Under the pieces are notes generated by a model. It was not told the origin of the DNA. It saw only the letters and a program-made list of their open reading frames with translations, and made no database searches. Both the position numbers and the translations under genes were made by a program. Of a stretch of 64,000 nt of DNA, positions 1-64,000 are shown one piece after another. The stretch comes from Bradymonadia bacterium (GTDB taxonomy: Bacteria; Myxococcota_A; Bradymonadia; UBA7976; UBA1532). Numbering within the stretch: position 1 is the stretch's first letter; every line of letters starts with the position of its first letter. Where the stretch lies: assembly GCA_046290225.1 (NCBI GenBank), contig JBKAGE010000054.1, positions 1-64,000 of the forward strand, read 5' to 3'.

Positions 1-67
1 AAACCCTACACCTCTTTGGCACCAGTACTCGCATTCGCCAATTAGGCTCAACGATACCAACCAAAAT

Positions 68-333
68 GTGTAGGACGATCAGAGCCTCCGGCTACGACTG
101 CGCGCCCATCACTACCCTGATACGCACCCTCACCACTCTGATGTTGTGTACCCGGCTCATGAGGTTGCTGCTCGAAGCCCAAATTGCCCCGCCCCTACAA
201 AGCCATAACCCAGATGTGCACGTGTCCCGCGGAGCGCCGCAGGTGGCGACAGTCGTCGTGAGTGTGGTGAGTTTGCGTGCAGGCGGGGTGGCCCAACCGC
301 AGTCGTAGCCAGCGAAGGCTTTTGCCGGCTACG
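68..333. repeat. REP-like intergenic inverted repeat region
   Basis: GGCTACGACTGCG (90-102) is the exact reverse complement of CGCAGTCGTAGCC (298-310); hairpin CGTAGCC(304-310)...GGCTACG(327-333); several GTAGG/CCTAC motifs; no convincing CDS. Confidence 0.4.
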
Positions 334-411
334 GCGAGGATTGGGACGCCCCGCCTGTGCGTGAAATCGCCGCGCTCACGGCGGCTGGCGCCGCCGAAGG
401 CGCGGAGCCCC

Positions 412-1764
412 CTACATCGCCGATTCGGAGAAGTTCTCGAGGGTGTTCTTGATGTGGCTCATGAACTGGTCGGCCACCGCGCCATCGATCACGCGGTGAT
501 CGAAGCCCAGAGTCAGGTAACCACAGGTGCGGATCACCATCGTGTCCATGCCATCGATGGTGCGGACCTTCACCCGCTTCTCGATGGTGCCCACCCCGAG
601 GATCGCCGTGGAAGGCTGGGGGATGATCGGCGTGCCCCACTGGCTGCCGAAGATGCCGGGGTTGGTGATGGAGAAGGTCAGGCCGGCGACCTCGTCGGGC
701 TTGAGCTTCTTGCTGCGGCTGCGGGCGCCGAGATCAGCGATGGTCTTCGACAGGCCGATCATCGAGAGCTCGTCGGCCCCCTTCACCACGGGCACGATGA
801 GGCCCCAGTCAAGGGCCACGGCGATGCCGAGGTTGATGTCGCCGCGGTACACCACGTTCTCACCATCGTGAGAGGTGTTCACGATGGGGTGAGCCCGCAG
901 CGCGTCGACAGCGGCCTTCGCCAGGAAGGTGGTGAAGGTCAGCTTGGCGCCACGCTCGGCGTACTGCGCCTTGAACTTGCGCCGCAGCATGTCGACGCGG
1001 GTGTAGTCCACCTCGAAGCAGGTGTGCACGTGGGCGCTGTAGCTCTTCGACTCGATCATGCGATCGCTGATCACGCGACGCATGGCGCTCATGGGCTCGA
1101 TGCTGTCGCGCTCGCCCATGCGCACGGGCACCTTGGGGATGCCCAGCTCCACCCGGCCGGCGGGGGCCGCGGCGGCAGGGGCAGCAGCCGGCGCAGCGGC
1201 CGGTGCTGCCGCAGCAGGAGCGGCGGCAGCCTTGTGGGCCCCAGACTCAATGTAGGCCAGGATGTCCTTCTTCGTCACCCGGCCGTCCATGCCGCTGCCG
1301 GTGACGTTCTGGATGTCGATGCCATGCTCCTCGGCGATGCGGCGCACGACGGGCGTCGACCGCGTGCGGCGAAGCTCCGAGGCGCTCATCTCCGAGCGGG
1401 GCTTGTCGGCCACGGCGGGGGCCGCAGGGGCAGCGGGTGCTGCGGCAGGGGCAGCCGCTGCGGGGGCAGCATCAGCAGCAGGCGCCGCAGCGGGCGTTGC
1501 AGCGGGGGCCGCGCCAGCGGACTCACCAGCAGCGCCCATCACCGCCACGATGGTGCCCACCTCGACGGTCTCGCCTTCTGGCACCTTGATCTCCAGGAGC
1601 ACCCCGGATTCAGGGGCGGGAATCTCGGCGTCGACCTTGTCGGTGCTGATCTCGAAGATGGGCTCGTCTCGCTCCACCTCGTCGCCCACAGCCTTGAGCC
1701 ACCGCACGATGGTGCCCTCGGCCACCGACTCCCCCATCTGGGGCATGATCACGTTCGTCGCCAT
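412..1764 (-). CDS. 2-oxoacid dehydrogenase E2, dihydrolipoamide acyltransferase
   Basis: Lipoyl domain (EISTDKVDAEI), Ala/Pro linkers, peripheral subunit-binding domain (TPVVRRIAEEHGID...GSGMDGRVTKKD), catalytic FDHRVIDGA; substrate class (pyruvate/2-OG/branched-chain) not resolved. Confidence 0.95.
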   Translation of the reverse strand: MATNVIMPQMGESVAEGTIVRWLKAVGDEVERDEPIFEISTDKVDAEIPAPESGVLLEIKVPEGETVEVGTIVAVMGAAGESAGAAPAATPAAAPAADAAPAAAAPAAAPAAPAAPAVADKPRSEMSASELRRTRSTPVVRRIAEEHGIDIQNVTGSGMDGRVTKKDILAYIESGAHKAAAAPAAAAPAAAPAAAPAAAAPAGRVELGIPKVPVRMGERDSIEPMSAMRRVISDRMIESKSYSAHVHTCFEVDYTRVDMLRRKFKAQYAERGAKLTFTTFLAKAAVDALRAHPIVNTSHDGENVVYRGDINLGIAVALDWGLIVPVVKGADELSMIGLSKTIADLGARSRSKKLKPDEVAGLTFSITNPGIFGSQWGTPIIPQPSTAILGVGTIEKRVKVRTIDGMDTMVIRTCGYLTLGFDHRVIDGAVADQFMSHIKNTLENFSESAM

Positions 1765-1836
1765 CGGCTCAGCCTCTCCTTGTCAGTTCGGTCATTCGAT
1801 GAGGAGCAATATGCTCTCGTCGCGTGTTCAGAATCA

Positions 1837-2841
1837 TCAATATGCGAGCAGGGCCCTGGCGGCCTGCGCCACATCGGCCACCTGAGGCAGGAACGCCGCC
1901 TCGAGGGCCTTGTTGTACGGCACCGGGGTGTCGGCGGCGGTCACTCGACGCACCGGGGCGTCGAGCCACTCGAAAACCGACTCGTTGATGCGGCTGGTGA
2001 TCTCGCCGGCGAGGCCCGCGGTGCGGGTGTCTTCGTGTACCAGCAGCACCCGGCCACAGTCCCGGACCGATTGGAAGATGGCCTCGTCGTCGAGGGGTTG
2101 CAGCGTGCGCAGATCGACCACCCGGATCTGCGCCCCGTCTTCTGCAGCAATCAGCTCTGCCGCTTCCAGTGATTTGTGCACCATGGCCCCGTACGTGATG
2201 ATGGCCAGGTCGTCGCCTTCGCGGCGCACGGCGGCCTTGCCGATCTCGCCCACCACCTCGCGGCCGGGCAGCTCTGCCCGCAGCGCCGGGGCCCGATACA
2301 GCGCCTTGTGCTCGATGAACAACACCGGATCTGGATCTCGGATGGCGGCCTTGAGCAACACCTTCGCGTCGGCGGCGGTGCTGGGCTCGATCACCTTCAG
2401 GCCTGGGGTCTTGATGAAGTACATCTCGATGGACTGGCTGTGGAACGGGCCACCGCCTACGCCGGCGCCAGAAGGGCCCCGGACCACGATGGGGATGTCG
2501 GCGCCCCAGCGATACCGGCACTTGGCGGCGAAGTTGGTGAGCATGTCGAAGCCGCAAGAGATGAAGTCGAGGAACTGCATCTCCGCCACGGGGCGCAGCC
2601 CCTGCAGCGCCGCACCGACGGCGGCGCCGATGATGCCCGCTTCGGCGATGGGGGTGTCGATGACGCGATCAGCGCCGAAGTGCTCGAGGAAGCCGTCGGT
2701 GAGCTTGAAGGCACCGCCGTAGACGCCGATGTCCTCGCCGAGCAGGAACACCCGCTCGTCGTCTTCCATCTCTTCCCAGAGGGCCTCTCTCACTGCTTCG
2801 ATATAGGTCTTCACGGTCTCTACCGGCCTGCGCTCGCTCAT
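1837..2841 (-). CDS. 2-oxoacid dehydrogenase E1 beta subunit
   Basis: LLGEDIGVYGGAF, DTPIAEAGIIG, PVAEMQFLDF, HSQS, VVDLRTLQPLD; ATG at 2841 overlaps the upstream stop (ATGA). Confidence 0.95.
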   Translation of the reverse strand: MSERRPVETVKTYIEAVREALWEEMEDDERVFLLGEDIGVYGGAFKLTDGFLEHFGADRVIDTPIAEAGIIGAAVGAALQGLRPVAEMQFLDFISCGFDMLTNFAAKCRYRWGADIPIVVRGPSGAGVGGGPFHSQSIEMYFIKTPGLKVIEPSTAADAKVLLKAAIRDPDPVLFIEHKALYRAPALRAELPGREVVGEIGKAAVRREGDDLAIITYGAMVHKSLEAAELIAAEDGAQIRVVDLRTLQPLDDEAIFQSVRDCGRVLLVHEDTRTAGLAGEITSRINESVFEWLDAPVRRVTAADTPVPYNKALEAAFLPQVADVAQAARALLAY

Positions 2842-4211
2842 GACTGTGTGTCGTCTACCATCTGCCGAGCCCCCTCGAGTGTAGAGAGGGCGTGCGCCGC
2901 CGCGAGGCTGAGCGCTCGAGCCCAGCTCGACTGGGGCCATGGGGTCTCGATCAGCTCGTGGAGGGTGGCCTCCATCTCCATCAGAGGCAAGGCCGCCGTC
3001 AAGATCGGCTCGACCTCGGCACCTGCGGCATACACCGCCAGCAGCTCGCCGTGGGCGCGCTCGGCCACCACCCTCACCTGACCCCAGGGCTGCCCGGCGA
3101 CACGGGCTGCGGTGAGGGCCCCGAGGGGGGCTTCGCCCACGATGAGATCAGTCCGCTCACTGAGGGCTGCCCATGGCGGCCCCACACGGCCGATCTCGGG
3201 GCGACCCCGCAGCAGCGACATCGAAGGCACAGCAGTTTTCGTGCGCACCTCGACCCCCGACAGCTCACCCACGAGCCTGCGCCCGAGCGCACGGCCCTGC
3301 GTGCTCGCTTCGAAGGGCCCTCGAGACCCTGCAGTGGCGCCCACCAGATGCATGTCGGGCCAGGGGCTCGGATCAAGGCCGAGGCCAGGGCGCTCGGGCC
3401 GCTGACGACCGGCGGCCACCAGAAGGTGACTGCCTCGAGCGCCACGGGACTTCCCTTTGGTTCTCGCCGTGACCCGCACCCCGTCTTCACCGGACTCCAC
3501 CTCGGTCACCTCGGCGTCGAGATGTACCGTGACACCTCGGCGAACCAGCATCCGCGCCAGCTCAGCGCTGATGTCCGGCGATTCGTCGGGGAGCAACCTC
3601 GAGTGACGGTGCATCAAGGTCACCTTCACCCCCAGAGCGGCGAAGCTGCTCGCAGCGCTCACGCCCAGAGGACCACCGCCGGCGATGACGAGGTGTCGCG
3701 GGCACTGTTCGAGGGCCATCAAACCCTCGAAGCTCACCACAGGCCCCTCATCGAGCACAGGTGTCGCGGGGAGTGGTCGAGGCCTATCCCCCGTGGCGTG
3801 GACCACCACCCGGCCCTCGAGGATCTGGTCTCCGACCTGGACCCGCTTGCCCGGCGCCAGGGTGCCATGGCCACGCACCACAGTGATGCCCGCACGCTTC
3901 AGCGCGAAGACCTGCTCACCGGCAGCAGTGAGGGCGGCCCGTCGGCTGCGGCGTTTAAGGTCGGACCACACCGCATCGAGATCCAGATCCGTGGGCGCAA
4001 GGCCCGGCAACGCGTCGTTGCGTGCCTCTTCGAGACGGAGCGCAAAGCGATTGAGCACGCCCATCATCACGTGGGGACCATCGCCACCGAGCATCTCACC
4101 TTCGTCGACGAGGGCCACCGAGAGCCCACGGGCAGCGGCCTCCTGGGCCACGCCTCGGCCTCCGGGGCCGCCTCCGATGATGAGCACGTCGTATACGGAC
4201 ATCGCTTTCAC
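2838..4211 (-). CDS. Dihydrolipoamide dehydrogenase (E3)-like flavoprotein lacking catalytic residues
   Basis: YDVLIIGGGPGG FAD motif, ATG motif (HATGDRP), second Rossmann VIAGGGPLG, interface domain; the CxxxxC disulfide and C-terminal HPTxxE are absent; alternative start ATG at 4202. Confidence 0.8.
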   Translation of the reverse strand: MKAMSVYDVLIIGGGPGGRGVAQEAAARGLSVALVDEGEMLGGDGPHVMMGVLNRFALRLEEARNDALPGLAPTDLDLDAVWSDLKRRSRRAALTAAGEQVFALKRAGITVVRGHGTLAPGKRVQVGDQILEGRVVVHATGDRPRPLPATPVLDEGPVVSFEGLMALEQCPRHLVIAGGGPLGVSAASSFAALGVKVTLMHRHSRLLPDESPDISAELARMLVRRGVTVHLDAEVTEVESGEDGVRVTARTKGKSRGARGSHLLVAAGRQRPERPGLGLDPSPWPDMHLVGATAGSRGPFEASTQGRALGRRLVGELSGVEVRTKTAVPSMSLLRGRPEIGRVGPPWAALSERTDLIVGEAPLGALTAARVAGQPWGQVRVVAERAHGELLAVYAAGAEVEPILTAALPLMEMEATLHELIETPWPQSSWARALSLAAAHALSTLEGARQMVDDTQS

Positions 4212-4387
4212 GTCTCCAATGACCGGTCGCTCCGGTCTGCGGATTGCCGGAGGAATCTACGGTGTAAAACATCGATTTACTAGGAGAACAACACGGGGTC
4301 TTTTCCAGAAGCCGATGCGCTCACCGCCTTGACAGGCGTAGCCTGGATGATGGAAGGGAGACACAGATCTTCGAGAGGGACTGTGGT

Positions 4388-5875
4388 GTGATGAAATCGA
4401 TGCACCCTCGATGGCCGTGGCGTCGTGTGCTGAGCACGCTCGGCGCAGTGATCGCGATCACCACCTCTGGCTGCCAGCCTGTCGAGGACGCGATCACGCC
4501 CGACGCCGAGCGCCTCGACGCCACCCCACCCTCGGACATGGCCCCGGGTCGGCCGGACTTCTTCGTCGCTGTGGACAGTGACGTGCCCCCCCGTGACGAC
4601 GCCGCGGACCTCCCAGATGCCGACCTCCCTGACGCCGAAATGCCTGACCTCGAGATCCCTGACGCCGATCTGCCCGACGCCGCGCCGCCCTCTCCTGTAG
4701 ATGTCGCCTGCCCCAGAGCGTGGATCGATCTCGACGATGCCGCTCCGCGTTCGTGCAATGGCCGGCGGGTGCACACCCTCGATCCGGGCTTCGACGTGAA
4801 CTCCGTGGCCATCGCCCGATCGGAGAACGGCAAGCTCGTCTTCGGCTGGGACGTCACCGACTTCGCCGACAGCGGCAATTATCTAGTGCGGGTGGTGAAC
4901 GCTGATGATCTCACCCGGGTGGTGGAGCACACCATCGCCCCGGTCTCGGCCTTTGGTGAGCTCGCCGGGTACCGATCAGCCCTCGGGGTGATCCGCGAGT
5001 CGTTTCACCTGGTCACGTGGAACAGCTCCGACTTCGGCGGCAGCATCAGCCATCGGGAGATCCGCCCTGACGGCGTACTCACCGAGGCCAGCCCCATCGA
5101 TGATCTCGTGGGCCGTCAGGGCAGCCTCGACATGGTGATCGATCCTTCGGGGGTGATCCATGTGGCCTGGCACGACACCGCCACGGGTCAGTTCAAAATC
5201 AGCACCCGCGAAGAGCCCGGCGCGCCATGGTCCGACCCGTTCGAGTTCGACACTGATCTCGACATGGAGCACGGCGGCGACGGCGCCATCGCAGTGGACG
5301 TCGACCCCGACGAGCGGCTGCACGTGGCCTATCAACTCACGCTGAGCCGATTCGGCGCCGCGCCACGGGCCCGCAGCCTGCTCGGCGACCAGTGGACGCT
5401 GCGTCAAACGCTGGACAACTTCGCCAACGCCAGGGTCAGCGGCATCGGCCTCGACATCGTGGCCCTCGAAGAAGAGCGGGTGGGCATCTACCTCGACTGG
5501 CTCGCTGGCACCGGCGAGATTCGTCTGGTGCGCTGGCGCAACGGCGAAGCAGAGCCTCAGGTGGAGATCCTCGAACCCGGATTGCCTCTGGAAGAGCCGC
5601 CCGCACGCTACCCCATGGCCATGGCCGCGGACGACGAAGGTCTGCTGCACGTGGTGATGCTCAACGTCGGCGGCCAGGGGGTAAACACCCTCGAGTACCG
5701 GCGTCAGGTGCGCATCGACGGCCGCGTTCGGTGGCTCACGGACGTCATCGACGATGATGTGGAGTCATCAGGGCTTGCCGTGGACATGGTCCTCGACCCG
5801 GCGCTCCGGGTGCCCCACGTGATCTTCTACGACCCGCGGAATGGCTTCCACGCCTACGCGACGGTGGAGTTCTGA
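4388..5875 (+). CDS. Lipoprotein with acidic pentapeptide linker and probable beta-propeller
   Basis: Signal peptide with lipobox TSGC; DADLP/DAEMP repeats; recurring D-x-x-G-x-x-H-V-A-W/Y blade-like motifs. Confidence 0.65.
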   Translation: MMKSMHPRWPWRRVLSTLGAVIAITTSGCQPVEDAITPDAERLDATPPSDMAPGRPDFFVAVDSDVPPRDDAADLPDADLPDAEMPDLEIPDADLPDAAPPSPVDVACPRAWIDLDDAAPRSCNGRRVHTLDPGFDVNSVAIARSENGKLVFGWDVTDFADSGNYLVRVVNADDLTRVVEHTIAPVSAFGELAGYRSALGVIRESFHLVTWNSSDFGGSISHREIRPDGVLTEASPIDDLVGRQGSLDMVIDPSGVIHVAWHDTATGQFKISTREEPGAPWSDPFEFDTDLDMEHGGDGAIAVDVDPDERLHVAYQLTLSRFGAAPRARSLLGDQWTLRQTLDNFANARVSGIGLDIVALEEERVGIYLDWLAGTGEIRLVRWRNGEAEPQVEILEPGLPLEEPPARYPMAMAADDEGLLHVVMLNVGGQGVNTLEYRRQVRIDGRVRWLTDVIDDDVESSGLAVDMVLDPALRVPHVIFYDPRNGFHAYATVEF

Positions 5876-5912
5876 GAGGTCCGCCATTGTGTGTGAGGAC
5901 CTCTGAGCGCGG

Positions 5913-6749
5913 TCAGCTCGGCTGCTGCTCGTCGGCCTTCTCGGTGACTGGGTCTGCACCGTCGAAGATGACCTCGACACGGTTCACCACCTGACGAATC
6001 GGCGGCATCTCCAGGGCCCTCACCTCAGTGCGCTCCACCACCAGGTTCGGATCAGAGTGCGCGGCGTGCTTCGCCGGCAGCCGGGTCAGCTCATCGGCGG
6101 TGAACTGCCGGACCACCTTGCGACGCTGCCAGTACGACCCGCGCTTGAAGAAGGCAGGATAATCATTCCAGTTCACCCCCTTCTCGTGCAGCATGTCGTG
6201 CAGCTCCGAGCCCCGCTTGTGCATGGTCTGCTTGTGGCTGAAGTGGGCCCTGGCCGCCATGCTCAGGCTGTTGCGCACGGCGTCTTGCTCGCGCCAGACC
6301 AGCGTGTTCACCGCCTCAGCCTTTGTGGGCAATGACCACACCCGGCAATCGAAGACCGGCAGCTTGTGGGCCCGGTCGGGCAAATGCTCTGCCAGCAGCG
6401 TGTTGAACTTCACGCTGGTCATCGCCGCGAGGATCGACACCAGCTTCTGAATCCGGCCGTCGAAGAAGATCTGACTCTTCAAATCATCGCTGTAGAAGAT
6501 CAGGCTGATCTCGTCGGACTGGGTGTAGCCCACCCGGGCCTGGGTCTCCTCGACGAGATACTTCGTCGTCTCGATCATGATCTGGGACAGCGCAGGCTCA
6601 TAGGGACGCTGCATACCCTGGGTGAACTTCGAGAACCCTCGACCATCGATACGCGCGCAGATGGGGAGCAAGGGCAGAAAGCGACGCCCCGCCTCCACCT
6701 GCTCGTACATCTTCATGCGATCGCCCATCGTCATGCCATCTCTGCTCAT
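5913..6749 (-). CDS. tRNA(His) guanylyltransferase Thg1-like protein (3'-5' RNA polymerase, TLP)
   Basis: ARIDGRGFSKFT, YTQSDEISL, FDGRIQK, FDCR, WREQDAVRNS motifs. Confidence 0.92.
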   Translation of the reverse strand: MSRDGMTMGDRMKMYEQVEAGRRFLPLLPICARIDGRGFSKFTQGMQRPYEPALSQIMIETTKYLVEETQARVGYTQSDEISLIFYSDDLKSQIFFDGRIQKLVSILAAMTSVKFNTLLAEHLPDRAHKLPVFDCRVWSLPTKAEAVNTLVWREQDAVRNSLSMAARAHFSHKQTMHKRGSELHDMLHEKGVNWNDYPAFFKRGSYWQRRKVVRQFTADELTRLPAKHAAHSDPNLVVERTEVRALEMPPIRQVVNRVEVIFDGADPVTEKADEQQPS

Positions 6750-6753
6750 CGCG

Positions 6754-8004
6754 CTACATCCTCATCCAGCCCACGGCCACACCGACGCCCACGGCCACCC
6801 CCACGGCGATGGCCACCCACAGCTTGTTGTTCCGACTCGGCGCGGCCTCTTCCTGAATGTTGTGGGTCGTCGACGGCACCTCTGTGGTCCCCCCCATGGG
6901 GGTCACCATCGTCGCGCCGCCCTCGGGGGTGTTCGTCATCATGGTGGGCATCTGATCGAGATCAAAGGCCTCGGTGTCTCTCGACCCACCATCATCGGCC
7001 TCAGCAGCTTCGCCCAGACCATCCCAGTCGATGGCCTCCAGGGCCTCGCGCATGGACTGCGCGTCGGGCAGCCGATCGTCGGGGTTCTTGTTGAGCATCT
7101 GCTCCACGAGGGCCTTCAACGCAGGTGGCACATCGGGCCGGTCAGGCAGAGGCGGCGGTGCCACGCCGGCCACCTTGATGATCAGCTGCACCGCGTCGGT
7201 GTCGGTGAACGGCACCTCGCCGGCGATGGCTTTGTAGAGGATCACGCCCACCGAGTAGAGGTCGGAGCGGCCGTCGACATCGACGAGGCCCCGGGCCTGC
7301 TCGGGGCTCATGTAGTGAGGCGTGCCCAGGCGGGTGCCCTCGTTGGTCAGGCGACTTGAGTCGGCGCCGCTCACCCGCTTGGCGATGCCGAAGTCGAGCA
7401 GCCGGATGTCGGGGAGCGCGTCGGGCTGCTCACGCTGGTTGAGCACCATGATGTTGTCGGGCTTGATGTCGCGGTGCACCAGGCCCCGCTCGTGGGCCAC
7501 CTCGAGGACCTCGAGCAGCTGGATCACGAGCTGCACGATGTCGTGGATCGACATCTGCTTGAGAGCGTACGACAACGGCTTGCCGTCGATGTACTCCATC
7601 ACCATGTAGAGCGTGCCGTCGGGCTGTGCACCAAAGTCGTGCAGGGTGACCACCTTGGGGTGATCCAGCTCGGCAATGACCCGAGCCTCTCGCATGAAGC
7701 GGGCTTTGAGCTCCTCGGCTCGGGCCCCGCCGTCACCACCCTCCAAGGGGGCGATGACCTTGATGGCCACATGGCGGCGCACCGCGAGCTGCTGTGAGCG
7801 ATACACCGCCCCCATACCCCCGAGGCCCAGGATGCCCAGGATCGGATACTTCTCACCGAGCACCCGACCGAGGTAGGGGTCCTGAGGATCTTTGGCGTGC
7901 TCCCGCCTGGAGATCAGGTACGACCCGTCGTGGGGGCAGCGATAGACCTTCTCGGCGTCGGGGGTGTAGCCGCACAGATGACAGATGTAGTTGATCTTAC
8001 CCAC
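6754..8004 (-). CDS. Membrane-anchored Ser/Thr protein kinase with N-terminal Zn-ribbon
   Basis: CHLCG..CPHDG, GLGGMG, VAIK, HRDIKPDN, DFG, GTPHYMSPE, C-terminal hydrophobic helix; GTG start at 8004 chosen because the longer ORF overlaps def. Confidence 0.9.
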   Translation of the reverse strand: MGKINYICHLCGYTPDAEKVYRCPHDGSYLISRREHAKDPQDPYLGRVLGEKYPILGILGLGGMGAVYRSQQLAVRRHVAIKVIAPLEGGDGGARAEELKARFMREARVIAELDHPKVVTLHDFGAQPDGTLYMVMEYIDGKPLSYALKQMSIHDIVQLVIQLLEVLEVAHERGLVHRDIKPDNIMVLNQREQPDALPDIRLLDFGIAKRVSGADSSRLTNEGTRLGTPHYMSPEQARGLVDVDGRSDLYSVGVILYKAIAGEVPFTDTDAVQLIIKVAGVAPPPLPDRPDVPPALKALVEQMLNKNPDDRLPDAQSMREALEAIDWDGLGEAAEADDGGSRDTEAFDLDQMPTMMTNTPEGGATMVTPMGGTTEVPSTTHNIQEEAAPSRNNKLWVAIAVGVAVGVGVAVGWMRM

Positions 8005-8584
8005 GGGCAGTCTCGGCGTAGCGAAGGTTGATCGCCTCGGCCCGGGCGGTGAACGCCGCCTGGTGAAATTTGGCGAAGTTGGCCCAGGTGGTGAAGGTGC
8101 TGGGATCAGTGACCCGATCGAGGAACAGCAACCCCTCGAGGTGGTCGAGCTCGTGCTGCACGGTGCCGGCGAGCAGGCCGCGGGCTTCGAGGGTGAAGGG
8201 GGACCCATGCCGGTCGAGGGCGTCCACCTTCACGTGCATGGGTCGGGGCACCACCCCGCGGAGATCGGGCACCGACAGACAGCCCTCGTAGATGGCCTCC
8301 ACAGTTTCACCGAGCACGGTGAGCTGCGGGTTGATGAAGACGGTGAGCGGGTGAGCGGGCTTGTACGGATAACGGGCGTTGGGGCGGCTGTGCGCCACCG
8401 CCACCGACAACGGCACACCAACCTGAGGGGCCGCGAGGCCTGCCCCGTTGGCGTCGTACATGGTCTCGATCAAATCGTCGATGAGTTGTTGAATCTCATC
8501 ACCGCTGATCTGTGAAGGGTCGACCGGCGCGGCCACTTGCCGCAGCACCGGATCGCCCAGAGTTCTGATGGGCCGAACCGCCAT
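7997..8584 (-). CDS. def: Peptide deformylase
   Basis: GAGLAAPQVG, EGCLS, QHELDHLEG motifs; start MAVRPIRTLGDPVLR. Confidence 0.95.
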   Translation of the reverse strand: MAVRPIRTLGDPVLRQVAAPVDPSQISGDEIQQLIDDLIETMYDANGAGLAAPQVGVPLSVAVAHSRPNARYPYKPAHPLTVFINPQLTVLGETVEAIYEGCLSVPDLRGVVPRPMHVKVDALDRHGSPFTLEARGLLAGTVQHELDHLEGLLFLDRVTDPSTFTTWANFAKFHQAAFTARAEAINLRYAETARG

Positions 8585-8669
8585 GTCTCCCCTATTCTCC
8601 GCCCTCATGTGAAGGCCTGTCGGGCTCTCCCACGCCCGAGCGGCCTTCACTCAAAGCCCGCCCTCGCCC

Positions 8670-9119
8670 TCACGCCTCGCGGTAGTGAGGCACCCAGCCG
8701 CTCATGTCCTTGAACAACCGCACGCACCGGATGTGCTTGCGCTCGGTGAGCATGAACCGGTGGTGGCGATCCTTGGGCACCACGATCAAGTCACCGGCTT
8801 CGACCTGTACCCGCATCCACTGGTCGTCGGTGGAGCGGATGTCGAAGATGCCCTCACCCTCGAGCACGAAGCGGACCTCGTCCTCGGTGTGCAGGTGCTC
8901 GTCGATGAACTTGGCGCAGATGCCGTCGAGGTTCGGAGTGTCGGGCTTGAGCTCGACGACGTCTTGCTCGATGTAGCCCTTCTCCGCCTTGAGCACGTCG
9001 ACGTCGGGCTGATAGCCGGCCTCGTCGGTGGGCAGCTGAACGTTGTAAACACCCTGTCCGTTGAGGAACTCGGCGGTGATGGCGCCCTTCTCCGGGGCGT
9101 CGAGCCAATGGGCCTTCAT
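8670..9119 (-). CDS. mtnD: Acireductone dioxygenase (ARD cupin)
   Basis: EHLHTEDEVRF...GDLIVVP...HHRF; adjacent to mtnB. Confidence 0.92.
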   Translation of the reverse strand: MKAHWLDAPEKGAITAEFLNGQGVYNVQLPTDEAGYQPDVDVLKAEKGYIEQDVVELKPDTPNLDGICAKFIDEHLHTEDEVRFVLEGEGIFDIRSTDDQWMRVQVEAGDLIVVPKDRHHRFMLTERKHIRCVRLFKDMSGWVPHYREA

Positions 9120-9137
9120 GAAAAACTCCTCGATGCT

Positions 9138-9776
9138 TCAGGGCCGCCGGGCGGGGTCGATGCCCAGCCGCTTCATCTCTACGGCGGCTTTGAACAAGTA
9201 ATCGTAACACTCAGCCTGGGTTTTGGCCTGCACCCAATCACGGCCCCACACATAGACCCCGTGACGACGCACGAGCACGGCGTTCGACGCAGGCCAGGCC
9301 TCGATGGCGGCGGCCATGTCGTCGGCGAGATCGCACTCGTGGGCGGTGTTGTCGATGATGGGCACCGCGAGATCGTCGTGGTATCCGGTACCAGCGATGC
9401 CCTTCATCATCTCGAGGTGGGTGACCCGGAAGGCGTCCTCGTAGATCAAGGTGGCGAGCATGGCGTTGATGCTGTGGCTGTGGATCACCGCCCCAGCGTC
9501 GCGGATGCGGTAGGCGTTGAAGAAGAGCGGCGCACAGGCGCTCAGCTTCAAGCCATCACTCTTCGGGCCCTCGAGCACGTTGCCGGTGTCATCGAGCACG
9601 TAGATGTCGTCGGGATCGATGCGCTCTTTCTGCACACCGCTTGGGGCCATGTAGACCTTGCCCTCCTGACGGATGCTGATGCCCCCACCGGTGCCGGAGA
9701 CCCAGCCCTGGTGATAGAACTGCTGACAGAGCTCGACGATGAGGGCCCGGGGGTCCTCGGCGGTGTGGCGCGTCAT
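9138..9776 (-). CDS. mtnB: Methylthioribulose-1-phosphate dehydratase (APIP/Mde1-type)
   Basis: GWVSGTGGGISIR, APSGVQKERI, AVIHSHS, VLVRRHGVYVWG, ECYDYLF. Confidence 0.95.
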   Translation of the reverse strand: MTRHTAEDPRALIVELCQQFYHQGWVSGTGGGISIRQEGKVYMAPSGVQKERIDPDDIYVLDDTGNVLEGPKSDGLKLSACAPLFFNAYRIRDAGAVIHSHSINAMLATLIYEDAFRVTHLEMMKGIAGTGYHDDLAVPIIDNTAHECDLADDMAAAIEAWPASNAVLVRRHGVYVWGRDWVQAKTQAECYDYLFKAAVEMKRLGIDPARRP

Positions 9777-9816
9777 GGCCTGACCTCTACCCAATCCAGT
9801 GATTCAAGGCCCGGGA

Positions 9817-10311
9817 TTATACCCCTGGGGAAGTTTTGCGGTAGCCCTCGATGAGCAGGGGCTCGAAGCCTGCCTTCGACCAGAACGCCGAAGCAGAGGC
9901 GTTCGCCGGGTCGTGGCAGACCTGCATCCATTCGATGCCTCGGGCCTCGAAGAGGACGCGGGCGCTCTCGAAGAGCGCCTGACCGACGCCGTGTCGGCGG
10001 GCCTGAGGGCTCACGAACAGATCGAGAATCATGCCCACCCGACGCACGACGTACCATGGGGGACGCAGACCCTCTCGGGCGATCAGATAGCCCGCCATCC
10101 GTCCGTCGAGCTCAGCGATCTGCACCAACGCCCGAGGATCGAAGAGGTGCCGCCGGGTGGCCTGCTCGAAGGCCTCGCCCCCCTGCTCGCTCAGAGCATA
10201 CAGCGGGCCATTGAGGGCTTGATGGGTCTCCACGAGCCCCCGCCAGCAGTCGATGATCGACGGCAGATCTTCGACGGTGGCAGCTCTGAGGGTCAGGTTG
10301 GGCGGTGTCAT
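9817..10311 (-). CDS. GNAT family N-acetyltransferase
   Basis: LRAATVEDL start, LFVSPQARRHGVG acetyl-CoA motif A, NASASAFWSKAGF motif B. Confidence 0.85.
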   Translation of the reverse strand: MTPPNLTLRAATVEDLPSIIDCWRGLVETHQALNGPLYALSEQGGEAFEQATRRHLFDPRALVQIAELDGRMAGYLIAREGLRPPWYVVRRVGMILDLFVSPQARRHGVGQALFESARVLFEARGIEWMQVCHDPANASASAFWSKAGFEPLLIEGYRKTSPGV

Positions 10312-10396
10312 ATGTTGGGCAAGGTCATGTGTCGAGCAGAACCACGAAGGGTTGAGGGCATCTTGCTCATCGAACCCCAACATCTGGAGCACGCTC

Positions 10397-10681
10397 ATGG
10401 CTCAAGCGCGATGGCACGGCGCGATCATCGCCGAAGATCCCGACACCGTGATGGTGGAGGGCAACCACTACTTCTCACCAGAGAGCATCCGTGACGGGGT
10501 GCTGCAGCCCAGCGAGCATACCTCATATTGTGGTTGGAAGGGCACGGCCCGTTACTTCCACGTCGTCGTGGAAGGCCAACGGCTGGAGAACGCCGCCTGG
10601 GTCTACCCTGAGCCTCTGGAGAAGGCCGCCCACATCAAGGATCGCCTCGCCTTCTGGAAGGGCGTGGAGGTCACCGGTTGA
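10397..10681 (+). CDS. DUF427 domain protein
   Basis: VEGNHYF, TSYCGWKGTARY, NAAWVYPEP, IKDRLAFW. Confidence 0.88.
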   Translation: MAQARWHGAIIAEDPDTVMVEGNHYFSPESIRDGVLQPSEHTSYCGWKGTARYFHVVVEGQRLENAAWVYPEPLEKAAHIKDRLAFWKGVEVTG

Positions 10682-10723
10682 TCACGCTACCGTCGGGCGA
10701 ATTCGCGATGAAGGAGCCCTGCA

Positions 10724-12337
10724 GTGCGTACTTGGATCAATCACCTCGTCCCCCTCACGTGTAGCCTCGTACTCAGTGCCGGGTGCTCTGGCGACTCAGA
10801 CACCGCGGCCTCAGCTGATGTGTCCGTGCCCGATGCGACGGTCACTGACGCGACGCGCTCTACGGGCGCAGAGCTGCCCGAAGGGGTAGAGCCTGTCGCA
10901 CTCACTGTGGACACCACCGCGCCGTTGACCACCGTCGATCGACGGTATCTGTCCCTGGCCATCGACGCCTCCCAGGTGGTGGGCGGTTACTGGTGGTCCG
11001 AAGCCGATGGGGTCACCCAAGGCCTCGGCAGCGAGCGCGCTGACCCCTTCGACTTCACGCGGCCACGGCTGCGGGCCATGGCCCAGGCCCTGGCGCCGGC
11101 CTACCTGCGCATCGGGGGCACAGAGGCTGACAAGCTCTACTACGACTTCGGCGACAACCCGCCAGATGAGCCCGAGGCCCCCTTCGAGTTCACCCTCACA
11201 GCCGCTCAATGGGCGAGTCTGAACGACTTCACCGCCGCCGTAGGCTACGATCTCATGTTCACGCTCAACGCCGGCCCCGGCACCCGAGACGAGCACGACG
11301 CCTGGACCCCCGACATGGCCCGGGTGCTTCTGGAGCATGCCAAAAGTCGGGGCGATCAGGTGGCGGTGTGGGAGCTCGGGAACGAGATCAACGGCTACCC
11401 CGCCCTGCACATGGGTCTTCGGGTGGATGGCCCGATGTACGCCGCCGACGTCGCCGTGGCGCGCGCCCTCATCGACGAGGTGGATCCGCAGAGCCTGCTG
11501 GCGGGCCCCTCGAGCGCCTTCTGGCCCAAACGCGGTGAGCTGTTGCCCATCATGCCCGAGTTCATGGCCGCCGGCGGCGCAGCCCTCGACCTGGTCACGT
11601 GGCACTACTACCCCCAGCAATCCTACCGCTGCCCGCTGGCGAGTCGCCGGGCCGGCGAAGACGTGTTGCTGGTGCCCGAGCACCTCGCGGAGATCGACAT
11701 CTGGGCCGAAGAGGTCGAAGGGCTCACCACAGAGCACGCCCCTGAGGCCCGGGTCTGGCTCGGCGAGACGGGCAACGCCCAGTGTGGCGGCGAGCCTGGA
11801 GTCTCGAACACTTTCGTCTCGGGCTTCTGGTGGCTCGATCAGCTCGGCCGTATGGCCCGACGCGGACAGCAAGTGATGGTGCGTCAGACGCTGAGCGGCT
11901 CTGAGTACGGATTGCTCAAAGACGCAGACCTGTCGCCCCGACCCGACTTCTGGACCTCGGTGCTGTTCAAGCGCTTGATGGGCCCTGAGGTGTTGCAGGT
12001 GCAGGTCCCCGAGACGCCGACCCTGCAGGTGTACGCCCATTGCACGCCCAACGCCCCGGGCTCGGTGACCTTCGCCTGGGTGAACGTCGACGAGACCCGC
12101 ACCTTCCGTCTCGTGGGCCCCGAAGGTCTCGAGGCCGATGCCACTCTACAGATGTACGTACTCTCGGCGCCGAGCCTCGCCTCGCCCACGGTGCAGCTCA
12201 ACGGCACCGAATTGAAGTGGCCCGACGACAACAGCGTCCCCGCCTTGAGTCCAGTGACGGGATCTGCCGATCTCCCCCCACGGACCTACGGATTCGCGGT
12301 CTGGCCCGAGGCCAACGCCGCTGCATGTCAGGAGTGA
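10724..12337 (+). CDS. Glycoside hydrolase family 79 (heparanase/beta-glucuronidase-like) lipoprotein
   Basis: Lipobox SAGC; PAYLRIGGT, WELGNE (acid/base), VTWHYY, VWLGETG (nucleophile), GFWWLDQLG, PRPDFW; AAGGAG RBS. Confidence 0.88.
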   Translation: MRTWINHLVPLTCSLVLSAGCSGDSDTAASADVSVPDATVTDATRSTGAELPEGVEPVALTVDTTAPLTTVDRRYLSLAIDASQVVGGYWWSEADGVTQGLGSERADPFDFTRPRLRAMAQALAPAYLRIGGTEADKLYYDFGDNPPDEPEAPFEFTLTAAQWASLNDFTAAVGYDLMFTLNAGPGTRDEHDAWTPDMARVLLEHAKSRGDQVAVWELGNEINGYPALHMGLRVDGPMYAADVAVARALIDEVDPQSLLAGPSSAFWPKRGELLPIMPEFMAAGGAALDLVTWHYYPQQSYRCPLASRRAGEDVLLVPEHLAEIDIWAEEVEGLTTEHAPEARVWLGETGNAQCGGEPGVSNTFVSGFWWLDQLGRMARRGQQVMVRQTLSGSEYGLLKDADLSPRPDFWTSVLFKRLMGPEVLQVQVPETPTLQVYAHCTPNAPGSVTFAWVNVDETRTFRLVGPEGLEADATLQMYVLSAPSLASPTVQLNGTELKWPDDNSVPALSPVTGSADLPPRTYGFAVWPEANAAACQE

Positions 12338-12338
12338 C

Positions 12339-12869
12339 GTGATGCAACAGTTGTCGTGGGCGCTGGCCCTCATCTGCCTCTGCGCCAGCACCAGCTGGAG
12401 CCAGCCCGCCTCTCAGCCAGGCTCTCAGCCCACAGCAAAGGGCCGGACGATGATGAAACGACCTGCGCCCCCCATCGAGTATGTAGATGGGCCCTCCATC
12501 GAGCCGGAGACGCTGAAAGCATGGCTCGAGAAAGAGGTGAAGCCCTCTCAACAGATCAAGCTGCCCATCGTGATCACCCTCGAAGTGCTCGGTGTACGCT
12601 CCGCCATGGTGAGCGGTGATCCATCAGGGGCGAGCAAGGGGATGCCCATCAAGCTCGACGACTCCACCATGGGCATCTCATTGATGGATCACCTGCGCTC
12701 GAAGTGTCCGAAGGATGCCAAAGTGTGCGGGATATGGATCGAAGGACTCTGGGGCGGGCTCATGGCAGGCCTGAGCGCCGACCCTTCATCGACGTTGGTG
12801 ATTCGCAAGGTGGGTGATGTATTCACCGCCCCCCTGCCCAAACCAGTGAAGGCACAGATCGAGAAATAG
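12339..12869 (+). CDS. Secreted hypothetical protein
   Basis: Signal peptide followed by SQPASQP repeats; starts 1 nt after the GH79 stop. Confidence 0.6.
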   Translation: MMQQLSWALALICLCASTSWSQPASQPGSQPTAKGRTMMKRPAPPIEYVDGPSIEPETLKAWLEKEVKPSQQIKLPIVITLEVLGVRSAMVSGDPSGASKGMPIKLDDSTMGISLMDHLRSKCPKDAKVCGIWIEGLWGGLMAGLSADPSSTLVIRKVGDVFTAPLPKPVKAQIEK

Positions 12870-12885
12870 AGCGCCCTGTGTGTGT

Positions 12886-13869
12886 TCAGGCATCCTCGGA
12901 GATGTCTGGTCGGTGTGTCAGGTCGAGTGGGTAGATGTTCTGCCCCATATAAAACTCTACCTTCTGCACCCCCTCACGGGGCAGGTTCTTCCGCTTGTTC
13001 TCTTCCAAGACTGCGTACCAGACTCGGTTCACCTGCTCTCGAAAATCAGCCAGAATGCCTGTCACATCTTCATAGTGAACGTGCCCTTCGAATACATTGA
13101 AGGAGATCGTGGACATTCCAGTGCTCTGGTCTGTCGGCTTGCTGCTGATGTTGTGAAGCCGAGTGATCATTGTTCTGATCACAGTACCATAGTGCTCGAA
13201 CATAGAAGCATAGAATCCCTCTACAGAGCCGACGGGGATATAGCACTCTCGGCAGGTGTAAGCGTCCTGGGCCTCGAGGTAGGATGCTTTGTTCTGCTCG
13301 ACCAGCGATGCAATGATCTGCTCAGCGAGCTCTATCGGTAAGTGCAAGTCCTCGCTGATCTCCGACGTCTTCATCGGGCCATGCCTGTAGACATGAGCCC
13401 ATACAAGCAGGCTCTCCTCTTCACAGAGTGTGTGAAAGAAGGACGATGTCTTCGAGGTCTCGGTATAACCTTTGTCAGTCTTCGCGATGACGTTGTTGGC
13501 GATGAGATCGTTGAGTATGGAGATGATCTGCCCCTCATCATACTGCAGAAAATTATCAATGATTTCCTGACGCCCACAGCCCTCGCTGTGATGGATGTAC
13601 CCGATGACGGACATCCAGATGGTCTTCTCGTCCGGTTTGAACTCCCTGATGCGATGTACCCGCCGTTGGAAGGTCCGCGTGGACATACCGAACATGTCGG
13701 CGATGACTTTGCGGGTAATGCCCTTCTGTTCGAGGTGCGCCGAGATGTCCATGAAGAGGAGATCGAAGATGTCAGAAAGCGGGGTTCTTGCACCATTCAT
13801 CGTGCTGACCTCAGCGAGCAGCACCGCTGTACTGTGAATGATTTGTTCAATCAGCACTTTTTGGATCAT
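12886..13869 (-). CDS. Putative multi-HTH DNA-binding protein (uncharacterised)
   Basis: HTH-like RKVIADMFGMSTRTFQRR plus two winged-helix-like segments (RQEII..ILNDLIANNVIAK; TSEISEDLHLP..IIASLVEQ); visibly lower GC than the flanks. Confidence 0.65.
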   Translation of the reverse strand: MIQKVLIEQIIHSTAVLLAEVSTMNGARTPLSDIFDLLFMDISAHLEQKGITRKVIADMFGMSTRTFQRRVHRIREFKPDEKTIWMSVIGYIHHSEGCGRQEIIDNFLQYDEGQIISILNDLIANNVIAKTDKGYTETSKTSSFFHTLCEEESLLVWAHVYRHGPMKTSEISEDLHLPIELAEQIIASLVEQNKASYLEAQDAYTCRECYIPVGSVEGFYASMFEHYGTVIRTMITRLHNISSKPTDQSTGMSTISFNVFEGHVHYEDVTGILADFREQVNRVWYAVLEENKRKNLPREGVQKVEFYMGQNIYPLDLTHRPDISEDA

Positions 13870-13939
13870 ATCGCCTGTTCACCTCTGAGCCCGTTGAGGT
13901 TCTGGGGGATGTAAGAACTCCGTCCCTCGGCAGTATAGG

Positions 13940-13983
13940 ACCATATCCAAACAAAAGAGGGCGTCAAAATTGACGCCCTCTTT
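13940..13983 (-). promoter_or_regulatory. 14-bp-arm palindrome (core GCGTCA-N4-TGACGC) overlapping a sigma-70-like promoter of the HTH gene
   Basis: AAAGAGGGCGTCAA-AA-TTGACGCCCTCTTT at 13954-13983; minus-strand TTGACG(13967-13962)-N16-TATGGT(13945-13940). Confidence 0.6.
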
Positions 13984-14142
13984 GTCATTCATGCCCAACC
14001 TTGTGGCCCCAGCGCAGGTAAAAGCTGACCTCCAATGACCTCACACGCCTAAAAACATTAGTAATTACCTCAAGCAGGCACAGCAAAGCAGATGGATATT
14101 TCGACGCTTGGGGTTCAGGTCGAATCAACACATCATGAAGGG

Positions 14143-14158
14143 GCGTCATTTTTGACGC
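14143..14158. promoter_or_regulatory. Second GCGTCA-N4-TGACGC palindrome (putative operator)
   Basis: GCGTCATTTTTGACGC, same core and spacing as 13961-13976. Confidence 0.6.
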
Positions 14159-14265
14159 TACCTACATTTATTTACATCAGCGTATGTTTCTACAACCAAG
14201 CAACATCTGTAGGCCCCAGTGAGGGTTCGAGCCCTCGCTTTTCTGTTGTACCGAAAGGACTCGAC

Positions 14266-17200
14266 ATGGCCCTGAAACAGTTCTCCATCGCATGTGCAGG
14301 CCTGGCGACGCTGGCGCTGTGCAACACAGCAACGGCGCAGACGCCGGCGAACTGCGCAGGCATCCTCGCCGCAGGGCAGAGCGTCGGTGATGGTGTGTAT
14401 GCCATCGACCCCGACGGCCCTGGCGGTGATGCGCCCTTCAATGCGTACTGTGACATGACCACCGACGGCGGTGGCTGGACGCTGGTGGGCAACCTGTTCA
14501 ACCGGTGGGCCCAGACCCCTGCTCCAGGCCCCTTCTTCACACAGGACATCACTCAAGCTCAGGGCGGCTGGTCAGCGAACAACGGCAACGGCACCACCAT
14601 CACACCGGCTCAGCCCGGTGTCTTGAAGGTGGATGACTGGGACACGCCCACAGAGATTCGCTATCAGATGGTGGAGCGCGCCAACGGCACAGTGCGCAAC
14701 CAGGTCCTCATCGACGACGCGGCCTCCATCACCCACGTCACGGGTCAGTTCAACGTGGAGCGTGATGCACGCAACGGCTCGGCAACGGGCTTCTCCACGC
14801 CCTTCAACCAGGACCTCACCTTCTACTACGCCAGTGATTACGAGCACACCTGGCATTACTGGGGCGGCATCATGGGCCGCAGCCGCAAGCGCAACGGCTG
14901 GCAAATCGGCCTCTCCGTGAACCAGGCCGACGGCATCAACGGTTACAACAACATCAACGACGACCAGAACCGCGGCCACCTCAACATCGGCGTCGGCGGC
15001 GATCCTCAGGACAACCGCGACATCACGGGCTATTGGGCCGGCCTCTGTGAGAACCAGGGCTGTAACGAGCAGTGGGCCGCCAACCTCGGCTCGGCCACGG
15101 CCTCGTTCCGTATCTGGTACCGCGGCATCGAAGACAGTGATGGTGACGGCATCAACGATGACGTCGACAACTGCCCCAACCACGCCAATGCAGATCAGTC
15201 CAACACCGACGGTGATGCCACCGGTGATGTGTGCGACGCGTGCCCGAACGACGGCACCAACGACGCGGACAACGACGGTGTCTGCCAGGACGTGGACAAC
15301 TGCCCCACCGTCTCCAACGCGGACCAGCTCGACGACAATGGTGATGGCTATGGCGATGCCTGTGTGAGCACCGCCGCCAACATCGACCCCACGGCCACCC
15401 TGGGCAACGACATCATCATCGGCCCCAACGCGGTCATCGGCAGCTACGCCAACATCGGCGACGGCGCCAACATCGGCGGCACCGTAGGCAGCAGCGTCGC
15501 CATCGGTGCGGGCTCGGTGGTCCCCGAGGGTGCCTCTGTGGGGAACGCCGCTCGCATTGGGGCCAACGTGGGCCTCGGCGCTGGCTGCTCAGTGGGGGTG
15601 CTCGCCCGCCTGGCCGACAACATCACCGCGGGTACGAACTGCTTCTTCGGCAGCAAGGCCAACATTGGCACCAACACCAGCTTCGGCAACAACACCAGCG
15701 TCGGTATCCTCGCCGTGGTCAGCGATGGTTCGAGCTTTGCCGACGACGCGACGCTGGGGAACAACAGCCAGCTGGGCGCCAGTGCAGATCTACTCGCCGG
15801 AGCCACCATCGGCAGCAACACCACCATCGGCCACACCCTCAGCCTCGGTGCCGGGGCGAGCATCGAAGGCAACACGGTCATCGGTGACGAGGCCATCATC
15901 GGCGCCGGCGGCATCGTGCGCAGCTACGTGACCATCGGCAACAGCCTGGCCATGGGTGCTGGCGCTGAGTTCGCATCTGGCGCCGCAGCTGGTGACGACG
16001 CCACCGTCGGTGAGAACACCGAGATCCGTGGCGAGATCGGCAACAGCGTCACTCTGGAAGACCGGGTGTTCATCGGCAACCAGAGCGCAGTGGGCGACAA
16101 CGGCCACCTGCACCACGATGTGAGCCTGGGCATCTTCGTCACCGTGGGCTCCGGCGTCACCGTGAACGACGACAGCGCCCTCTATGATGGTGTCACTCTC
16201 GGCGACGACAGCACCGTCGGTGAGCGCTGCACCATCCTCTTCCGCAGCGCCGTCGGTGCCCGTGCCAGTATCGGTGACGATGCCATCGTCGATGAACAGA
16301 TCACCATCGGTGACGACTTCACCTTGGGCAACAACAGCCGTCTGTGGCCCCGAAGCACCTATGGCAACACCGTCAACGTTGGCGCCAACGTCCTCATCCG
16401 CGACACTGCTGATGTCGGCGACGATGTCACCATCGAGGATGGCGTCGTCATCTTCCCCGAGACCACCATCGGAGAGCAGACCACCATCCGCCAGGACGTG
16501 GAGCTCGGTGTGGAGAACTGTGCCAACCGTGTGTGCGGCCAGGTCACCATCGACGGCTGCATGGACATCAACGCCGACGTCGCCCCCCAGGAGCACCGTG
16601 GTGGAGGCTGCGCCGGTGACGGCTCGACTGAGCAGAACCCCATCAGCGGCTGTGGTGACATCAACGTCAGCGGTACTTACTGGATCGACCTCGACGCCGG
16701 TGGCCCGATGCCAGCGCTTCAGGCCTACTGCGACATGGATCGCGATGGGGGCAACTGGATGTTGTTGTCGAACTACCTCTACAACCCCAACGGCTGGGAC
16801 TACGACAACTGGGCAGCTTGGGCGGACTACATCAACGACAACTTCTACGATCTGGAGTTCCGCGTAGAGGCCGAGACTGATCAGGGTCGCTTCTACCGCC
16901 AGTTCAACCGCCCCACGAACATCAATGGTCAAACCACATACGGTGACGCCTACTACGGCGAGTGCAAGCAGGCAGTCGGCGATGAGTATGCAGGGAACGA
17001 CTGGGTCCTCGGCCCCGACGGCCGCATGAACATCTGCTACCAGCACCGTTGCGCCAGCAACCACAACATGCAGTGGACCGACAACATCTTCACCGAGTGT
17101 CACCGCAGCCTCACCGCTGATGACGGCAGCCAGTACATCGCCAACATCAACACCTACTACAGCGGCTGGAACGCACGCTGTGGTGGCCTCAACAAGGGTA

Positions 17201-17985
17201 AGGCAGCCCCCAGCCAGTCCGGGTGTGCGACCAACACCCGCTTTACGACGACGGGCCCTGAGGGTCAGTCGGGATACAACTACGGCGCCAGGATCGGCGG
17301 CCTCGTACGCGGCGGCGTCTCCGTTCGCCTCTATGAGGCGCCAATGCCGACGAGCTGCTTGGGCATCCTCAACAACGACGCCAACGCCGCCGATGGCACC
17401 TACACCATCGATCCCGATGGCGACGGGCCCCTCGAAGCGCTGGATGTGTACTGTGACATGACCACGGATGGTGGCGGCTGGACCCTCGTCGGTGTGCGCA
17501 ACCAGACCACCACCAACGTCGCCGAGGGTGTCTGCCGTACCTTCGAGCTCAACACGGTGCCCTACGACCACACCGGTAATACTGTGGGCTGCCTGTCCAA
17601 CGCTGTGCGTACGGCCATCAGCGGGACCCAGATGCTGACCCACTACGACGACAACGGCACCATGGTGAAGGTGGAGATCAACCGCTCTGGTGAGCCCATC
17701 GACTTCTCCATCATGGAGCAGTGCGAGAACACCGACATGAACAGGCCCTACCGGGCCCGTGTCATCGAGCCCTACGTCACAGAATATTCGGATCAGGTCA
17801 CCGACTCGAACTGTGACAACATCTGGGGGGCATCCAACTACCGTCCGATCCTCCGCTTCAACAGCAACGTCCTCGTTTGGGACGTGTATCGGTTCGATAC
17901 GCGGAACAACCAGTACATCCACGGCACCTCTGTCGAAGGGAATCGCGTACTGCGCCCCCTTGCCGTGAGCCTCTTCGCCCGCTGA
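14266..17985 (+). CDS. Large secreted protein: fibrinogen-related modules, TSP3 Ca-binding repeats, long hexapeptide (LbH) repeat region
   Basis: AAAGGA RBS; signal peptide MALKQFSIACAGLATLALCNTATA; three YCDMxxDGGxW motifs; DSDGDGINDDVDNCP repeats; about 400 aa of [LIV]GxxxxI hexapeptides. Confidence 0.85.
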   Translation: MALKQFSIACAGLATLALCNTATAQTPANCAGILAAGQSVGDGVYAIDPDGPGGDAPFNAYCDMTTDGGGWTLVGNLFNRWAQTPAPGPFFTQDITQAQGGWSANNGNGTTITPAQPGVLKVDDWDTPTEIRYQMVERANGTVRNQVLIDDAASITHVTGQFNVERDARNGSATGFSTPFNQDLTFYYASDYEHTWHYWGGIMGRSRKRNGWQIGLSVNQADGINGYNNINDDQNRGHLNIGVGGDPQDNRDITGYWAGLCENQGCNEQWAANLGSATASFRIWYRGIEDSDGDGINDDVDNCPNHANADQSNTDGDATGDVCDACPNDGTNDADNDGVCQDVDNCPTVSNADQLDDNGDGYGDACVSTAANIDPTATLGNDIIIGPNAVIGSYANIGDGANIGGTVGSSVAIGAGSVVPEGASVGNAARIGANVGLGAGCSVGVLARLADNITAGTNCFFGSKANIGTNTSFGNNTSVGILAVVSDGSSFADDATLGNNSQLGASADLLAGATIGSNTTIGHTLSLGAGASIEGNTVIGDEAIIGAGGIVRSYVTIGNSLAMGAGAEFASGAAAGDDATVGENTEIRGEIGNSVTLEDRVFIGNQSAVGDNGHLHHDVSLGIFVTVGSGVTVNDDSALYDGVTLGDDSTVGERCTILFRSAVGARASIGDDAIVDEQITIGDDFTLGNNSRLWPRSTYGNTVNVGANVLIRDTADVGDDVTIEDGVVIFPETTIGEQTTIRQDVELGVENCANRVCGQVTIDGCMDINADVAPQEHRGGGCAGDGSTEQNPISGCGDINVSGTYWIDLDAGGPMPALQAYCDMDRDGGNWMLLSNYLYNPNGWDYDNWAAWADYINDNFYDLEFRVEAETDQGRFYRQFNRPTNINGQTTYGDAYYGECKQAVGDEYAGNDWVLGPDGRMNICYQHRCASNHNMQWTDNIFTECHRSLTADDGSQYIANINTYYSGWNARCGGLNKGKAAPSQSGCATNTRFTTTGPEGQSGYNYGARIGGLVRGGVSVRLYEAPMPTSCLGILNNDANAADGTYTIDPDGDGPLEALDVYCDMTTDGGGWTLVGVRNQTTTNVAEGVCRTFELNTVPYDHTGNTVGCLSNAVRTAISGTQMLTHYDDNGTMVKVEINRSGEPIDFSIMEQCENTDMNRPYRARVIEPYVTEYSDQVTDSNCDNIWGASNYRPILRFNSNVLVWDVYRFDTRNNQYIHGTSVEGNRVLRPLAVSLFAR

Positions 17986-18119
17986 GCGGAGCCTCTCACC
18001 GGAGATCCTCCTCTGGCCCCGCCTTGACACCACTTACAGCCCCACCATACTGCTCTGGCGTCATCACCCACTGGGAGGGCCAGATCATGCACCTCACTGT
18101 CACCGGGACTGAAACCACG

Positions 18120-18147
18120 ACCCTGTAGAGCAACCGCTCCACAGGGT
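18120..18147. other. Intergenic stem-loop
   Basis: ACCCTGTAGAGC-AACC-GCTCCACAGGGT, 12-bp stem with one mismatch, no U-tract. Confidence 0.4.
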
Positions 18148-18259
18148 CTGGATGGCCACAGCAGCGCCGAGCTGCACCGGCCCGTGTCGTCGTCTTCGCT
18201 GCCCTTGCAGCACACCAGATACGTACGTCAGTTCCGAACATAGACAGTGAGTCGAACAC

Positions 18260-18673
18260 ATGAAGCAGTCCAACCCGCATCTGCGTCGGCAGATGCAGGC
18301 CCTCTGTGCCGAGCTTGGCCCTGAAGACGGCCAGGATCCGTACCTCTTTCATCAAGCCAACGCGCACCCCAGGCATCGGGGTGACCACAAAACACTACAG
18401 CTTTGTGGTCAGGTGGCCCGAGCCATCGATGCTGCCCTCGCCGCAGCAGAAGATCACACCTTGCACACGTGCCGGGTCGCCCGTGTGGAGCCCGCCCCCA
18501 ACGCCCGTCGGCTGCGGGCCACACTGGTCACCGAAGGCTCCGTGGAGATCGCCCGCCTGGCCCTCGACGCCGCCGAGGGCTGGCTGAGGCGAGAGGTCGC
18601 CGCCGCGGTTCATCGCCGCAAGGCCCCTCACGTGCTCTTCATGCTCCAAGCAACGATGGAGGGCGAGCGATGA
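18260..18673 (+). CDS. Ribosome-binding factor A (RbfA)-like protein
   Basis: KH-like RbfA pattern: QLCGQVARAI..D..L..CRVARVEPAPNARRLRA..AEGWLRREVAAAVHRRKAPHVLF; N-terminal extension. Confidence 0.7.
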   Translation: MKQSNPHLRRQMQALCAELGPEDGQDPYLFHQANAHPRHRGDHKTLQLCGQVARAIDAALAAAEDHTLHTCRVARVEPAPNARRLRATLVTEGSVEIARLALDAAEGWLRREVAAAVHRRKAPHVLFMLQATMEGER

Positions 18674-19762
18674 GCGCACCGATGCACACCTAGCTCTCTA
18701 CGCCTCTACACCCCGATGTGCGACACGCGCTCCAACGGATGTGCGCCGCCCCTGGCGTCACCGCTGTGGCAGTGATGCCCGACGTTCACCTCGCAGGTGA
18801 TGTCTGTGTGGGCACCGTGGTGGCCACACAGACATCACCTATACCCCGCCGCCGTCGGTGGTGACATCGGCTGTGGTGTCGCAGCCCTGCCCTTCGATGT
18901 GGATGTAGATGCCATCACACCTCGAACAGGGGCAGCCATCTTGTCTGCGCTGCAACATCTCGTGCCCATCATGCGGCACACCGAGCCACTGCCCTGGCCA
19001 CTCGATCTCGCCGAGGCACCCCCAAGCGGATGCGTCTCGATCAGGCAAGCTCGACAACAACTGGGCACGCTCGGACGAGGCAATCACTTCCTCGAGCTGC
19101 AAGCCGACGACACAGGCACGCTGTGGGTCACCGTGCACAGCGGCTCTCGGGGCCCGGGCAAGGCGATCCGGGACTTTCACGTGGGCACACGCCGGCCCTT
19201 TGATCCCATCGACGCCCGCGCTCCAGAGGGCGAAGCCTACCTCGCCGACCTGTTGTGGGCCCGTGGATACGCTCAGGCCAATCGCCACGCCATGCTCTAC
19301 GCAGCGGCGGCGGCGCTGGAGCGCGTGCTCGGCGCGACGCCAAGTGTCGAAGGCCTCATCGAGTGTGATCACAACCATGTGCAGTGCGAGGATCATCACG
19401 GTCCGTGCTGGGTGCATCGCAAAGGGGCGATCCCTGCACACGAGGGCATGCTTGGTGTGGTGCCGGGCTCCATGGGCAGCGCGACCTTCCATGTCGAAGG
19501 TCGAGGATGCAGCGACGCGCTGTGCTCCAGCGCCCACGGTGCTGGGCGCGCGCTGACCCGAACGCAGGCCCGCCAACAGATCCGGGCCCCAGATCTGGTC
19601 CACCAGATGAGAGGTGTGCTCTTCGATCCGCGCAAGGCACACCACCTTGTCGAGGAGGCCCCTGGGGCCTATCGAGACATCGAGCGGGTCATGCGGGCCC
19701 AGCGCCCCCTCGTGCGCATCCTTCGGCGGTTGAGACCCGTGCTCAGCCACAAGGGTGGCTGA
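18670..19762 (+). pseudogene. rtcB: RtcB-family RNA ligase, disrupted by an in-frame TAG (18691-18693) and a frameshift near 18826-18832
   Basis: Frame from ATG 18670 reads MSAPMHT*LSTPL...VMPDVHLAGDVCVGTVVAT and then stops; the +1 frame continues HLYPAAVGGDIGCG, GTLGRGNHFLE, HSGSRG, HNH, HRKGA, PGSMG, SSAHGAGR, EEAPGAYRDI. Confidence 0.85.
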
Positions 19763-19821
19763 AGCCATGGGGTTTGTGATTCCATGCACGGTGTTACACC
19801 ACGCACACCGGAGCGACACGC

Positions 19822-21318
19822 ATGGGTCACCCCATTTTCAACCCCCGACGCCTGCGTCGGACCCTGACTCGGGCGCTGTGCCTGAGCGCCGCCCTCACCC
19901 TCACCGCTTGTGATGATGACGACAGCGACAGTGATGGCACCGCTGGCGCTGGTGGCGGCGCTGCTGGCGCTGGCGGCGCCGCAGGCGCTGGCGGCGCTGG
20001 TGGTGAAGCCGGTATGGGCGGTGGCGCTGCTGGTATGGGCGGTGGTGCAGCCGGCATGGGCGGCATGATGGGCGGCGCCGGTGGTGAGGCCGGCATGGGC
20101 GGCGAGCCCGGCGGCATGGCCACCTTGCCCCCGAGCGGCGACTACGCCGTGAACGTCACCTTCACCGAGCTCGGCGGCCTCGTGCTGCCCTTCCGTATGG
20201 ATCTCGAATCCGACGCGGCGAACTCCACCTTCACCCGCATCGCCCTGAGGGCCACCGCCGAAGGTATGGTGAGTGATCCAATCGGCGAGGCCACCGACGT
20301 CACCGTAGCCGGCGACGGCACCTTCGTCGCCGACTTCGGCGAGGCCACCCTCCCCGGCGACTTCAGCCCCACAGGGAGCGACGTGGTCTTCAACGTGCGC
20401 TTCGAGGGTACATCCTCTGCCGATGGGATTTGCGGCCTCGTCATTGGCGAGATCACCACCCTGGGCACCCCCGTGAGCATGAGCACCTTCGGCTCGGCCC
20501 TCTACGAGGGCGACGGCACCATGGCGCCGGCTTCGTGTGATGACTCTGGCAACGTCGAAGAGTGCGAGCGACTCACGGCGGAGATGTGCCCCGATCTCAG
20601 TGGCGACACGGTGAGCATGACCAGCTGCGGGGTGGAGCGTGAGTTCAAGCTCTACCTGCCCGAGGGCCACGCTCCTGCCCAGGACTGGCCGATCATCTTC
20701 CTGTACCACGGCCTCGGCGGCAACGCCGAGGGTATGCTCGACGCCACCCAGCTCAAGGGCCTCGCCGACAGCGAGGGCTTCATTTTGATCACCCCCGAGT
20801 CACAGCAGCTGCCTGTGGAGTGGGACCAGCTCACCTTCGGCGACAACCCCGATCTGGCCTTCTTCGACGACATGGTCACCTGTGCTCAGGCGGGCCTCGG
20901 CGCCGACGCAAACCGAGTACACGTCACTGGCCTGAGCGCTGGCGGTCTCTACACGATGTACCTGTCGCTCATGCGCTCTGGCGTCATCGCCTCCGCTGCG
21001 CCCATGTCCGGCGGCTTCATCGCTGGCTACATGCAGCCCGAGCGCACCTTACCGGTGCTGGTGAGCTGGGGCGGTGAGGAAGACTTCGCCGTGGGCCAGG
21101 ACTTCCACATCCTCGCTCAGGATCTGCAAGCTGAGCTCACCACCGGCGGCCATGAATTCATGAGCTGCAACCACAACCGGGGCCATGTCTGGAACGCCGA
21201 CTTCTCCCCCTGGGTGGTGCGCTTTCTGCTCGACCACCCCCTGGGCAGTACGGCCATCAGCTACGATGGCGCCCTGCCAGAGGTGTTCCCCGAGTTCTGT
21301 CAGCTCGGCAGTCAGTGA
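19822..21318 (+). CDS. Lipoprotein with Gly/Ala/Met linker and C-terminal alpha/beta-hydrolase (LpqC/PHB-depolymerase-like esterase)
   Basis: Lipobox LTAC; AGMGGG repeats; FLYHGLGG oxyanion region, VTGLSAGG nucleophile, GGEED Asp, GHVW His. Confidence 0.8.
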   Translation: MGHPIFNPRRLRRTLTRALCLSAALTLTACDDDDSDSDGTAGAGGGAAGAGGAAGAGGAGGEAGMGGGAAGMGGGAAGMGGMMGGAGGEAGMGGEPGGMATLPPSGDYAVNVTFTELGGLVLPFRMDLESDAANSTFTRIALRATAEGMVSDPIGEATDVTVAGDGTFVADFGEATLPGDFSPTGSDVVFNVRFEGTSSADGICGLVIGEITTLGTPVSMSTFGSALYEGDGTMAPASCDDSGNVEECERLTAEMCPDLSGDTVSMTSCGVEREFKLYLPEGHAPAQDWPIIFLYHGLGGNAEGMLDATQLKGLADSEGFILITPESQQLPVEWDQLTFGDNPDLAFFDDMVTCAQAGLGADANRVHVTGLSAGGLYTMYLSLMRSGVIASAAPMSGGFIAGYMQPERTLPVLVSWGGEEDFAVGQDFHILAQDLQAELTTGGHEFMSCNHNRGHVWNADFSPWVVRFLLDHPLGSTAISYDGALPEVFPEFCQLGSQ

Positions 21319-21367
21319 GAATCTGTCTGTGATATAGCCGACCCTCACACTCCAACGAGGGTCGACC

Positions 21368-22465
21368 ATGGCGCGCTCTTCTCGAGGCACTCGAAGCCTC
21401 TCCCACCTGCGCAGATTGATGCGGCCCGATCGCCGCGACGAGACCCCGGGCCGCGCCGCGGGGCTCAACCTCTCCCGACCACCCACCGAGGCGCTGCTCC
21501 CTCTGGAGATCTGTGACTACGGTCCAGAGCATCACCATGCCTTCACCATCGCCTCCCTCGAAGAGCTGCCCGATGTCGACCCCGGCGCAGTGGTGCGGTG
21601 GATCAACCTGAACACGCCCCACGAAGACACCCTCCGCCAGTTGGGTACTCACTTCGATCTGCACCCTCTCGCCCTGGAAGACGTCCTGCACCGACCGCAG
21701 CGTATCCGCCTCGACGTCTTGCCCGACTCCGCGGACTTCATGGTGCTGCGCATGCTGTCGAAACACGGTGGAAAGCTACAGGCAGAGCAAATCAGCATAT
21801 TCATCGGCCCCACATGGCTCATCACCATCCAGGAGCACCCCGGAGATGTATGGGGCGGGGTCCGCGATCGGCTCACTCGACCCACGAGCCGCGTGCGTCA
21901 GGGGGGCGTGGGCACCCTGCTCCATGTGTTGATGGACACCATCGTCGACCACTGTTTTCCCATCGTCGACACCTATGGTGAGGCCCTCGAGGCCCTTGAA
22001 AGCGAGGCCCTCTCAAGCCATGACCCGGACGACTTGATGCTCAGGCTGCATGTGCAGCGGCGAGAGCAGAGCCTGCTGCGGCGCATGATCTGGCCCCTCA
22101 AGCCCATGCTGACTCAGTTACGTGGCCACACCTGGCCTGAAGGCAACCTCACAGCCTACTTGCAGGATGTGCACGAGCACGTGGAGCAGCTGCTCGAGCA
22201 ACTCGAGCTCGATCGCGAGACGGTGGACACACTGATGGGGCTGGTCGCTCAGCAACGGGGCGAGCGGCTCAACGAAGCCATGAAGTGGCTCGCGGTGTTG
22301 TCCTCGCTCTTCATCCCCAGCAGCTTCCTCGCTGGGGTCTTCGGCATGAACTTCAAGTATATGCCCGGTGCGGACGTGAGCTGGGGGTTCTGGGGCATGC
22401 TCGGGGTGTCGGCGACGTCGATGCTGGTGATGTTGTGGGTGCTGCGCAGGCGCCGATGGATCTGA
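21368..22465 (+). CDS. corA: Magnesium/cobalt transporter CorA
   Basis: FDLHPLALEDVL, EQISIF, AGVFGMNF signature, two C-terminal TM helices. Confidence 0.92.
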   Translation: MARSSRGTRSLSHLRRLMRPDRRDETPGRAAGLNLSRPPTEALLPLEICDYGPEHHHAFTIASLEELPDVDPGAVVRWINLNTPHEDTLRQLGTHFDLHPLALEDVLHRPQRIRLDVLPDSADFMVLRMLSKHGGKLQAEQISIFIGPTWLITIQEHPGDVWGGVRDRLTRPTSRVRQGGVGTLLHVLMDTIVDHCFPIVDTYGEALEALESEALSSHDPDDLMLRLHVQRREQSLLRRMIWPLKPMLTQLRGHTWPEGNLTAYLQDVHEHVEQLLEQLELDRETVDTLMGLVAQQRGERLNEAMKWLAVLSSLFIPSSFLAGVFGMNFKYMPGADVSWGFWGMLGVSATSMLVMLWVLRRRRWI

Positions 22466-22480
22466 AGCGTAAAAGGTCGC

Positions 22481-23611
22481 CTACTCGGGGATCGTGGCGG
22501 TGAGGCAACGGAAGTACCCCTGGAGATCCACCAGCTCGGAGGCATCGACCAGGTAGGGCACCCAGCCCTCGGCGGTGAACGTCTTCACCCACTCCCGAAC
22601 GTACGCGTCGCTCAGATCTTGCCACCCACGGACCTCTCTGAGCACCCCATCGAAGGTGGGCACCACCACCGCTTTCCGGCCATGGTGGTTCACCAACAAG
22701 CTGTTTGCTGGAGACAAGATGCCCAGCTCGTCATCAACGTGCTCACCCTCCATGGAGTAGATCACAGGGGGCATCATCGGCAGCCGCACAACTCGAATAC
22801 CCAAGGCCTTGAGGGCCCTCGCTCTGGCGTCGAGAAAATCCCGGATCTCCGCGGTGATCATGGGCCGAGAAGCGATGGCCAGGGCCCCAAGGCGAATCTC
22901 GGGCAAGATGACCACGTCATCCTCGATGGGGAGCATGAACAGATCGATGTGCCCAGTGGCCTCCCCGGGCATTGGGGGCACCACGTGCAGGTGACGCCGA
23001 GCGACCCCGAGATGCGCAGAGACCGTCTCCAAGATCTCTTCGCGCCGTCTCATCTTGAACCCAGCTCGGGCGAGGTGGGGGTCGCTGAAGGTGTTCTGGT
23101 TGTCGTAGAGGATGTTCTCGGTCATGAAGACGTGGTCGCCCACCCGCACCAGGTTCCCGTTCTCGTGGAGCAGCGGCATCAGCTCTGGTTTGGGACCATC
23201 TTCGGGAGACCACATGGCCCGCCTGGGGTTGGTAGACAAGTAGCTCACCGCCCCGAGGCTGCCGTCAGGGCGGCGCACGCTGACGGGGCTGTAGTCCCGC
23301 ATCCAGATCAACCCGGTGTCCGGGGATCCCGGCTCGTCCTCATCGACGATCTCTGCCATGACACCTTCGGAGAACGACACCACCATCTGCTCGTCGAGCA
23401 GGCTGTTCAGCGTGTACCAGAGCCCCGGGCTGAGATCCTTGAGCCCGTGGTTCACCCGCACGCCTGCCAGAGGACCGTAGTCGGGTACCGGGCCCACCCT
23501 GAAGCGCGGCGCCGGTGCTCTCTCGAGATGCGAGGCTTTCGGTGGCTCAGCGGCGGCGGTCCAGGCAAAGGCGAGGGCGGCGCAGGTCACAGAAGACATG
23601 ATGTGCTTCAT
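22481..23611 (-). CDS. Secreted agmatine/peptidyl-arginine deiminase-like pentein enzyme
   Basis: Signal peptide (AALAFAWTAAA); IWMRDY, ENGN, TGHID, C-terminal GYFRCLT catalytic Cys motif; GGGAG RBS. Confidence 0.75.
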   Translation of the reverse strand: MKHIMSSVTCAALAFAWTAAAEPPKASHLERAPAPRFRVGPVPDYGPLAGVRVNHGLKDLSPGLWYTLNSLLDEQMVVSFSEGVMAEIVDEDEPGSPDTGLIWMRDYSPVSVRRPDGSLGAVSYLSTNPRRAMWSPEDGPKPELMPLLHENGNLVRVGDHVFMTENILYDNQNTFSDPHLARAGFKMRRREEILETVSAHLGVARRHLHVVPPMPGEATGHIDLFMLPIEDDVVILPEIRLGALAIASRPMITAEIRDFLDARARALKALGIRVVRLPMMPPVIYSMEGEHVDDELGILSPANSLLVNHHGRKAVVVPTFDGVLREVRGWQDLSDAYVREWVKTFTAEGWVPYLVDASELVDLQGYFRCLTATIPE

Positions 23612-23630
23612 GAACTCCCTGAGGCTTTCT

Positions 23631-23692
23631 TCGGAGCTCAGAGCTCCGATTTCGTGGCGGGGTTGCCCCTTTTTCGGTTCTTTAAGATCCGA
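23631..23692. promoter_or_regulatory. Two TCGG-N11-CCGA palindromes (putative enhancer sites)
   Basis: TCGGAGCTCAGAGCTCCGA (23631-23649) and TCGGTTCTTTAAGATCCGA (23674-23692). Confidence 0.55.
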
Positions 23693-23727
23693 AAGGGCCC
23701 CACACGTCCGATGTGCTCAGGAGGTAT

Positions 23728-23744
23728 CGCAATGGCCGCGCCAA
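23728..23744 (-). promoter_or_regulatory. Sigma-54 -24/-12 promoter for the deiminase gene
   Basis: Minus strand TTGGCGCGGCCATTGCG = TGGCgcg-N4-TTGC with exact GG-N10-GC spacing. Confidence 0.75.
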
Positions 23745-23786
23745 GAACCTGCGCGGCGAGCGCGGTGATCTCAACGCGCTGTGTAT

Positions 23787-25250
23787 TCAGGCAGACTTGA
23801 AGTCTTCTTTTCTCAGGTGGTGCCGCTTGAGCTTCTCGAAGAGCGACCGGGGATCCATGCCAGCGTGCTCGGCCACCTCGCCCACTCTGCCCCGGTGTTG
23901 GGTCATGAGGGCCGTGAGATAGTCGCGCTCAAGGGCGTTGAGGACTTCGGCCCGCACTGAACGCCAGGGGAGATCGACGAGGCGGGCCGGCAGATGCCCT
24001 GGGCCGTCGGGCTCGGGCTCTTGCCCAGGCTCAACGAGCTGAATCTGAAGGCCGCCAGAGAAGGCGTCGGGCAGCTCTTGGAGCGAGATCTCATCCTCGG
24101 TGCACAGGAGCACTGCCCGCTCGATTACGTTGGCGAGCTCTCGTACGTTGCCGGGCCAGTCGTAATCTCGAAGGGCCTGCATGGCCTCAGGGGTGATCTG
24201 GTCGATCTCCCGCCCCAGACGACGGCAATACTGCTCAAGGTAACGCTCGGCGAGCTCGGGGATGTCTTCTTTGCGCTCTCTGAGAGGTGGCAGCGTGAGC
24301 GAGACCACGGCGAGCCGATAGAAGAGATCGCTGCGAAACCGCCGAGCCTGAGCCTCCTCGCCGAGATCTCGGTTGGTGGCGGCGAGAATGCGCACATCGA
24401 CTGGCACTTGTCGCTCGCTGCCCAGGGGCTGGATCAGCCGCTCTTGCAAAGCCCGCAGGAGTTTGGACTGCAGGTGTAGGGGCAGCTCCCCGATCTCGTC
24501 GAGGAACAACGTGCCCCCATGGGCCATCTCGAAATGCCCACGGCGGCTGCGTACGGCGCCCGTGAAGGCCCCCTTCTCGTGGCCGAACAGCTCGCTCTCC
24601 AAGATCCCTTCGGGTAAGGCGCCGCAGTTCACAGCCACGAAGGGACCACTGGCCCGGGGCCCTCCACTGTGCAGGGCCCGAGCGAGATGCTCCTTGCCCA
24701 CTCCGGTCTCGCCGAGGATGAGCAGCGAGGTGTCCGAGGACACCACCCGATGCACCATGCCCATGAACTGGCGCATGACGGGACTGCGCACGCTGAAGTC
24801 TTCGAGACGCGCGTGGCCCTCTCGGCGGGCGGTGAGCCAGGCGTCAGTGCGGTGAGCCTGCACGCGATCGAGTACACCCTTGAGCGAGATCTCGAGTTTG
24901 TCCATGGGCAGCCCCTCGGGGATGACCGCGGCGCAGCCCATCTGCAACAGGGCGGCCTGAGCCTCAGCGGCGTCGGCGCCCTCGACCTCGAGCACACACA
25001 CGACCTCTGGCGGATCAGGCAAGGCCCTCAGGGCCGCCACGTGGCTCAAGCGCTCAGCGAGTTCCGTGCCGACGTCAGCCACGCCTGCCCCTGGGCCCAC
25101 GACGGCGATGTCCAGGGCCTCGCGAGGGGCTCGGGTGGCGATCTCCCGGGGCTTGATGCCGATGACGAAGGCGTCGTTGATCTGCAAGGCCTGCTTGACG
25201 CGATCTCTGCCCTCGCCCCGGGCCATGATCACGCCCGCTCGAACCAGCAT
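23787..25250 (-). CDS. Sigma-54-dependent enhancer-binding protein (NtrC family, degenerate receiver-like N-terminus)
   Basis: GETGVGKE, ESELFGHEKGAFTGA, LFLDEIGE, RSDLFYRL, WPGNVREL, C-terminal Fis-type HTH. Confidence 0.93.
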   Translation of the reverse strand: MLVRAGVIMARGEGRDRVKQALQINDAFVIGIKPREIATRAPREALDIAVVGPGAGVADVGTELAERLSHVAALRALPDPPEVVCVLEVEGADAAEAQAALLQMGCAAVIPEGLPMDKLEISLKGVLDRVQAHRTDAWLTARREGHARLEDFSVRSPVMRQFMGMVHRVVSSDTSLLILGETGVGKEHLARALHSGGPRASGPFVAVNCGALPEGILESELFGHEKGAFTGAVRSRRGHFEMAHGGTLFLDEIGELPLHLQSKLLRALQERLIQPLGSERQVPVDVRILAATNRDLGEEAQARRFRSDLFYRLAVVSLTLPPLRERKEDIPELAERYLEQYCRRLGREIDQITPEAMQALRDYDWPGNVRELANVIERAVLLCTEDEISLQELPDAFSGGLQIQLVEPGQEPEPDGPGHLPARLVDLPWRSVRAEVLNALERDYLTALMTQHRGRVGEVAEHAGMDPRSLFEKLKRHHLRKEDFKSA

Positions 25251-25321
25251 GTACTCTGCTCCCCATAACCACAGCCTTCGGGGGCTTGTCCCCCGGTCGG
25301 AGGTCGAGGCCCGCTCGAATC

Positions 25322-25340
25322 TCGGAGGTTATACACCCGA
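25322..25340. promoter_or_regulatory. Third TCGG-N11-CCGA site (putative enhancer)
   Basis: TCGGAGGTTATACACCCGA; TCGGAGGT half-site repeated at 25297-25304. Confidence 0.5.
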
Positions 25341-25379
25341 TCTTTCGCCTGCATTTGGGAAATCTCTTCAGCAGACGTT

Positions 25380-25396
25380 CTGGCACTCATCGTGCT
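25380..25396 (+). promoter_or_regulatory. Sigma-54 -24/-12 promoter for the ATP-grasp/peptidase operon
   Basis: CTGGCACTCATCGTGCT = TGGCAC-N5-GTGC, GG-N10-GC spacing, about 55 nt before the AGGAG-preceded ATG. Confidence 0.7.
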
Positions 25397-25450
25397 CCTG
25401 GCCCCGCCGCCCCTCGCCCCGAGAGGGATGAAGTTCGTTCAGGAGCGCCC

Positions 25451-26953
25451 ATGAGCCCCCAACAGACGCCTATCCGCGACACAGAGCGCGTACAGCCCGG
25501 CCACTTCGAGCCGCCAGCCCACTACTACCCTCGCACCCTCAACGCCCAGATCCACCCGCTGGTCCGGGCTTTCATGCGATTGGGCAATGACCGCGTGGCC
25601 GCCCGCTACGTGCACCTGCACCCTGAGGTCGATCCGGCTTCGATCCGCGCGGCTCTGGCCCACCGCCCCCGACACTTCCGCTGGGGCGGCGCCGATCTGT
25701 TCCACGTGGCCACCGCAGAAGGGGTGCGTCGCATCGTGGTCATCGAGACCAACTCGTGTCCTTCAGGGCAGAAGTCGATGCCCTTGATCGACGACGGTGA
25801 CGAGCATGGTGGATACCGTAGGCTCATCGAGGGGGCGTTCTTGCCCATGCTCAAGCGTCGAGGGTTGCCCCAGGGGGGCCTGGCGGTGATCTATGACAAG
25901 AACTACACCGAGGCCTCGGGCTACGCCGCCGCCATGGCCGACGCCACCGGGGAGCCGGTGCACCTCGTGCCTTGCTTCGCCTCGGACCCCGATCTGCCGC
26001 TGAGGGTCACTGACGGGGTGATCCACTTTCGAGACGCCGAGGGAGCGTGGCGCCCGATCCGAGCGGCGCTGCGCTACGTGACCCAGCGCCCCTGGAGCAG
26101 GATCCCGCCCATCACCCGCACAGCGCTGATGAACCCCGTGGTGGTCTGCCTCGCTGGGGGTCGCAACAAGATGCTCGGCGCCAAGGCCTATGACCTGCAC
26201 AACGCTCGGCTGCGGGACTCGGGGCTGATGATCCGCACCCCAGAGACCATCTGGGACGTATCGCTCGAAGAGGTGCCCCTGTGGGTGACGCGGCTCGGCG
26301 GGGTGGCGGTGGTGAAGGTGCCTTACAGCAACGCCGGGCAAGGGGTGTACACGCTCACCTCGAGAGAAGAGCTCGAGGCCTTCATGGCCCTGCCACACCG
26401 CTACGACCGCTTCATCGTGCAGGCCCTCATCGGCAACCACGCCTGGAGCTCCCGGGGGGTGGCGGAGCACCTGTACCACGTGGGCACGATCCCCGATCGC
26501 CACAACCACATCTACGTCTCCGACTTGCGGGTGATGGTGGGTGTGGGGGTCGAGGGCTTCTTCCCCACGGCGCTCTATGCCCGCAGGGCGCGCACGCCTC
26601 TACAGAAGCAGCCCCCCCAGGCGTACGATCACACCTCGTGGTCGGTGCTGGGCACCAACTTGTCGGTGAAGCTCGGTGACGATCAGTGGGCCTCTGAGTC
26701 AGAGCGCCTGCTGCTCATGGACAGCAGGGACTTCAACCGCCTCGGTCTCGGGGTGGACGATCTCGTAGAGGCCTACGTGCAGACGGTGCTCTCGGTGAGC
26801 GCCATCGATCACATGGCGTGTGATTTGATCAACGCCAAGGGCCGCTTCCGGGCCCGATACTTCAAGGCCCTCAACCCAGACCCGGCGCTCTCGGCGGAGA
26901 TCTTGTTGCCCCCGAAGCCCATCACCGGCGGCACCCCCGCCCCTCTCTCATAG
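25451..26953 (+). CDS. Putative circularly permuted ATP-grasp ligase
   Basis: AGGAG RBS; GADLF...VIETNSCPSG (ExN) lies N-terminal to NK, VVKVPYSNAGQGVY, FIVQALI and SDLRV, which is the permuted motif order. Confidence 0.7.
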   Translation: MSPQQTPIRDTERVQPGHFEPPAHYYPRTLNAQIHPLVRAFMRLGNDRVAARYVHLHPEVDPASIRAALAHRPRHFRWGGADLFHVATAEGVRRIVVIETNSCPSGQKSMPLIDDGDEHGGYRRLIEGAFLPMLKRRGLPQGGLAVIYDKNYTEASGYAAAMADATGEPVHLVPCFASDPDLPLRVTDGVIHFRDAEGAWRPIRAALRYVTQRPWSRIPPITRTALMNPVVVCLAGGRNKMLGAKAYDLHNARLRDSGLMIRTPETIWDVSLEEVPLWVTRLGGVAVVKVPYSNAGQGVYTLTSREELEAFMALPHRYDRFIVQALIGNHAWSSRGVAEHLYHVGTIPDRHNHIYVSDLRVMVGVGVEGFFPTALYARRARTPLQKQPPQAYDHTSWSVLGTNLSVKLGDDQWASESERLLLMDSRDFNRLGLGVDDLVEAYVQTVLSVSAIDHMACDLINAKGRFRARYFKALNPDPALSAEILLPPKPITGGTPAPLS

Positions 26954-26962
26954 GAGCCCACC

Positions 26963-27973
26963 ATGGCCAGCGTATCGTGTGCCGCTCACATCGAGTCGGT
27001 GAGCCATCTCGACCCCAGCCGGATACCCGCGGGCTCTTGGGCCCGTCTGTGGGTCACCTTGATGGAGGACGCCCTCTCTCGCCCCATGGCGGTGCCGGTG
27101 CTCGTGGCCCGGGGCCGCCGCCCGGGGCCCACTCTGGGCATCACCGCCGCGGTCCACGGCAACGAGGTGAACGGGATCCCCGTGATCCACAAGCTGTTCG
27201 AGCAGCTCGATCTCTCGACCCTCAAGGGCACCCTCGTGGGGGTGCCGGTGATGAACGTGCCCGGCTACCTGAACCAGCAGCGCCGCTTCACCGAAGGCGC
27301 AGATCTCAACAAGATCTTCCCCGGTCGCCCCGAGGGGCCCTCGGCGCAGGCCTACGCGCATCACTTCCTGGATCGGGTGGGGCACTGCTTCGACTATTTG
27401 ATCGACCTGCACACCGCGAGCTTCGGCCGGGCGAACAGCTTGTACGTGCGGGCGGACATGACTGACCCGCAGGTGGCTCAGATGGCCTACCTGATCCGGC
27501 CCCAAATCATCGTGCACAAACCCGCCGCCGACGGCACGCTCCGGGGCAGCCTCACCGAGCGCAAGGTGCCGGCCATCACCGTGGAGATCGGGGATCCGCT
27601 GAGGTTCCAGCCCAACTTCATCCGCACCAGCCTGATCGGGGTGAAGGCGGTGCTCGCCCACCTGAAGATGCTGCCCAAGCGCAAGCAGCCCGCCTTGGGC
27701 CCCCCACCGGTGCTCTGCGAGCGCTCGTACTGGATCAGGACCGACGCAGGGGGCTTGTTGGAGGTGCACCCCAAGCTGGCGCAGCCTCTAGACGCGGGCG
27801 AGCCCATCGCCCAAATGCGGGACATCTTCGGGGCCCTCACGGCGGCGTATCACGCCCCAGAGGCCGGCGTGGTGGTGGGCCGCTCGGTGAACCCCATCGC
27901 CCAGACAGGTGATCGGGTGTTGCACCTGGGCGTCGAGGCCCGCGCGGACGACGATCGCTTCGTGAGACGCTGA
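26963..27973 (+). CDS. Succinylglutamate desuccinylase/aspartoacylase (M14) family peptidase
   Basis: AAVHGNEVNG (HxxE), DLNKIFPG, IDLHT, ITVEIG, C-terminal biotinyl-like domain; AGGAG RBS, 9 nt after the ligase stop. Confidence 0.92.
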   Translation: MASVSCAAHIESVSHLDPSRIPAGSWARLWVTLMEDALSRPMAVPVLVARGRRPGPTLGITAAVHGNEVNGIPVIHKLFEQLDLSTLKGTLVGVPVMNVPGYLNQQRRFTEGADLNKIFPGRPEGPSAQAYAHHFLDRVGHCFDYLIDLHTASFGRANSLYVRADMTDPQVAQMAYLIRPQIIVHKPAADGTLRGSLTERKVPAITVEIGDPLRFQPNFIRTSLIGVKAVLAHLKMLPKRKQPALGPPPVLCERSYWIRTDAGGLLEVHPKLAQPLDAGEPIAQMRDIFGALTAAYHAPEAGVVVGRSVNPIAQTGDRVLHLGVEARADDDRFVRR

Positions 27974-28098
27974 TCTGCGATGCGACGCAGCGAAGTGTAC
28001 AGCTAGCTCCTATCTCTACCGATGTTGTGATACATGTCAGACGACGAGGGTGACGCAGCGTATATCTATCTGCGTCTATTGATGGGGAGGCCTCTCAT

Positions 28099-30162
28099 AT
28101 GTTCAGGCATCTGTTTTCTTATGTGTGTGTTGGGCTCATATCGAGCCAACTGACAGGGTGTATCCAAGATCAGCGCGCCCGAGATCTCGACGAGCCCGCG
28201 CCGCAGGGCAGCGTACCCGGCGACGAGGCCCCACCGGGCGCCTCTGATGCAGGCGCTCCAGGGCAAACAGATCCAGATCCGGGCGCGCCGAGGCCACCGG
28301 CGCCAGAGGCAGACGCGGGCCGCGGCGCCCCTGTGCCAGACTGCGGCCCCGACGCCTTCTATACAGGTGACACCTGCGCAGCGCTCACCGTGTGTGACGC
28401 CGCGGAGTTCGAGTCCGCAGCGCCCACCGCCACCTCAGACCGGCGGTGCACGCCGCTGACCGTGTGCGACGAGGGTGAGGTGGAGTCCACACCACCCACC
28501 GCCACCTCTGATCGGGTGTGCATCGAGGCCGGCTTCACCCGCGTCGTCGCTGGCCCCACCCACACCTGCGCCCTCGACAAGAGGCGTCGCGCCGTGTGCT
28601 GGGGTGAGAACGGGCACGGCGAGAGCAGCCCGCCGCGGTACCTGCCCCCCCTCGTCGATCTCGCCCTCGGCCCTGGCTTCACCTGTGGCCTCGACGCCGA
28701 CAACAAGGTGCTCTGTTGGGGCTCGAACTGGGCCAACCAGCTCGTCAAGCCAGAAGAGAGCCGGTGGGACATCACCCAGCTCACCGCCCACGGCGAGCAC
28801 GCCTGCGCCCTCGACCAGACAGGGCAGGCCACGTGCTGGGGAATCAACCCGTACTTTCACGTGCCCCCACCGATGAGCGCCCGAGGCGAGATCGCTCAGA
28901 TCTCCGCAGGGCGAGTACACATCTGCGCCCTCAGCGAGGCAGGCCGCGTCACGTGTTGGGGTGATGGTGCTTATGATGAAGGCTATCAGCGTGATGCGCT
29001 CCCCGATCTCGTGGCGATCTCCTCCGGCGGCGCCCACACCTGCGCCATCGACACTGAAGGTCAGCCTGTCTGTTGGGGCGACAACACGTGGGGTCAGAGC
29101 GCGCCCCCAGAGGATCTGCCCCCTCTCACGCAGATCATCGCCGGTGGAGAGCACACCTGCGCCCTCGACGTCGAGGGTCGCACCACCTGCTGGGGCGACA
29201 ACACATGGGGTCAGAGTGCGCCCCCAGAAGGCCTGCAGCTCACTCAGCTCACAGCGGGCGACGCGCACACCTGCGCCCTCGACCCAACCGAGGAGATCGT
29301 CTGTTGGGGTGCACCCGAGGCCGCCGAGGTGAGCCCCCTAGCACCTCTGCCGCGGTTCACCGGGATCGACGTAGGCAGCGCCTATGTGTGTGGGATCGAC
29401 GAGCAGGGCGACGTCACCTGCCTGGGCACCCGGACACGCAACTTCGTCTCTCCACCTGACGATCTGCCGCCGCTCACAGCGATCTCCACCGGCATCTATC
29501 ATAGCTGCGGCGTCGACCTCGGCGGTCAGGTCCTCTGCTGGGGTGACAGCGCATCTGATCGGTTGAACGTGCCCGCGGGGCTCGACGCAGTGGTACAGCT
29601 CGAGAGCAACGCAGGGACCACGTGCGCCCGCGACGCCGACGGCGCTGTCGAGTGTTGGGGGGTCGGCGGCCTGGGGGCCCCCGAGGGCTTGCCGCCACTC
29701 TCGGATATGTCCGTGGGGGACGCACACATCTGCGGTCTGGACACAGAGGGCCAAGTGCACTGCTGGGGGCAAGGGCCACAGGCAGAGGTGCCAGAAGAGG
29801 CCCAGGGCCCGGGGCACCTTCAAATCACCACGGGCTCGACGCACAGCTGCGTGGTCAAAGCCAGCGGGGAGGTCTACTGTTGGGGCGAGTCTGGCAGGTC
29901 TACACGGCATCTGCGCCCGCCCTCTCGCCTCTCCGATGTCGTCCAACTCGACAGCAAAGACTACAACAACTGCGTCCTCGACTCAGGGGGTGAGGTGGAG
30001 TGCTGGGGCAACAACCAGAACTGGAGAGTTGAGCACGACTTCGACACCTTCGGGGTGCTGGTGAGCATCCCGCCCATCACCCACATCTCCGTGGGCTCGG
30101 ACTTTGCGTGCGGGCTCGACGCCGAGGGGCAACTGTACTGCCGCGGCGCCATAAGACGCTGA
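28099..30162 (+). CDS. RCC1/BLIP-II repeat lipoprotein
   Basis: Lipobox LTGC; about 14 GxxHTCALDxxGxxxCWG repeats; two TATSDRxC Cys repeats. Confidence 0.88.
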   Translation: MFRHLFSYVCVGLISSQLTGCIQDQRARDLDEPAPQGSVPGDEAPPGASDAGAPGQTDPDPGAPRPPAPEADAGRGAPVPDCGPDAFYTGDTCAALTVCDAAEFESAAPTATSDRRCTPLTVCDEGEVESTPPTATSDRVCIEAGFTRVVAGPTHTCALDKRRRAVCWGENGHGESSPPRYLPPLVDLALGPGFTCGLDADNKVLCWGSNWANQLVKPEESRWDITQLTAHGEHACALDQTGQATCWGINPYFHVPPPMSARGEIAQISAGRVHICALSEAGRVTCWGDGAYDEGYQRDALPDLVAISSGGAHTCAIDTEGQPVCWGDNTWGQSAPPEDLPPLTQIIAGGEHTCALDVEGRTTCWGDNTWGQSAPPEGLQLTQLTAGDAHTCALDPTEEIVCWGAPEAAEVSPLAPLPRFTGIDVGSAYVCGIDEQGDVTCLGTRTRNFVSPPDDLPPLTAISTGIYHSCGVDLGGQVLCWGDSASDRLNVPAGLDAVVQLESNAGTTCARDADGAVECWGVGGLGAPEGLPPLSDMSVGDAHICGLDTEGQVHCWGQGPQAEVPEEAQGPGHLQITTGSTHSCVVKASGEVYCWGESGRSTRHLRPPSRLSDVVQLDSKDYNNCVLDSGGEVECWGNNQNWRVEHDFDTFGVLVSIPPITHISVGSDFACGLDAEGQLYCRGAIRR
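29074..29230 (+). repeat. Near-identical intragenic tandem repeat of an RCC1 unit
   Basis: TGGGGCGACAACACRTGGGGTCAGAGYGCGCCCCCAGA at about 29074 and 29191 (117-nt period). Confidence 0.75.
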
Positions 30163-30169
30163 GGAACAC

Positions 30170-31057
30170 TCAGAACGTGTAGCTCAGCGAGGCCCGCACC
30201 GGCAGGCCGGCGATGATGTTCCTGGCCCGTACTGGCACGTCGGTGCCCACCGAGATGCCGAAGCTGTCCACCACACGGCCATAGAGCTCGGCACCCACCG
30301 AGGTGTGGGTCACCCCCTGGCCCAGCCCGCTGAACCCGCGGCCGGCCTCTTCGTCGGAAGCGAAGGACTCCAGGCCGTGCAGGCGAGTGAGCAGCCAGAA
30401 GCGATCCCAGCCGGGGCGGGCGATCTGGCTGCCGAGCTCGAGGCGGTATCGGATGCCGTCGTCGATGCCCTCGCCGCGGATGGCGTAGCCGAGCTCGCCC
30501 ACGACATAGTGCCGCAGGGGCCATGGGCCGCCACCGAAACCGTAGCCGGCGATGATGCGGGGCTCGTAGTCCACCTCGCCGTCCCCCGTGGGCAGCAGGC
30601 GGGCGATGTCGTCGGCGACCGGGTCGTCACCTTCAGCGTCGGGGCGCTCGTCACCGGTGGGCAGGCCCACCACCAGACCCGCGGAGAGCTTGATGGGGCC
30701 ATCTTGCAACAGCCCGACCCACAACCCCGCCTGCAGATCACCTGTACCTTCGGTGGCCCCCTGACCCTCGAGCTCGTTGCGGCGGAACACCTCGCCGCTG
30801 AAAGTCAGTTGCAGGCGTTTGTCGATGAGTCCGGCCTCGGCATAGAGGTTCACCGAAGACTGTGTATACGTGCTGGCGATGTCCTGGACCGACTTGTCGG
30901 GGGCGTAGAATTGATCGCCGGTGAGGTTGGTGAAGCTGGTGTTTACGTAGATCTCACCTGCGGGTCGGATCCAGGCCTGGGCATGGGCAATGCTGCTCAG
31001 AGCCCCGAGGGTGAGGGTGCAGGCCACAGCGGTCGTCAACAGTTGGGCGAGACGCAT
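30170..31057 (-). CDS. Putative outer-membrane beta-barrel protein
   Basis: Signal peptide (AHA), amphipathic strands, C-terminal SLSYTF; ATG overlaps the upstream TAA. Confidence 0.7.
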   Translation of the reverse strand: MRLAQLLTTAVACTLTLGALSSIAHAQAWIRPAGEIYVNTSFTNLTGDQFYAPDKSVQDIASTYTQSSVNLYAEAGLIDKRLQLTFSGEVFRRNELEGQGATEGTGDLQAGLWVGLLQDGPIKLSAGLVVGLPTGDERPDAEGDDPVADDIARLLPTGDGEVDYEPRIIAGYGFGGGPWPLRHYVVGELGYAIRGEGIDDGIRYRLELGSQIARPGWDRFWLLTRLHGLESFASDEEAGRGFSGLGQGVTHTSVGAELYGRVVDSFGISVGTDVPVRARNIIAGLPVRASLSYTF

Positions 31058-31611
31058 TACTCCACCTCCTCCAGGATGGCCCGGGCCATCTCGATGCCGA
31101 ATGGTTTGCAGTAGACCCAGGCCACGCGGCGGCCTTCTGGATCAGTGGGGATCTCGTGAATCTGGGCGCCAGTGACCCGGTCGAGGCGGGTGATCTCGAT
31201 GTCGCCGGCGGCGGCGCTCAAGCTCGAACCGAGGGACTCGCGGCTGCTGATGACCAGCGTGGGGCCAGGCAAATCTGCGGTCCTGAAGTCGTCGCTCAGC
31301 TCGAACTCGTAGTTGCCGTCGGCGCGCTGAATCAACAGCACTTCACCGCCGGCGGCATAGTCGCTCCGGCCTTCCCAAGTACCCCGGGCGACGACGATGT
31401 CTTCTGCGGGGGTTTCGTCTTCGCCCCCCTCACCCTCTGAGCCCTCGCCGGGGCCTTCGGCCAGCGACTCTCCTGGTGGATCCGCCTGAGGCGCTGGGGG
31501 GCTCTCCGGTGTCACGGGGGCGCGCTCCTCGGCGCTCCTGAGGTCCTCGAATGATGCATCACACCCCGCGCTCAGGGCGCACACCGCCATCGCCATCATT
31601 GGCCAACGCAT
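31057..31611 (-). CDS. DM13 domain lipoprotein
   Basis: GAGGAG RBS; lipobox SAGC; GTWEG..Y.AGGEV, DDFRT..PGP, VYCKPFGIEMARA. Confidence 0.7.
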   Translation of the reverse strand: MRWPMMAMAVCALSAGCDASFEDLRSAEERAPVTPESPPAPQADPPGESLAEGPGEGSEGEGGEDETPAEDIVVARGTWEGRSDYAAGGEVLLIQRADGNYEFELSDDFRTADLPGPTLVISSRESLGSSLSAAAGDIEITRLDRVTGAQIHEIPTDPEGRRVAWVYCKPFGIEMARAILEEVE

Positions 31612-31762
31612 AAAGCAACTCCTCGAAATAACAGTGAATGCTGTGCTCGAGTGGGGATACGCCTCTTGCACGGGGCCGTTACGGGCTTTTCATCGCAATG
31701 ATTCGAACAGACTGTTTCCCCAGATGGGATAATCGAGGGGAACCAGACGCTCTTCGAGGGCT

Positions 31763-33670
31763 GTGATACCGTGCCTCGAACCCACCACCTCGAGAGCCTC
31801 CGTGTCGCTGAAACTTCGCCTCGAAGGCACCCACGCCGAGCCCGTGCCGTATCACGGCGCCCTGATCACCCTCGGCCGCGCCCAGGGCAACGATCTCGTC
31901 ATCGCCGATCCGCGCATTTCCAGTCGACATGGGCGGCTCGTACGACGGGGCGAAGGCTATGTGTACGAGGATCTCGGCTCTCGCAACGGCTCGGAGATCA
32001 GGCGAGCTGATGGCGCCCGTACCATCGCCGAGCCCAACCTGCCGTGCACCATCAGTGCAGGTGACCAGCTCTGCCTCGGAGATCGCGACGCGCCGGTGAT
32101 CGTCACCGTGATCGACGCCCCCGAATCAGCCCCGGCGCGCCCCGCAGATGGTGGCACCGTGGTGGCCCGACGGGCGCTGCTCAGCCCCGAATCCACCCTC
32201 GTAGATGCAGTGGACGTCGGCGCGCTCAAGGCCTTGTTCAGCCTGATTCACCAGGTGAGCGGCCTCGATGATCCCCACGCCGTCATCACCCGTATCTCAC
32301 AGGCGACGCTCGAGCGGTTTCCCCAAGCCAACGCCGTCACAGTGGAGCTTGCCGATGGCGAAAACTCGTTCACCGTGGCCTTCACCGAGAGCCGGGACGA
32401 CCGTCCGGCCATGCCCTGCAGCGCCACGCTGAGACAACGCACGCTCGAGAGCAGAGAGGCCATCACCTATCTACCCGGTGTCGACCCCACCTCGGGGAGT
32501 ATGCTGGGCCTCGCCGGTGCCGCGCTGGTGCCTCTCGTGACGGGCGACGCCATCGTGGGTGTGTTGCACGTGCAGAGCCGGCGACGGCCGTTCAGCGAGG
32601 CAGATCTGAGCTGGTTGAGCGTGGTGGGCACTCATCTCTCGGCGAGCATCACCGCCGCTCAGCGAGCTCGGGCCCTCAAAGACGAAAACCAGGCCCTCAA
32701 GGCCGACTCGGCGCGCCCGATCATCGGTGAGAGCCCGGCCCTGCAGCAGGCCCTGCACCAGCTCACTCGGGTGGGCCGCACCGACACCACGGTCCTCGTC
32801 ACCGGGGAGACAGGCACTGGGAAAGAGCTCGCAGCCCGCCACGTGCACCACCACAGCAAGCGCGCCAGCAAGCCATTCTGCGCCATCAACTGCGGGGCCC
32901 TGCCGGAGAATTTGCTGGAGAGCGAGCTGTTCGGTCATGTGAAGGGCGCCTTTACCGGCGCCGATCGCGACCGCAAGGGGCTCTTCGAGTCGGCGAGCGG
33001 CGGCACCGTGTTCCTCGACGAGATCGGCGAGATCTCCACAGCGGTACAGGTGCGATTACTACGGGTGTTGCAAGAGAAAGAGGTACAGCCCGTGGGCAGC
33101 CGGTCGCCCCGGGCCATCGACGTGCGCATCGTCGCCGCCACCAACCGTGACCTGCAGGCAGAGGTCGGCGCCGGGCGGTTCCGGGAAGACCTCTACTATC
33201 GACTGGCCATCTTCCCCGTGAAGCTGCCGCCCCTGCGCGATCGCGCCGGTGACGTGGAGCGCCTCGCCGAGCGTTTCCGCGAGCTCGCCTGTGCTCGACA
33301 CGACACGTGGCTCGCCGGGTTCAGCCCCGAGGCCATGGCAGCCCTCACCGCCTACACATGGCCCGGCAACGTGCGCCAGCTCGAGCACGAGATCGAGCGC
33401 GCGGTCATCCTCGCCGGTGGCGGCCGCTTCATCGGTCTCGGCGATCTCAGCCCGCAGATCTCCGGCCAGCAGCCCATGGCAGCCCCCGCCTCCGAAGCGG
33501 GCTCCGGCACGCTGCACGGCCTCATGGATGCCTACGAAGAACGCCTGATCCGGGCCCGCCTCGATCAGCATGGCGGCAACCGCACCCGCACCGCCCAGGA
33601 TCTGGGCATCAGCCGACAGGCCTTGCAGGCGAAGCTGGCCCGCTGGCGCAAGCGGGACACCGCAGAGTAA
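31763..33670 (+). CDS. FHA-GAF-sigma-54 AAA+-HTH enhancer-binding protein
   Basis: FHA (LGRAQGNDL..ISSRHG..LGSRNGS), GAF, GETGTGKE, GAFTGA, HTH (GGNRTRTAQDLGISR); true start may be GTG at 31802. Confidence 0.93.
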   Translation: MIPCLEPTTSRASVSLKLRLEGTHAEPVPYHGALITLGRAQGNDLVIADPRISSRHGRLVRRGEGYVYEDLGSRNGSEIRRADGARTIAEPNLPCTISAGDQLCLGDRDAPVIVTVIDAPESAPARPADGGTVVARRALLSPESTLVDAVDVGALKALFSLIHQVSGLDDPHAVITRISQATLERFPQANAVTVELADGENSFTVAFTESRDDRPAMPCSATLRQRTLESREAITYLPGVDPTSGSMLGLAGAALVPLVTGDAIVGVLHVQSRRRPFSEADLSWLSVVGTHLSASITAAQRARALKDENQALKADSARPIIGESPALQQALHQLTRVGRTDTTVLVTGETGTGKELAARHVHHHSKRASKPFCAINCGALPENLLESELFGHVKGAFTGADRDRKGLFESASGGTVFLDEIGEISTAVQVRLLRVLQEKEVQPVGSRSPRAIDVRIVAATNRDLQAEVGAGRFREDLYYRLAIFPVKLPPLRDRAGDVERLAERFRELACARHDTWLAGFSPEAMAALTAYTWPGNVRQLEHEIERAVILAGGGRFIGLGDLSPQISGQQPMAAPASEAGSGTLHGLMDAYEERLIRARLDQHGGNRTRTAQDLGISRQALQAKLARWRKRDTAE

Positions 33671-33839
33671 AGGCGCACACCTGCCCGACCATCTGAAGGC
33701 CTCTACGCCTGTGGAGCTGATGCAACCTGTTCCAGCAGGCGGTCTCCCCTGACCCACCTCATTCACCCACCTCATAGAGCCCCCTCCACATCAACCCGTT
33801 GTCATACAAGATGTGTATGCGATGAGGGATTGATGGCCC

Positions 33840-36800
33840 ATGTACCGACTCACAGCAAAACAGATGCTCTGTGCGACAGCCCTGCTCGTGGGCTGCGAGG
33901 CTACGGATTTGGGCTCACGGGAGGTGGGCCCCACAGACCCTGTGGAGGATGTGGGCATCTCCGAAGTAGGCCTGGGGGACGAAGGGACAGTGCAGCGCGC
34001 TGATCTCGACGGTGGCGTCGGCATCGAGATTGATGCAGGGCCGCCGCCTCCATGGGTGCTGACCGGGCACCTCGACGACGCAGCCCCTGGCACCGAGCTC
34101 GTGGCCTTCAGCGCTGATCAGCTGCCCTTCCGCGCGCCCTTCGATGCCGAGGGTCTCGTGGCCATCGAAGTGCCTGGCGGGCACGCGTACAGCTTCTATG
34201 TCTTCAATGGCGATGCCTTTGTCTCCGCGCTGATGTTCTCGGTCTCAGTCGACACCGCCGCCATCGGTCCGGTCTTGGTGCTGCCCCTCGACGCTCGAGC
34301 GGGCCTCGGCTCATCTTCGCGTGATCCAGCGGCGCCGAGAGCAGGCCTCGGCTCATCGAGCAAGCACCATGAAGGTCTGGCCACCTCTGTCGATGCTCTC
34401 TCGGGTGTACAGCTCGACTTTGGGGGCTTCACCCTCGAGGGCGCCCTCGCTCAGGTCGAGCACAACCCCAACGCTCAAATCGACTCTGATCTCGACGGCG
34501 TGATCAACATCGATGATTCGGATGCGGACAACAACGGTGTAGACGATGTGCTGGAGATGGGTGGAGATCCGCTGCGCCCAGGCATGGATCTGCCTTTCTT
34601 CACCTATTGCGTCCGGCCCATGCCCCTCGCCGACGGCGTATATCGACATGAGACGCCAGACCTCTGGATGACCCAGCGCATCTCTCCGGCCTCTCTCCTC
34701 GATGGACACATATTCCTGGCCCACCCCGACGGTCGGCAGGTCGGAGCGGATGCGTTGCTGCTCGACGATGGGCATCGGATACGCCTGTTGCCCAGGGCAC
34801 CTCTCGATTTCGACGGCCAGTATGTACTCGTCGTGGACGAACGACTCGAAGATGCTGACGGGCGTGCCATCGGACGACGGCTCGAAGTGCCCTTCCAGGT
34901 CGAGCCCGAGGTGCCAGTGGGTGAGGCAGGTGCCACCGCCGTGCGGGTGCGCCGAGCCCACCCCCGACACGACGAGATCGGTGTGTCCGTACACAGTGAG
35001 GTACAGGTGCAATTCAATCGCCCTGTATCCGCCCCGAGTCTGCAAGATCGATTCGAGCTGCTCGACCCTGAGGGCGTGGCTGTTGAAGGTCAGGTGAGCA
35101 TGCATCGTGCAGGATTCGAGCTTCGGTTCACCCCCAACGCCCCCTTGTCTCCCACGACTCGATACACAGTGGAGCTCGCCTCCGGCATCACCTCCATCGG
35201 AGGCCTGGTGCTGGACACCCCAGTTCAGCTGGCCTTCACGACGGGCACCGGCGAAGCCCCTGAGCGTCTGGAGCTGCCGGTGGACGCGGACGGCGACGGC
35301 GAGCCCGATGCCCCACCATGCGAGCCTGTCGCCGAGGTCTGTGATGGCCTCGACGACGACTGCGATGGTCGCATTGACGAAGGTTTCGACGTCGGTAGTG
35401 CCTGTGAAGTGGGCCGAGGCGAATGCATCGCCTACGGCGCACGCATCTGCACGCCTGAGGGTGACGCTGCCTGCTCGGTACAGCCCCTGCCCACCTCAGA
35501 AGAGGTGTGTAATGGCCTGGACGACGACTGTGACGGCAACGTCGATGAGACCCTCTCTGAGGAGGGCCAACCCTGTGCATCTGATGCAGCAGGGGCATGC
35601 AACCCAGGCCTCTGGGTATGTGAGGGCGCTCAAGGGCTCCTCTGTGCACCCATCATCACTCCAGGGACTCAAGCAGAGTCATGTGACGACAGCGATGAAG
35701 ACTGCGATGGCGCCGTTGACGAAGACTTCGATGTTGGTGGTGATTGCAGTGCAGGCGAAGGCGCCTGTCGCGCAGAGGGTCGTATCACCTGCCATCCCGA
35801 GGGACACGCAGTGTGTACCGCGATCCCCGGCCAGCCCGTGGTGGAGACGTGCAACGGCATCGACGATGACTGTGACGGCACCATCGACGAGACGCTGACC
35901 CGCACCTGCGGCTCCGACACTGGTCCCTGCGAGCAGGGTGTTCAGACCTGTGACGCAGGCGAATGGGGTGCATGTGTCGGCGAGGTGGCCCCCGCCGTGG
36001 AAACGTGCGACAGCATCGACAATGACTGTGATGGTCTCGTAGACGAGGGCAGCGCCTGCAGCGAATACATGGCCAGCAAGTGTCGTGTGTGGATGGGACA
36101 CAGCGCCAACAGCAATGATGTGGGCAATGCAGTGCCCGACATGGGCGACTGTCAGGGTGCGGACTTCGATGCCAGTGGCAACACGCGCTGCACCAGCACC
36201 CGTGGTGATCGGCTGTTCCGTACCATGAGCCTCACGGGGCCCTTGGGGGGTGGGAGCAGAGGCGACTCAGTCTCCGTCGCCTGGACCTGTGAAGACGCAG
36301 AGCTGCCCGAGACCGCCGCCTGGTTGCAAGACCACTGCGCGGTCTACCTCGGCCACGCCGACTTGTGGCTGGGACACTGGAACGAGGGCCTGGGCGACTG
36401 GGAGACCTGCTTCGATCAGCCCACCGACAACAGCGGCTCGATTCGGTGCACATCCTCGGGCTTTGACGGCCAGTTCCGCCCGTTCAGCCTGCCAGGCGCC
36501 GTCGACGACAACGATCGCTTTGGCATCGCCTTCCGCTGCGTTGACGGAGATGATCCCGAGCGCGCCGCTGCCGCCACCAGCGCTGTAAAGGTGTTCCTGG
36601 CCTTTGATCACGAGGGCCATGCGAACCTGAACGATGGTCAGAACAGTTGGGGTGACTGCCCCGCGGTAGATGTGGACGAAGAGGGCACTACCGTCTGTGC
36701 CTCCTCTGGCGCCGATGGGCTGTTTCACAGCTTCCCCACTGTGCAACGCGACATCGACGCCCACGACGAGTTCGGCATCGCCCTGCTGCCCTTTGATGCC

Positions 36801-37835
36801 GCGTCGGGCACCCTCGGCGCCCTCGGCGTCGCCGACAACCAGGGTTGTGATCCCGGTGATCAAGAGGTGTGTGACGGCGTGGACAACGACTGCGATGGCA
36901 ACAGTGACGAGGGCTTCGATGTCGGTGCTGAGTGCTTTGCGGGTGAAGGGGCGTGTCGAGCGTCAGGGCGCATGACATGTCACCCCGATGGTACGGCCGT
37001 CTGCACCGCAACCCCCGGCGTGCCCTCCAATGAGACGTGCAACGGGGAGGACGACGACTGCGACGGCAGTATCGACGAAGGCCAGGTGTGCGGTGCTTAT
37101 ATGTCGCAGCACTGCCGCTTCTGGCTCGCTCAGGTGAACAACACTTACCAGGGGACCATCGAGCAGCTGGAGCAAAACAACTGGGACAACTGCTTCGCCG
37201 CTGGCGCCGACGCCGAAGGGATGACGCGCTGTGCCTCCACTCGGGGAGACGGCCTCTTCAGAGAGATGACCGTCTCCGGCACCCTGAGCGAGGGAGACCA
37301 CCTGGGCGTGGCGTTTACCTGCGCCGACGATGCTCAGCCTGAGCTCGCCGCATGGTTCCAATCGCGTTGCAAAGTCTACGTGGGCCACGCCACGGACGAT
37401 CAAGGCCTTAACGACTCCACCTTCTGGGGCACATGCCCCGGCACCGACGTGGATGTCACTGGAGACGCTCGGTGTGTCTCCTCCGGCGGGGACGGACGCT
37501 TCCACGCCTTCCCGCTGGCGGGGGCCGCCAATGCAGACGTCGACAACGATGACGATCTGGGCATTGCCTTTATCTGTGAAGACGACGAAGCGCCCCAACG
37601 CGCCCGCTCCGCGAACGAGTCCGTCGAGCTGTATCTGGGCTGGAGCAGAGAGGACAGCTTCTCAGATGGTGACGCCACCATGGGCGACTGCCCTGGCAGC
37701 GATCTCGACAATGACAGCTACACCCGCTGTGCCAGTACACGAGGCGCCACCGGGCGCTTCTACAAAATTGATGTCAGACACGACTTCGAAGAAGGCAGCC
37801 ACCGCTTTGGCATCGGGCTGAAGGCCTTCCAGTGA
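33840..37835 (+). CDS. Giant Cys/Asp-rich lipoprotein A: two Ig-like (Big_5) domains, MopE-like CxGxDDDCDG repeats, two copies of an unrecognised Cys domain
   Basis: Lipobox LVGC; VQFNRPV..LRFTPNAPLSPTTRYTV; repeated ExCNGxDDDCDGxxDE. Confidence 0.85.
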   Translation: MYRLTAKQMLCATALLVGCEATDLGSREVGPTDPVEDVGISEVGLGDEGTVQRADLDGGVGIEIDAGPPPPWVLTGHLDDAAPGTELVAFSADQLPFRAPFDAEGLVAIEVPGGHAYSFYVFNGDAFVSALMFSVSVDTAAIGPVLVLPLDARAGLGSSSRDPAAPRAGLGSSSKHHEGLATSVDALSGVQLDFGGFTLEGALAQVEHNPNAQIDSDLDGVINIDDSDADNNGVDDVLEMGGDPLRPGMDLPFFTYCVRPMPLADGVYRHETPDLWMTQRISPASLLDGHIFLAHPDGRQVGADALLLDDGHRIRLLPRAPLDFDGQYVLVVDERLEDADGRAIGRRLEVPFQVEPEVPVGEAGATAVRVRRAHPRHDEIGVSVHSEVQVQFNRPVSAPSLQDRFELLDPEGVAVEGQVSMHRAGFELRFTPNAPLSPTTRYTVELASGITSIGGLVLDTPVQLAFTTGTGEAPERLELPVDADGDGEPDAPPCEPVAEVCDGLDDDCDGRIDEGFDVGSACEVGRGECIAYGARICTPEGDAACSVQPLPTSEEVCNGLDDDCDGNVDETLSEEGQPCASDAAGACNPGLWVCEGAQGLLCAPIITPGTQAESCDDSDEDCDGAVDEDFDVGGDCSAGEGACRAEGRITCHPEGHAVCTAIPGQPVVETCNGIDDDCDGTIDETLTRTCGSDTGPCEQGVQTCDAGEWGACVGEVAPAVETCDSIDNDCDGLVDEGSACSEYMASKCRVWMGHSANSNDVGNAVPDMGDCQGADFDASGNTRCTSTRGDRLFRTMSLTGPLGGGSRGDSVSVAWTCEDAELPETAAWLQDHCAVYLGHADLWLGHWNEGLGDWETCFDQPTDNSGSIRCTSSGFDGQFRPFSLPGAVDDNDRFGIAFRCVDGDDPERAAAATSAVKVFLAFDHEGHANLNDGQNSWGDCPAVDVDEEGTTVCASSGADGLFHSFPTVQRDIDAHDEFGIALLPFDAASGTLGALGVADNQGCDPGDQEVCDGVDNDCDGNSDEGFDVGAECFAGEGACRASGRMTCHPDGTAVCTATPGVPSNETCNGEDDDCDGSIDEGQVCGAYMSQHCRFWLAQVNNTYQGTIEQLEQNNWDNCFAAGADAEGMTRCASTRGDGLFREMTVSGTLSEGDHLGVAFTCADDAQPELAAWFQSRCKVYVGHATDDQGLNDSTFWGTCPGTDVDVTGDARCVSSGGDGRFHAFPLAGAANADVDNDDDLGIAFICEDDEAPQRARSANESVELYLGWSREDSFSDGDATMGDCPGSDLDNDSYTRCASTRGATGRFYKIDVRHDFEEGSHRFGIGLKAFQ

Positions 37836-37922
37836 TTTGACCCACCCTCCAACCCACCCTTTTCAGGGCATTGGTGGCCTGCCCGCTTTCTGTGCCGACC
37901 TCTCGATTTGGGGCTTTGGCAC

Positions 37923-40900
37923 ATGCGCTCATCTACATTCATCTGGAGCACCCTGCTCGCTGTCGTCCTGTTCGCCTGTGAGGCAACAGATCAGGGCAGG
38001 CAAGAAGCAGGCATACGGCATGAAGCAGGCATGTCGGACACAGGCCTCTTCGACGAGGGTGTGCCTCAGAGGGCCGACCTCGATGGTGGGGTCAACATCG
38101 ATCTCGATGCAGGACCGCCACCTCCGTGGGTGATCCGGGCGCAGCTTCCGGAGGGCTCCCCCAGCATGGAGCTGGTGGCTTTCTGCGCCGACTTCGAGCC
38201 ACTCACTGCACCTTTCGACGCCGAAGGGCAGGTGGCGCTGGAACTCCCCGGTGGGCACAGCTACAGCCTGTACCTCTTCAATGAAGACAGCTTTGTCTCG
38301 GCCTTGATGTTCCCCATTTCTGTCGAGACCACCGCTCTTTCTCCGCGATTGGTGCTCCCCCTCGACGCTCGGGCTGGCCTTGGTTCTTCGTCGCGAGATC
38401 CTGCAGCACCACGCTCTGGCTTGGGCTCTTCGAGCAGAGTCTTCGGCATGCAGATCGACGCTCTCGATGGTGACGGTGTGCCCCTCGAACTCGGTGGCTT
38501 GACCCCCAACGGCGCCATCTGCAACACCGAGAACAACCCCAACGAGATGATCGACTCGGACCTCGACGGGATCCCCAACAGTGAAGACGCCGATGCAGAT
38601 GGTGATGGCATAGACGACAGCCTCGAGGTTGAAGAGCAGACGCTTCCACCGGACAGTGACGCGCTGCCTTTCTTCCCACACCAGATTTGCCCACTGCCCA
38701 TGCAGATGGGGGTGACCCAATCGATCACACCCGAGGTCGAGTTCACCCACCCCCTCTCGAAGGAGAGCATCCTCAGGGGAGACATCCAGCTGTTCGATCT
38801 CGAGCGCCAAGTGCAGATCCCGACCAGGATTCAGCTGCTCGACGATGGTCGGCACGCACGCCTCTGGCCTCAGACGAGCCTGCGCCACGAAGGGCGCTAC
38901 GCGTTGCTGCTCGACGAAGCCCTGGAGGACACTCGGGGCCGCCCTCTCGGCCGCACTCTGCTCTCGACGTTCCAGATCGAAGGCGAGTTCCCTGTGGCAG
39001 AGGCGGATGCCGAGTCTCTCAGGCCCGTGAGCATTTCTCCCCAACACGAGCAGACAGGCGTCGCCCTCGATGTGGTCATCACCATTCGGTTCAACCAGCC
39101 TGTGCCCGACGAGGGCGTCGAAGATCACCTGCAGCTGCTCGATCCAGACGGAGAGCCTGTCCCAGGGCGCGCCGAGTTTGCCCATGAAGGGCTCGAGCTC
39201 AGGTGGACCCCCACTGAGCGCCTGGCGCCAGCCACTCAGTACTCTTTTGCTCTGAGGCCCCCCCTCCAATCCCTCGGTGGTCTCGAGCTCGAAGACATCG
39301 TCCTCTTCCGTTTCACCACTGAAGAGGGCGCCCCCACCGAGGTCATCGACCAGCCAGTGGACAGTGATGGCGATGGTGAGCCGGATACACCCCTGTGCAC
39401 CCCGACACCTGAGCGATGCGACAACGTGGACAATGACTGTGATGCCCGCGTGGACGAGGGCTTTGGGCTGGGTGCAGCGTGTGAAGCGGGGCAGGGTGAG
39501 TGCCTGTCCTTTGGGGTCGTGGCCTGTACGCCAGAGGGCGAATCAGCCTGTGACGCCACGCCGGGGGTACCTTCTGAAGAGGTGTGCAACGGCCTCGACG
39601 ACGACTGCAATGGCCTCACTGATGATGAGCTGCCGGGGCTCGATGAAGAGTGTGTCGCGGATGCTGCTGGCGTTTGCGCCCAGGGTCGAACCCGCTGTGA
39701 AGGCGCTCAGGGCATGGTGTGCGTGCCTCAATTGAGCCCCGGAGAACTCGAAGAGACGTGCAACGGTGAGGACGATGACTGCGACAGCTTCACCGACGAG
39801 CGATTGGTGCAGACATGCTACGGCGGCCCGGAAGGCACAGCGGGCGTAGGCAGATGCCTCGCAGGTGTGAGCACCTGTGCTTCGGGCGAGTGGGGCGGCT
39901 GCGAGGGTGAGGTCAAGCCAGGGCCCGAAGCCTGCAACGCCATAGATGACGACTGTGACGGCCACACCGACGAGGACTTCCCTCAGCTGGGCGAAAGCTG
40001 CGCAGTGGGTGTAGGCGGCTGCCTCAACCCTGACGGTATCTTCATCTGCAACCCCGACGGTGGGGCTCAATGTGAAGGTGCCCCTGGAGATCCTTCAGAA
40101 GAGCAGTGCAACAACATCGATGACGACTGTGATGGCAACACCGACGAAGGCCTGAGCCGCACCTGTGGCGCTGACACTGGCCTGTGTCAGACGGGGCTCG
40201 AGACGTGTAACGCCGGCGACTGGGGTGAATGTGAAGGTGCAGTGACGCCATCACCTGAGTTGTGTGACGGCGTAGACAATGACTGTGACGGTCATACCGA
40301 CGAGGAGTTCCTCGAACTCGGCCAGCACTGCTCCGTAGGTACAGGGGCCTGCACCACCGAGAGTGTGTGGACCTGTGACGACACGGGCACTGGGCTGACC
40401 TGTGATGTTGCCCCTGCTCAAGCCACCGAAGAAGTCTGCGACGACATCGACAACGACTGTGACGGCAACACCGATGAGACCCTCACTCGCCCCTGTGGCT
40501 CCACCGTCGGCGCGTGCACCGAGGGCACCGAAACCTGTGATGCCGGTGAATGGGGTCTCTGCCAGGGTGCAACCGACCCCACCGAAGAGGCCTGCGATGG
40601 GGTCGACAATGACTGTGACGGCGAAATCGACGAGGGCGCAGTCTGTGGCACATATGCCGCCACCCACTGTCGTGTCTGGATGGGCCATGCCGACGAGCGC
40701 CCCGATCTCAACGACCAGGTCCTCCCGGACTTCGGCGATTGCATGGGCGCCGAGCAAGATGTCGAGGGCCATGTGCGCTGCACCAGCACCCGAAACGACT
40801 CGCTCTTCCGCACCCTCAACCTCGAGTCCGGCCTTGGCGCCAGCGACAACTTCACCGTCGCCTTCACCTGCGCCGACGACGAGACCCCCGAGGTCGCCGC

Positions 40901-43841
40901 CTGGATGCAGAGCCACTGTGCCCTCTACCTCGGTCACGCCGACAACAACATCGGCGCCCCCCTCGACGGCGCAGATGCCTGGGGCCCCTGCCCTGAAAGC
41001 CTCTCTGGTGATGCTGATGGCCTGCGGTGCACCTCCTCGGGCTTCGATGGCCAGTTCCGCCCCATCCGCCTGTCTGGCTATGTCGACGAGCAGGATGACT
41101 TCGCCGTGGCCTTCATCTGTCGTGACGATGACACCCCCAGCCGCGCCCGCAACACCGCGAGTGCCGTGGAGATCATTCTGGGGTGGGAGACAGAGGGTGA
41201 TGATGTGGTGCACGACGGCCTCGCGGTCTGGGGTGACTGCCCTGCCTCACCCCAGGACAACGACGGCCTCACGCGCTGTGTCTCCACTGCAGGTGACCAA
41301 CGCTTTCACACCCTCCGCGTCGAATCGGGCTCTGAAGACCGCAACGAGATGGGCATCGCCCTGCGGCCCCTGGGCGCCCCCATCGTCGGCCCTGTAGTGC
41401 CTGGCCCTGGCGCATGTGATCCCGGCGGGGTGGAGGCGTGCAACGGCGAGGACGATGACTGTGACGGGATCGTCGACGAGGGCTACCCACAGCTCGGTGA
41501 TGCCTGCTCTGCAGGCGTCGGCACGTGCGCCGCGGAAGGCACCCTGGTGTGCAACCCCACTGGCGATGGCATCCTGTGCGATGTCACCCCGGGCGAGCCG
41601 GGCGAGGAGGTGTGCAATGGCCTCGACGACGACTGCGACGGCGGCACCGACGAAAGCCTCTCCAGATCGTGCTTCAGCGGCCCTGAGGGCAGCGACGGCC
41701 AGGGCCCGTGTGTCGCCGGCCTCGAGGTATGCAGCGATGGTGCATGGGGCGCTTGTGAAGGTGAGGTGCTCCCTCAAAACGAGCGCTGCGACTTCACGGA
41801 CAACGACTGTGATGGCTTTGTGGACGAAGACTACCCGCAACTCGGCCAGCAATGCTCTGAGGGCGTGGGCGCCTGTGTCTCAGTGGGTGACTGGTCCTGT
41901 CATGTCGATGGCGATCTCTACTGCGATGCCCCGCTCATCGCCCCCGGCGAAGAGGTATGCAACGCCATCGACGATGACTGTGATGGTCAGGTCGACGAGG
42001 GCGCCACGTGTGGCGACTACATCGCCGAGCACTGCCGGGTCTGGCTTGGACAGGCAGAGCAGCTGGCTCTGGGCAACAATCCCCGTGACAGCTTCGGTGA
42101 TTGTATGGCTGAGCCATTCGACACCACGGGCAACGACCGGTGTACTTCGACCCGTGGCGACAGCCTGTTCCGCACCATGGGCATCACTGGCGGTTTGGGC
42201 TTCATGGCAGAGATGGGCGTGGCCTTCACCTGTGAAGATCCCACCAACCCACCCCTCGCGGCCTACTTCCAGGCTCGATGTGCCGTGTTCCTCGGCCACG
42301 GCGACAACAACCTCGCCGATGGGAAGGATGGCGATCCGGATTGGGGCCCCTGCCCCGAAAGCCTCTCTGGTGAGGCAGAGGACCTGCGGTGTACCTCCTC
42401 GGGCTTCGACGGTCGCTTCCGGCCCATGTCGCTCGTGGGTGGCGTCGACGAGAACGACGACTTTGGTGTGGCCTTCGTCTGCGCAGACTTCATTCAGCCC
42501 GAGCGCGCAGCGGGTGCCGCCGGTGCGGTGGAGGTCATTCTCGGCTGGGAAGAGAACGGACCAGGCACCCTCCGGGATGGCCAGCCGACATGGGGCAATT
42601 GCCCAGAGAATTTCTTTGGTGACGTGAGTGAAGGCACCCAGTGTGTCTCCACTGCCGGCGATCAGCACTTCCATCTCTTGAGCCTCACCGCCGTCGCCAA
42701 CGACACACGTGAGTTCGGCATCGCCCTGCGGGCCATCGGCGCCCCTCTGGCAGGATCCGACAACCCCGGGTGTGATCCCAACGATCCCGATCTGTGCAAC
42801 GGTCTCGACGATGACTGTGACGGCAACACCGACGAAGACTTCGCCGCTCAGCTCGGTGATCCATGTGATGCCGGGGTCGGCGCCTGCAGAGTGGAGGGCG
42901 CCTACATATGTGATCCCGAAGACGCCACCCAGGTCATCTGTAATGTGAGCCCAGAAGGGGCCACCGAAGAAGTCTGTGATCTCGAAGACAACGACTGTGA
43001 CGGCAATGTCGACGAGCACTTGGACCAAACATGCGGCAGCGACGTGGGCGCCTGTGTTTCGGGGGTCAGCTCATGTGTGAACGGGGCCCGCACCGCGTGC
43101 ATCGGCGAGGTGGTCCCGCGGCCCGAAGCCTGCGACAACATCGACACCGACTGTGACGGCAATGTCGACGAAGATGTGCCGACACAGCAGTGCGACAACT
43201 CCGTGGGTGCCTGTGAAAGCATTGGCACGGTCCACTGTGTCGCCGGGGTGCTGGAGTGCGACGCCCCGGTCGTCGAACCCCAAAACGAGAGCTGTAATGG
43301 TCAGGACGATGACTGCGACGGCAACACCGATGAGGGTTTCACGGACTGGCTGGGTCTCCCCTGTACTCAGGGCATCGGCGCATGCATGCGCGAGGGCACA
43401 TATGTCTGCTCACCCGACGGCAACGATGTCCTGTGCGGCGCAGTGCCCGGTGACCCCTCAGAAGAGGTGTGCAACGAGCTCGACGATGACTGTGACGGAC
43501 CTGTCGACGAAGACATCGAGTCTCAGCCTTGCACAAACGGTGATCCGCACTGCCCCACTCAAGGGATGACGTACTGTGAGCTGGGCAACACACTCTGTGA
43601 TGCGCCACCGCCCGAGATAAATGAAGAGATGTGCAATGGTGCCGACGACGACTGTGATGGTGTCGTGGACGAGGGCTCCACATGTTGTTCACCGACCTGG
43701 GGCAACTGTGATGGCCGACTGGACACAGGCCTCAACGGCTGTGAGACGAGCTACCTCAATGACGCCAATCACTGTGGCGGCTGTGACATCAAGTGTGGAG
43801 CGCTCCAACAATGCTCTCTCGGGGAATGTGTAGCTGAGTAA
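37923..43841 (+). CDS. Giant Cys/Asp-rich lipoprotein B, tandem paralog of A with more MopE-like repeats
   Basis: Lipobox LFAC; same N-terminal architecture as A; about 20 CxxxDxDCxG repeats; C-terminal DANHCGGCDIKC..CSLGEC motif. Confidence 0.85.
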   Translation: MRSSTFIWSTLLAVVLFACEATDQGRQEAGIRHEAGMSDTGLFDEGVPQRADLDGGVNIDLDAGPPPPWVIRAQLPEGSPSMELVAFCADFEPLTAPFDAEGQVALELPGGHSYSLYLFNEDSFVSALMFPISVETTALSPRLVLPLDARAGLGSSSRDPAAPRSGLGSSSRVFGMQIDALDGDGVPLELGGLTPNGAICNTENNPNEMIDSDLDGIPNSEDADADGDGIDDSLEVEEQTLPPDSDALPFFPHQICPLPMQMGVTQSITPEVEFTHPLSKESILRGDIQLFDLERQVQIPTRIQLLDDGRHARLWPQTSLRHEGRYALLLDEALEDTRGRPLGRTLLSTFQIEGEFPVAEADAESLRPVSISPQHEQTGVALDVVITIRFNQPVPDEGVEDHLQLLDPDGEPVPGRAEFAHEGLELRWTPTERLAPATQYSFALRPPLQSLGGLELEDIVLFRFTTEEGAPTEVIDQPVDSDGDGEPDTPLCTPTPERCDNVDNDCDARVDEGFGLGAACEAGQGECLSFGVVACTPEGESACDATPGVPSEEVCNGLDDDCNGLTDDELPGLDEECVADAAGVCAQGRTRCEGAQGMVCVPQLSPGELEETCNGEDDDCDSFTDERLVQTCYGGPEGTAGVGRCLAGVSTCASGEWGGCEGEVKPGPEACNAIDDDCDGHTDEDFPQLGESCAVGVGGCLNPDGIFICNPDGGAQCEGAPGDPSEEQCNNIDDDCDGNTDEGLSRTCGADTGLCQTGLETCNAGDWGECEGAVTPSPELCDGVDNDCDGHTDEEFLELGQHCSVGTGACTTESVWTCDDTGTGLTCDVAPAQATEEVCDDIDNDCDGNTDETLTRPCGSTVGACTEGTETCDAGEWGLCQGATDPTEEACDGVDNDCDGEIDEGAVCGTYAATHCRVWMGHADERPDLNDQVLPDFGDCMGAEQDVEGHVRCTSTRNDSLFRTLNLESGLGASDNFTVAFTCADDETPEVAAWMQSHCALYLGHADNNIGAPLDGADAWGPCPESLSGDADGLRCTSSGFDGQFRPIRLSGYVDEQDDFAVAFICRDDDTPSRARNTASAVEIILGWETEGDDVVHDGLAVWGDCPASPQDNDGLTRCVSTAGDQRFHTLRVESGSEDRNEMGIALRPLGAPIVGPVVPGPGACDPGGVEACNGEDDDCDGIVDEGYPQLGDACSAGVGTCAAEGTLVCNPTGDGILCDVTPGEPGEEVCNGLDDDCDGGTDESLSRSCFSGPEGSDGQGPCVAGLEVCSDGAWGACEGEVLPQNERCDFTDNDCDGFVDEDYPQLGQQCSEGVGACVSVGDWSCHVDGDLYCDAPLIAPGEEVCNAIDDDCDGQVDEGATCGDYIAEHCRVWLGQAEQLALGNNPRDSFGDCMAEPFDTTGNDRCTSTRGDSLFRTMGITGGLGFMAEMGVAFTCEDPTNPPLAAYFQARCAVFLGHGDNNLADGKDGDPDWGPCPESLSGEAEDLRCTSSGFDGRFRPMSLVGGVDENDDFGVAFVCADFIQPERAAGAAGAVEVILGWEENGPGTLRDGQPTWGNCPENFFGDVSEGTQCVSTAGDQHFHLLSLTAVANDTREFGIALRAIGAPLAGSDNPGCDPNDPDLCNGLDDDCDGNTDEDFAAQLGDPCDAGVGACRVEGAYICDPEDATQVICNVSPEGATEEVCDLEDNDCDGNVDEHLDQTCGSDVGACVSGVSSCVNGARTACIGEVVPRPEACDNIDTDCDGNVDEDVPTQQCDNSVGACESIGTVHCVAGVLECDAPVVEPQNESCNGQDDDCDGNTDEGFTDWLGLPCTQGIGACMREGTYVCSPDGNDVLCGAVPGDPSEEVCNELDDDCDGPVDEDIESQPCTNGDPHCPTQGMTYCELGNTLCDAPPPEINEEMCNGADDDCDGVVDEGSTCCSPTWGNCDGRLDTGLNGCETSYLNDANHCGGCDIKCGALQQCSLGECVAE

Positions 43842-43994
43842 GGGGGAGAGGTAACGCCCCTCTGATCGAGATGAACACATGAGGGCGCGCACCTATCCCC
43901 TTGTGCGTGCGCTCAATTCACAACCTCTCCTCTGCAGGGCATACTGCACACACCTCACTTGCCTGATGAGACCCCCCTGTGGTCCGCTCCCCCA

Positions 43995-45884
43995 ATGTCG
44001 AACGCACCCCACCAACTCGGCCCGTACGAGATCCTCGACACCATCGCCCTGGGTGGCATGGGCGAGGTGTTCCTCGCCCGACTGCAACGGGCGGCGGGGT
44101 TCGAGAAACGGGTGGCGGTCAAACGCACTCGGCCCGAGCTCGCTGGTGATCCGGCCTTCGTGGCGCAGTTCGAGCGCGAGGCCCGCATCGCTGCGGCGCT
44201 CAACCATCGCCACATCGTGCAAATCTTCGACTTCGGTCGCGCCCCCGAGGGGGCCTGGATCGCCATGGAGTTCGTGCATGGCCTCGACCTCAAGGCGGTT
44301 CTCGACGCCGAGAGCACCCTGCCTCCAGGGCTCGTGGTCGAGATCGGCCTCGCCTGTGCCCGAGGTCTGGACTATGCCCACCGCGCCCTGGGGCCAGACG
44401 GGCAACCGCTGCGGCTGATCCACCGCGACATCTCACCCCACAACGTGCTGTTGTCGTACGAGGGTGACATCAAACTCGCAGACTTTGGCCTGGCTCAGCC
44501 CACCACGATGTCGATCGACGACGGTCGCCTCGAAGGGAAGCTGGGGTACATGAGCCCCGAGCAGGCCCACGGTCAGTCTCTTGATCCACGCAGCGATCTG
44601 TTCTCGCTGGGCGTGGTGCTCTACGAGGCGCTCACGGGCCTGCGCGCCTTTCACGGCCCCGATGGCCCGGAAGCGATCCTCGAGCGCGCCCGCTCGGGAC
44701 GCCCCCAAGCCCCGCTGGATCCTGACGAGACTCGGCGGCCAGCACCACTCTGCAGGGTGATCGACACCCTCATGGCCCCAGTGCCCGCTGATCGCTATCC
44801 CACACCCGAGGCGGCCATCGCAGCCTTCAACGCTGCGGCTGCAGAGAGCGGCCTCGTCGTGGGAGATCCGCCCTTGGGCGCGTGGCTGAGATCGCGGTTC
44901 CCCGATCGGCGCTCGCCCACCACCGGCGCCCCTCTCGAGCCCACCGCCACTGTTGGCCCGGCGACACCCACAGAGCGCACTGTCACTGCCGGGGCCCCAT
45001 TGGAGCGCACAGCCACAGCAGCGACCCCGCTGACCTCTTCGCCTTCTCTCAGCCTGGACCTGTCAGCCGCCGAGCCTGAGGTGCCGGTCGAGGATCCCCT
45101 GGCCCCTACCCGTCGTCGGGCGTGGCCAGCCCTGCTGGCGCTGGCGGCCCTCGGCGGTGGCGGGCTCTGGTGGCTCAACGCTACTGGGGCGCTTCAGAAC
45201 GAGACCTCACCTGATGCCGGCGCCGAGGCACGACAGCTCGACCCTGACGCCGCTCTCCCGGATGCTGCGCCCCCTGACGCTCAAGCGGTCGACGCGCGCC
45301 GCCCAGATACAGGGCCTCTCGATACAGGGCCCCTTGATGCTCGACCTGCCGATGCAGGGCTCCCCGATGCTGGGCCCCCCGACACAGGGCACCCAGACAC
45401 AGGCTTGCCCGACGCCGAGGCCAGGCCAAGCACACGCGACGCAGGCCGCCGGCGCTCCAGTCGAGGGCGCCGACGACAGCGTCGACGTGTCTCTACCCAA
45501 GTCGCCCCCACGCCCGTGGCCACTCAGGATCCCCCTGAGCAGCCCCCACCTCCTCCTCCAGAGCCGGTCAAGCCTGAGGGGCCCGCTGTGAGTCTGACCG
45601 GGCCTGGGCTGAAGATCGCCCGCACGCCATTGAGCAAAGGTGCTGTGAGCTTTGGCACCCGTGGTGGAGAAGGCCCACGGGTCAAGGGCCTCGTCACCCG
45701 GCGGGGAGAAGGTCGCATCTTGATGAATCTCACGGCCCAGCCACATGGCCTCATCACCCTCGATGGCGCCGAGCATGGCTGGACGCCTCGCGCACAGATG
45801 CCCATATTGCCCGGGCGACACACCCTGATCCTGACGGACAAAGAGGGCCGCACCACCCGCATCACCCTCCACATCACGCCGTGA
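43995..45884 (+). CDS. Transmembrane Ser/Thr protein kinase with D(A/T)GxP repeats and a PEGA-like tail
   Basis: GGMGEVF, VAVKR, HRDISPHN, DFG, GKLGYMSPE; TM WPALLALAALGGGGLWWL; C-terminal LDG..GWTP..PGRHTLIL; longer TTG start at 43959 possible. Confidence 0.9.
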   Translation: MSNAPHQLGPYEILDTIALGGMGEVFLARLQRAAGFEKRVAVKRTRPELAGDPAFVAQFEREARIAAALNHRHIVQIFDFGRAPEGAWIAMEFVHGLDLKAVLDAESTLPPGLVVEIGLACARGLDYAHRALGPDGQPLRLIHRDISPHNVLLSYEGDIKLADFGLAQPTTMSIDDGRLEGKLGYMSPEQAHGQSLDPRSDLFSLGVVLYEALTGLRAFHGPDGPEAILERARSGRPQAPLDPDETRRPAPLCRVIDTLMAPVPADRYPTPEAAIAAFNAAAAESGLVVGDPPLGAWLRSRFPDRRSPTTGAPLEPTATVGPATPTERTVTAGAPLERTATAATPLTSSPSLSLDLSAAEPEVPVEDPLAPTRRRAWPALLALAALGGGGLWWLNATGALQNETSPDAGAEARQLDPDAALPDAAPPDAQAVDARRPDTGPLDTGPLDARPADAGLPDAGPPDTGHPDTGLPDAEARPSTRDAGRRRSSRGRRRQRRRVSTQVAPTPVATQDPPEQPPPPPPEPVKPEGPAVSLTGPGLKIARTPLSKGAVSFGTRGGEGPRVKGLVTRRGEGRILMNLTAQPHGLITLDGAEHGWTPRAQMPILPGRHTLILTDKEGRTTRITLHITP

Positions 45885-45918
45885 AAAGACAGGCGGGCGC
45901 GACACACATGGCGTGGAG

Positions 45919-45982
45919 GTGTCACGTTGACTTGACACTTTCGGCCCGCTCAGCACGACCTGGCGCCGGCACAGCCTGTGCA
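45919..45982 (+). promoter_or_regulatory. GTGTCA-N8-TGACAC palindrome plus sigma-54 -24/-12 promoter
   Basis: Palindrome at 45919-45938; CCGGCACAGCCTGTGCA (45966-45982) with GG-N10-GC spacing. Confidence 0.55.
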
Positions 45983-46040
45983 CTGCAAGATGTCTGGCAA
46001 AACAGGTAGACTCATCACACCCGTCACGAGGATCGAGATC

Positions 46041-47933
46041 ATGCACCGCCCCGACTTCCATCACGCGCACTGCCGACGGCTCGTGTCGGCTCTGCTCTGC
46101 GGGTGGTTGTCAGTGTGTCTCCTCGCCTGTGAGCGCAAGGCGCCGACATCAGAGAGTTCACCGACAACACCGGCGAATGGTCAGGGTGTCTACCAGGACG
46201 AAGCGGGTGTGACCCGCACCCTCTTCACCCCCATCGAGGTCATCAACTATGGCGGCATGGTGCGCCACGACGCCGGCTTCGAGGGTCGCTTGATGGGGTA
46301 CGAGTTCGTCGCCAGCCCTGAAGACGAGGCCCAAATCACATTTGAAGGCGCCGGCGCAGTCGCGCTGTACGGACCACGCACGCCTACAGGCCTGTGGGGT
46401 GAGCGGCTGCTCACAGATGCGGGTGAGGGGGTGATGCGGCTGGTCTCTTCACCCCTCAGCGCCCGAGGGCACTACTTCATCTTGATCCAGCCCGAGGGCG
46501 ATGGTCAGGGGTTCACGCTCAGCCTCGAGTGTGTCGGTGGCCCCTGCCTGCCTGATCCATGCCCCGAAGCCCCCGCCTGTGATCTCTTCTGCGCTGAAGG
46601 CTACGCCCGAGATCGAGCTGGGTGCCGACAATGCGCCTGTGACAGGCTCAACTGCTCTGCCGAGGGGGTCAGCTGCCCCTTGGGTGAGGTCTGCGTCGAA
46701 GGCGCATGCCAGCCTGCCCCCTCGTGTGAAGCAGAGTGCCCGTCTACGGTGGAGCAGGTCTGTGGTGCTGACGGTCGGACCTACCGCAACGCCTGCACAG
46801 CAGAGTGCGCCAGGCAGGAGGTCGTCGCCCGGGGTCCATGTGCTGCGGCGCAGTGCGACGATGACAATCCGTGCCCGTCCGGTCAGATGTGTCAGGCAAA
46901 CCGGTGCGTCGACACGCCCTGCAGCTGTACCGACGAGCAAGAGCCTGTGTGCAGCACCGAAGGCAACACGTGGCGCAACCGTTGCGTCATGAACTGTCGT
47001 GGCGAAGAGCTGGCCTATGTCGGCGCCTGCGTCCGCCGACAGTGCGATCCGTATGCTGGCTTGCCCAACCAGTGCCCTGAAGGCACCGAGTGCTTCCCTG
47101 CGGTGAGCCTGCCGGGAAACACCCGACGCTGCACCCTCGACCCGAGAGATCCAGAGTGCATTTTCGAGTGCCGGGTCAGCCCTGATGTTCAGCGATGCCG
47201 AAGCAGCGACCAGTGTGGCAACGGAGTCTGCTACATCGCCCCCGGCGCCAACGCGGGCATCTGCACCCAGGCCTGCCGGCTCGAGGGTGAAGACACCTGC
47301 CCGGGGGCCCTCGCCTGTGCCAGTGTCACGCTTCAGGATCTCCCCGAAGAGGCGGGTGCTTGTCTGCTGCCGTGTGCCTCTCCGAGAGAGACCTCGATCT
47401 GTTTTGATCCACAGGTGTGCAACCCCGACGACGCAGGCCGCCTGTTCTGCCAGTCCTGCTCGTGCGATCCCGACGAACAACAACCAGTCTGCGCCAACGG
47501 CACCACCTACCCCAGCCCGTGTTTCGCCTTCTGCGCCGGCGTGGAGCGTGGTGAGCTCACCCGCGGCCCGTGCGCCGAAGCGCCTCCTGCTTTCTGCCCA
47601 GACTGCCCTGCCGACCCCCGGCCCACCTGTGGTGAAGGCCGTGTCTATGCCTCCTCGTGTGAAGCCTTGTGCGATAGCGCACGCCCCGACGGGGACCTAT
47701 CGTGTGTAGACGGTGATCTTCCCGATCTCACCTGTGAGCGAGACGAAGATTGCCGCCCTACGGGTTGTGATGATTTGATCTGCGCCGCCGAGGAGTCCGA
47801 TCTGTGCGCCGACGTATCTCCGGAATACCGCTGCTTCGCCACCACCGGTGCATGCGGATGCGTCAACGGGATGTGTCAGTTCCAGCGCACGACGAACTCC
47901 GACCGCTGTCTGAGCCGGGTGAGGCGCCGCTGA
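46041..47933 (+). CDS. Cys-rich lipoprotein with Kazal-type repeats, an antistasin-like unit and a C-terminal eight-cysteine-cluster-like domain
   Basis: Lipobox LLAC; VCGADGRTYRNAC, VCSTEGNTWRNRC, VCANGTTYPSPC, TCGEGRVYASSC; CDLFCAEGYARDRAGCRQCAC; CERDEDCRPTGC...CGCVNGMC. Confidence 0.8.
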   Translation: MHRPDFHHAHCRRLVSALLCGWLSVCLLACERKAPTSESSPTTPANGQGVYQDEAGVTRTLFTPIEVINYGGMVRHDAGFEGRLMGYEFVASPEDEAQITFEGAGAVALYGPRTPTGLWGERLLTDAGEGVMRLVSSPLSARGHYFILIQPEGDGQGFTLSLECVGGPCLPDPCPEAPACDLFCAEGYARDRAGCRQCACDRLNCSAEGVSCPLGEVCVEGACQPAPSCEAECPSTVEQVCGADGRTYRNACTAECARQEVVARGPCAAAQCDDDNPCPSGQMCQANRCVDTPCSCTDEQEPVCSTEGNTWRNRCVMNCRGEELAYVGACVRRQCDPYAGLPNQCPEGTECFPAVSLPGNTRRCTLDPRDPECIFECRVSPDVQRCRSSDQCGNGVCYIAPGANAGICTQACRLEGEDTCPGALACASVTLQDLPEEAGACLLPCASPRETSICFDPQVCNPDDAGRLFCQSCSCDPDEQQPVCANGTTYPSPCFAFCAGVERGELTRGPCAEAPPAFCPDCPADPRPTCGEGRVYASSCEALCDSARPDGDLSCVDGDLPDLTCERDEDCRPTGCDDLICAAEESDLCADVSPEYRCFATTGACGCVNGMCQFQRTTNSDRCLSRVRRR

Positions 47934-47982
47934 GCGTACACCTTCGGGCTTCACCCCCTGCATACCTGCGAGCACACCGCTG

Positions 47983-49242
47983 ATGTCACGCGTCTTGATG
48001 ATGACCGCCGCCTGGCCCCCTGTGGGTCGGGTGGGCGCCCGCCGGCCTCTGCGCCTGGCACGCCGCCTCGAACAACACGGTTGGACCCCCATCGTGCTGA
48101 CCCCAGATCCGGAGAGCGAGCCGTTCTATCGAGCCCCGAGCCTGGATCACTCGCTCACGGAGCCCGATGTGGAGGTGCATCGTGTGCCGGCGCTGTTCCC
48201 CGGCGTCAAAGCCCGGCGCCTGCTCGACCAGGTGGGCGCCTCGAAGGCGCCCAAGGCCACCTTCATCGCCCAACGCATCATCGACGGCCTGCAGTTGCCT
48301 GATCATATCGTGGAGTGGTCCCTTGCCGCCCGCCGGCGAGCCAGAGCCCTAGGGCCTGTAGACGTCGTCTGGGCCACAGGGGGTCCGTGGGGTTTGCTGG
48401 TCGCAGCGGGGGTGGTGGCTCGAGCACTCGACCGGCCCCTCGTCCTCGACTATCGCGATCCCTGGACGGTGGCCCCGAAGGTGTTCAGCAAGAACCCTCT
48501 GAAGATGCCCGCCCCCGTCTACCGCTGGATGGAGGGCCAGCTGCTCGGTCAGGCCAGGGCGGTGTCGTACGTGTATCGTGACAATCTCGAGCGCAACCAG
48601 AAGGTCTTTGGTCAGCCTGAGGGCACTCACTGGCAAGTGATCCCCAACGGCTTCGACCCGCTCGACCTGCCTGATGGGGAAGCGATCAAGCCTGAGCGCC
48701 CTACGCTGATCTACGCGGGCTCATGCTACGAATCTCGCAGCATGAAGCCCATTCTAGAGGCGCTCCACGCCGGGTTCCCAGGTGATCCGAGCGAGGGTCT
48801 GCAGCTCAAAGTCTTCGGCGAGCTCGACCCCCCAGCGAAGCAGTTCCTCGACGCCCACCCGCTCGGCGAGCGCGTCAAAATCATGGGTCGTATCCCCGCC
48901 CATGATCTCGCGGGCCACCTCAAGGGCGCAGATGGCCTGCTGGTGATCACCGGTGAGCAGCACAAACGCGCCATCGCCGCCAAGATCTTCGACTACCTGC
49001 TCGCCGGACGGCCCATGCTCAGCTATGGCCCGCCAGGCAGCGACGCTGAAGACCTGTTGCACCGCTGTGGTGCGGGCCGCTGGGTGAACAGCGGGGATCA
49101 AACCGCTCTCATCGAGGCCCTGAAAGCCGTGGAGCGTCGAGATCTGGACTTCGACCCCAAGCCCGAGGAGATCGCCCGCCATTCTGCGGACGCGATGACC
49201 GCAGAGATGGCGTCGCTATTACGCTTCGCGGCACACAACTGA
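47983..49242 (+). CDS. Glycosyltransferase family 4-like (GT-B)
   Basis: RVLMMTAAWPP start, LVLDYRDPW, VIPNGFD, KIFDYLLAGRP. Confidence 0.85.
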   Translation: MSRVLMMTAAWPPVGRVGARRPLRLARRLEQHGWTPIVLTPDPESEPFYRAPSLDHSLTEPDVEVHRVPALFPGVKARRLLDQVGASKAPKATFIAQRIIDGLQLPDHIVEWSLAARRRARALGPVDVVWATGGPWGLLVAAGVVARALDRPLVLDYRDPWTVAPKVFSKNPLKMPAPVYRWMEGQLLGQARAVSYVYRDNLERNQKVFGQPEGTHWQVIPNGFDPLDLPDGEAIKPERPTLIYAGSCYESRSMKPILEALHAGFPGDPSEGLQLKVFGELDPPAKQFLDAHPLGERVKIMGRIPAHDLAGHLKGADGLLVITGEQHKRAIAAKIFDYLLAGRPMLSYGPPGSDAEDLLHRCGAGRWVNSGDQTALIEALKAVERRDLDFDPKPEEIARHSADAMTAEMASLLRFAAHN

Positions 49243-49436
49243 ACCCACGTTCAGGCCACAAAATGCCCTCTGCGGCGTTTTGGTGCGTATTTTTTTTCGC
49301 GGCAACGCACCGAATTCCCAGCAGAATCGCTTTCACCACGGCGGGAAATCGCATCTTTCTATTACGTCGGCGCCAGAAATTGGTATGGTCCGCCGCCAGA
49401 TTCACACGACCAATGAAACCCCAGGGAGGCTTTTTA

Positions 49437-50249
49437 ATGGTCAACTTCAGCGTTGCAACCCGCTTCGTCGCTTTCGCCGCAGTCTTCAGCCTGATGGCTT
49501 GTGGCAGCAAGGCCCCTGAGGCCGCCAAGACCCCTGAAGAAGCCGCCAAGCGCGTCGTCGACGGCCTCAAGGCCAACAAGCCCGTCGCCGCCTGGGACGC
49601 CATGCCCAAGCAGTACCAGGATGACGTGAAGAGCGTCATCACCGAGTTCGCCAACAACATGGATGCCGAGCTCTACGACAAGGCCATGTCCGTGGCCACC
49701 AAGGCTGCCAAGCTGGCCAAGGACAAGAAGGACATCATCAGCAAGATGGTGCCCGCCCCCGTCCTCGAGCAGGCCGGTGGTTACGATCAGGCCGTGGGCC
49801 TCCTCAGCGACGTCCTCGACAGCGACATCAAGACCATCAGCAGCCTGAAGGGCATCGACCCCCGTAAGTTCCTCGAGGGTCCCGGCAGCAAGGTCATGGC
49901 CGCCGCCATGAAGCAGAACAAGGGCATGGACTTCTCCAAGTTCACCGTCGCCAAGGGCGAGGGTGAGGGCATGGTGAAGATCGCCGGCCGCGACATGAAG
50001 TTCGTCAAGGTGGGCAACGCTTGGGTCCCCGAGGAGATGTCCAAGGACTGGGGCAACATGATCAAGGAGGCCAAGGCTGGCATGGCTGGTCTCAAGCAGG
50101 TCGGCGCCATGAAGCCCAAGGTCATGGAGGCTCTCGCCGCCGTGGACAAGGCCCTCGACGAGGCCGCCAAGGCTTCCTCCCCCGAGGATTTCCAGAAGGC
50201 CTTCATGCCCGTGATGGGTCAGCTCGGCCCCATGATGGGCGCCTTCTAA
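49437..50249 (+). CDS. Helical lipoprotein, hypothetical, probably highly expressed
   Basis: GGGAGG RBS, lipobox LMAC, strongly biased codon usage, own terminator. Confidence 0.75.
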   Translation: MVNFSVATRFVAFAAVFSLMACGSKAPEAAKTPEEAAKRVVDGLKANKPVAAWDAMPKQYQDDVKSVITEFANNMDAELYDKAMSVATKAAKLAKDKKDIISKMVPAPVLEQAGGYDQAVGLLSDVLDSDIKTISSLKGIDPRKFLEGPGSKVMAAAMKQNKGMDFSKFTVAKGEGEGMVKIAGRDMKFVKVGNAWVPEEMSKDWGNMIKEAKAGMAGLKQVGAMKPKVMEALAAVDKALDEAAKASSPEDFQKAFMPVMGQLGPMMGAF

Positions 50250-50270
50250 GAAGGTCCTCGTCATGCTGAG

Positions 50271-50295
50271 AAAGCCGCCTTCGGGCGGCTTTTTT
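50271..50295 (+). terminator. Rho-independent terminator
   Basis: AAAGCCGCC-TTCG-GGCGGCTTT-TTT. Confidence 0.9.
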
Positions 50296-50485
50296 GCGTT
50301 CTGGCTTCTGTGCTGGGACGCGCTTACTGCCCTCCAGGTCACCTCAAGTGACCGTGCCAGAAGAGACGATGGTCTCTTCGTGCCAGCCTCGAAGGGGCGT
50401 GCCATGGGCTCAGTCTCATGCCAGGCGCTCACAGCACCGTACCAAACCAAAGGCCGCTGTGCAGAAGCAATCCCTGGAGATCCAG

Positions 50486-51496
50486 ATGACCCGACTCTCA
50501 TCCTTGCTCTTGGTCTTCCTCAGCGCATGCGGCTTTGGTGAAACCAGCGTCAGCGCCAGCCCGGGGGGCGGCACCCCAGGCCCCAGCGGCCCCACCGCGC
50601 CCACCGATCCAGTGCCACCTCCGGACTATGGTGATCGGGGTGAAGACATTGCCTTCACTCGAAACCTCGCCATCCCCGAGCTGATCGATGCCATCAACAT
50701 CTCCAAGGGGGCATCCATCTGGGGGGTGAAGTCCGACGGCTCTGGCCTCAAGGCGCTGCTCGACGAGCCTGGAGCATCGAGCCTCATGCCCGCCTACAGC
50801 CCCGACAAGAGCCGCATTGTCTTCGCCAGCAACCGTGGGGGAGATCACAGCAGTGACGCCAGCCCGCCTCTCGATCTCTGGATCATGAACCACGATGGCA
50901 GCGCCCCTGTTCAGCTGACGAAGACGGCCAACGCCCACGAGTGGACCCCGGTGTGGTCTCCCCGAGGCGATCTCATCGCCTACTCCACCACCTCTGCCCG
51001 CGCTGGCTCTGACAAGGTCTGGCACCTCGATGTCTGGGTGATCAAACCTGACGGCACGGACGCACGGCTCATCTATGCCGGCCCGGGTCAGGATGAAGAT
51101 CCGGTGTTCTCTCGAGACGGTCTCAACCTGTACTTCATGGTGGGCAATGGCCCCTCGGGCTGCTTCTTCCAAATCTGGAAGGCCTCGGCCTACGGGTCTC
51201 CGAGCCCCGAGGTGCTCAAGGACGCCAATGGCCAGGCGGTCTGCGGAGAAGACCCGAGCACGAGCCCTGACGGCAAGTCGCTGGTCTATGCCCACAAGGG
51301 CCAGCTCTATACGTACGATTTTTCGAGTAAGACCATCACCCAGATCGGCGGCATCGAGGAGCCCTGGATCGGCACGGACAGCCGACGCATCACATTCGTT
51401 CGAGGTGGCCAGATCTGGGTTGGTGATCTACAGGGTGGCGAGCCGAAGGCGCTCACTGAAGGCCCTTCAGATTACTTCCCCCGCTGGGCCCCCTGA
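50486..51496 (+). CDS. TolB-like PD40 beta-propeller lipoprotein
   Basis: Lipobox LSAC; PAYSPDKSRIVFASNR, PVWSPRGD, PVFSRDG, SPDGKSLVY, terminal PRWAP. Confidence 0.85.
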   Translation: MTRLSSLLLVFLSACGFGETSVSASPGGGTPGPSGPTAPTDPVPPPDYGDRGEDIAFTRNLAIPELIDAINISKGASIWGVKSDGSGLKALLDEPGASSLMPAYSPDKSRIVFASNRGGDHSSDASPPLDLWIMNHDGSAPVQLTKTANAHEWTPVWSPRGDLIAYSTTSARAGSDKVWHLDVWVIKPDGTDARLIYAGPGQDEDPVFSRDGLNLYFMVGNGPSGCFFQIWKASAYGSPSPEVLKDANGQAVCGEDPSTSPDGKSLVYAHKGQLYTYDFSSKTITQIGGIEEPWIGTDSRRITFVRGGQIWVGDLQGGEPKALTEGPSDYFPRWAP

Positions 51497-51610
51497 GCAA
51501 TGCCTCGTCAGGGCATCAACGCACGAAACTGCTGAGCCCTTGTAGGCAGCCCGCTCCGCCTGCGGCGAGCGCGACGGCTGCCTACCAGGGCCCATCGCCC
51601 AGGCTCGCTC

Positions 51611-53458
51611 TCAGCCCACATCAAGCTCGGCCCAAGTCTCCAAGAACAGCCGAGTAGACACGAACGAGAATAGGAATTTGCTGAAGCTGTTGGGCAGCGT
51701 CTCCCGGCCCAACACCTCGGCGATGGCGTCGCGGCGGACGATGTCGAAGATCGGGCCATCATCAAGGATGGCTGCCCGAGTCTCCGGATCCCATCGATCC
51801 AGAACAGAGTCGAGGGCGAGGTTGAAGCCACGCTTGCGCTTGTCCAGACGCACCGAGTCCACCAACAGGCCCTCCCCCGCCGCTCGGAGCAACCACTTGG
51901 CGTGGCCATCGTGGATCAAATGCTCTGGGGGCACCGAGAACATGAACTCTGCGAGGTTGCGGTCGAGATAGGGCGCCCGGTTCTCCACCGAGGTGGCCAT
52001 GGCGTTGAGATCTTCCTCGTACAGAATGACCGGCACCGCCTCGTGACCCAGCTCGTTGAGCATGCGATTGCGCAGCAGATCGTCGCTGTAGCGAGTCTCT
52101 TCGAAGGCCTCAGTCACCGGCGCCCGCATATAGCCCGAGAACTGCTCAGCGTTGAGGTAGATGTGGCCCCGGGCATCGGGGTGCTTCACGAAGCCCAGGG
52201 GATCTTGCAGCAGCGGGTTCCGTACGAAAGCGCCGTAGCTTTGCCGCCAGTCCGCGACACGCTGTTCGAAGCCCGGCTTCGAGGACATCTGCGCCAGCCA
52301 GAAGGCGTAGTGATCGTAATAGCCTGTGAACAGCTCGTCGGCGCCCGTGCCTGAGAGGGCCACCTTGAAGCCCGCATCGGCGATGGTCTCGAGCATGAAC
52401 GACGCCATGTAGTAGTTCAACGTGACCACAGGGGCGTCATGCTGCGCTGTGCGTCGACGCAGGTGACTCAGGAAGTCCCTGCGCTCAGGCCGGATCACGT
52501 GATGCTCCAGGCCCAGACTGTTCACCACCGCCATGACATTCTCGGTCTCGTCGTAGCGCGGATCACCATCGAGGATGCTGAAGGCCGTGACGTCGTGGCC
52601 GAAGTGCTTCGAGGCCACTGAGGCCAGGGTGCCCGAGTCGATGCCACCGCTCAGGCAAAACGCCACAGGTACGTCAGCCCTCAAGCGCAACTTCACCGCC
52701 TCGAAGACTCGGGCTCGAGCCCCCTCCACCGCGGCGGCGTACGACATGCCCACCGGGCGGTACTCGAGGCGCCAGTAGGGCTGCGGCGCAACGTCTCCCG
52801 GGCCACTGAGAGTGGCTGTATGTGCAGCAGGCAGGGCGTGCACCCCGGTGAAGAAGGTTCGGGGGCGCTTGTAGAGCGACTTGTAGCCCAGCACGAGGTA
52901 GCGTCGCAGCTGGTCAGTGTCCACCTCGGGCTTGTGGCCCGAGAGCTGCGCCAGGGCCTTCACCTCGCTGGCGAAATAGAGCGCCCCCTCGTGGTGCATC
53001 CAGTAGAGGGGCTTCTCGCCAAAGCGATCCCTGCTGAGGGTGACGGTGCCATCACGGCCGTCGTAGAGCGCGAAGGCCCACATGCCTTCGAAACGGTCGA
53101 GGGCCTCAGGACCCCAGGCGAGCCAGGCCTTCACCACCACCTCGGTGTCGGAAGTGGTCTCGAAGCCGAACCCGAGGCCTTTCAGCTGGGTCCTCAGCTC
53201 GATGTGGTTGTAGATCTCACCGTTGAAGGCCAGCGCCAGTTGACCCTCGGCGGTCTCGTGCACCCACGGCTGGTGGGCGCGAGGATCGAGATCGACAATG
53301 GAGAGGCGGGTGTGGAGCAGCGTCACCGTGTGGGCGCCCACAGGGCCCGACCAGGCCCCACGGGCGTCCGGCCCTCGATGGTGCATCTGGTCGAGGGTTC
53401 TCGATACGCGGACGGCCGCAGGACGCTGTGGGCCGATCACCCCGGCGATGCCACACAT
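51611..53458 (-). CDS. asnB: Asparagine synthase (glutamine-hydrolysing) family amidotransferase
   Basis: MCGIAG Ntn start, RLSIVDL, FNGEIYN, RDRFGEKPL, LSGGIDS, SGTGADELF. Confidence 0.92.
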   Translation of the reverse strand: MCGIAGVIGPQRPAAVRVSRTLDQMHHRGPDARGAWSGPVGAHTVTLLHTRLSIVDLDPRAHQPWVHETAEGQLALAFNGEIYNHIELRTQLKGLGFGFETTSDTEVVVKAWLAWGPEALDRFEGMWAFALYDGRDGTVTLSRDRFGEKPLYWMHHEGALYFASEVKALAQLSGHKPEVDTDQLRRYLVLGYKSLYKRPRTFFTGVHALPAAHTATLSGPGDVAPQPYWRLEYRPVGMSYAAAVEGARARVFEAVKLRLRADVPVAFCLSGGIDSGTLASVASKHFGHDVTAFSILDGDPRYDETENVMAVVNSLGLEHHVIRPERRDFLSHLRRRTAQHDAPVVTLNYYMASFMLETIADAGFKVALSGTGADELFTGYYDHYAFWLAQMSSKPGFEQRVADWRQSYGAFVRNPLLQDPLGFVKHPDARGHIYLNAEQFSGYMRAPVTEAFEETRYSDDLLRNRMLNELGHEAVPVILYEEDLNAMATSVENRAPYLDRNLAEFMFSVPPEHLIHDGHAKWLLRAAGEGLLVDSVRLDKRKRGFNLALDSVLDRWDPETRAAILDDGPIFDIVRRDAIAEVLGRETLPNSFSKFLFSFVSTRLFLETWAELDVG

Positions 53459-53461
53459 GAC

Positions 53462-54526
53462 TCAGTGACTCCGCGTCGAGGTGTCGGGGGCCGCAGGATC
53501 AGCCACAGGGGCGTTGAAGGCAGGTGGATCAGAAAGATGGTCTGCGGTGAGCCGATGCCCTGCGGTGACCGCCTGCGCCACAGTGCAGCCCACCAGGATC
53601 TCGAAGGCGCTGGCGGAGTAGGCCGTCGCTGGTCGGGCGTACATCAGGTCCGCCGCGGTGATCACGTGGCCCTCGGGCAGATCCCGGGCCACCATCACCC
53701 CCTTGCGGATGATCTCTCTCAGAGGCAGCTCACTGGGCTGAGGGGCCTTCACGCCGTCACCGATGGCCGCTTTGAGACGATCCACCGACTTCACCAGGGC
53801 GGCGAGCTCCTCGGGGTTCATCGACAGCGCATGATCATGGAACGTGCGGTTCTCGCGGGTGCTCGTGAAGTGCACCTCGACGACCTGCGCCCCCAACGCC
53901 ACGGCGGCGTGACACGCCTCAGGGCCGATGACGTGGTTGGACCAGCCCACGGGCACCCCGTACCGGGCCGCCATTCGAGGGATGACGCTCACGTTGGCGT
54001 CCTCCATGGGGGTGGGGTAGGCCGAGACGCAGTGCATGAGCACCAGGCGCTCTCTTGCCCCCACGGCATCAACCCAGCGCACCGCCTGATCCACCTCGGC
54101 CTCGGTGCCCAGGCCCGTGGAGATGATCACCGTCTTGCCGCTCCGGGCGGCGGCGGTGATCACCGGCTCGAAGTCGAGATCACCGCTGGCGATTTTGATG
54201 ACGTCGGCCACCTCGGCGATGAGGGGCACCACGTCTTCGGTGACCGCCGTGGAGAAGAAGTGCACCCCTGCCTCTCGGGCCACCTGGGCCAGGGTCAGGG
54301 TCTCTTCTTTACTCAGGCTGAACCGCCTCACCCGGTCCAAGCGGGCGGGATCTTCTGCGCTGACGAAGCGCTCCGGTGTGTATGTCTGCAGTTTGACGGC
54401 GTGGGCGCCCGCCTCGGCGGCGAGGCGGATCATGTGGGCCGCGGCCTCGGCGTCCCCCTCGTGGTTCACCCCGATCTCGGCAACCACGGCGACCTCACGG
54501 CTCAAATCTCGACCAAAGAGCAGCAT
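53462..54526 (-). CDS. N-acetylneuraminate synthase (NeuB/PseI/LegI) family protein with SAF domain
   Basis: VAEIGVNHEG, VKLQT, KIASGD, IISTG, HCVSAYPT, GWSNH, VEVHFT, C-terminal SAF; GGAGG RBS. Confidence 0.9.
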   Translation of the reverse strand: MLLFGRDLSREVAVVAEIGVNHEGDAEAAAHMIRLAAEAGAHAVKLQTYTPERFVSAEDPARLDRVRRFSLSKEETLTLAQVAREAGVHFFSTAVTEDVVPLIAEVADVIKIASGDLDFEPVITAAARSGKTVIISTGLGTEAEVDQAVRWVDAVGARERLVLMHCVSAYPTPMEDANVSVIPRMAARYGVPVGWSNHVIGPEACHAAVALGAQVVEVHFTSTRENRTFHDHALSMNPEELAALVKSVDRLKAAIGDGVKAPQPSELPLREIIRKGVMVARDLPEGHVITAADLMYARPATAYSASAFEILVGCTVAQAVTAGHRLTADHLSDPPAFNAPVADPAAPDTSTRSH

Positions 54527-54873
54527 TCTTCCTCCAGCGCGCACTCTGCCGGCCACCTTCACCTGATGTCCGGCATCCGTCCACATATGACCTGATTCGT
54601 CATCCCTGACGCTGAGGGTAAAGCGAACCTGCATCTGGGCCGTATGCCAGATTCTGACCGGTGTGGTCGCCCACGTGGAATGACTGACCGCCCACGGCAG
54701 TTTTCGAGATCACGGGTCTGGAGCGCAGAACTCCGAGGGAGAGCGTGACGACACCGCCCTCACTGTGGAACAGTAGGCCCATGGACCCGATTCGACCGTT
54801 TGCACATACGCTCCGATCCTGGCGCACCGATGGTGGCCTCGGTCGGCTCTTCAACCCCGGCGATGGATCGATC

Positions 54874-56886
54874 ATGACCCAGACCCTCCGCCTGACTTTC
54901 GTCTCTCTTCTGGTCACTCTGGGGTGCACAGGCAGCCCGAACGAGGCCGCCGCCGGTGACTCGGGCCCCCTCACCTGCGAGGTGATGCCCCAGCTCATGG
55001 ACCGCTACTACCAGGGCCACGTGCGCTACCGCGACAACGAAGACACGTTGCGCAGCCGCACCGTGGAGGCCTACCTCAAGCGGACCGACGGCACGAAGAC
55101 CACCCTGCTCACTGGGGAGTACGACCAGGCCAGGCAGTCCCTGCTCAAGATGTTCTCCAAGATGGAAGACGGCGACTGCAGCGCCCTCACCAAGCTCCAC
55201 GCCAAGGAGATCGAGGTGGCCAAGGCCCAGGCGGCCTTCGTGGGCAAGCTGCTCAAGACGCCGGGCTTCAACGTCGACGAGAAGGTGCGCCTGGTCCTCG
55301 ACTCGGACAAGCGCACCCGGCCCAAGAGCAAGGCGGAGCAGAACTCACTGCTCACCAAGCTGATCCACTTCCAGCTCTCGAACTATCTGAACTCCGGCAC
55401 CGAGCTGAAGACCGCCCGGGAGAAGCTGGCCCACCGCTACGAGCTGGCGGTGAAGCGCCTGGAAGAGCTGGACACCACCGATCTCTACTCGAGCTTCCTC
55501 GACGCCTTCGCCACGGCCCTCGATCCGCACTCGAGCTACTTTTCTGCCGAAGCCCTCGACGACTTCCGCATCAGCATGGGTCTGTCTCTTGAGGGCATCG
55601 GGGCGGTGCTCACCAGCCGCGACGGCTACACCACCATCGAGAAGATCGTGCCCGGCGGCCCCGCCTCGCGCCACGGCAAGCTCAAGACCAAAGACAAGAT
55701 CATCGCCGTCTCCCAGGGGGACAAGGGCGATCCCGTCGACGTCATCGACATGTCACTGCGAGATGTTGTCCGGTTGATCCGCGGTAAGAAGGGCACCGTG
55801 GTGAAGCTCACCGTGCTGCGCCAGGGCGAGAAGACCGAGACGCTGCAGTTCTCCATCGTGCGCGACAAGATCGACCTCAAAGAGCAGGCAGCGAAGGTGC
55901 GCTACGAGAAGCGCACCGTCGACGGCCGTACCCTCAACTTCGCCGTGCTCGACCTGCCCTCTTTCTATGGGGGCCAGAGCGGTCAGCGTCAGTGCGACGA
56001 GGATGTGAAGAACATCCTGAAGGAGATCACCGCCAAGAAGGGGGCCGACAAGGTCGACGGGCTGGTCCTCGACCTCTCCCGCAACGGCGGGGGGCTGCTG
56101 AGTCACGCCGTCACCATCAGCGGCTTCTTCATCAAGCAGGGTGGCGTCGTCGCCGTGGAAGGTCCCGCCACAAGCCGTCAGGTCTTGCGTGACAAAGACG
56201 AGGAGATCCAGTTCGCCGGCCCCATGGTGGTGCTCACCTCCCGGGTGAGCGCCTCGGCCTCTGAGATCCTCGCCGGTGCCCTCAAGGATTACCGTCGAGC
56301 CATCATCGTCGGCGCCGATCACACCTTCGGCAAGGGCACCGTGCAGACGGTGAGCCCTCTGGCCCCGGGCCTCGGCGCCCTCAAGATCACCACCGCCATG
56401 TTCTTCCGCCCCTCGGGTGTGAGCACCCAGAACAAGGGCGTGAAGGCCGACGTGGTGCTGCCCCCGGGCTTCTTGAACGACGACTACGGCGAAAAGTACC
56501 AGGACTACGCCCTGCCCGGTGATCGCATCGACGCCTTCCGCAGCAAGCAGGCCAACACCAGCGACGGCAAGGGCTGGCGGGCGGTCACCGACGCCATGAT
56601 CGCTCAGCTGAGCACTCGCTCGAAGGGCCGTGTGGCTCAGAGCGAGAAGTTCAAAGAGATCAAGGACGACATCGAGAAAGCCAAGAAGAACCGCGGTGAG
56701 GTGATCCTCGGCGAGTACCTCTCGCGTACGAAGGATGACAAGAAGGACGACGAGAAGAAGGACGACGCCAACAACCCCCACAAGGGCGGCGACGAAGACG
56801 AAGAGCTCACCGCTCAGGCTGAAGAAGCCCTCAACATCCTCGCCGATTACGTCACCCTCTCGGGTCAGGTGGTGAAGAACCAGTGA
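54874..56886 (+). CDS. prc: Carboxy-terminal processing protease (S41, Prc/Tsp type)
   Basis: DPHSSYF, PDZ EGIGAVL, DLSRNGGG, SASASEILAGAL, TFGKGTVQ. Confidence 0.92.
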   Translation: MTQTLRLTFVSLLVTLGCTGSPNEAAAGDSGPLTCEVMPQLMDRYYQGHVRYRDNEDTLRSRTVEAYLKRTDGTKTTLLTGEYDQARQSLLKMFSKMEDGDCSALTKLHAKEIEVAKAQAAFVGKLLKTPGFNVDEKVRLVLDSDKRTRPKSKAEQNSLLTKLIHFQLSNYLNSGTELKTAREKLAHRYELAVKRLEELDTTDLYSSFLDAFATALDPHSSYFSAEALDDFRISMGLSLEGIGAVLTSRDGYTTIEKIVPGGPASRHGKLKTKDKIIAVSQGDKGDPVDVIDMSLRDVVRLIRGKKGTVVKLTVLRQGEKTETLQFSIVRDKIDLKEQAAKVRYEKRTVDGRTLNFAVLDLPSFYGGQSGQRQCDEDVKNILKEITAKKGADKVDGLVLDLSRNGGGLLSHAVTISGFFIKQGGVVAVEGPATSRQVLRDKDEEIQFAGPMVVLTSRVSASASEILAGALKDYRRAIIVGADHTFGKGTVQTVSPLAPGLGALKITTAMFFRPSGVSTQNKGVKADVVLPPGFLNDDYGEKYQDYALPGDRIDAFRSKQANTSDGKGWRAVTDAMIAQLSTRSKGRVAQSEKFKEIKDDIEKAKKNRGEVILGEYLSRTKDDKKDDEKKDDANNPHKGGDEDEELTAQAEEALNILADYVTLSGQVVKNQ

Positions 56887-56906
56887 GCTGAGCGCTCAAG
56901 CACTCT

Positions 56907-58298
56907 TCACACCACCAACCGCCGCAACAACCTCGCCGTCACGGGTCGCTTGGCATCTTCGAACACCAATGCGTCGAAGAACCGCCTGATCCGCATCGAA
57001 CTCAATGCCGCATGACGCGCTCGTGCGCTCGCCTCGTCAGCACAGGGCAACACGTACACCGTATCGTCGAAGAGCACAGGGCGACCCTTCTCAGGGCCCA
57101 CGCACTGGAAGACGATCTCCCGATGCAGACCCGAGACGGCGATCTTCCAGTCGGTGAAGCTGTAGGGCCCCACGCCGAAGATCGAGTATGGGGGCTTGCC
57201 TTGATAGATACGGCTTCGACGGGCCTCGAATACCGCTCGATGAGCCTCGAGATACGCCCACGCTTTGGGGGCACTGAGGGCGAGCCCCTCTGTAGAGGCA
57301 CCCACCTCGCGCTGAGGCAACAGCAACCACCGGCGACAGCCGTACCCGCGCGCTACATCGGTTCCCCGCATCAAGGGGTAGAGCACCTCGGGCTCGACGT
57401 GCACCGGCTCCCCCAAGCCATTGACGAGTACGCCATCAGGACCCCGCTCGAGCACCAAGACCCTGGCACAGTCATGCTTCACCCCCGAGCGCCACTGCGG
57501 GCCCTCACCGATGAGGGGCGCCGCCTCGGCGAATGCGTCCAGATCAGCGATGAGCCCGCAATCAGAAGACCAACCCAGGGTGCGACTCGGCGCGCGGGCG
57601 TCGAGATCGGGATAGACAGGACAGCGAGGCTCACCCCGTACACCAAGACGGCAGATGAGTACGCAGGCCCCCACAGACGCCTCGAACCAGCGCCGGGCGT
57701 CGATGACGTGCATGGACGCATCAGCGATGGGCAACCCCTCGCGCCAGGCAAAGGCGAGCAGCTTCCGGGCAACCGAGGCCTTGAGCACCAGGGCCAGGGC
57801 GCCTTTTCGGTGGGCGTAGGCCTGCAACCAGCGCTCCCCGAGCCACTGAGAGACATCGAAGTTGCTCTTGCCAGTGAGGGCGTCGAGACCTTTGAGGTCA
57901 TGGGCACCATGGGGTCGTAAATCGCTGTCCAGAGCACCAAGAGCTGCGCTGGTCACCCATGGTGGGTTGCCCACCAACAGTACAGGGCCCTCTACGAGCC
58001 TCTGCCAGTCGGTGGTGAAGGCGTCTTCGTGCAGAAGTCGAGCGCGGGGCAGGCGCTCAGCGGCGACGCTCAGGTGGGCCCCGTTGACCTCAACGCCCAC
58101 CAGCGCCTTGGGTGAGAGCCCTCGAGCGGCCACCAGCATCGCCCCGATCCCACAGGTGGGCTCCAAGGCGGTGAAGGTCGGGTAATCGAGATCAGGCAGA
58201 CGTCGCCTCAAGCAACGAACAACCTGCTCCGCGAGGGCGTCGGGCGTCTGAAAATCACCGCGGATACGTCGCGCTCTCGAGACCGGCTCTGACACCAA
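56907..58298 (-). CDS. Amino (probably N6-adenine) DNA methyltransferase, gamma-class motif order, orphan
   Basis: GDFQTP (X), LEPTCGIG (I), GNPPW (IV), C-terminal TRD-like region. Confidence 0.85.
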   Translation of the reverse strand: MVSEPVSRARRIRGDFQTPDALAEQVVRCLRRRLPDLDYPTFTALEPTCGIGAMLVAARGLSPKALVGVEVNGAHLSVAAERLPRARLLHEDAFTTDWQRLVEGPVLLVGNPPWVTSAALGALDSDLRPHGAHDLKGLDALTGKSNFDVSQWLGERWLQAYAHRKGALALVLKASVARKLLAFAWREGLPIADASMHVIDARRWFEASVGACVLICRLGVRGEPRCPVYPDLDARAPSRTLGWSSDCGLIADLDAFAEAAPLIGEGPQWRSGVKHDCARVLVLERGPDGVLVNGLGEPVHVEPEVLYPLMRGTDVARGYGCRRWLLLPQREVGASTEGLALSAPKAWAYLEAHRAVFEARRSRIYQGKPPYSIFGVGPYSFTDWKIAVSGLHREIVFQCVGPEKGRPVLFDDTVYVLPCADEASARARHAALSSMRIRRFFDALVFEDAKRPVTARLLRRLVV

Positions 58299-58406
58299 TC
58301 AGGCCTCGGCGGAGACACCCTTGCGGGCCGTCACCTCGATCTCCACCTTCATCTGCGGCTCTACCAGGGCGGTGAACACCATGGTGTTCGCCGGGCTGTG
58401 GCCCAT
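58299..58406 (-). pseudogene. RidA/YjgF family C-terminal fragment (35 aa)
   Basis: MGHSPANTMVFTALVEPQMKVEIEVTARKGVSAEA*, matching the RidA terminal PAxT..L..P..KVEIE.xA motif; not in the ORF track. Confidence 0.65.
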
Positions 58407-59563
58407 CACTTCACCTCCGCAGATGAAGCCCACCCCACGGAGAACCACACGCTGACGGCAGCTTGGTCGGACTGGTCAGCCACAGAAGGCGAGTACCCTC
58501 CGCGCAGGTCGAACTGCCAGTTGCCTGGCCGGTAGTCCACCGCGGCGCCGACGCCATAGAGCGTGTCGTACTCGCCAGAATCCATCCGCAGGGGATCTTC
58601 GAGGTGGATGGCCGAGACCACCGGGCCAGCCTCGAGGGCCCCCTTCATGAAGCGGCGCTTGATGGCCCCCATGCCCGAGATGTATTTGCTCGACAGGTAC
58701 GAGGCCCACGGCGCCCCGGGGAGCGGGGTGACATAAGGGTTCATACCACCGAGCCGGTCACGGGTGAGATCGTCCTCGCCGGCGCCAAAGGCCGCGGCCT
58801 CTTGGACCTCTACGCGCCAGCAGCGACCCAGCAGCGCCCCGGCCCGCATCCACTGACGGCCGATGATGGGGGCGCTGTTGGCGTCGTTGCGCCCATCGGT
58901 CTGGTCAAAGGCGGTGGGATCCACGGCCCCCCAGCTGCTCGAGTCGCTGCGCAGGTTGACGCCGATCTCCCCGCCGATGGCGAAGCCCTTGAGTCGGGGG
59001 AACAGGCGATGTCGCGCCGACCAGCCGGGATCGTTGTCGAGGTGCCACCAGGTCATGCGCAGCCGTGGCCGATACACCCAGGCCTCTTCTGGCAGCGTGA
59101 AGTTGTCGCTGGTGTCGTCATTGGTGCCGAAGAACCACTTGCGCCCCTGAAACAACAACTCGGTGTAGAGCCGGTCTGCGGTCCGGTGCTTGACCCCGAC
59201 GGCGGCCTCGACATAGCTCGCCAGGAACCCACGCTCGGGGATGGTCTGACCCCCCTGATAGTAGTCGGGCAGCAGACCGGCGATGCCGTACTCCCCCGTG
59301 AGCCCTGCAGAGAAAGTCAGGCGGGGGGCGATGCGAATGCCCGAAGCGGTGAGGCGCAACGTGTCGGTGTTGTACTCCACCCCGAGGTTGCCTTCGGCGG
59401 TCAGCGGGGTGTCGTAGCCGATGATCGCCACCCCATGGGCTGGAACGTTCTCGTCGTTCCAACCCTCCACACCGAGCAAGTAGGACCATCGCCCGGCCTC
59501 TGCGGTCTGGCCGAGGCTCATGAGTCCGAGAGAGAGAGACGCGGTGAGGATGACGTGTTTCAT
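58406..59563 (-). CDS. Putative outer-membrane beta-barrel protein
   Basis: Signal peptide (AEA), aromatic amphipathic strands, terminal VWFSVGW. Confidence 0.65.
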   Translation of the reverse strand: MKHVILTASLSLGLMSLGQTAEAGRWSYLLGVEGWNDENVPAHGVAIIGYDTPLTAEGNLGVEYNTDTLRLTASGIRIAPRLTFSAGLTGEYGIAGLLPDYYQGGQTIPERGFLASYVEAAVGVKHRTADRLYTELLFQGRKWFFGTNDDTSDNFTLPEEAWVYRPRLRMTWWHLDNDPGWSARHRLFPRLKGFAIGGEIGVNLRSDSSSWGAVDPTAFDQTDGRNDANSAPIIGRQWMRAGALLGRCWRVEVQEAAAFGAGEDDLTRDRLGGMNPYVTPLPGAPWASYLSSKYISGMGAIKRRFMKGALEAGPVVSAIHLEDPLRMDSGEYDTLYGVGAAVDYRPGNWQFDLRGGYSPSVADQSDQAAVSVWFSVGWASSAEVK

Positions 59564-59797
59564 GCCGACTCTGATGTGCGTTGGGCTCAGATCTTCCTAC
59601 ACCAGATCCCGCCTGTCGTCGATCCTGGTCAGGGTCGGGCAAAGCATGGGGAGACGCCCACATGGTGGTCGACAGAGTAGCCACCCTCGGTGAGGTGACA
59701 GTGTCACAGTGGATACTGAACCGACCACCTCCGACCACACCAGCGGGCGCACGACGGCATGGCACCCCTGGCCTGATTCGTGCATCATTCTCACACC

Positions 59798-61810
59798 ATG
59801 AAGACGCTCACCCCCCTGATGTGGATCCCCCTCTTCGTCGCCTGCGCCAGCGAGCCTGGCGGCGACGCCTTACCTGCATCTCCCTCGGGCGAGCAGGCCG
59901 GCACACCGGTGGGCGGCAAAGCTGACACCACCGTGGGGCCGGTGACCTCGATGCAGTGCCAGGCGCTGAGTCATCACGTCCGGCCAGGTGGCTTCGTCGA
60001 GATCGACGTCCAGGCCAAAGATCGAGCGGGGGCCTCGAGCCGTAATTACGAGCTCAGCGTACAGCCCGAATTCAACTCTCGGGTCGTGCAGCGCAACAAG
60101 GTGATCTTCAACACCCCTGGTGCTTACGAGATCACGTGCTGTGCCCTCGACACAGGTCTGTGCGACACCACCGCGGTCCAGGTGGGGCAGCTCTACCCGG
60201 CCCTCTCGGTCACCGCGCCCAGATGGGCCGAGGGCACGTCTACGGTTCAGTTGACCGGCCAGGCCTTCGATCACATGGGTGAGCAAGTGAAGCTCACCGT
60301 CGACGATCGGGAGGTCCGCGTCGACGCCGACAACCGCTTCACCGTGAGCGTCCCTGTCACCAGCGGCGTGAACACCTTCACCCTCGTGGCCACCGACGCC
60401 GAGGGCAGGTCCAGCACACGGTACGCCTGGACCCTCGCCGGCCCCTTCGGCGATCTCGACGATCCTGAAGATGACGGTGTGGTCGTGGCCCTCGGCTCAA
60501 CCGCCTACCCACAGCTGTCAGATCTCATCGAGCGGGGCCTGCGCCCTGCCCTGCGCTCCGAGTCTTTCTATGCAGCGGTGATGAGGCCCCAGGCAGGTGA
60601 GGAGGGCTTCTATCAATGGAAGCTCAATCCCGAGGGCATCGGCATCAGCGACGTCGACGTCGATCTACGGCCCAACGCAGTCGGCCTGAAGATCGACGTC
60701 ATTCTCGAGCGCATCATCTTCACCGCCGAGGCGCAGACCAAGCTCGGTTTCTTCGGCTGGAAGCGCCGTGACGTCACCGCCACCGTCGACCGCTTCGAGG
60801 TCTCCACCACTGCGCGCTTGCGAAACCGCAGCCTCAGTCTCGACGCCCTCACCGTCAACCTCGTGGACTTCGACATCGAGATCAGCGACCTGCCAGGCTT
60901 CATCGAAGACATCCTGCTCTACTTCTTCGAGGACGATCTCAAGAAGACCATCGAAGAGGAACTCCGCGAGCAGCTCGACGAAAAGCTCGAGGGCGCCCTC
61001 GACGGCTTCGCCCGCGAGCTCGATGTGGACATGCCCGAGCCATTGCACGGCGCTCTCACCGTACGCACCGACTTGAGCACGCTTCACGGGGATCAGTCGG
61101 GGCTCCTCGTGGGCATGGCCTTCACGGTCGACGGTGAAACAGATCCATTGCGTCTCGACGCGCCAGGGCCATGGCGTGGCGCAGCCGCTGCCGCTCGGCC
61201 CTTCCGCCAGGGTATGTATGAAGCGGCCATGTCCATCGATCTGTTCAACACGCTGTTCTTCGCCGCGTGGCAGACCGGGGCCCTCGATATGTCGTTCAAC
61301 CAGGAAGAGCAACGCCCAGATCCGGATGTGCCCGAGGTCCTCGCAGTGGACTACTTCGTCGACCTCAAGCTCCCCCCCGTGGTGCAGCCCGGTGACAACG
61401 CCGGCGAGTACTTCCTCGATCTCGCGGCGATCCAGCTCGACGCCGTCCTCGAGAGCAGCATCGGCTTCATCAACGCCTCGGCAGCCGTCGGCGGGCGCCT
61501 CAGCTTCACCTTCAAGGTGGAAGATAACGCGGTCGCTCTGGACATCCAGCCGGTCTACATCGACCTCGACCTGCAGGTGGCCCCCGCCGATCTGGAGCGT
61601 GAGTCGGTCCGCCGCTACTTCGCCCGTTTGATTCAGGAAAAGGTGTTCCCCAAGATCGCCCGCCTGAGCAAGGCCATGCCCGTGCCCGAAGCCGACCTCT
61701 CCAAGCTGGGCCTCGAAGGCATCAACACCCTCTCCGTAAAAGAACTCCGCATCGCCCCTGGCCGCACCGCAGACGTGATTCGTCTCGATGGCCGTGTGGT
61801 GGTGGAGTGA
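59798..61810 (+). CDS. Lipoprotein with GKAD motif, Ig-like domains and a possible BPI/LBP-like C-terminal region
   Basis: Lipobox FVAC, GGKAD, Ig pattern (SGVNTFTLVATDAEG), long strand/helix region with FNTLFFAAWQTG. Confidence 0.65.
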   Translation: MKTLTPLMWIPLFVACASEPGGDALPASPSGEQAGTPVGGKADTTVGPVTSMQCQALSHHVRPGGFVEIDVQAKDRAGASSRNYELSVQPEFNSRVVQRNKVIFNTPGAYEITCCALDTGLCDTTAVQVGQLYPALSVTAPRWAEGTSTVQLTGQAFDHMGEQVKLTVDDREVRVDADNRFTVSVPVTSGVNTFTLVATDAEGRSSTRYAWTLAGPFGDLDDPEDDGVVVALGSTAYPQLSDLIERGLRPALRSESFYAAVMRPQAGEEGFYQWKLNPEGIGISDVDVDLRPNAVGLKIDVILERIIFTAEAQTKLGFFGWKRRDVTATVDRFEVSTTARLRNRSLSLDALTVNLVDFDIEISDLPGFIEDILLYFFEDDLKKTIEEELREQLDEKLEGALDGFARELDVDMPEPLHGALTVRTDLSTLHGDQSGLLVGMAFTVDGETDPLRLDAPGPWRGAAAAARPFRQGMYEAAMSIDLFNTLFFAAWQTGALDMSFNQEEQRPDPDVPEVLAVDYFVDLKLPPVVQPGDNAGEYFLDLAAIQLDAVLESSIGFINASAAVGGRLSFTFKVEDNAVALDIQPVYIDLDLQVAPADLERESVRRYFARLIQEKVFPKIARLSKAMPVPEADLSKLGLEGINTLSVKELRIAPGRTADVIRLDGRVVVE

Positions 61811-61870
61811 TCCGCCCCTGACGGGCACCTCTACACATCCAACTTGATCTCTGGGCCATGAGGCATCACC

Positions 61871-61894
61871 ATCCGTTCATCATGATGATCGGAT
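61871..61894. promoter_or_regulatory. 24-bp palindrome, putative SahR-like operator
   Basis: ATCCG-T-TCATCATGATGA-T-CGGAT, 8 nt before the regulator start. Confidence 0.65.
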
Positions 61895-61902
61895 AACAGT
61901 CT

Positions 61903-62862
61903 TTGGCCACGGCCCTCACCACCACCACCGACCTGTGCAAGCTGTTGGGCGATCCGACCCGGCTGCGCCTGCTCGCGGCGTTGAGTCATCAGCCCCTCAG
62001 CGTCGCCGAGTTGGTGAAGATCACAGGCCTGGGGCAATCCAGGGTGTCCACCCACCTCGGCAAGCTCAGAGAGGCCGACCTCGTCACCGTGCAGCCCATG
62101 GGCGGTCGCGGCATCTACACAGCTGAGGCCAGCCGGATGCCCGATCACGTGGCCCGGTGGTGGCGCTTCGCCCAGAGCGAGCTCGCTGATCCTCTCCTCG
62201 AGCAGGACCGAGCGCGTATCTCCGAAGTCGTCGCCGCCCGCCACGGAGGCCGTTGGGCCGACACCGTCGCCGGCCGCATGGCCCGGCACTACTCACCCGG
62301 GCGTACGTGGCCGGCCTTCGCCCGAGGCATTGCCGGTCTCATCGGCATGCCTTCTGACGGGCACTTGCTCGACATCGCATCTGGAGACGGCGCCCTGGCA
62401 GAGCTGGTGGTGCCTCAGGTGGCCAGTGTCACCTGCCTCGATCGCAGCGCCCATGTCGTCGCTGAGGGTCGCCGTCGGCTCGGACACCTCGACACGCTGC
62501 GCTTCGTCGAAGGCGACATGCACGATCTGCCCTTCGAGGCCGGGCACTTTCACGGCGCCCTGCTCATGGGGGCGCTGTGTCATGCCGATGACCCCGCAGT
62601 GGCCATCAACGAAGCCAGCAGGGTGCTCAAAGTCGATGGGCGCATGGTGATCGTCACCTTGAAGGCACACGGTCATCGAGAGGCTGTGGCCCCATACGAC
62701 CACGTACAGCTCGGCTTCACCGTCGAGGCCATCGGCGCGCTGCTCGAAGCTGCCCACTGTGAGGTGCTGAGTTGCACCGTCACTGGGCGAGAGAAGCGCC
62801 CCCCACATTTCGAAGTGATCACAGCCGTGGCGCGCAAAGTCAGCCACCACGGCGCCCGATGA
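61903..62862 (+). CDS. sahR: ArsR-HTH/SAM-methyltransferase-fold fusion regulator (SahR-like)
   Basis: [38 protein letters not shown] motif; directly upstream of metH. Confidence 0.82.
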
Positions 62863-62881
62863 ATGCGTTGAGGAGAGATCG

Positions 62882-64000
<1,119 letters not shown>

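Follow-up and report, generated by a model that had tools for sequence, protein, structure and literature searches.

Why would the gene of a ribosome assembly factor stand directly in front of the gene of an RNA ligase and overlap its start codon? RbfA is regarded as a single-copy assembly factor, and for most bacterial RtcB ligases we know of no substrate. In the 64,000-nucleotide stretch of a Bradymonadia contig analysed here (the window), an initial annotation had read an RbfA-like gene coupled to rtcB, and had proposed that its product is an adaptor that delivers RtcB to damaged 30S subunits. Our analysis indicates that the locus is a damaged representative of a real and conserved variant of the ribosome-linked RNA repair operons, one that has apparently not been described previously, and that the adaptor role is not the best account of it.

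Results

The 137-aa product of the first gene (Table 1) has, as modelled, the type II KH fold of RbfA. It scores below the cut-offs of the family models, with 22.8 bits against 34.7 for Pfam RBFA (PF02033) and 16.4 bits against 51.15 for TIGR00082, and a single relative of the paralog barely clears the PF02033 cut-off (35.2 bits). An AlphaFold model made from 37 relatives (pLDDT 85.3) returned RbfA or RBFA-bearing entries throughout ranks 1-15 in Foldseek and aligned with 2dyj over 88 residues (VIA-align, Z 12.7, rmsd 1.9), which bears out the description of the protein as RbfA-like. The profile of the paralog family retrieves RbfA alone from the PDB sequences (6/6) and also finds the canonical rbfA in the infB operons of relatives. 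The window paralog departs from the consensus at 1/21 conserved columns. It is not the housekeeping rbfA, since a canonical rbfA (103.5 bits) sits between infB and truB on another contig of the genome, C34; the gene was thus rightly placed outside the infB-rbfA-truB context, the separate canonical copy that the initial annotation had wished to see confirmed exists, and two of the three objections it had foreseen, a different fold and a sole housekeeping rbfA, fail. A separate strong RbfA match is present in 19/21 pair-bearing genomes (two of the 21 being the same genome).

Table 1. Features of the paralog-rtcB locus and its leader, in window coordinates.
Feature	Position	Strand	Remarks
Sigma-70-like promoter candidate, TTGACA-16-CATACT	18024..18051	+	Consensus match only
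Shine-Dalgarno GGGAGGG (18073-18079) and 13-codon leader ORF (18087-18128)	18073..18128	+
Anti-RBS segment CTCACTGTC in the first codons of the leader ORF	18093..18101	+	Pairs with 18243-18251 in the minimum-energy fold
Hairpin spanning the leader stop codon	18120..18147	+	Predicted fold
GACAGTGAG, ribosome-binding region of the paralog	18243..18251	+	Predicted to be sequestered
RbfA paralog, 137 aa, intact	18260..18673	+	N-terminal extension and type II KH core, without the C-terminal helix
rtcB of the paralog-linked clade, broken	18670..19762	+	TAG at 18691-18693; one-base frameshift near 18826-18832

The coupling of this gene to rtcB, also claimed from the start, stands only in part: the paralog TGA does overlap the rtcB ATG (ATGA, 18670-18673), but the rtcB frame is not open. 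Codon 8, where W is invariant in 54/54 aligned relatives, reads TAG, and one surplus base shifts the frame further on (Table 1). The catalytic motifs are retained, split over two pieces, and the surviving ORF (321 aa) is without the PDVH motif. Because rtcB is broken, a working RbfA paralog-RtcB pair is not made in this genome, which has two other RtcB genes. The damage is probably recent, as there is little other drift in the gene: its downstream piece deviates at 5 conserved columns, where intact relatives over their whole length deviate at a median of 3. In the small share of one run that was searched, no reads of close identity spanned both lesions, which rest on the assembly. An assembly error is nevertheless disfavoured as their cause: a control for breaks at 47 ortholog sites from relatives flagged 7, of which 6 appear from their sequence to be shadow frames, and an assembly with at most 1 unexplained break among 47 sites is not error-ridden. 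Read from its sequence, the window copy is a ligase pseudogene beside which the paralog and its leader are kept, a loss of the ligase in progress.

Intact pairs occur elsewhere, the closest to the window (L006) in a genome of the same family. In metagenome loci chosen by their RtcB alone (the best 80 of at least 522, some of them near-duplicates and 3 too short for scoring), the paralog lies directly upstream in 73/77 scorable cases; one of the others has a paralog 230 nt away and three are without it, two of these being identical in sequence. An even sample of 201 planctomycete genomes, drawn from the phylum to which a Singulisphaera genome belongs, gave 31 genomes with the paralog (34 matches) and 13 with an RtcB of the paralog-linked clade (at least 486 bits), and by coordinates 13/13 of these RtcBs adjoin a paralog; both sister RtcBs in the sample, at 385 bits, are preceded by a more diverged RbfA-like gene, and none of the six remaining RtcBs, which score near 325 bits, adjoins an RbfA-like gene. 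Seen from the paralog, the picture is reversed. In the same sample, 21/34 paralog matches are not directly beside a linked-clade RtcB, and at the best 80 of 225 genome loci chosen by the paralog, rtcB follows directly in 19/80 (linked) and the paralog stands on its own in 61/80 (solo). The paralog was found in 8 of 60 relatives and the pair in 4 of those 8. Across 53 genomes with a solo paralog (49 of the 61 solo-locus genomes and 4 relatives), no linked-clade RtcB was found elsewhere in the genome (0/53, best 230 bits vs 470-640), and 49/53 have another, unlinked RtcB. Kin and duplicate records inflate these pairing counts. The survey of neighbourhoods that the initial annotation had called for thus yields a conserved pairing, and a one-sided one: the RtcB clade depends on the paralog and the reverse is not so.

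The paralog stop and the rtcB start overlap in 83/93 linked loci. No third gene is conserved beside the pair, the best neighbour cluster occurring at 5/100 linked loci, and no conserved regulator was seen there. At one locus (L234:2111-4662, plus strand, genome G321) the paralog, a SpoU-family rRNA methylase and RtcB are consecutive. The paralog or the pair is found within or beside tRNA arrays at 5/160 loci (L026, L125, L136, L071 and L085, with arrays of 4 to 30 genes and an HNH gene close by in several), an HNH gene is upstream in 4 linked loci, and a Band-7/SPFH gene is downstream in L125, L126 and L136. In the window itself, a gene for a 1297-aa protein lies directly upstream of the leader (14092-17985, plus strand), with fibrinogen-C-like segments, thrombospondin type 3 repeats and a long left-handed beta-helix (hexapeptide) region; a 327-aa protein with weak helix-turn-helix matches only is encoded at 12886-13869 on the minus strand, in a stretch of lower GC (0.57 vs about 0.65). 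Elsewhere in the genome, several clusters of tRNA genes, each with 7 to 10 members arranged by amino-acid type, occur on contigs C20, C35, C37, C42 and C79.

In a tree made without a verified RtcB2 reference, the 30 rows of linked RtcBs group together as a single clade (SH-aLRT 100). When aligned to a solved RtcB, their catalytic and metal motifs (PDxH, GxDxGCG, GNHF, HxGSR, HN, HRKG and HGAGR) are invariant or at least 90% conserved in 54 relatives. Intact members score 153.8 and 154.3 bits with TIGR03073, the RtcB2 model, under its cut-off of 271.8, and by this score the clade is not RtcB2. PrfH scored above the TIGR03072 cut-off in 0/21 pair-bearing genomes (two being the same genome), and there is no release-factor cluster among the neighbours of 100 linked loci. 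The window genome has, on contig C8, an RtcB nearest the RtcB2 models (L004:1495-2736, minus strand; 256 bits vs 271.8) with no PrfH match beside it, and on contig C61 a release-factor-like GGQ protein of about 180-200 aa, encoded downstream of an ADP-ribosylglycohydrolase gene (L088:1399-1941, minus strand); no RtcB match was found on C61.

The paralogs make up a single clade, separate from the 12 canonical RbfA rows in the tree (SH-aLRT 100), in a family of 1656 clusters at 50% identity (E up to 1e-10), a count that may take in some canonical RbfA. Linked copies are scattered among solo ones, with 22 changes on a quick tree and at least 5 forced by strong branches, and repeated loss of the ligase is the simplest account of this pattern. 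Two genomes have two paralog copies each, and in G129 there is one linked and one solo copy. An N-terminal extension of ~40 aa is present in most paralogs and undetected in 21/92 linked copies; some solo paralogs, L243-L249 among them, are short (about 100-115 aa) and without it. Two motifs are paralog-specific and absent from RbfA, the N-terminal DDGxDPR and QLCxQV. The near-invariant cysteine of the latter (C49 in window numbering) and the half-conserved C16 of the extension are both absent from canonical RbfA and could form a redox or metal site.

These features bear on the adaptor proposal, according to which the paralog recruits RtcB by direct binding and brings it to damaged 30S subunits. 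The translational coupling points to matched production of the two proteins, the RtcB clade depends on the paralog, and the paralog has conserved motifs of its own; the pairwise identities of the two genes also correlate (Spearman 0.46, 54 pairs of rows), although joint inheritance produces the same. However, DDGxDPR and QLCxQV are equally conserved in solo and linked copies and, with the extension undetected in some of the latter, these additions offer no evident RtcB-binding surface; nor did column conservation, judged by eye, show a clear surface conserved in linked paralogs only. A true fusion of the two proteins is likewise missing. The 531-aa read-through at L057 has lost bases within a run of C and still shows the ATGA junction typical of the pair, and P0187, the one match among 8000 scored candidates in a search for longer proteins (weak evidence in itself), drifts out of frame; both look like frameshift errors. 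With most copies lacking this RtcB and with linked and solo copies interleaved, delivery of RtcB is unsupported as the main job of the paralog, and we consider a physical adaptor unlikely.

A further possibility is that the pair has departed from ribosome repair altogether, the KH protein binding another RNA or a protein and RtcB either having a substrate outside the ribosome or serving as a regulator in the manner of ArmZ of Pseudomonas, an RtcB-like anti-repressor under leader control (PMC12057347). The C-terminal DxS..G.RI helix, present in 22 canonical RbfA rows, is gapped across the paralogs, and the cysteine of QLCxQV is new. The position of RbfA Phe78, the residue that stacks on the 16S 3' end, is W108 in the window and variable in the family (R commonest at 29-33%, W at 13-19%). 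Yet the basic residues of RbfA and the glycine of the AxG motif in the KH loop are kept in the paralog (K44, G107, R110, R119 and R120; the motif reads A105-E-G107 in the window, its G being shared by 74% of the linked paralogs and 86% of the solo ones), the catalytic motifs of RtcB are invariant, and the surroundings of the pair show neither a conserved regulator nor a conserved third gene. We hold a non-ribosomal role to be very improbable.

The region upstream of the paralog contains a leader ORF and helices (18073-18251) that had escaped the first reading of the window. The promoter candidate (Table 1) is the sole such site in 17900-19900, where shuffled sequences lead one to expect 0.2. 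The leader folds with a z of -5.5, the first codons of its ORF pairing with the ribosome-binding region of the paralog, and the predicted unpaired probability of the ribosome-binding site (RBS) is 0.0 in the free leader; a model ribosome placed on leader codons 1-9 raises it to 0.47-0.66. No terminator was detected in the window. Across the family, an ORF of 10-25 codons with a strong Shine-Dalgarno sequence lies 120-240 nt upstream in 69/146 leaders, compared with 1.5 in shuffled sequences (maximum 5); 50/82 linked and 19/64 solo leaders have it. A planctomycete-type leader occurs in 37/147: GAGCCU stands near codon 11, the complementary sequence follows 50 nt later, and an overlapping stretch forms pairs with the RBS. 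In 33 such leaders, picked by motif and with kinship included, the RBS helix has 26 double-sided changes vs 9.4 +/- 3.1 in shuffled alignments, above every slid control, and the cognate RBS pairing outscores all 2000 swaps. The competing helix is nearly invariant and served as a selection criterion, and so is without independent support. At equilibrium, the mean unpaired probability of the RBS in these 33 leaders is 0.29 free and 0.23-0.25 with a ribosome over the upstream segment. A sequence model built from them matches 35 times at 34/99 held-out loci (13 of them solo), never further than about 290 nt upstream of the paralog. The model does not match the window leader, whose sequence differs although its logic is shared, and Rfam left the leaders unmatched, its significant scores being tRNAs only (20 loci). 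Leader ORF and RBS-covering helix together likely constitute a translation-stress attenuator, and in both leader designs a ribosome frozen at the first leader codons would be expected to free the RBS. The link to translation stress implied by the initial proposal thereby gains independent support, from the conserved leader ORF and the covariation of the RBS helix.

Discussion

The reading that we prefer, and to which we would give about an even chance, is that the RbfA paralog, its dedicated RtcB and the leader form a conserved two-gene operon that is switched on when ribosomes stall and restores damaged 30S subunits, the ligase being broken in the window. Ribosomes stuck at the start of the leader ORF, which with its helix is visible in sequence and covariation, would open the RBS of the paralog. 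The paralog, which keeps the RbfA fold and part of its RNA-binding motifs, would then serve as a stress-induced chaperone, keeping the 3' end of the 16S rRNA in place on the 30S subunit. RtcB, whose motifs and coupling are seen in the intact relatives, would reseal the nick on the subunit so prepared, with or without direct contact between the two proteins. In this scheme the paralog would be the core of the system, useful by itself as a 30S re-maturation chaperone, and the ligase an optional add-on that has repeatedly been lost. A SpoU rRNA methylase between paralog and RtcB at one locus also counts in favour of this reading.

A more specific version is a PrfH-independent ribosome repair, in which the paralog keeps the cut-off 3' piece of 16S rRNA clamped to the 30S subunit and offers the nick to the RtcB clade that goes with it, and the leader senses ribosomes frozen at start codons, the state to which cleavage at the decoding centre leads; we regard it as plausible, while leaning slightly against it. 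RbfA has been reported to bind 16S residues 1530-1536 and to delay the folding of the h44/45 linker (PMC8177701), and colicin E3 and CdiA to cleave between A1493 and G1494 (PMC9304027). Ribosomes cut by colicin E3 accumulate at start codons and RtcB2 prefers free 30S subunits as its repair substrate (PMC13166195), and the 16S 3' terminus removed by MazF is re-ligated by E. coli RtcB (PMC5416887). Given this pile-up at start codons, this substrate preference and the MazF precedent at the 3' terminus, a paralog induced by stalling at the start would be in a good position to retain the 3' piece and make the nick accessible to a coupled ligase. A helper for the ligase is not obviously needed, since RtcB2 by itself is reported to repair cut 30S subunits in vitro (PMC13166195). 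Against the preferred reading also stand the missing C-terminal helix of RbfA and the variable Phe78 position, and the leader evidence, as the planctomycete-type leaders hardly switch at equilibrium and the window leader is unmatched by their model.

It is also conceivable that the two genes are merely co-regulated: under a shared translation-stress leader, the paralog would reactivate misfolded 30S subunits and RtcB would repair tRNAs or other RNAs. Solo paralogs, which carry the same leader, are in the majority in both surveys (61/80 and 21/34 matches), and the few loci in or next to tRNA arrays fit tRNA repair equally well, HNH and tRNA-array surroundings being the neighbourhood described for translational-stress tRNA arrays (PMC8421152). 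Co-regulation, however, leaves unexplained why members of this RtcB clade hardly ever occur apart from the paralog (with it in 73/77 and 13/13), and why the overlap of the two genes is so widely kept although nearly all solo genomes have unlinked RtcBs. It is, in our estimation, a rather unlikely account.

The closest known system is PrfH-RtcB2, likewise a two-gene operon of a separate RtcB clade and a ribosome-factor paralog, with a short RtcB of about 380 aa (PMC9304027, PMC13166195). By comparison with what those reports describe, the partner here is an RbfA paralog and no release factor, and is often solo; the RtcB is under the TIGR03073 cut-off, the pair-bearing genomes have no PrfH above cut-off, and 16S rRNA is a putative substrate of the present pair. 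The paralog shares with RbfA (PF02033, TIGR00082; PMC8177701) the KH fold, the AxG glycine, the basic residues of helix 3 and the next loop, and a DP-like loop aspartate. It differs from RbfA, as far as the latter is described there, in being a separate clade outside the infB operon that coexists with a canonical rbfA, and in its QLCxQV motif, its N-terminal extension in most members and its lack of the C-terminal helix. The leader recalls PA5471.1 of Pseudomonas aeruginosa, a short ORF before armZ (RtcB-like) and prfH for which a response to stalled ribosomes was proposed; transcription attenuation is the mechanism put forward in that account (PMC12057347), whereas here a helix covers the RBS. 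E. coli RtcB on MazF-cut 16S rRNA likewise concerns the 3'-terminal fragment, the region bound by RbfA, with an RtcB of another clade in another operon; no RbfA-type partner is mentioned in that account (PMC5416887). In the literature searched we found no description of the RbfA paralog-RtcB pair, though the 2016 RNA-repair survey of Burroughs and Aravind or the RtcB network in the supplement of PMC9304027 may list the neighbourhood. Neither PADLOC nor the plasmids gave a match.

With its ligase broken, the window copy would be a poor reagent; its value is as a record of ligase loss with paralog and leader retained. The family at large, with its own ligase and a ribosome-sensing leader, would allow a direct test of whether assembly factors are reused in the repair of mature ribosomes, and could supply a sensor of failed elongation in Planctomycetota and Myxococcota. 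If PrfH-independent repair is true, an RbfA paralog would have been redeployed from assembly to repair, and the solo copies would represent a widespread, as yet unnamed stress factor for the re-maturation of 30S subunits.
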